A stretch of DNA of 27,665 nucleotides from a bacterium (GTDB taxonomy: Bacteria; Hinthialibacterota; Hinthialibacteria; Hinthialibacterales; Hinthialibacteraceae): contig JBHGBC010000078.1 in NCBI GenBank assembly GCA_041946805.1, forward strand, positions 1 through 27,665. Direction: 5' to 3'. Each line of letters opens with the position of its first letter. The stretch's first letter is position 1. The notes under the pieces are model-generated. The model searched no databases. It was not told the DNA's origin and saw nothing but the letters and a program-made list of their open reading frames with translations. The translations under genes were made by a program, and so were the position numbers. Below, one piece after another: positions 1-27,665 of the stretch.

Positions 1-106
1 GCCCTCTCCCAGAGGGAGAGGGGATTTTGGGGGTGGTTTTCATCGGTCCCTTCAACGAGTCGCGAGTTGGCCATTTGATGAAAAGTACGCACTTGCCGGA
101 TGAGCC
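1..106 (+). mobile_element. MITE family A, right half (cut by window edge)
   Basis: CCCTCTCCCAGAGGGAGAGGG hairpin, a 62-nt segment and right TIR GTACGCACTTGCCGGATGAGCC (85-106). Colinear with complete copies at 11920, 14554 and 21674. Confidence 0.85.
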
Positions 107-222
107 TCATTGATTACTTGAATATCCAACACCGTCCGATAATCCATCCACCCTGACTATCCGCGGGGGAATGATCTGTTATATATTGAGTGATATTCTT
201 TTATTCCAAACCAAGCGTATGA

Positions 223-1587
223 ATGGGAATCATAATGAGCAGAAAGAGATTCTGGATTTTATTCGTATTTTTCATGACGATAGGTTTTCCCGCATGGGCG
301 GATGAATCGGGCGCGAAACCGCTCTACGTGGGCTGGGCGTCCGTGGATATCACCCCCCAGCAACCGGTGGCCCTGACCGGCCAGTTGAGCAAACGGATTT
401 CCCAGGGCGTGCGCGATCCGCTCACCGCCACGGCCCTGGCCCTGGAGACTCCGGACGCGGAAGGCCGCCGCGAGCAAGCCATCCTGGTCTCGTGTGATTT
501 CCTGTACATCGTGGGAGTCATTCAGGAACGCATCCGCGAGGCCATCCGTTCCGAAATTCCCGGATTCGATCCGGACAAATTGTTCTTGAACGCCACGCAC
601 ACCCATACCGGTCCCGGATTCCTCGATGACGCGTTCGGCAATCTATACGACGTCAGTAACGATCCCGGCGTCATGAAAGCCTCCGAATACGCGGATTTCT
701 TCGTGGAACGCGTCGCGCAGGCCGCCGTGGAGGCGTGGAACAACCGTAAGCGCGGGGGGATGAGCTGGGCGCTGAGCCACGCCGTCGTCGGCATGAACCG
801 CCGGGCGCATTATTTCGATGGGACCTCCGTTATGTACGGCAAGGTCAATCAGGAAAATTTCAGCCACATCGAGGGCTACGAGGACCACGGCGTGTCCCTG
901 CTCTTCTTCTGGACGCCGGAGCAGGAATGCACCGGCGTGTTGATCAACATCGCCTGCACCTCCCAGGAGACCGAAGGGCTGAGCGTGGTGTCCGCCGATT
1001 TCTGGCATGACGTGCGTTTAGAATTGCGCCGCCGGCTGGGCCAGGATCTCTTCGTGCTTCCGCAATGCGCGGCCGCCGGCGACCAGTCGCCGCATTATCT
1101 CCTGCGCGCCCAGGCCGAGAAGATCATGATGGAGCGCCGGGGTCTCGACAGCCGGCAGGAAATCGCCCGGCGGATCGTGGACGCGGTCGAGGATGGATTC
1201 TCTCTCGCCCGGCATGACATCCAATCCGAACTGCTCTTCAAGCATACCGTGGCCCGCTTCCCGGTGCCTCCCCACTCGGACCAAGCCGCCCCCTTTTACC
1301 TCACCGATCCCGTCAATCCGCTCGAATGCCACATCCTGCGCTTGGGCGATCTCGCGATGTGCACCGCGCCGTTCGAACTGTATCTGGATTACGGCCTGCG
1401 CGTGCAAGCGCGGAGCCCGGCCGTCTTGACTTTCGTGGTGCAGCTCGCGTGCCAGCACAGCGGGTATCTGCCCACGGAGCGGGCCGTGCAAGGCGGCGGC
1501 TACAGCGCGGATAAATTCATCGTGGGTCCCGAAGGCGGCCAACGCTGGGTGGAGGAGACACTCAAGGCGATCCAGGCGTTGTGGTGA
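223..1587 (+). CDS. Secreted neutral/alkaline ceramidase-like hydrolase
   Basis: 454-aa ORF with a signal peptide (..FPAWA). Motifs VDITP, NATHTHTGP, AAGDQSP, PFELY and GYLPT...GGYS are typical of the neutral ceramidase-like family. Start may be 235. Confidence 0.75.
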   Translation: MGIIMSRKRFWILFVFFMTIGFPAWADESGAKPLYVGWASVDITPQQPVALTGQLSKRISQGVRDPLTATALALETPDAEGRREQAILVSCDFLYIVGVIQERIREAIRSEIPGFDPDKLFLNATHTHTGPGFLDDAFGNLYDVSNDPGVMKASEYADFFVERVAQAAVEAWNNRKRGGMSWALSHAVVGMNRRAHYFDGTSVMYGKVNQENFSHIEGYEDHGVSLLFFWTPEQECTGVLINIACTSQETEGLSVVSADFWHDVRLELRRRLGQDLFVLPQCAAAGDQSPHYLLRAQAEKIMMERRGLDSRQEIARRIVDAVEDGFSLARHDIQSELLFKHTVARFPVPPHSDQAAPFYLTDPVNPLECHILRLGDLAMCTAPFELYLDYGLRVQARSPAVLTFVVQLACQHSGYLPTERAVQGGGYSADKFIVGPEGGQRWVEETLKAIQALW

Positions 1588-1759
1588 AGGATGGGGCATG
1601 GAAGACTCGTAACGTGGTTTGAACCACGGATAACACGGAAAAAGCGCGGATTACACGGAGAAAAGACAGGGGCGAAAAGGCCCTCATGGCCTGGTAGGCC
1701 ATGCCACGGCATCGTAAGGCCCAGGGAGGTCGAGACGTGAAAGCACGGCGAGAGGCTTT

Positions 1760-1792
1760 CCCTCACCCTAGCCCTCTCCCAGAGGGAGAGGG
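1760..1792 (+). repeat. CCCTC hairpin repeat (consensus copy)
   Basis: CCCTCACCCTAGCCCTCTCCCAGAGGGAGAGGG. About 14 similar copies occur across the window. Confidence 0.9.
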
Positions 1793-1870
1793 GATTAATT
1801 CCTTTTATTCCTATTATCCCAGGGCTTGCGTTATGGATTAAGCTCATGCCGAGCCCCTGGCGCTTGAAAG

Positions 1871-1994
1871 AAACCCACTCCTGACTCCCCCCGATCTTCG
1901 GGGGGAGAATCATTAACCAGGGGTATTCACTACGATGATCCGGGGAACAGAATCATTTCTATCCCAAAGTTTGGGGAAGGGTAGGAGGGGGTTG
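1871..1994. repeat. REPIN-like inverted doublet (CTCCCCC..GGGGGAG family)
   Basis: Left end AACCCACTCCTGACTCCCCCCGATCTTCGGGGGGAG and inverted right end CCCAAAGTTTGGGGAAGGGTAGGAGGGGGTTG. A related unit lies at 9812. Confidence 0.6.
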
Positions 1995-2040
1995 AATTTG
2001 AATGGAGTAGGATTGATTTCACTTTTTCGATATCACAAAT

Positions 2041-2068
2041 GTAGGGGCACGTTGCTACGTGCCCCTAC
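2041..2068. repeat. GTAG-type REP palindrome
   Basis: GTAGGGGCACGT-TGCT-ACGTGCCCCTAC, with perfect 12-bp arms. Confidence 0.8.
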
Positions 2069-2218
2069 GATTCGGTCCGCGGCCGCGCAAGGTTAAACCG
2101 CAGCGACAATCTACAAAAAAACAATTATCCATCCCCTTTACTTCGCCGCGGCCCGCCTGCATTCTCCATGATAAATTCGTTCGTGATCCATTTCATCGGT
2201 GTGGAAAGGTATCGCTTC

Positions 2219-5179
2219 ATGAAATCCCTTTGGAAATGCGTCATGGTACCCGTTTGGTTTGGATTGCTTTTGCCTCTCGCCTGGGCGGAAGAACCTCCGG
2301 TTCCCGAAAATGTTTACCAAGGCGAATTGATCCGTTATCCCGGTCCCTGGGCGTTTGAACTGGGCCGGCCGGGCATCATTCTCGTGAACGATCAGGACCT
2401 GGAGGATCTGACCAATCCCGACAAGCCCATCGATCTCAGCCTGACGTATCAAAAGCATACCGATACCTTGCGGCACATCTGCGAGCGCGCCCGGCAACAG
2501 GGCCAACGCACGCTGATCATCGCCTTCGATCAGTTCTTCAGCCAATACCGCCCCGGCCAGGTCACGCCCCGCAAACTCACGCCCGACATGGACGAATATG
2601 TCGAAAAACTGGCGGCCGTCAGCCGTTTCGCCCAACAATACGGCCTGGGCCTGGAACTCAGTCTGCTCAGTCCCCTGGAGATCGGTCCCGCCTACGCCCG
2701 GCGCACCGGCGAGGCGGGGAAATGGATGCACTACCGCAAGGGACTGCGCGATCCCCAAACCGGCGCGTACAGCGTGCAACTCTGGCAGCAGAAAAAATGG
2801 GCCAACAACAAGGGATCCATTCTGTTGAAAGATTTGGGCGTGCGGGTGTTCGCGTTTCAGGAAAGGCGGATTGGCGGGACGCCGTATCTTTATGTCGATC
2901 CTGACGCCATCGTCGAAATCACCGAAACCGCCCGCGTGGAACGGTGGGAATCCCTGGCCAGCGACCGGGGCGATTACCGCGCCGAGCGCGTCCGGATTTA
3001 CGGCGAGGGACGGACGGACATCGGCCCTCTCGACCGCGTGCTGGTGGTCCAGCCATACGAAACTCCCGAGATGGATTACTTCAGCCCAAACGCCTTGCCC
3101 TACCTTAAGAATCTAATCGATAAGTACGTGGACGCAGGCGTGAAACTCAATGCGCTCTATTCCGATGAAATGCACATCCAGCAGGACTGGGGTTACTTCA
3201 GCCATCATGACAGCGGCGAATTCGCCCTGCGCTATGTAAGCGATGGGCTCGCAAATGAATACGCGAACCGGTATGGCGATGAATACCGCGATTTCGCCCG
3301 GTATTTGATCTATTTCGTTCAAGGCCAGGAAGATTACCGCAACGACATGCAGGCCGGGCAGCCCCTCCAGCATGTCTTCGGCACGACGCCCGCGGATATC
3401 CGCCGCACGGCCTTGTTCCGGTCCCGCTACTACCACCTGCTGCAGGACGGCGTCGTCGATCTCTTCGTCCAGGCCAAGCGGTATGCCGAACAGCGCTTCG
3501 GCTACCGCCTCGAATCCCGCGCCCACGCCACCTGGGCCGAAAGCCCGACCATCGACCTGTGGGACGGCGGCCAGGGCCACCGGTATTCCCGGAACTATGA
3601 ATACACGTCCGATTTCGTCTGGTCGAACACCGTCCACCAGGCCGCGTCCGCCTGCGCCGATTACTTCAAGTGGGGTGATTTCCTCACCGGCAACGGCAAC
3701 GACCATTGCGAATGCGGCTGGCTGGACCGCAACTACACGGGCATCACGTTGGCCTGCTCCACCGGCATCATCAACGAAGTCCCCCATTCCTACTCGGCCC
3801 ATTGGGGCATGCCGGGCGAGATCGCGCGGCGGCGTTCCGCCCTGGTCAGCGCCGCCGGGGCCTCGGGCGCGCCCTACTTCGCCACCGTCCAGGACGCCCA
3901 ACACCGCGATGTGGATGTGCTCACTCTCTATCCCCTCGACCTGGTCAGCGTGGATGAACGCTTCGGCGGCTGGATGACGCAATACGCTTACGCCAACAGC
4001 ATCTCGCAATCCAAACTGCTGGAAATGGCGGAAGTCAAAGAGGGCGCGGTTCATCTCGGCGGGCGGAAATTCACCACCTTGACCATCGCCTTCGAGCCGT
4101 TCCCTTCAGCGCGGCTTTTGGACTTGATCCGGCAACTCGCCGAAACGGGCGGCCGAGTGATTTGGTCGGGACCCCCGCCGGTGGTTTCCCGCGAGGGTGC
4201 GCCCATTCTCGCCGAGTGGATGAATTGGTTCGGCGTGGAGTATGAACCGGGACTCGACGAAGGCCGGATCGCCGCCGGATCGTCCGTGGAATTCGAAGGC
4301 CTCCTCGCGGGAATCAAGCCGCAGGTGATCCTGACCCACTACCTGGTGGATCACATCTATCCCGTGACGCCGCGCGAAGGCGTTCAGGCCGTGGCCCGTG
4401 TGCAGAATCAAGTTGTGGGGACGCATAAAACCGCCGGACGGGGCGGAAGTCTCACGTTCCTCGGTTTCCGCCCGCGCGATGATCAATCCCGCAGCCTGGG
4501 GCAGGATATCCATACCTGGTTCGAGATCCTGCTGGCGCTCGGCGCGTATCCAGCCACCGGCGCGTTTCCCGGAATCAACGACAACACGGAATACATCTCC
4601 CGCACTTCGTCCTTTTTTGCCTGCCGCTTCCCCAACGGCGCGGTGGCCATCGCGCCGCATCTAAAAGACGTGGAAGAAAACTGGGACGGCGGATTCGCCC
4701 GCGACGAGGAACGGGACCGGCGTTCACTGGATCAAATTTCGTTGCCGTCCGATGAGATCCATCTCGCGGATTACAAAATCAACGGCCACACCGTTTCCTA
4801 CCAAGGCCGGCAAGTCATGGCGTTCCGGGTCAATACCGATGGAGACCTCATCGCCTTTGCGGGCCATGACTGCGCGGGGATCACCATCGACGGCCGCGCG
4901 TTTGTTTTCGCGGACCACCCGTTTTCCCTCGTTTCGTTCGCCCCCGTGCCCGATGAGCGGCGGGTGGAGGGCGGGGCGTTGTATATTCTCCGCATTGAAG
5001 GGGAAGGAGAAATCAATCTGCCGCTGACCAACCTGCCGGCCCGCGTGGAATGCGCCGCCGAAGGTCCCACGCCCGGCAGCCGCGGCCTTGTCATCCCCCA
5101 CTCAGTCGAAAAAGGCGGCTTGAAATTGACCCTGACCCCCGCGGCGCGGGGACGGTGGATTTACGTGATCCGCCGGTAG
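2219..5179 (+). CDS. Large secreted hypothetical protein, possibly glycoside hydrolase-like
   Basis: Long ORF with ATG at 2219 after GGAAAGG and a signal peptide ending AWA. Contains YSDE and Trp/Tyr-rich segments and a later Rossmann-like segment (GGRVIWSG). Family not recognised with certainty. Confidence 0.7.
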   Translation: MKSLWKCVMVPVWFGLLLPLAWAEEPPVPENVYQGELIRYPGPWAFELGRPGIILVNDQDLEDLTNPDKPIDLSLTYQKHTDTLRHICERARQQGQRTLIIAFDQFFSQYRPGQVTPRKLTPDMDEYVEKLAAVSRFAQQYGLGLELSLLSPLEIGPAYARRTGEAGKWMHYRKGLRDPQTGAYSVQLWQQKKWANNKGSILLKDLGVRVFAFQERRIGGTPYLYVDPDAIVEITETARVERWESLASDRGDYRAERVRIYGEGRTDIGPLDRVLVVQPYETPEMDYFSPNALPYLKNLIDKYVDAGVKLNALYSDEMHIQQDWGYFSHHDSGEFALRYVSDGLANEYANRYGDEYRDFARYLIYFVQGQEDYRNDMQAGQPLQHVFGTTPADIRRTALFRSRYYHLLQDGVVDLFVQAKRYAEQRFGYRLESRAHATWAESPTIDLWDGGQGHRYSRNYEYTSDFVWSNTVHQAASACADYFKWGDFLTGNGNDHCECGWLDRNYTGITLACSTGIINEVPHSYSAHWGMPGEIARRRSALVSAAGASGAPYFATVQDAQHRDVDVLTLYPLDLVSVDERFGGWMTQYAYANSISQSKLLEMAEVKEGAVHLGGRKFTTLTIAFEPFPSARLLDLIRQLAETGGRVIWSGPPPVVSREGAPILAEWMNWFGVEYEPGLDEGRIAAGSSVEFEGLLAGIKPQVILTHYLVDHIYPVTPREGVQAVARVQNQVVGTHKTAGRGGSLTFLGFRPRDDQSRSLGQDIHTWFEILLALGAYPATGAFPGINDNTEYISRTSSFFACRFPNGAVAIAPHLKDVEENWDGGFARDEERDRRSLDQISLPSDEIHLADYKINGHTVSYQGRQVMAFRVNTDGDLIAFAGHDCAGITIDGRAFVFADHPFSLVSFAPVPDERRVEGGALYILRIEGEGEINLPLTNLPARVECAAEGPTPGSRGLVIPHSVEKGGLKLTLTPAARGRWIYVIRR

Positions 5180-5205
5180 GGTATCGCTGTTTTAGGGCCT
5201 ATTCC

Positions 5206-5649
5206 ATGCCGAAGACATTGATCATCGGTTACGGCAATCCTCTGCGGGGCGATGACGGCGCGGGCTGGCGGGCCGCCCGCCTGCTGGAAGAGCGCGTGCG
5301 GAATCCGGAGGTGACGGTCCTCGCCCGGCATCAATTGACGCCGGAACTAGCGGACAACCTTCGCGCGGCGGACCGGGCGATATTCATCGACGCCAGCGCC
5401 GCCCAGCCGCCGGGAACTTTCGTCTGGCGGGAAATTCAACCCCGGCGCGCCGCCCCCGAATGGCTTTCGCATGATTGCGATCCCCCCGCGCTGCTGGCGC
5501 TGGCCGGCGCCCTGTACGGTCTTTGCCCCCAGGCGTACGTGGTGGAAATCGGCGGCGCCGATTTTAGCTACCGCGATCGCCTTTCCCCGCTGGTGGAGGA
5601 ACGGATGGCGGAGGTGGTGGATTTTGTCCTCGCCCGGGTGGAGAACTGA
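5206..5649 (+). CDS. Hydrogenase maturation protease (HycI/HoxW/HyaD family)
   Basis: LIIGYGNPLRGDDGAG, HQLTPELA, IFIDA and SH motifs. True start is ATG 5206 (MPKTLII). Confidence 0.9.
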   Translation: MPKTLIIGYGNPLRGDDGAGWRAARLLEERVRNPEVTVLARHQLTPELADNLRAADRAIFIDASAAQPPGTFVWREIQPRRAAPEWLSHDCDPPALLALAGALYGLCPQAYVVEIGGADFSYRDRLSPLVEERMAEVVDFVLARVEN

Positions 5650-5740
5650 ACCGTAAGCAGGCAGGCTGAACAAAAATGTCCGTCCGAATCTCTTGTGACC
5701 ATCCGGATTGGGGATGATTCGGCGGGCAGGGAAGGATTAC

Positions 5741-6724
5741 ATGAAATCCGAACCATTGGAGCGATTCCAGTTCGAAGCGGCCCGGCTCATGGAGGAGCAT
5801 CCGCCCCGGTGGCGCCATCCCAACAAGCAAGCCGTGTTCGACGTTGTCCGTTCCGCGAAGTATCCCTTCGCGGGCCTGATCCATTATGCCCGCTGGCCGA
5901 AACAGACTCTTCCTCAGACCGTGGCGGCTCATACCCGGTTTCAGATTCACCCGGGTATGTTTACGTATAACGCGCACCCGGAATCCACATCGGTGGAGTG
6001 GCACATGAATTTCGCCGATCCGCGGCTGTTCACCGCCTACGGATCTTCGCTTCTGGCGCAGGACGAACTCCAGGTGCTGGAGCATCCGGTTCTCGGAGCC
6101 TTGCGCGAAGCGCTGGTGTCCATGGGCGTGCCGGCGGAAACCGTGGACGCCGATGGACAGCCGTCGCCGGTGACAGTCACCGGAGTACAACGCCGATGCT
6201 TATTCGACACGCGGCCCGATCCCGCCGCGGGGCGTCCCCACAGCCTGTATGGCAACGCCTTCGCGCGCGCCACCGCCGAGGAGGTCGTGGCGGCCACCCA
6301 TGTACTGGCTCCGCCCACGTTCAGCCACATCCTTGCCCTGGCGGCTCCCGCTTACGGGTATGGAACCTATGCGCGGGAGGAGATCGACACCATCCTGAGC
6401 ACCGCCTATTCCGGATTTCAGGCCGCCCGCTGGGAGAGCGCGGGACTGGCCGCGGCGTCCTTCCGTACTCTCATCCACACGGGATTTTGGGGTTGTGGCG
6501 CGTTCGGGGGGAACCGAACCCTGATGACCATTCTGCAGGCGCTGGCGGCGGACCTGGCCGATGTCGATCTCGTGTTTCATACCGTGGATGAACCGGGCGG
6601 ATCACTTGCTGAAGAGGCGTATCGGTTTTACATGAACCTCCGGAACACGATGTCTTCCGTGTCCAACATAATGGATAGGATTCTGGAGCGGAAATTCGAG
6701 TGGGGAGTCTCCGATGGGAATTGA
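5741..6724 (+). CDS. Poly(ADP-ribose) glycohydrolase (PARG)-like macrodomain protein
   Basis: NFAD...AQDE...HP, TAYSGF and HTGFWGCGAFGGN..L...Q.LAA match canonical PARG motifs (DFAN..QEE..P, KAYCGF, TGNWGCGAFGGD). ATG 5741 follows GGAAGGA. Confidence 0.75.
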   Translation: MKSEPLERFQFEAARLMEEHPPRWRHPNKQAVFDVVRSAKYPFAGLIHYARWPKQTLPQTVAAHTRFQIHPGMFTYNAHPESTSVEWHMNFADPRLFTAYGSSLLAQDELQVLEHPVLGALREALVSMGVPAETVDADGQPSPVTVTGVQRRCLFDTRPDPAAGRPHSLYGNAFARATAEEVVAATHVLAPPTFSHILALAAPAYGYGTYAREEIDTILSTAYSGFQAARWESAGLAAASFRTLIHTGFWGCGAFGGNRTLMTILQALAADLADVDLVFHTVDEPGGSLAEEAYRFYMNLRNTMSSVSNIMDRILERKFEWGVSDGN

Positions 6725-6764
6725 TGGCCGGGGTTGAATCTCCCGGGATAGGAGGGAGGAGAGA

Positions 6765-7556
6765 TCAATACGGATTGCCGCCGCCGTAGGGATTGCTTCC
6801 GCCGGGAGACGGGGATGTTTCCCCGCCGCCGTAGGGAGTGGAGGAGGCGCTCAGCAGAAACTGGTTGTCCGGATTGCGGACTTCGCCCGCGCTGGTGACG
6901 TAGATCCCCGACTGGTCCTTGAGCGGGCACACTTCTTCGCAGATACCGCATCCGATGCAGAGCACAGGATCCACATGGGGTTTTTTCAGGGCCACCATCT
7001 GTCCGGCCGCGTTGAGTGCCTGGACGTTTTCGGTCCAAATGGCCTTGGGCGAGGTGGGGCAATGCTCCTCGCAGACGATGCACGACCGGGCGAAGACATA
7101 GGGCAGGCAGCGGTTGGTGTCGAAGAAGGCCTGGCCGATTTTGAGTTTCTTCTTTTCTTCCATCTCCAGCTCGCGGATGGCGTCCGTGGGGCAGACTTGA
7201 CCGCAAAGCGTGCATTCGAACTCACAGTACCCGATTTTCATATGGAGTGCCGGGGTCCACATCCCTTCCAGCCCGGCTTCCAGAAACGCGGGCTGAATGG
7301 AATTGGTGGGGCAGACCTTCATGCATTCTCCGCATTTGACGCACTTGGCCAGAAAGTCTTTTTCAGCGATCGATCCCGGCGGGCGGATGAGGCCGGGGTT
7401 GTAGCGCCGGCCGGTGGCCTGGGGGGTGCTGCGGAACAACAAGACGCCCAGCAGGCCGCCCAGGCCCGCCGTGAAGAAAATCCGCTTGTTCAAATCGATG
7501 CGCTCTTCCTGGGGAGGACGGAAGTAGTTGACGATCCACCGCTTGAAGCCGCTCAT
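6765..7556 (-). CDS. NapG/MauM-like 4Fe-4S polyferredoxin
   Basis: IRPPG, CVKCGECMKVCP, C..CTLCGQVCP, CIVCEEHCP and CIGCGICEEVCP motifs. ATG 7556 overlaps the upstream stop (ATGA) and has a GGGAGGA RBS. Confidence 0.9.
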   Translation of the reverse strand: MSGFKRWIVNYFRPPQEERIDLNKRIFFTAGLGGLLGVLLFRSTPQATGRRYNPGLIRPPGSIAEKDFLAKCVKCGECMKVCPTNSIQPAFLEAGLEGMWTPALHMKIGYCEFECTLCGQVCPTDAIRELEMEEKKKLKIGQAFFDTNRCLPYVFARSCIVCEEHCPTSPKAIWTENVQALNAAGQMVALKKPHVDPVLCIGCGICEEVCPLKDQSGIYVTSAGEVRNPDNQFLLSASSTPYGGGETSPSPGGSNPYGGGNPY

Positions 7557-8509
7557 GATGGATCCTCCCGTTTGGGCAGGCCGATTTGGAATTCGATCGC
7601 CTGGCTGCCGCACGCGTCGCGGCAATTCCAGCAATAAAAGCATTCCGAGGGTTTCCAGCCGTGCAGGGACTGCGGTTCGGCCGCGCCCTGGCAGTCCACG
7701 AGACACAGCTGGCAGTTGTTGCACATTTCCTGGTCCTTGGTGAGCCGCACGAGGGGATTTTTCCCCGCCACGCCCAGCAAGGCCCCGAGCGGGCAGAGGC
7801 AGCGGCACCAGAACCGCGGGCGGTAAAAATTCAAGCCCACGATGCCGATGAACAGCAGGCCGATCAGCGTGCCGCCCAGGTACACTGGCTGTTCCACGGC
7901 CAGGAAATAGGTCCGGAGCACTTCGTACACCGGTTCGGTGACGGCGGTGACCCGCAACGGCCCCACGCCGGGATCGGTGTTGTAGATCCAGGTGAACCAG
8001 GCTTGCAGGCCCCAGTTGACCGCGGGATACACGGCGGTGGCCATGGACCGGTAGAAGAACGAGAAGGGATCGACATACCCGATGGCGTTGACTCCCAGGA
8101 CGCCCGCCACGAGCAAACCCGCCAATGCATAGTACTTAATTTTTTGCGCCGGGTGATAGTGGTTCTGGTCGATGCGGATTTTCCGCCGCTTGGTCCGCAG
8201 GGACGCCAGCAGATTGTTGAAGGTCCCGAACGGGCAGATCCATCCGCAGAACCACCGGCCGGACAGGATGGTGGCGCCCAGGGTGATCAGGGAGAAGAGC
8301 AGGACCGCCGGGACCGCGTGGGTGGCGAGCCACGTGTTCAACAGGACCAGCGGATCGAAGTCGAAGAAGAAGGTCGTCCACCCGCCCACTTCGTTGAACG
8401 GGTGGTACACCGTCTCCAACAATAAGTAGAAGAACAAAAGGAGAAAAAAAGTCTGAACCAGGCGCCGGGTCCACACGACCCAGCCGGCTGAATTCTTCGC
8501 TTTCGCCAT
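7553..8509 (-). CDS. NapH/MauN-like membrane 4Fe-4S binding protein
   Basis: Several TM helices with GRWFCGWICPFG, PRFWCRCLCPLG, CNNCQLCLVDC and CFYCWNCRDAC motifs. Confidence 0.9.
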   Translation of the reverse strand: MAKAKNSAGWVVWTRRLVQTFFLLLFFYLLLETVYHPFNEVGGWTTFFFDFDPLVLLNTWLATHAVPAVLLFSLITLGATILSGRWFCGWICPFGTFNNLLASLRTKRRKIRIDQNHYHPAQKIKYYALAGLLVAGVLGVNAIGYVDPFSFFYRSMATAVYPAVNWGLQAWFTWIYNTDPGVGPLRVTAVTEPVYEVLRTYFLAVEQPVYLGGTLIGLLFIGIVGLNFYRPRFWCRCLCPLGALLGVAGKNPLVRLTKDQEMCNNCQLCLVDCQGAAEPQSLHGWKPSECFYCWNCRDACGSQAIEFQIGLPKREDPS

Positions 8510-8514
8510 GATGC

Positions 8515-9447
8515 TTACACAGTGATCTCTTTCGGGGACAACGATGTGAAATCCAGAGTGCCCAAGCCGCGGGCGGCGGCCTCCACGATATGCCCGATGT
8601 CTTCCGGCTTATGGCCCAGCAGAGTCGCGCCGAACGCGTCCAGCGCCACTTGGTCGGTTCCCGCGGCGACCAGGTCCTTGCGGGCGACGTCGGAGGGATT
8701 GCCGCCCACCGGGCCGTTGCGGGTCAGCACGCGGATGGCGTCGATGACCACCAGGTCGGGCTTGATGAACGCGGCGAGGTCGGGCAGGGAATTGCCGATG
8801 TCCTGGTGGTAGCGGTCGCGGGCGCCGCCGATCACGCCCATCAGGTTTTTCATGCTCAGTGTGACTTCGCACAAGCCATGATGCTTGACAATGGGCACGT
8901 TGATGAATTTATCCGCTTCGACCATGTCGGTGTAGATTTCCCACTCCTTGATGGTCTTGCCGTTGATGGCCATTTTTTTGTATTTGCGCTGATCGAGAAA
9001 ATACACCCGGGCGCCGGCGTCGGCGGCCGCCTTCTGGATGCCGCTGCGGACGAAGGTGCGCTTCTGGTCGTTGCAGGGATTGTCGCTGATGTGTACTTGC
9101 TTCGCCCCGGCTTCGTAGCACATCTTGACCAGCGTGGCGACCACGTCCGGATTGGTGTTGGCCGCCAGTTCGGCCGAACGGTCCCAGCCGATATTGGGCT
9201 TCACCCAGACCACATCGCCCTTGGAGATGAAGCGGGACATGCCGCCCAGGGCGTCGATGGCCGCGCGGGTCAGCTTCTCCGCCTCTTCCTTGATGCCTTC
9301 CGCCTCGGTGGGCGATTCCTTGTACCGGGCGATGCTCATCGGCGCCGCGTCCGCCGCGAACGCCGCCTGGGATAACCATCCGGGCAGGTTCATCCCCAAC
9401 CCGGCCGCCGCGCATGATGTCAAAAATTGCCTGCGATCGCTTTTCAC
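8515..9447 (-). CDS. Tat-exported DUF362 family protein
   Basis: GTG start and SDRRQFL twin-arginine motif. VWVKPNIGW, NTNP, INVPIVKHH, TLSMKNLMG and DQVALD are DUF362 motifs. Confidence 0.9.
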   Translation of the reverse strand: MKSDRRQFLTSCAAAGLGMNLPGWLSQAAFAADAAPMSIARYKESPTEAEGIKEEAEKLTRAAIDALGGMSRFISKGDVVWVKPNIGWDRSAELAANTNPDVVATLVKMCYEAGAKQVHISDNPCNDQKRTFVRSGIQKAAADAGARVYFLDQRKYKKMAINGKTIKEWEIYTDMVEADKFINVPIVKHHGLCEVTLSMKNLMGVIGGARDRYHQDIGNSLPDLAAFIKPDLVVIDAIRVLTRNGPVGGNPSDVARKDLVAAGTDQVALDAFGATLLGHKPEDIGHIVEAAARGLGTLDFTSLSPKEITV

Positions 9448-9741
9448 TGTCTATCACCTCGATGATGATGGGAATGGGCCAAGCGTGTCACTCATTATCA
9501 TGATATCCAGAAGGAAGAACTTCACCCAAAGATCATTATAAATTAAACAAGTTGAAATGGTAAACGCAACCGTCCGGCGCGGATTTTAAACATTTTTCGG
9601 TCAGATCCGGCTGTCCGCTGGCCGGATTTCTGAATCCGATGGGTAACGTTTCCGGCCATGATCCGGTTTTGGACTATTCTATCAATAATTCAAGCATTCT
9701 TAAATAGCTATTAAGCAATGAATGAAGGATAAAAATATTTA

Positions 9742-9768
9742 TAATGTTTATCTATTTAGTAAACATTA
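9742..9768. promoter_or_regulatory. Candidate operator palindrome in AT-rich divergent intergenic region
   Basis: TAATGTTTA-N9-TAAACATTA perfect inverted repeat between the divergent DUF362 and GH20 genes. Confidence 0.3.
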
Positions 9769-9811
9769 AGCACTCTCTGTCTATGTCCCTTTTAGGGAAG
9801 GAATTACCTGT

Positions 9812-9848
9812 CAATCCCCTCCTAACCTCCCCCGATCATCGGGGGAGG
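9812..9848 (+). repeat. CTCCCCC..GGGGGAG hairpin repeat
   Basis: CAATCCCCTCCTAACCTCCCCCGATCATCGGGGGAGG, similar to the ends of 1871-1994. Confidence 0.65.
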
Positions 9849-10042
9849 AATCGAGTGGCCATGGGCATTCGGGAGGATAAAGCCCAAAGGATGAGAAGGA
9901 ACTCAAGGACCAGCAGGATTACGAGAATCTGGCAGGTGGGACGCTGGTATTATCAGTTCCCTCTCCCTGGCCCTTTACCAGGGGGAGGGACGAAGATGGA
10001 AGTTAATCGTTGGTGAGGTATGCTACTCCATTGCACCATAGA

Positions 10043-10076
10043 TAGGGTGGGTTTCGCTGCGCTCAATCCACCCTGC
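10043..10076. repeat. Degenerate REP-like palindrome
   Basis: TAGGGTGGGTTTCGCTGCGCTCAATCCACCCTGC forms an imperfect stem. Confidence 0.5.
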
Positions 10077-10218
10077 CACTCCGGGGAAAACTTCCCCATT
10101 CAAAAAACTCCAAGGTAAATAGCCGTTCACCGGCCGGATGTGGTATAGTCGTGGCGGTGTGATCTTCTTGTACGATTTTTGAAATGAAACGAGCAATCAG
10201 ATGAATGCGGAGCCAACC

Positions 10219-11802
10219 ATGTGGACCCCAAAAGCAAACCTCATTATCCTGTGCGCGGCCGCGATGATTTTGATTTGTGAACCTGGATACACGGAGATAG
10301 TGAATATGGCCTTGATTCCCATCCCCGCGCGCATGAATGTGCATGAAGGCGTTTTTCGAATCCAAACCACCACGGCGATTGTGCAGGACCAAATCGCCGA
10401 TTCACCCATCGATCTGGGCGCGTACCTGGCGGAATGCCTGCGGCAGGATCTGGGGATCCAGCCATCTGTTCAGGCGCGTTCCGGTGAGGCGATTCCGAAC
10501 GCGATCGTGTTGAGACTCGATCCCGGGCGAACCGGCCTGGGAGACGAGGGGTACCGGCTCACCGTGGCGGAGAGGGGGGTCGAGATCCTCGCGCGCCAGC
10601 CCGCGGGCCTGTTTTACGGCATCCAGACGCTCCGGCAGCTGGCGGCGGGAGCGGAAAAGGGGGCCATTCCCCGCGTGACCATCGAGGACGCGCCACTCTA
10701 TCCCTGGCGGGGATTGCTGCTGGATTGCGCGCGGCATTTTTTGGAACAAGATTTCATCAAGCGGTACATCGACTTGATGGCCTATCACAAGTTGAACCGG
10801 CTGCATCTGCATTTGACGGACGACCAGGGCTGGCGCATCGAGATCAAAAAATATCCGAAATTGACCGAGACCGGCGCGTGGCGGGATGAAGGCGGCCAAC
10901 GCTACGGCGGATTTTACACGCAGGCGGAGTTGAAGGAGATCGTGGAATACGCACGGAAGCGGTTCATCACCGTGGTTCCGGAATTCGAGATGCCCGGCCA
11001 CGCCACCGCGGCGGCCGCCAGCTATCCGGACTTGCTGTGCCGGGGCGAGGCGGTCCCCGTGCAGACGGAATGGGGCATATTCCCCGACGTGTTTTGCCCA
11101 GGGAAAGAAAGCACCTTCGAGTTTCTGGAAGGCGTGCTGGACGAGATCACGGAGATTTTCCCCTCGGCGTTCATCCATATCGGCGGCGACGAAGCGCCCC
11201 GCGACCGCTGGAAGGAATGCCCCCATTGCCAGCAGCGGATGAAGGAGAAGGGGTTCAAAAGCGAGGACGAATTGCAGGGCTACCTCATCGAGCGCGTGGC
11301 CCGCTTTCTTTCGATCAAAGACCGGCGCCTGATCGGGTGGGATGAGATCCTGGACGTGGGCGGCCTGCCGAAAACGGCCGTGGTGCAATCGTGGCGGGGC
11401 ATGGCCGGGGCGGTGCGCGCCGCGCAGCTGGGGCATGACGTCATTTCGTCTCCCAACGGTTTTGTGTATTTCGATTATCCCCAGGACGCGGCGCACGCTC
11501 AAACCAAGCCGGATTGGATGCAAACCACAACCCTGGAGAAGGTCTATCAATTCCAGCCCACGCCGCCGGAACTGACCGCCGGAGAGGCGAAGCGCGTCTG
11601 GGGAGCGGAGTGCACGATGTGGTCGGAACATGCGCCGCAGGAGAAAATCGACGAGCAGTTGTTCCCGCGGGTCTGCGCCTTCACGGAAGTGCTCTGGTCG
11701 CCCCCGGAGCGGCGGAGCTGGGAGGATTTTCAGCAACGGCTGAAGGCGCATTACGGCCGGTTGGAAAAGCTGGGTGTGAAGTATTACCGGGGGGAGAATT
11801 GA
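10219..11802 (+). CDS. Beta-N-acetylhexosaminidase (GH20)
   Basis: GH20b N-domain (DEGYRL, GLFYGIQTLRQL), WRGLLLDCARHF, HLTDDQGWRIEI, PEFEMPGH, catalytic HIGGDE and WSE motifs. Start is 10201 or 10219. Confidence 0.95.
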   Translation: MWTPKANLIILCAAAMILICEPGYTEIVNMALIPIPARMNVHEGVFRIQTTTAIVQDQIADSPIDLGAYLAECLRQDLGIQPSVQARSGEAIPNAIVLRLDPGRTGLGDEGYRLTVAERGVEILARQPAGLFYGIQTLRQLAAGAEKGAIPRVTIEDAPLYPWRGLLLDCARHFLEQDFIKRYIDLMAYHKLNRLHLHLTDDQGWRIEIKKYPKLTETGAWRDEGGQRYGGFYTQAELKEIVEYARKRFITVVPEFEMPGHATAAAASYPDLLCRGEAVPVQTEWGIFPDVFCPGKESTFEFLEGVLDEITEIFPSAFIHIGGDEAPRDRWKECPHCQQRMKEKGFKSEDELQGYLIERVARFLSIKDRRLIGWDEILDVGGLPKTAVVQSWRGMAGAVRAAQLGHDVISSPNGFVYFDYPQDAAHAQTKPDWMQTTTLEKVYQFQPTPPELTAGEAKRVWGAECTMWSEHAPQEKIDEQLFPRVCAFTEVLWSPPERRSWEDFQQRLKAHYGRLEKLGVKYYRGEN

Positions 11803-11806
11803 GCGT

Positions 11807-11894
11807 CCGCCAGGGGTTTTACCCCTGGCAAAAGCAGAAAGCGCCCCTCCGGGGCTGTTTTCCCTCACCCTTGTCCTTTCCCAGAGGGAGAGGG
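11807..11894 (+). repeat. Composite REP block, copy 1 (direct repeat with 12850-12936)
   Basis: CCAGGGG..CCCCTGG hairpin, then AAAGCAGAAAGCGCCCCTCCGGGGCTGTTTT, then a CCCTC hairpin. Confidence 0.85.
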
Positions 11895-11919
11895 GGCAGA
11901 AGAGCGGGGGATTATTTCT

Positions 11920-12129
11920 GGTACATCCGAGAAGTGCGTACATAATGAGGTAAAATCGATTTTATTCACTCCGGGATAAGAGCGGACACCAAGGTCCGCC
12001 CCTGCAAAAAATCCCTCGTCCTAGCCTTCTCCCAGAGGGAGAGGGAATTTTGGGGGTGGTTTTTATCGATCACTTCGAAGAGATGCGAACCGGCGATCTG
12101 AAAAAAAGTACGCACTGGCCGGATGAGCC
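11920..12129 (+). mobile_element. MITE family A, complete (210 bp)
   Basis: TIRs GGTACATCCGAGAAGTGCGTAC / GTACGCACTGGCCGGATGAGCC. 8-bp direct repeat TTATTTCT at 11912-11919 and 12130-12137. Confidence 0.92.
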
Positions 12130-12229
12130 TTATTTCTGAATCAGGAAAGTCAGGAAGCGCAAGATGACCAGGATGTCGATGGATTACGCGCGGCGCGCTG
12201 ATCCGATGCGAGCGTGGGAGGAAACGGAG

Positions 12230-12817
12230 ATGATGAACAGCGGTTTTACCTTGATCGAGTTGTTGATCGTGGTGGCGATCATCGGGATCCTGGCGGCGAT
12301 TGCGGTGCCCAACTTTCTCAACGCGCAGATCCGCGCCAAGATCGCCCGCTGCGAAGCCGACGCGCGGAGCATCGGCACGGCGCTGGAATCGTACCACCTG
12401 GACACCAACGAATATCCGCCCGACGCGCGGTCCGGGGTTTACACGCATTTCTCGCTCAAATGGGCCGATCAGCCCTCCGCCGGCAAACATTTGACCACCC
12501 CGGTGGCGTACATGTCCTCCATCCCCTGGGACGCCTTCAACAGCAAGATGGGCTGGGTGGGATGGACGCCCATCAACAACGCCGAGATGGACATGAAGGC
12601 CATGTTCTTTTTGAACCGCAAATACAACGAGGGGGTGAATTCGTGGGAGCCGGGCCTGCCCTTCGAAAACCGCTTCCGCGGCGCGCATTGGCATATTTAT
12701 TCCATCGGCCCGTCGGTGGAGTACGGCTGGCGGGAGGAACTGACGGCCTGCTGGCTGATGCCCTACGAACCCAGTAACGGCTTGACCAGCAAGGGCGGCA
12801 TTTGGCGGATAGGGTGA
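12230..12817 (+). CDS. Prepilin-type N-terminal cleavage/methylation protein (GspG/pilin-like), paralog 1
   Basis: G|FTLIELLIVVAIIGILAAIAVPNF, LTTPVAY, SIGP and C-terminal YEPSNGLTSKGGI. Start is 12230 or 12233. Confidence 0.92.
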   Translation: MMNSGFTLIELLIVVAIIGILAAIAVPNFLNAQIRAKIARCEADARSIGTALESYHLDTNEYPPDARSGVYTHFSLKWADQPSAGKHLTTPVAYMSSIPWDAFNSKMGWVGWTPINNAEMDMKAMFFLNRKYNEGVNSWEPGLPFENRFRGAHWHIYSIGPSVEYGWREELTACWLMPYEPSNGLTSKGGIWRIG

Positions 12818-12849
12818 GGGAAATAGAAAAATTCACCGCGGAGACGCGC

Positions 12850-12936
12850 CCGCCAGGGGTTGTACCCCTGGTTAAAGCAGAAAGCGCCCCTCCGGGGCTG
12901 TTTTCCCTCACCCCGGCCCTCTCCCAGTGAGAGGGA
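12850..12936 (+). repeat. Composite REP block, copy 2
   Basis: Closely similar to 11807-11894, including an identical AAAGCAGAAAGCGCCCCTCCGGGGCTGTTTTCCCTCACCC. Confidence 0.85.
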
Positions 12937-13016
12937 GAAGTTGGTGGGGAGGGTGGATGATGGGTCATGCGCGGCGCGCTGATCCATTCCATTCAATTTT
13001 TCGTGGTGAGGTGAGT

Positions 13017-13607
13017 TTATAATTTCGGCACGCCGGGGACGTAGCGGCGGATGATGCCCAGGCTGATGAGGCCGTTGGACGCTTCAAAGGGGACAAACGC
13101 CACGCCGAACGTAAACCCCGTGCCCGCCGCGCCGGTGTATTTCATGGATGGCCCCATGCCGAAGATGATCCCGATCGACTGGTTCCAATATTTGAATTCC
13201 GGGTCCTTGGCGGGATCGATCATTTGCCGCGTCAATCCCCCCCAGTAGCGCTTGTCCAGCGGATCCCAGTGGTGTTGCTTTTTGTGGTAGGTGAGATCCG
13301 AGCCGAAACGGTCCTCGGCCACGGGCGTATCCTGGAACGGATCGTACATGAAACCGGAGAGGTAGGGCACGGGCGTGGTCAGCCACCAGTTCTGGTTCGG
13401 CTCATGCGAATGGGGAGGATTGTCGTTGACATCGGCCATGTATTGCAGGATCGCCAGTTCCATGGTGCGTTGGTCGGAAAGGGAGCGGGAGATCTTGGCG
13501 CGGATTTGGGCGTTGAGAAAATTGGGGACGGCAATGGCGGCCAGAATGCCGATGATGGCCACGACGATCAGCAGTTCAATTAATGTAAAACCGCAGGATT
13601 TTGTCAT
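13017..13607 (-). CDS. Prepilin-type N-terminal cleavage/methylation protein, paralog 2
   Basis: G|FTLIE..., LTTPVPY..DPF, GMGP and FEASNGLISLGII motifs. GGGAGAGG RBS. Confidence 0.92.
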   Translation of the reverse strand: MTKSCGFTLIELLIVVAIIGILAAIAVPNFLNAQIRAKISRSLSDQRTMELAILQYMADVNDNPPHSHEPNQNWWLTTPVPYLSGFMYDPFQDTPVAEDRFGSDLTYHKKQHHWDPLDKRYWGGLTRQMIDPAKDPEFKYWNQSIGIIFGMGPSMKYTGAAGTGFTFGVAFVPFEASNGLISLGIIRRYVPGVPKL

Positions 13608-13740
13608 GAAAGCCTCTCCCCTCCGAATGCTAGTCCAAACATGGTAATATTATATCTATCAATTTAAAAGATAGCATATCGCGCCGGGAAAAAGAAGTGA
13701 CCCTGGGGCGATTGCAGGGGGAAAAAGACGGTTCAAGCGT

Positions 13741-14196
13741 TCACCGCGGCGGGTGGGGCATTCGAGATCCTGGTTTTCCCCCCTTATGTGGGATGTTGTT
13801 TTCATGTCCGCGTGGCCAGGGGGAGAGATCCGTGCGAAGGGGGGCGCCCGGGGCTGGTTCCGAAGCGTGCATCAGCAAACCGGGGGCGGGGTGGGAAAGA
13901 GGGAACGGGGATTGGGAAGGATTCGTGAGTAGAAGTCCGAGACTGCCCGCGCGGTTTTGAGCCGGTCCTGCCGGTAGAGAAGAAGCGGGATGGGCAGGTT
14001 GCAGGTTGTCCAGCATGCTCATTTTTTTCCTCCAGTCCAGGTACTGCCGGAGAGAGGATAAATACAAACGGATCAGGGAGATGGCATGGGGATTGAGCAA
14101 ATCTTCCTGCTGCTGGATATCATGGCTCAGTTTTTGGATCAGTTTTTCGAGATCCTGGAGGACATCGGTTTCAAAGGAGTGAGCGGGCATGGGCAT
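13741..14196 (-). CDS. Hypothetical protein (helical N-terminus, Pro-rich disordered tail)
   Basis: 151-aa ORF with an AGAGGA RBS and amphipathic helical first ~65 aa. No family recognised. Confidence 0.5.
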   Translation of the reverse strand: MPMPAHSFETDVLQDLEKLIQKLSHDIQQQEDLLNPHAISLIRLYLSSLRQYLDWRKKMSMLDNLQPAHPASSLPAGPAQNRAGSLGLLLTNPSQSPFPLSHPAPGLLMHASEPAPGAPLRTDLSPWPRGHENNIPHKGGKPGSRMPHPPR

Positions 14197-14413
14197 GGGT
14201 GTTCCTCTGGTTGGGAAATATATGACGGCCAGAAATAATGTCTCTATTGATAGAGAGAAAGGCGCAAAAAAGGGAATTAATTCGGGGAGGGAGTAAAGGA
14301 CATAGTTCCTGTTGAGTTTTTTCCTACGTAGATCAAATTACAAAAAACGGGAACGGGTTAATCGATTGTACGAACAGCCAATAGGGCGCCCTTTCCGGGC
14401 TTCCCTCACCCTA

Positions 14414-14895
14414 GGTTCTGTTGAGTTTTTCCAAGTTGATATAAAACCAGTAGATGTAACAACCATTCCGGTTGCATACCTGTCCGGTATGACACCCTTT
14501 CCGAACTACCCTCACCCTGCCCCTCTCCCAGAGGGAGAGGGAATAATTCCTTTGGTTCATCCGGCAAGTGCGTACCTGTTAGTGCAAAAGGCCTTTCATT
14601 CAATTGCTAATCCGGGTGGACACCCAGGTCCGACACTATGAAAAATCCCTCACCCTAAATCTCTCCCAGAGGGAGAGGGGATTAGGGGATTGATTTCCCC
14701 GGCCCGGCCGATGGAAAAGCGGCCCGGCCTGGTTGATAAAAAGTACTCACTTACCGGATGAACCATTCCTTTTATCGTCCTTTTCCCCGGGCGTTGCCCC
14801 GGATCAGTTTGTTACGCGCCTTTTGCGCGCCGTTGGCGCTTGCATCACAATACGGAATTCCGATGAAGCATGTATTACGAAAACTCAACCGAACC
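14414..14895 (+). mobile_element. MITE family B (263 bp without the nested A copy)
   Basis: TIRs GGTTCTGTTGAGTTTT / AAAACTCAACCGAACC. Flanked by a TA (or CTAG) duplication that splits a CCCTCACCC-TA-GCCCTCTCCC repeat. Confidence 0.85.
14554..14764 (+). mobile_element. MITE family A, complete (211 bp), nested in B
   Basis: TIRs GGTTCATCCGGCAAGTGCGTAC / GTACTCACTTACCGGATGAACC. 8-bp direct repeat ATTCCTTT at 14546-14553 and 14765-14772. Confidence 0.92.
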
Positions 14896-15386
14896 TAGCC
14901 CTCTCCCGGGGGGATAGGGAGGAGAAGAGCGGGAGGAGTATCTGAATCAGGATAGTCCGGATGCACAGGAGGACCAGGATGGGATCAAGACAGGCGGATT
15001 GATTCAGCAAGGGCGGGAAGGAGAAACAGAGGGCGCAGAGAAATACTTGGATGGACACCTAGGGCCGTCCCTTCAGGATGCAGGTAAGACGCCTGCACCA
15101 CAAGAGGGCAAAATCCGGCCGGATGACTGCACCACAAAAGGCTTTCCCGCACTCCGGCCCTCACTGGGGAGAGAAGGGAGACGGGGTGGTTTGCGTTGAA
15201 AAAGCCGGTTCGATGGCAGCCGCGGATACACGAAAAAACCTCCACCAGCCAGAGACATCCGGAAAAACGATTGACGGCACGGCCCGGGATATGAGAGAAT
15301 CAATCGATAGGTTATGGAGACAGGAAGGGCCGGGGCACGGCGGAATGGACTTTTATCGGTATCGAAAAATACCAGAGGAACCGGGG

Positions 15387-15980
15387 ATGACCAGAACCAA
15401 GGCGGGGCAAGGATTTACGCTGATCGAATTATTGATCGTAGTGGCCATTATCGGGATTTTGGCGGCGATCGCGGTGCCTAATTTTCTCAACGCGCAGATC
15501 CGGGCCAAGATCGCGCGGGTGCAGGCGGACATCCGCACCTTGGGGCTCGCCATCCAGATGTACGCCACCGACAAGGGGGATGTGCCGCCCGATATGAACA
15601 CCGGGGGTTATTCCTCGTACATGGTCAATCAGCTCAAGATGTTGACCACGCCGGTGGCGTATATGTCCAGTTTTCCACCGGATCCGTTCAATCCCGGCGC
15701 GGATTCCAACAACGCGGGTTGGGTGCCCACCGAGCGGCAGTTCATGTATTCCGAGTACATCACCAAAAAGGGGAGCGCGGGGACGTTTTGGTCGCCGTTC
15801 GAGCATGTGGAATTGAACAAGGGGCAAAATAACATAAACTACCGCGGTTTCTTGTTTTCGGTCGGCCCTTCGCGGACCCGGTATTTGGGGACCGATTATT
15901 CGATCGGCTGCTGGCACATGGATTATGAAAGTTCGAACGGGCTGACGTCGTTTGGATCGATCCGGCGGTTCATCGAGTGA
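15387..15980 (+). CDS. Prepilin-type N-terminal cleavage/methylation protein, paralog 3
   Basis: MTRTKAGQG|FTLIE..., LTTPVAY..PDPF, SVGP and YESSNGLTSFGSI motifs. AGAGGA upstream of ATG 15387. Confidence 0.92.
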   Translation: MTRTKAGQGFTLIELLIVVAIIGILAAIAVPNFLNAQIRAKIARVQADIRTLGLAIQMYATDKGDVPPDMNTGGYSSYMVNQLKMLTTPVAYMSSFPPDPFNPGADSNNAGWVPTERQFMYSEYITKKGSAGTFWSPFEHVELNKGQNNINYRGFLFSVGPSRTRYLGTDYSIGCWHMDYESSNGLTSFGSIRRFIE

Positions 15981-16175
15981 GGGAGACTGCACCGCCGAGG
16001 CGCGGAGGGCGCAGAGAGAATCAGATAAGATTCATCCGGGGAAATGCGGACCAATGATTTTTTACCTAGGGATGTAATCCGGATTTACTGTATCCCCGCG
16101 GAAAAGGGAATCATTTCCCCGATTCGCATACGGTTCCACGCAATGGGAAGAGCGAGAGAATCGCCAGAAGGCTTT

Positions 16176-16208
16176 CCCTCACCCTTCCCCTCTCCCAGAG
16201 GGAGAGGG
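16176..16208 (+). repeat. CCCTC hairpin repeat
   Basis: CCCTCACCCTTCCCCTCTCCCAGAGGGAGAGGG. Confidence 0.85.
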
Positions 16209-16377
16209 AAGAATAGGAAGGTAATCGTGGGCAGGTTTCGCCGTGCTTAACCAACCCTAAATTTTCCGCATATTCAACCGTTTTCTAACCTCCTACGATC
16301 TTCGGAAGAATAAAAGGGCGTGAGGGACGAAAAGGATCGGGCGGGCACTTAAGTGCCATTAAAAAGGGGAAGACGCA

Positions 16378-16581
16378 ATGAAAGAGGCCATTATCCTGTC
16401 GAATTTGTCCTGCGCGATCATCTCCGCGAAGTGGGCCTTGGACCTTGGATACAGCCAAGTCCGCCAGATTATCATCTTGATTGGCGGCCTGCTGTTCGGG
16501 CCGATCATGCTGCTGATTCTTTATATCCTTTGCGTTCAGAAAACCATGAAGGAGGGGGGATCCGGGGGCCAGCTGCTTTGA
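16378..16581 (+). CDS. Small membrane protein (67 aa)
   Basis: GGGGAAG RBS and ATG start, with two hydrophobic segments including GLLFGPIMLLILY. Confidence 0.55.
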   Translation: MKEAIILSNLSCAIISAKWALDLGYSQVRQIIILIGGLLFGPIMLLILYILCVQKTMKEGGSGGQLL

Positions 16582-16741
16582 AACGGGATGATCGAGGGGA
16601 TGGACCAGCAAGCGGGTTCCTTCTTCCTTGTTCCGCGTTATCCGTGTGGACATAGATGGTCGCCCTTTCAATAGTCCCACATCCCGGCCTTCTCCCGGGG
16701 GGTAGGAGAGCAGAAGTCGTGAGTTTTGTCTGAATCAGGAT

Positions 16742-16768
16742 GTTATCCCCGCGCTTGCGGGGATCCAG
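16742..16768 (+). repeat. Single GTC/TATCCCCGC..GCGGGGATCCAG REP-like hairpin
   Basis: GTTATCCCCGCGCTTGCGGGGATCCAG. Confidence 0.55.
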
Positions 16769-16800
16769 GAAATGGTAGTGCAGGCGGCGCTACCGCAGCC

Positions 16801-16975
16801 AATCCCGAAGGGATTCCATGTGAATAGCCGGGGGTGACAACCCCCGGTTTCGTGCCAATTGAAAACAATCCCGTAGGGGTCGAATGGAATATTCAATCCC
16901 TGCGGGATTGGTATCTGCTCTTAACGAACCGTAGGCTATCGCCTACGGCTATTCACATGGATCCCCTGCGGGGAT
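16801..16975. repeat. Branched REPIN-like palindrome (~175 bp)
   Basis: Perfect 16-bp inverted repeat TCCATGTGAATAGCCG (16815-16830) / CGGCTATTCACATGGA (16946-16961), with terminal, side and central hairpins. Confidence 0.8.
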
Positions 16976-17137
16976 GTAATACTTTTGGTTGATCCGGTTT
17001 TTTGGATAAAGATCAGCTCTTCGGACGAGATTCAGAGTGAGGGATACTCCGCCCAAGTGTGATACATTTCATCTGACTGGCCGGATCAAGAGATCCATTT
17101 ACGATTCCACCACACATTATAAAATTGGAGAAGAAAG

Positions 17138-18055
17138 ATGTCCCCATCCCAGTCTACCAAGTTCGGTCCCAAAGGATTGTTCGGCTCGTACGGCGCGGGG
17201 ATCGGCGCTCCCTTGGAGTTGGCGGTCGAAGCGCCGGGCGTGGAGTGTTTTCAGCTGCATGTCCCCGAGGAAAAGGATTTAACCCCGGCGTGGGCCCAGC
17301 GGGTGAAGGAGTTGATCGCCCCGCGGGGTATTCAGATCGCGCGGTTCGTCATCGGCTATTCGGGACCGGAGGGCGATCAATACGACAGCCCGCAGCGGGT
17401 GCTGGAGACGGTAGGTTTTGGGGTTCCAGATCACCAAAAACGGAAAGCCCGGCTGGAATTGACCAAGAAGTACATTCAGTTCGGCCATGAACAATTGGGG
17501 GTGAAGGATTTCAACGCGCACCTGGGGCATGTCGATCCCCGCAACGAGTTTTTCGGGCCGATGGTGGAGGCGGTGCAGGAGTGCTGCGACCTCACGGCGT
17601 CATGGGGCGGGCATTACGATGTGGAGACCGGGCCGGAGACGTTCGAGGCCCTGCACGCCTTCATGAAAAAGGTGAACCGTCCCGGCGTGTTCCGGGTCAA
17701 CCTGGACCTGGCCAACATCGTGCTCTATCACGGAGAGTGGGAGCCCATCACGTTTCTGCGGAAACTGCTCGGCGCGGGACTCGAAATCGGCGGGGTGCAT
17801 CTCAAGGACGCGATTCCCACGACGTGCAAGCCTTCCCTGAGGCAGTGGAACGGGGAGGAGGTGCATCCCGGCCAGGGCATGGTCAATTTCCCGCTGTTGC
17901 TGAAGACTCTCTTCGAGAGCGGGTACCGGGACGCCATCGTGGTGGAACGCGAAGTGCTGGGCGAGAACGGGCTGCAGAAGGTGCGGCGCATGGCCGAGAC
18001 CCTCACCTGGGTGTACAACCTGTGCCGGGACATCGAGAAGGCGTTCGCGGCCTAG
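17138..18055 (+). CDS. Sugar phosphate isomerase/epimerase (xylose isomerase-like TIM barrel)
   Basis: ETGPE, NLDLAN, HLKD, PGQGMVNF and VERE metal-binding motifs. GGAGA RBS. Confidence 0.88.
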   Translation: MSPSQSTKFGPKGLFGSYGAGIGAPLELAVEAPGVECFQLHVPEEKDLTPAWAQRVKELIAPRGIQIARFVIGYSGPEGDQYDSPQRVLETVGFGVPDHQKRKARLELTKKYIQFGHEQLGVKDFNAHLGHVDPRNEFFGPMVEAVQECCDLTASWGGHYDVETGPETFEALHAFMKKVNRPGVFRVNLDLANIVLYHGEWEPITFLRKLLGAGLEIGGVHLKDAIPTTCKPSLRQWNGEEVHPGQGMVNFPLLLKTLFESGYRDAIVVEREVLGENGLQKVRRMAETLTWVYNLCRDIEKAFAA

Positions 18056-18058
18056 TTA

Positions 18059-18258
18059 CCCCAGGGTTGAAACCCTGGGCTTCTATTCGGCGGCCCCTTG
18101 AAAGGGGCGCCAGGGAGAAATGAGGTTCATGGTAAGGCGCAGGCAAGATGCCTGCATCACCAGGGGTTTACCCTCACCCTGGCCCTCTCCCAGAGGGAGA
18201 GGGAAGGCCTTATGCCCAGGGTTGAAACCCTGGGCTAGTGGAAAAGCGCCGTTGGCAC
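18059..18258 (+). repeat. Mosaic REP cluster
   Basis: Two CCCAGGGTTGAAACCCTGGGC hairpins (18060, 18215), GCCCCTTGAAAGGGGC, GCAGGCAAGATGCCTGC and a CCCTC hairpin (18171-18203). Confidence 0.8.
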
Positions 18259-18545
18259 GGGCACGGCCATCCCGCAATTCAGTAACTCATACATGACAAA
18301 AACTCTACAGAATCCAGTAAACAGTTGCGCCGAATGAATTGAAAACATTTACCCCATCAATCCGAACAACTTCCTGAGCAGGTCAGCAGCGTATTCGCTT
18401 CCACGAGGCCGTCCCGCACGGAATGGCGGTGGGGGCATTCCTGGTTGCAATACTCCGCGGGCAATCCAGGCAAGGGAGAGCCCGGCGGCCGCGGTCCCCT
18501 CCATGCCCCTGGAGAATCAACCAGGATGTCGGCCATAATCCCGAC

Positions 18546-20978
18546 ATGGAGAAGCAACCCAACATAAACAAGGAAATTTCGGAATCACGGCAGGCGGCAG
18601 GGAATCCGCCGGAGTTCGCGCCGTTGGCAGGATGGCACAAGGCGGCTTGGGCCGCGATATGCATCGGGGCGTTGCTCACCCAGCTGTGGCGCTTCACGGA
18701 TCCCTACGGGCTGGCGTATGAAACGGGATTCCAGGAACGGATCGCGCGCCGCCATCTCGATCCGGGCTTGTCCGTCACACGCGGACTATCCACCATCAAC
18801 CACCTGGGGCCGGAACCGACCTTTCACCCCACCCATCCGCCGTTGCTGCAGTGGATCTTGGCGGGACTCTATGCCGTGCTCGGCGATTCCGAAGCCACCG
18901 CCCGGCTCGTTCCCCTGACCAGTTTCCTGCTGCTCCTATTGGGAATCTGGCGGTTGACCCACGGTTATATATCGCCCCGCGCCCGGTTGTTGGCCCTGGC
19001 GGCGGCGTGGTTGTGCCCGCTTTCGTTTTACGCCGGGCGGATCGTGAATTTCGAACCGCCGGTGATGGCCTGCATTGTTTGGACGATGGTATGGATTGAA
19101 TCCCTGAACCGTCAACCATCCTGCCGGGCCTGGATCGGCCTTCTGGCGGTGGGAGCCGTGGGAACGCTGATCGACTGGCCGTATTCCTTGTTCGTGCTGT
19201 GCCTCTTCCTGCTGTCGTTTTTCCGGGAGGACCGGAATCATTCATATAAAAAGGCCGTAAGGAGTTTATTCGTTCTCTCGATGGGGCTTTCCATCCTGTA
19301 TGTCCTGTATGTCTGGGGCGCGGGCGCGATGCCGACCCTATTGCATCACGCCAAGGTGCAGACGGGAGCCTACTCGGTGGAAAGCGGCTACCAGCTGCCA
19401 CCGTTCCTGGTCAGCCCGTTGTGGTGGTGGTCGTTGTTGCTCCGCGCGGGAACCCATGGGACGCCGGTTTTGTTGGGACTGCTGGCGGGCTGGCTGGTTT
19501 TGGTGGCGCGAAAACGGCGGTGGCGGGCCGGGCTGGCGCACGGGAGCCTCGTTTTGAGCGTGTTTTGCATGGCCTACCTGGCCCTGTTCGCGCGGGCTTC
19601 GCATCACCATGTCTGGTGCCTCTTTTACCTGGCCCCGTTGATGAGCCTTGCGTTCGGCCTGGTGGCGGAACGCCTGCGGCCGGTCACCGGCTATGCCCTC
19701 CTGGCGGGCGTGGTGGCGTTTGCCGTCCCGATGAATTATGAATTCCGCGCCAAGCAACCCTTGCATTCCATCGTGCAATACGGCCGGGTGATCGCGGCGG
19801 CCACGGCTTGTCTGCCCCCGGAAATCCGTCATCCCCTTGCGGGTCCGTTGCTCTACGTCAACCGGGTCGATCCCTTGCCGTATTACGCGGGGTGCGAAAC
19901 CGCCTTTTCGCACATGTCGGTGGAGGTCGCCGCGCCGGACAAGTTCCTCATCCGCCACCGGCCCGAATTCGTGGCTCTGACCGGCTATACCGCGCGATCG
20001 TCCATCACGGTGACGCCCGAATACCCCCCCGGCTTGTTCGAGCGGCTGGACAAGTCCTATACCCTCGTCTATCAGGAAGCCAACACGGAGCAATGGGAAT
20101 CGTTTTGGTCGCCCCATCTCTCGCTCATGGGCCTGATTCGCGGGCCCGGGGGGAGGAAGCCGGAGATTGCCCTGATCGAGGACACCGTGAGCGTCCATGC
20201 CGGCGCGCGGTTGGATCCCGGGCCGAACGCCCTGTCGATCGGCCTCAAGCGGATCCCCAAGCCCGGCCGCCGCTGGCTGCACGGCTGGGTGATCGGACCT
20301 GGATCGCCCGCGCTCGATCCCATCCCCGTCACCGTCCAGAACGGCGCGGGGAGAGCCTTGGGAACCCTGCAGGTCATTCCGCAGCCGCCTCAGCCCCGGT
20401 GGCAGGAATTCTGGCTGTATATCGGAGATCTGCCGGACTACATCCATTTTTCCTGGGACAAGGCCCGGCTGTTGTGGGGCGATCTGCGGCTGTATTCGGA
20501 AACCCTGTGGGCCACGGATTTGACCCAGATGCTCGCCGGGGAAATCCGGCGGCGGCTCGGCCCCAAGGCGTACCGGGAAATCCTGAGCCCCGGGGCCGCC
20601 GGAACCGCCATCCTCCAGCATCCCGGATTCGGCGTGGACAGCGTGGATCTGCCGCCCCTCCGCATGGGGTATAACCAGGACTTGCTCGTCTCTTACGGGA
20701 TGAATCCCGCCATTCAGGACAAAAGCGATGGCGTGGGTTTCAAACTCTACGCGCGGGATCACGCTCTAGGCAAGCGAACTTTGATACTGGATGATTTTCT
20801 GCATCCCGCCCAAAATCCCCAGGACCGGGGCTGGCGGACGAAGCGGATTCCCATGACGCCGCATTCCCGGCACGTGCTGACCTTTACCTTCGAGGTGAAT
20901 CCCGGCCCGGCGGGCAATTCCAACAGCGATCACGCCTTGTGGCGCGAGGCGCGGTTCGTCCCGCGGGGGGTGGAATGA
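18546..20978 (+). CDS. ArnT/PMT-like (GT-C) membrane glycosyltransferase with C-terminal extracytoplasmic beta domains
   Basis: HPPLLQWILAGLYAVLGDSEATARL motif, many TM helices and a soluble C-terminal half ending SDGVGF...NPGPAGNSNSDHALW. Start is uncertain. Confidence 0.75.
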   Translation: MEKQPNINKEISESRQAAGNPPEFAPLAGWHKAAWAAICIGALLTQLWRFTDPYGLAYETGFQERIARRHLDPGLSVTRGLSTINHLGPEPTFHPTHPPLLQWILAGLYAVLGDSEATARLVPLTSFLLLLLGIWRLTHGYISPRARLLALAAAWLCPLSFYAGRIVNFEPPVMACIVWTMVWIESLNRQPSCRAWIGLLAVGAVGTLIDWPYSLFVLCLFLLSFFREDRNHSYKKAVRSLFVLSMGLSILYVLYVWGAGAMPTLLHHAKVQTGAYSVESGYQLPPFLVSPLWWWSLLLRAGTHGTPVLLGLLAGWLVLVARKRRWRAGLAHGSLVLSVFCMAYLALFARASHHHVWCLFYLAPLMSLAFGLVAERLRPVTGYALLAGVVAFAVPMNYEFRAKQPLHSIVQYGRVIAAATACLPPEIRHPLAGPLLYVNRVDPLPYYAGCETAFSHMSVEVAAPDKFLIRHRPEFVALTGYTARSSITVTPEYPPGLFERLDKSYTLVYQEANTEQWESFWSPHLSLMGLIRGPGGRKPEIALIEDTVSVHAGARLDPGPNALSIGLKRIPKPGRRWLHGWVIGPGSPALDPIPVTVQNGAGRALGTLQVIPQPPQPRWQEFWLYIGDLPDYIHFSWDKARLLWGDLRLYSETLWATDLTQMLAGEIRRRLGPKAYREILSPGAAGTAILQHPGFGVDSVDLPPLRMGYNQDLLVSYGMNPAIQDKSDGVGFKLYARDHALGKRTLILDDFLHPAQNPQDRGWRTKRIPMTPHSRHVLTFTFEVNPGPAGNSNSDHALWREARFVPRGVE

Positions 20979-20989
20979 GCAAGTGTTTT

Positions 20990-21610
20990 TTACACGGCTG
21001 ATCCCAAAATCCCCCGCTCCCGCAAGATTTTGCGAAGATCCTCCACGGAATGAAACCGCACCGCCGGGATGCCCACGGCCCTTGCTCCGGCCACGTTGGG
21101 CTCCATGTCGTCGATGAACAGGCAATCCGCCGGATTCAGCTGGTAATGATCCAGCAAATATTGGTAGATGGCCGGTTCCGGTTTGGCCGTTTTCAAGGCA
21201 TACGAAACCACGACGCCCTCGAAGCGGTCCCAGAAGGTGAGCCGGGCGCGCAGATCTTCATACGACTCGCGGATGATGTTGGAGAGCACGTACAGCCGGT
21301 ATCCCGCCGCGCGCAGATCGTCCAATATCGCGACGGTTTCTTCTATCGGTTGAAACATGGAGAGCCAATGCTGGAAGAAAAGTTCCACCGCGTCACGTAA
21401 CGCGGGCTGGCGCTCGATGAAGATGGATTTGGCTTGTTCGACGCGGATTTTCCCCCGGTCGAGTTCCCGCCATTCCGGGCTTTTAATGATCAGTTCATAA
21501 CACTGATGGGCTCTTTCTCCATCGTTCAATAGATGGGTCAGAAATTCCATGGGATCGAAGGTGATCAAAACGTTTCCCAGGTCGAAAATGATGTTCCTCG
21601 GTTGGCGCAT
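20990..21610 (-). CDS. HAD family phosphatase
   Basis: IFDLGNV, LSN, KPEPAIY and FIDD..NV.GA motifs. ATG at 21610. Confidence 0.92.
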   Translation of the reverse strand: MRQPRNIIFDLGNVLITFDPMEFLTHLLNDGERAHQCYELIIKSPEWRELDRGKIRVEQAKSIFIERQPALRDAVELFFQHWLSMFQPIEETVAILDDLRAAGYRLYVLSNIIRESYEDLRARLTFWDRFEGVVVSYALKTAKPEPAIYQYLLDHYQLNPADCLFIDDMEPNVAGARAVGIPAVRFHSVEDLRKILRERGILGSAV

Positions 21611-21673
21611 GGTGACACTTTCCTGACAATCGGGTGAGTCGACCGGCATAAATTCCTCATCCCTCTGATTGTG

Positions 21674-21883
21674 GGTTCATCCGGCAAATGCGTACTTGGC
21701 GGTGAAAACAGTGTTCCATCTCCTCCCGGTTGCGGGTGGACACCCAGGTCCGCCCCTACCAAAATTCCCTCACCCTAGCCCTCTTCCAGAGGGAGAGGGG
21801 ATTGGGGGTGGATCTCTCAATCGAGCCCGGTTGGATACGGGACATGTTTTCATGACAATCGGTACGCAGTAACCGGATGAACC
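21674..21883 (+). mobile_element. MITE family A, complete (210 bp)
   Basis: TIRs GGTTCATCCGGCAAATGCGTAC / GTACGCAGTAACCGGATGAACC. 8-bp direct repeat TGATTGTG at 21666-21673 and 21884-21891. Confidence 0.92.
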
Positions 21884-22065
21884 TGATTGTGCCTGATTTG
21901 CCACAGGATGCGAGCCCCGCGGCGGTCAGGGAAGGAGATGCTGAATCCACCAATGGTGATAGGAATAATTGATAAAATTAGTATAATTATGAAGTTAAAA
22001 ATGTGGGTGACAATATCCCGTTTGTGAGTTATATTTTAGAAAAAATGAAATCGGGGGGGAGCGCC

Positions 22066-25041
22066 ATGCGGCACAATTCCATTTTGAAAGCGATCCTACT
22101 CGTTTCGCTCTTTGGTATAACCGCTTATCCGGCCGAGGATGTTGACCCGCAAAAACAATCGGCATGGTTGGAGGATTTTCCAGCTCAGGGCAGCCGGGGA
22201 AGCCTCGCCGAAACGCCCACGCATACGCCCACACCGTCCCCAAAACCGACAGCCAATCCCTGGCCGGTGTCCACTGTTTTGGTGCCCAATATCACCGCGC
22301 ATCACCAGTTGATTCTCGAAGATGAAGTCATCTACCTGAACGATTACATGAAAATGGCTTTTCATCCCAAGGACGGCTCCCTCTTTTTCTTCCAATATAC
22401 ACCGCAAAACACAACAATTCAGATTCGGGGGCCGTACCACCCATCGCAGGCGATAGCCAGGTTTCAGGATATCCCTATATATTATGAGAAAAAGAGCGAT
22501 GTATATTACAATGAGTCTCGAAATGGGATGGTCATTGCGGAGGATGGCACGATTTACATTGCCCTGAACAATCAATTACTGCAAATCCATTCGCCCCATG
22601 AAATCCAGATATACTCCACGGCGATTTTCAATGAAAACCCCAATGAAGACGATTTCTACTACGATCCGCTGGCCGATTGGTATATCGTGCGCCCGGGTGA
22701 TGTCATCCACGGCGCGCAGGCTGGCGACCTGTTGGCGGTGGCGCCCTTTACCTACCAGGGAATTCCCGGGATTCGTATCATGAACGTTCGGCTTTCCGAT
22801 GGGACTGTTCGCTTTGAAATCCTCGGCGAGTTGCATAAGGGGTATCGATACCGGGATATGACCGTGGGGCCGGACCGGCGGCTGTATTTTTTATTTACTC
22901 CCGGCTCGAATTCAACGATCATCCTCATGCGATGGGAAAGCAATGGTTCATTTACAGAAATATTACAAAAACATAGAGATCCCTTCAACTTTGTCAAACG
23001 CCTGGAATACTGGCCCGCGGATGATGCGTTTTATACTTTGATCGGTATGCAGAACTCAAGAAGACGATATCTTTACCGGATCGATCCTCGCACAGGGAAA
23101 CTCAATGTGATACTTTTTTCAAACATTGCTACTCCCCTTATTAGTGTTTCTCCCGCCGACGGCCGGTTGTTTTATTCCAATTACACCCAGGATCAACCCG
23201 CACGCCATTTTCTGGAATCCCTGACCTTGGATCGTCCCTTCCCGACTCCCACTCCCCCGTCGTCTGGTTCACCCTCCTTTCCCACCGCGCTGCCGGAGGA
23301 TTACCCCACGGTGACGCCCACGCCGACGTATACCGTCACACCGACCTTTACGCCCATACCAACCGTAGCGCCTCCAGCGGCTTTCTATCTGCTGCCGATT
23401 CACTGGCCTGAGATGCCCTTGGAGGATGATCGCCGGTATTCCGTCGAAGCGATCGATACCACCGCGCAATACATGGCCGTCCATCCGGTCACGGGAGACG
23501 TCGTCACATTAGGTATGACTTACATCGACAGAGATACCATTCGTATCCGCTTTGACGTGGTTCAACCGGCCCAAATCCAAATCGATATGGATCAATTCCC
23601 GCCCGAAAGCCTTCCTCATTTTGAATTCTATGGGCCTCTACAAATCCAGGATATGAAGATCGATTCCGAAGGACGGATTTACATCCTCGCGGATAAGGGA
23701 TTGGGCGAATACGATTTGCGGAACATCGAAGATCCGGACCGTTGGTTCCGCGTGCCGGAAAACGGGGATATCATCCTGGGGCGGCGGATTTTGATCGTGC
23801 CTGAAAACCACCGGATTCCCGGCGCCCAAGCGGGGGAAATCCTGCTGTTGCGCAACAAAATCAACCGGGATTGGAGGATCGAGCCAACCAATGAAGTGGT
23901 GAGAATCAATCCACGGGAAGAAACTCCCGCCCTGGTGCCTATACCCTTGTTGGATGATGAGTTGAAAGATCGCCCCTTCTTTGAGGACATGGCCATCGGG
24001 CCGGACGGGCATCTCTACTTCATAACCAATATTCCTAGCAAAATTCTGGTTCTCGGCCAGGATGGCGTATTACAAGAATATATCCACCGCGTTCTCCCCG
24101 GCCGAACCAAGAAATTTGTTTACCTCCCGGGTGAGAACGCTTTTTACCTCTTGCGCCATTACGACTGGATTGCTGAACTGGCCCGCGTGTCCGAAGACGG
24201 CTCCGAAATCGCTGTAGGGTTGGCGCGAAAACGGTTGGAGTGGAATCTCTGGCCGTCGCCGGATGGATCGGCGGTATATTTCCTGGAACCACCTAGAATC
24301 CACGCCCTCCATTATACCGGCCCCGCCGCCACCCCCACGCCCACGCCCGCCGGGCCGGTCCCGACGCCCACGCCGATCCACGCCTGGTTCGTCTTGGACG
24401 GCTTCGGGGGCATCCATTCCTCCAATCCGGAGGTCCGGCCGCCCGTGCTGCCGTATTTCGTGGGATTTGATATCGTGCGGGACATCGAACCGGATCCCCA
24501 CGGCCGCGGCTGGTACATGCTGGACGGCTACGGCGGGATTCACCGCTCGCCGGCCGATTTGCCCGCGCCGCCCGCAGTGCTGCCTTATTTCGGCTTCGAC
24601 ATCGCCCGCGACCTGGAGATCCAGGACAGCCCCGATGGATATAAGTTCTATCTGCTCGACGGCCTGGGAGCAGTGCACACCAACGACGCGGAATTCCAAT
24701 TCGGGTATCTTCCCTGGGCGCCGTACGACGTCATGCGCGCGTTGGAGCCGGATCCTCGCGGTGACGGCTGGTTGACGATGGACCACAGCGGTTACATTTA
24801 CTCCAGCGCCCGGCCCTGGATCGACTGCATTGGGTATCAAGCCACGTATTCGCTTTTTCCCACCATGCGGGGATTCGTGCGGTTTCCGGACGAGACGACG
24901 GTGATGATCGATTATTACGGCGGCCGCCACACCAATCCCTTTTACCCGGCGGTGGACGTGGTGAAAGGCCTGTCCGCCGATTTTTATTTCCCCGGTTGGG
25001 AGATCATCTGGGATGTGGAAGCCGTGCCGAAACCACAGTGA
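22066..25041 (+). CDS. Large secreted protein: two propeller-like modules, PT linkers and a C-terminal LDGxGGIH repeat domain
   Basis: Signal peptide and three Pro/Thr linkers. Internal duplication (GAQAGDLL/GAQAGEIL, DMTVGPDRRLYF/DMAIGPDGHLYF). C-terminal repeats LDG(F/Y)GGIH..LPYF.FDI.RD.E. Confidence 0.85.
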   Translation: MRHNSILKAILLVSLFGITAYPAEDVDPQKQSAWLEDFPAQGSRGSLAETPTHTPTPSPKPTANPWPVSTVLVPNITAHHQLILEDEVIYLNDYMKMAFHPKDGSLFFFQYTPQNTTIQIRGPYHPSQAIARFQDIPIYYEKKSDVYYNESRNGMVIAEDGTIYIALNNQLLQIHSPHEIQIYSTAIFNENPNEDDFYYDPLADWYIVRPGDVIHGAQAGDLLAVAPFTYQGIPGIRIMNVRLSDGTVRFEILGELHKGYRYRDMTVGPDRRLYFLFTPGSNSTIILMRWESNGSFTEILQKHRDPFNFVKRLEYWPADDAFYTLIGMQNSRRRYLYRIDPRTGKLNVILFSNIATPLISVSPADGRLFYSNYTQDQPARHFLESLTLDRPFPTPTPPSSGSPSFPTALPEDYPTVTPTPTYTVTPTFTPIPTVAPPAAFYLLPIHWPEMPLEDDRRYSVEAIDTTAQYMAVHPVTGDVVTLGMTYIDRDTIRIRFDVVQPAQIQIDMDQFPPESLPHFEFYGPLQIQDMKIDSEGRIYILADKGLGEYDLRNIEDPDRWFRVPENGDIILGRRILIVPENHRIPGAQAGEILLLRNKINRDWRIEPTNEVVRINPREETPALVPIPLLDDELKDRPFFEDMAIGPDGHLYFITNIPSKILVLGQDGVLQEYIHRVLPGRTKKFVYLPGENAFYLLRHYDWIAELARVSEDGSEIAVGLARKRLEWNLWPSPDGSAVYFLEPPRIHALHYTGPAATPTPTPAGPVPTPTPIHAWFVLDGFGGIHSSNPEVRPPVLPYFVGFDIVRDIEPDPHGRGWYMLDGYGGIHRSPADLPAPPAVLPYFGFDIARDLEIQDSPDGYKFYLLDGLGAVHTNDAEFQFGYLPWAPYDVMRALEPDPRGDGWLTMDHSGYIYSSARPWIDCIGYQATYSLFPTMRGFVRFPDETTVMIDYYGGRHTNPFYPAVDVVKGLSADFYFPGWEIIWDVEAVPKPQ

Positions 25042-25148
25042 AAAGAGGGGAATATTTTTCCATGCATACAGGTGTCGGCACAAAATATAATTGCAGACGG
25101 GACGCCCGCGCTACAACATATGGAACATTTCACTTTTTGCCGCCTCGT

Positions 25149-25410
25149 CTGTCTGTATGACACCCTTTCCGAACGGCCCTCACCCTGGCCCTCTCCTGGA
25201 GGGAGAGGGGTTTAACGATCGGGCGGACACCAAGGTCCGCCCCTACAAAAATACCCTCACCTTGGCCCTCTCCCGGAGGGAGAGGGAATTGTTCCTAATA
25301 TCGTCTTTTTTACCGGGCGTTGTCCCGGATTAGCTTCTGGCGCGCCGTTGGCGCTTGCCTCACAATACGGAATTCTGATGAAGTGCGTATTACGAAAACT
25401 CAACCGCACC
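25149..25410 (+). mobile_element. MITE family B, left-truncated copy
   Basis: Aligns to 14480-14895 minus the A insert and ends AAAACTCAACCGCACC-TAG. Carries an extra REP+hairpin unit. No left TIR is visible. Confidence 0.75.
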
Positions 25411-25922
25411 TAGGAAATCTCAAACGGACCAAGCGGAGGCAAAGGGGAAGGGGGAATGGAGAAGGGCCTTCCTACATCCGCGCGGTATTTGGTGAGAACC
25501 AAGCGGTTGCCGCGTTCGGCCTCGTGGAAGTAATGCACTTCATCCATGCAGGTTTTGATGATCTGCAGACCGTATCCCCGCGGGCGGGTGCGGTCGGTTC
25601 CGTCATGAAACGGCACGGCCTTTTCAAAATGGTCCGCGAAATTCCGGCCGCGGTCGAGGACGGCGATCTTCAGGCCCTGCTCCAGGATGGTGATCTCGAT
25701 CCGCACTCCGCCGGCCGCCGCTTCGCCTTCCGTTTCCTGCATGGCGGCGATGGAATTGGAGCAGGCCTCATCGACGGAGAGTTCGAGTTGGAGAGCCTCG
25801 GTCTCGTTGAAGCCCATCGCCTCCGCGATCAGGCCGATCATCATCCGGACGACGGCCAGATTCGCCGGGTGCGGGGGCACTTCCAGAGTGAGGTCCGGTT
25901 GTGTATGGCGTGTTTCGTCCAT
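25410..25922 (-). CDS. Anti-sigma factor Ser/Thr kinase (RsbW-like, HATPase_c_2)
   Basis: LELSVDEACSNSI, VLDRG and RGYGLQIIKTCMDEV motifs. Confidence 0.88.
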   Translation of the reverse strand: MDETRHTQPDLTLEVPPHPANLAVVRMMIGLIAEAMGFNETEALQLELSVDEACSNSIAAMQETEGEAAAGGVRIEITILEQGLKIAVLDRGRNFADHFEKAVPFHDGTDRTRPRGYGLQIIKTCMDEVHYFHEAERGNRLVLTKYRADVGRPFSIPPSPLPPLGPFEIS

Positions 25923-25937
25923 GCCCAATATACCCGC

Positions 25938-27194
25938 TCAGGTCCCGGTGTCCTTGCGCTCCAAAGCCAGCAGGGTCACGTCGTCGTCGAATTGACCGCC
26001 GCCCATCCACTCGGCGGCATTTTGATAGGCGGTTTTCAAGGTGGCGTCGAGCGGATCGGCCGAGCGCCCTTTCAGGATGTCGGCGAGTTGTTCGTAGCCG
26101 AATTCCTGGTCGCCGCGCATGGCTTCGACAATGCCATCCGAAAACAGGTAGAGCCGGTCACCGGGTTCGAGGACGAGGCGCTGGGTTTGCAGACCATTGT
26201 CCTCGAAGGGGAGATTGCTGATGCAGAGGGCGCCCGGATCCTTGAAGTATTCCGCGCGGGAACCGTCCTTTTTGACCAAGAGCGGGGGGACATGGCCGGC
26301 GCGGATCCAGGTCACCCCGGCGGTTTCGGTGTCGAGCGTGGCGTAGAGCAAGGTGCAGAATTTCGTGCGGTCCCCGGGGAAGCGGCGGTTGAGCATGCGG
26401 ACCACCTGTTTGGGATCGAACAGCTCCTCGGAAGCCCGGTAGGCGAGACTGCCGCTGTGCAACACCTGCCGGGCGGCGGGGGTTTGGTCAATCATCCGGG
26501 TGAGAGAGACCGAAAGCAGGGCGGCGGGAACGCCGTGTCCGGAAACGTCCAGGATGTAGAAGGCCCAATGATTCTTGTCGAGGCGGATGATGTTGAGCAG
26601 GTCGCCCCCGACGTATTCGGACGGTTCGAACAGCCAGGCGAAACGGAAACCGGGGATCATCGGGGGGATTTCGGGGATGAAGCCGCGCTGCACTTGGGCG
26701 GCGGCGATCAGGTCCTGCCGCATCCGCTCGTTGGCGTTTTTCAGGGCTTCCTCCGCCTTTTTGCGCTCGGTGATGTCCCAGAAAATGCCCTGGGTGCCGA
26801 TGATCTTCCCATCGGCGTCGTGGATGGGGGTTTTGACCACGTGGACGTATTTCGTTTCCCGCTGGGAAATCTTGTTTTCCTCCACGTCCTCGAGGGTTTG
26901 GTTGTGTTCGATGACCTTGCGGTCGTCATTCCGGTACTTGGCGGCCAGATCGGGCGGGAAAAAATCGTAGTCGGTTTTCCCGATGATTTCCTCGATGGGT
27001 TTTTCGAGCAACTGGCAAAACCGTTGATTGACGAATGTGAACCGCCCCTCCAGGTCCTTGCAGAAAATGAACTGCGGGATGTTCTCGACCAAGGCGTAAT
27101 AAAACGCCGCCGTATCCTTCAGCTTCAATTCCCTTTGCAGGGATTGAATGTAATGTTTCTGATAATTCTGTGTCTTGGATGGCTTTTGTTTCAT
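25938..27194 (-). CDS. PAS-domain PP2C/SpoIIE phosphatase (RsbU/RsbP-like)
   Basis: PAS/PAC domain (KDLEGRFTFVN...DITERK) followed by GGD, DVSGHGVPAAL, AGH.P, SDG and DDVT motifs. Start 27194 fits the GAGGT spacing; 27200 and 27203 are alternatives. Confidence 0.92.
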   Translation of the reverse strand: MKQKPSKTQNYQKHYIQSLQRELKLKDTAAFYYALVENIPQFIFCKDLEGRFTFVNQRFCQLLEKPIEEIIGKTDYDFFPPDLAAKYRNDDRKVIEHNQTLEDVEENKISQRETKYVHVVKTPIHDADGKIIGTQGIFWDITERKKAEEALKNANERMRQDLIAAAQVQRGFIPEIPPMIPGFRFAWLFEPSEYVGGDLLNIIRLDKNHWAFYILDVSGHGVPAALLSVSLTRMIDQTPAARQVLHSGSLAYRASEELFDPKQVVRMLNRRFPGDRTKFCTLLYATLDTETAGVTWIRAGHVPPLLVKKDGSRAEYFKDPGALCISNLPFEDNGLQTQRLVLEPGDRLYLFSDGIVEAMRGDQEFGYEQLADILKGRSADPLDATLKTAYQNAAEWMGGGQFDDDVTLLALERKDTGT

Positions 27195-27616
27195 CTTCAT
27201 CAACCTCGGGACGGTCCATACCGGAATCGGGTTCGAGCCATATCCCTCCCTTGTGCCTGATTCATTCTATCACAAAAAAATCAACGAATACGTTGCCCAC
27301 TCTTCTTCCAGCCAGATCCTAAACAGCGAAGTATGAAATTCGTAATCGGGGCGGAATTCCCCGCTTTCTCCCCCCGGACTTCCACCTTTAGCCCAACTCC
27401 CGGAGGAAGAAATTCATGGCATTTTTCGCGAACCGGCCCGGAGCGGCGTCCCGGGCATGTTTCCGCTTCTCCGGGATGCCAAAAAACGCATGCCAGCAAT
27501 GACTATAGAATATCATAATTTATACTCCCAATTCAATTACCAATGTCGTGGTATCGGAGAAATTTTCCGGTTATCCGATGTCACTTGTTACTCAATTGCA
27601 GAGAAAAGATGAATCC

Positions 27617-27665
27617 CGCCCTTTCAGGGCTTCCCTCACCCTAACCCTCTCCCGGAGGGAGAGGG
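27617..27665 (+). repeat. Intact CGCCCTTTCAGGGCT + CCCTC hairpin composite
   Basis: Uninterrupted equivalent of the composite split by element B at 14387-14919. Confidence 0.85.

What the first reader, a model, noticed from the sequence alone, without database searches (positions are those of the whole stretch)
11912..21891. MITE family A: fixed geometry with hypervariable internal segments and perfect 8-bp TSDs
Seen: copies at 11920, 14554, 21674 and a half copy at 1-106 share one layout. It runs 22-bp TIR, 38 nt, GTAG-type REP palindrome (GGGYGGACACCMAGGTCCGCCCCTAC), 7 nt, CCCTC hairpin, 62-63 nt, 22-bp TIR. The variable segments are 38/38/38 and 62/63/62/62 nt long, yet one hand-aligned pair of 38-nt segments is only about half identical (18/38). 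Each complete copy keeps a perfect, different 8-bp duplication (TTATTTCT, ATTCCTTT, TGATTGTG). Known: GG termini with ~8-bp TSDs occur in ISL3, IS1595, IS6 and IS1 families. Inference: an old, diversified, still-mobilised non-autonomous family under selection for spacing (transpososome geometry or RNA structure), carrying two unrelated REP types as cargo.
Basis: partly seen in the sequence, partly recalled or inferred. Interest (0 to 1): 0.8.

Follow-up and report, generated by a model that had tools for sequence, protein, structure and literature searches.

The report
ISL3 MITE shuffled at BoxC core
These ~210-base repeats are old copies of a very abundant miniature transposon, likely spread by an ISL3-type transposase; their fixed layout is likely inherited rather than selected, and their internal BoxC repeat likely acts as a swap point where copies break and exchange halves.

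Summary
The layout, lengths, 18/38 identity and three perfect 8-bp duplications are confirmed. The genome holds 199 paired copies and 250 internal lone ends. An 880-bp ISL3 remnant carries the same TIR. Intact ISL3 elements elsewhere have related ends with 8-bp duplications.

The 'hypervariable' spacers are subfamily differences: the three copies belong to three subfamilies. The hairpin matches the known BoxC/TM triplex motif. The GTAG palindrome is the REP flanking a local RAYT.

Selection for spacing is weak: only the left spacer shows an indel deficit (P 0.01-0.05). Same-TIR elements run 98-402 nt elsewhere, and no arm covariation was seen. Current mobility is not shown: no two full copies exceed 94% identity, and only 40 of 197 duplications are perfect.

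The best new result is that 106 of 250 lone ends stop at BoxC, and a 99.6%-identical tract shared with a congener ends there. The scan noted this family and its BoxC earlier on other pieces of this genome.

The parts
11920..12129 (+). MITE copy 1, commonest subfamily. TIR 11920-11941, left spacer 11942-11979, REP 11980-12005, BoxC 12013-12045, right spacer 12046-12107, TIR 12108-12129
11912..11919 (.). Left 8-bp target duplication of copy 1 (TTATTTCT); the right copy is at 12130-12137
14554..14764 (+). MITE copy 2, second subfamily. TIR 14554-14575, left spacer 14576-14613, REP 14614-14639, BoxC 14647-14679, right spacer 14680-14742, TIR 14743-14764
14546..14553 (.). Left 8-bp target duplication of copy 2 (ATTCCTTT); the right copy is at 14765-14772
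21674..21883 (+). MITE copy 3, minor subfamily. TIR 21674-21695, left spacer 21696-21733, REP 21734-21759, BoxC 21767-21799, right spacer 21800-21861, TIR 21862-21883
21666..21673 (.). Left 8-bp target duplication of copy 3 (TGATTGTG); the right copy is at 21884-21891
1..106 (+). Right half at the contig start: end of BoxC 1-22, right spacer 23-84, TIR 85-106. It is identical over all 106 nt to the congener's copy at the same site, where the DNA upstream of BoxC is a different repeat module and not a MITE left arm, so it is probably a true right-half element.
14509..14541 (+). Free-standing BoxC just left of copy 2. The MITE sits in the AT-rich gap of a BoxC-plus-module composite repeat.
11862..11894 (+). 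Free-standing BoxC-like hairpin 25 nt left of copy 1
25220..25354 (+). REP + BoxC + downstream module with no TIR. Its BoxC-module part is a paralogue of the composite into which copy 2 inserted, without the MITE.
   Evidence: (families D2, D15)

Best explanation
This is an old, very abundant miniature transposon, likely derived from and copied by an ISL3-family transposase, whose subfamilies likely inherited one layout and whose internal BoxC repeat likely serves as a crossover point that breaks copies into halves and swaps their arms. Shown: 22-bp TIRs shared with an ISL3 remnant, AT-rich 8-bp duplications, several subfamilies, a RAYT-flanking REP and a BoxC inside, and lone ends that stop at BoxC. 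Inferred steps: (1) a founder with ISL3 ends enclosed a REP-BoxC composite already common in the genome; (2) the transposase, acting in trans, amplified successive founders in waves, giving subfamilies about 55-60% alike in the spacers; (3) copies then decayed at an ordinary indel rate, so length drifts little; (4) because the genome carries roughly a thousand BoxC copies, recombination or slippage at BoxC (sometimes at the REP) gives half-elements, mosaic arms, lost duplications and junctions for DNA exchanged with a congener. Exchange at the shared core keeps the register, which adds to the look of fixed geometry.
For: Parent: G000 C163:3914-4793 is an 880-bp internally deleted element with TIRs at 0 and 1 mismatch, and its transposase C-terminus reads into the right TIR. 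Its fragments hit NF033550. Of 79 related loci, 56 have paired TIRs 1.1-1.7 kb apart, 38 a perfect 8-bp duplication, 45 an ORF of at least 390 aa, and 31 both (many are repeats from a few genomes). No IS1595 transposase was found in the assembly. Subfamilies: the window copies fall in three different left/right clusters. Copy-versus-consensus indel:substitution ratios are 0.04-0.055 (left) and 0.10 (right). Age: the highest identity between full copies is 0.938, median nearest neighbour 0.85. BoxC: the hairpin's reverse strand fits the TM consensus given in PMC4666352 with 2, 2 and 1 mismatches; there are 462 exact genomic matches. Breakpoints: 52 left and 54 right halves of 250 internal lone ends stop at BoxC. 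35 of 63 left and 38 of 68 right halves of the 210 class end in the BoxC window (binomial P about 1e-18 and 1e-13 against uniform). Direct cases: a 1567-nt tract 99.55% identical between G000 C7 and G001 ends at BoxC, after which the two genomes carry different right arms. In G000 it lies inside a 2850-bp span bounded by one perfect duplication (1 seen, 0.1 expected). Two G001 loci show a reciprocal flank swap with BoxC at both junctions. A REP-to-REP deletion fuses a MITE left arm to a RAYT gene in G000.
Against: All 9 left-spacer subfamily consensuses are exactly 38 nt, with 0 indels in 66 substitutions against 4.4 expected (P=0.012; 3.0 expected, P=0.052 with coarser clusters), so descent alone may not explain that segment. 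Synteny breaks are only suggestively commoner at BoxC halves: 11 of 24 against 4 of 18 for intact copies, Fisher P=0.19. Only 4 of 85 copies in the large clusters are left/right mosaics. 83 of 250 lone ends have no BoxC nearby. The spacers show no clear homology to the remnant's subterminal DNA (z at most 1.6), so the founder's origin is inferred from the TIR alone. No transposition was observed.
Confidence: 0.72

Rival explanations
1. One reading: founders are selected for exact spacing, because transposase synapsis or formation of a small circular intermediate needs a set distance or helical phase.
For: Nine left-spacer consensuses are all 38 nt across 66 substitutions (P 0.012-0.052). The BoxC-to-TIR right spacer is 58-64 nt in 153 of 174 elements across size classes. 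99 of 199 elements are 208-212 nt. ISL3 is listed among families with circular intermediates (passage in 10.1101/2023.06.07.543989).
Against: No indel deficit in the right spacer (consensus 60-64 nt). Among all 38 left-spacer clusters, singletons included, 14 have a modal length other than 38. ~250 and ~260-nt classes with duplications exist in the same genome. Same-TIR elements span 167-304 nt in related genomes by my pairing, most 188-304 (one search prints 188-304 for G017 and 235-263 for G003), and 98-402 nt in metagenomes. No 10-11-bp periodicity in a hand-assembled list of 31 lengths (Rayleigh P 0.13-0.85); within G000 it is borderline (P 0.04-0.09, non-independent copies).
Confidence: 0.15
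2. The copies are kept by the host as structured RNA or regulatory DNA, and the spacers covary to hold a fold.
For: Single copies fold well (z -4.8, -5.0, -7.7). Some same-site copies are 95-100% identical between G000 and G001 while nearby coding DNA is less alike.
Against: The consensus fold has only the TIR stem, the REP hairpin and the BoxC hairpin; spacers are unpaired and the covariation term is +0.27 (16 sequences). Own-subfamily left/right duplexes are no more stable than swapped ones, except perhaps in one 3-member group. Orientation to flanking genes is 51:48. Shared ends average 0.907 identity against 0.925 for adjacent non-coding DNA and lie in tracts that are more alike overall. 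No Rfam match.
Confidence: 0.06
3. Half-elements, mosaics and lost duplications are assembly chimeras made where the assembler passed through the repeated hairpin.
For: The genome is a 315-contig assembly, and 117 of 630 contig ends break inside an element. Public-run contigs of the best holder also break at these repeats.
Against: BoxC half-elements recur at the same site, at least 90% identical through and beyond the junction, in the separately assembled G001 (L126/C300, L192/C1). Left and right halves are nearly equal in number. The TIRs, duplications and subfamilies do not depend on this point.
Confidence: 0.07

Closest known systems
ISL3-family insertion sequences (NF033550, PF01610) and their non-autonomous MITE derivatives
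   Same: 22-bp TIR starting GG, shared with a local ISL3 remnant and related to the ends of intact ~1.3-kb ISL3 elements; AT-rich 8-bp duplication.
   Different: No transposase; the interior is a REP-BoxC composite with no detectable homology to the remnant's subterminal DNA; very high copy number.
BoxC / PIT / TM_ECO intrastrand-triplex motif (PMC4666352; passages and section 19 read)
   Same: Fits the stated consensus with 1-2 mismatches; intergenic; linked to local genome variability.
   Different: That paper did not find the E. coli motif associated with transposons, phages or plasmids and left the mechanism of instability unclear. Here 174 of 199 MITE copies carry it, and breakpoints map to it.
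GTAG-type REPs of subclass 2.4 TnpA-REP / RAYT group 4 (PMC6006769, passages; PMC3733652, passages)
   Same: The same palindrome flanks a Y1 transposase gene in both genomes and is inserted in frame between its HuH and Tyr motifs, the stated hallmark of subclass 2.4.
   Different: Most copies here (219 of 331 within 200 nt of a TIR) ride inside a DDE-type MITE, not as free REP dimers.
Classical bacterial MITEs such as RUP, NEMIS/Correia, ERIC and Nezha (named in passages of PMC3733652 and PMC3184786)
   Same: 70-300 bp, 15-30-bp TIRs, non-coding, intergenic, many copies, empty and filled sites in relatives.
   Different: No conserved long internal stem; modular interior that is exchanged at BoxC.

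Membership tests
MITE | Short, non-coding, bounded by TIRs | tested here: met
   210-211 nt, 22-bp TIRs; 0 of 164 oriented copies inside genes by a crude in-script gene caller
MITE | Target-site duplication of fixed length | tested here: met
   8 bp; 82 of 197 with at most 1 mismatch against about 2 expected
MITE | Multicopy, with empty sites in relatives | tested here: met
   199 paired copies; 79 of 106 mapped G001 ends have no TIR at the matching G000 site; one near-clean empty site L117/C245
MITE | Mobilised in trans by a cognate transposase | not testable with these tools
   Needs an assay; only a deleted cognate remnant is in the assembly
ISL3-derived element | TIR shared with an element encoding an ISL3 transposase | tested here: met
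   C163 remnant with 0 and 1 mismatches; NF033550 hits; intact relative L046 with 3 and 1 mismatches, 324 bits over cut-off 180
ISL3-derived element | AT-rich 8-bp duplication (family trait recalled; checked on intact loci) | tested here: met
   MITE duplications 82% A+T; 38 of 56 paired ISL3 loci have a perfect 8-bp duplication
ISL3-derived element | Subterminal DNA homologous to the parent IS | tested here: inconclusive
   Left spacer against remnant left end z=1.6; right spacer z=-0.8
ISL3-derived element | Circular intermediate | tested here: inconclusive
   No convincing end-to-end joint among the joints listed; data were contigs, and the raw-read run did not cover the unique flanks
IS1595-derived element | IS1595 transposase with these ends in the genome | tested here: not met
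   0 matches to PF12762 in a 96.8% complete assembly
IS1- or IS6-derived element | IS1 or IS6 transposase with these ends | not tested
   Not searched once the ISL3 remnant with the same TIR was found
BoxC / TM_ECO motif | Sequence consensus stated in PMC4666352 | tested here: met
   2, 2 and 1 mismatches in the window copies; 462 exact matches in the genome
BoxC / TM_ECO motif | Forms an intrastrand triplex | not testable with these tools
   Needs CD or NMR; the paper itself found no support for a stable triplex in vivo
GTAG REP of a RAYT | GTAG foot next to a GC-rich hairpin | tested here: met
   Reverse strand of the palindrome begins GTAG in the consensus; hairpin in the consensus fold
GTAG REP of a RAYT | Flanks a Y1/HuH transposase gene | tested here: met
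   L125 open frame hits PF01797 (over cut-off) and NF047646 (E 1e-15, 57.9 bits, below the cut-off of 80), with the REP on both sides and in frame inside

The most novel reading that the evidence does not exclude
BoxC is a true recombination hot spot, not just one more shared repeat. ISL3 MITEs sow it through the chromosome, and it then anchors the entry of DNA from congeners and drives rearrangements. That would give the unexplained instability around BoxC/TM motifs both a vehicle and a mechanism. The invariant 38-nt left spacer may in addition be a selected transposase or host-factor spacing.
Probability: 0.3. Interest if true: 0.6.

Novelty: new variant of a known kind. Interest (0 to 1): 0.33.

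Why it matters
As a MITE it is ordinary. Its value is as a natural test set for an open point: PMC4666352 reported that BoxC/TM motifs mark unstable regions but found no link to mobile elements and no mechanism. Here each BoxC sits between two typed arms and often within a target duplication, so crossovers can be mapped. About a hundred lone ends stop at BoxC, and one near-identical tract shared between two species ends exactly there. If BoxC recombines more than an equally long, equally common repeat would, this family makes that directly testable. Practically, the family also explains part of the fragmentation of this assembly (117 of 630 contig ends).

Tried and rejected
1. IS1595 parent: no transposase match.
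2. A DUF559 nuclease as the enzyme of the hairpin: one weak hit inside a 2065-aa frame, not followed up; no paper held both terms.
3. Left-right arm pairing suggested by single-copy folds: not borne out by swap tests, a diagonal scan or the consensus fold.
4. Helical-phase periodicity of lengths: not significant across lineages (the list of 31 lengths was put together by hand).
5. Host conservation of same-site copies: explained by high-identity tracts (21 ends, after dropping 4 of the 25 alignable shared ends at or below 60% identity and 2 at contig ends).
6. Spacers as remnants of the IS ends: no significant homology.
7. MITE targeting next to BoxC: only modest, 18 of 132 against 267 of 3000 control sites.
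8. Promoter in copy 1: none by the sigma-70 scan.
9. Transcripts, circles and empty alleles in public runs: one run holds the locus and is probably the source; others have small shares; RNA runs were contigs only, and the raw-read run did not cover the unique flanks. Nothing can be said on expression or habitat.
10. Between-founder gap counts for the right spacer are unreliable, because pairwise alignment of diverged sequences opens compensating gaps; only the net lengths were used.
11. Two reviews on IS families were not held and a search for ISL3 target traits returned nothing, so the family traits are recalled and were checked on intact loci.
12. A sequence look-up in earlier findings returned nothing.

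Full report
Observation. The three copies, their spacer lengths, the 18/38 match and the perfect 8-bp duplications are as described. The window is contig C292 of a 6.70-Mb, 58% G+C assembly in 315 contigs. The 22-bp TIR matches 774 places with at most 5 mismatches, against 14 in a shuffled genome. A weight-matrix scan pairs 199 elements of 100-330 nt and leaves 370 strong lone ends, 120 of them near contig ends and 250 internal. 99 of the 199 are 208-212 nt; 27 are 243-256 nt and 21 are 257-275 nt. Duplications are perfect in 40 of 197, have one mismatch in 42 and two in 25, against 0.2, 1.7 and 7.2 from permuted flanks; they are 82% A+T.

Parent. Five ISL3 transposase matches lie in the genome and no IS1595 match. 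One of them, C163:3914-4793, is an 880-bp internally deleted element bounded by the MITE's TIR with 0 and 1 mismatches, and its reading frame ends inside the right TIR. Its C-terminus retrieved 79 loci. 56 have paired related TIRs 1.1-1.7 kb apart, and 31 have both a perfect 8-bp duplication and an ORF of at least 390 aa; many are repeats from a few genomes. One, L046, passes the NF033550 and PF01610 cut-offs. A tblastn with it finds only the C163 remnant and a more distant, interrupted ISL3 in G000. A genome of the same family, G017, has two full-length ISL3 elements whose ends differ from this TIR at 5-6 positions. That ISL3 makes 8-bp AT-rich duplications is recalled; it was checked on these loci. 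Circular intermediates for ISL3 are stated in a passage of 10.1101/2023.06.07.543989.

Cargo. Earlier scan notes on other pieces of this genome named the hairpin BoxC; I checked this against PMC4666352 (passages and section 19). The reverse strand of the window hairpins fits the stated consensus with 2, 2 and 1 mismatches, and the genome has 462 exact matches. With a looser pattern there are 993 hairpins, 382 within 200 nt of a TIR. Several relatives match only this part of the element, so BoxC exists without the MITE. The GTAG palindrome flanks a Y1 transposase gene in G000 and G001 and is also inserted in frame between its HuH and Tyr motifs. PMC6006769 (passages) gives that as the mark of subclass 2.4. 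So one cargo is a RAYT-type REP and the other is BoxC.

Hypervariability and geometry. Of 125 elements of 200-222 nt, 116 have both modules. The left spacer is 38 nt in 90 and 37-39 nt in 110; the right spacer is 60-63 nt in 102. Clustering shows two large subfamilies (57 and 25 copies with matching arms) and several small ones, and the window copies belong to three different ones. Copies differ from their subfamily consensus with an indel:substitution ratio of 0.04-0.055 (left) and 0.10 (right). Between consensuses the left spacer shows 0 indels in 66 substitutions, where 4.4 are expected (P=0.012; P=0.052 with coarser clusters); right-spacer consensuses run 60-64 nt and show no deficit. With singletons included, 24 of 38 left clusters are 38 nt. 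Total length is not fixed. The ~250 and ~260-nt classes keep a similar right arm (58-64 nt from BoxC to TIR in 153 of 174) but have longer left parts. Related genomes carry same-TIR MITEs of 188-304 nt with other cores, and 24 paired elements among 147 further loci span 98-402 nt. No helical periodicity appears across lineages. A mild constraint on the left spacer remains possible; a family-wide spacing rule does not.

Structure. Single copies fold strongly, but the consensus of 16 copies keeps only the TIR stem and the two hairpins, with no covariation support. Own arms pair no better than swapped arms, except perhaps in one 3-member group. There is no orientation bias to genes (51:48) and no Rfam match.

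Age and mobility. No two full copies reach 95% identity (maximum 0.938, median nearest neighbour 0.85). Young identical copies could be hidden, since 117 of 630 contig ends break inside an element. The congener G001 has the family. I fetched stretches around the listed TIR positions (100 of 130 were listed) and found 116 ends, 106 with a mappable flank. 27 are shared with G000 and 79 are not, with one near-clean empty site. So insertion or loss went on after the two species parted, but present activity is not shown. Shared copies are as alike as adjacent non-coding DNA (0.907 against 0.925) and sit in tracts that are more alike overall.

What breaks the copies. Of 250 internal lone ends, 167 have a BoxC at about the expected distance. 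52 left and 54 right halves stop there, often continuing into other repeat modules; 47 continue into a MITE arm and 83 have no BoxC. For the 210 class, 35 of 63 left and 38 of 68 right halves end in the BoxC window. Three cases show the event. At C7, a 1567-nt tract 99.55% identical to G001 runs through a left arm and BoxC; the genomes then carry different right arms, and in G000 the tract lies within a 2850-bp span bounded by one perfect duplication. Two G001 loci join flanks that are reciprocally swapped relative to G000, with BoxC at both junctions; the direction is not known. At C301 the DNA between the MITE's REP and a RAYT's REP is missing in G000. Against a strong reading: synteny breaks at BoxC halves are only suggestively commoner (11 of 24 against 4 of 18, P=0.19), few full copies are mosaics (4 of 85), and my data cannot separate a special BoxC activity from plain recombination at the commonest shared repeat. 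Some half-elements recur in the separately assembled G001, which argues against pure assembly artefact.

Literature. Searches for MITE with ISL3 and REP, for BoxC with MITE, and for mosaic MITE-REP elements showed no paper describing an ISL3 MITE with a REP-BoxC core. I saw listings for most and passages for PMC3733652, PMC3184786, PMC4133298 and PMC9333248. The library lacks most subscription papers, and I opened no supplements, so this is not proof of absence. PMC4666352 states that the E. coli motif was not found with transposons, phages or plasmids and that the cause of its instability is unclear.

Verdict. A real, large, old ISL3-type MITE family: a new variant of a known kind, already noted by this scan elsewhere in the genome. 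The claim of selected geometry shrinks to a borderline signal in one spacer. The part worth following is BoxC as a mappable exchange point. Interest 0.33.

Noticed in passing
G000 C301:3090-3811 and L125:380-1360: RAYT gene flanked by the MITE's REP, with an in-frame REP inside. It is open in G001 and carries one stop in G000, where the DNA between the MITE's REP and the RAYT's upstream REP is missing.
   Followed up: yes
G000 C7:7777-10626: 2850-bp span bounded by MITE ends and one perfect 8-bp duplication, holding a transposase-like fragment (IS66-like by eye, not tested) and two uncharacterised ORFs of 285 and 303 aa. Part is 99.6% identical to G001.
   Followed up: partly
L162-L251, L252-L398: Other genomes and metagenomes hold MITEs with related ISL3-type TIRs and 8-bp duplications but unrelated interiors, often palindromic or REP-like. 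Capture of local repeats between ISL3 ends looks recurrent.
   Followed up: partly
L165, L169, L173 (G024): Family-A copies with the same layout occur in a genome of another family of the order, in few copies; either transfer or mis-binned contigs (6% contamination).
   Followed up: no
L112:3663-3868 against window 21674-21883: At the site matching copy 3, G001 has a copy of another subfamily in the opposite orientation a few bases away, with a different duplication: independent use of one intergenic site.
   Followed up: partly
L111:2660-3770 against window 11807-12242: At the site matching copy 1, G001 has no MITE but a ~150-nt tandem array of REP + BoxC + module.
   Followed up: partly
window 12164-12817, 13017-13607, 15078-15980: Three genes with a prepilin-type N-terminal methylation motif (PF07963) clustered among the repeats.
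   Followed up: no
genome-wide: Free-standing BoxC shows an orientation bias to co-directional flanking genes (264:197, P=0.002), while MITE-borne BoxC does not (51:48).
   Followed up: no
L114:1650-1859 against G000 C219:1736: Near-identical copy in both genomes, but the G000 left flank changes exactly at the TIR and loses the duplication, as an adjacent deletion or rearrangement would.
   Followed up: no
G000 C236:2046, C159:6840, C202:926: Further left-end remnants of the cognate ISL3 (74-86% identical to the C163 left end).
   Followed up: partly
window 16804-16972, 18057-18237: Other palindromic repeat types (inverted pairs I3 and I25); the second type also forms the left part of the ~260-nt MITE class.
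   Followed up: no
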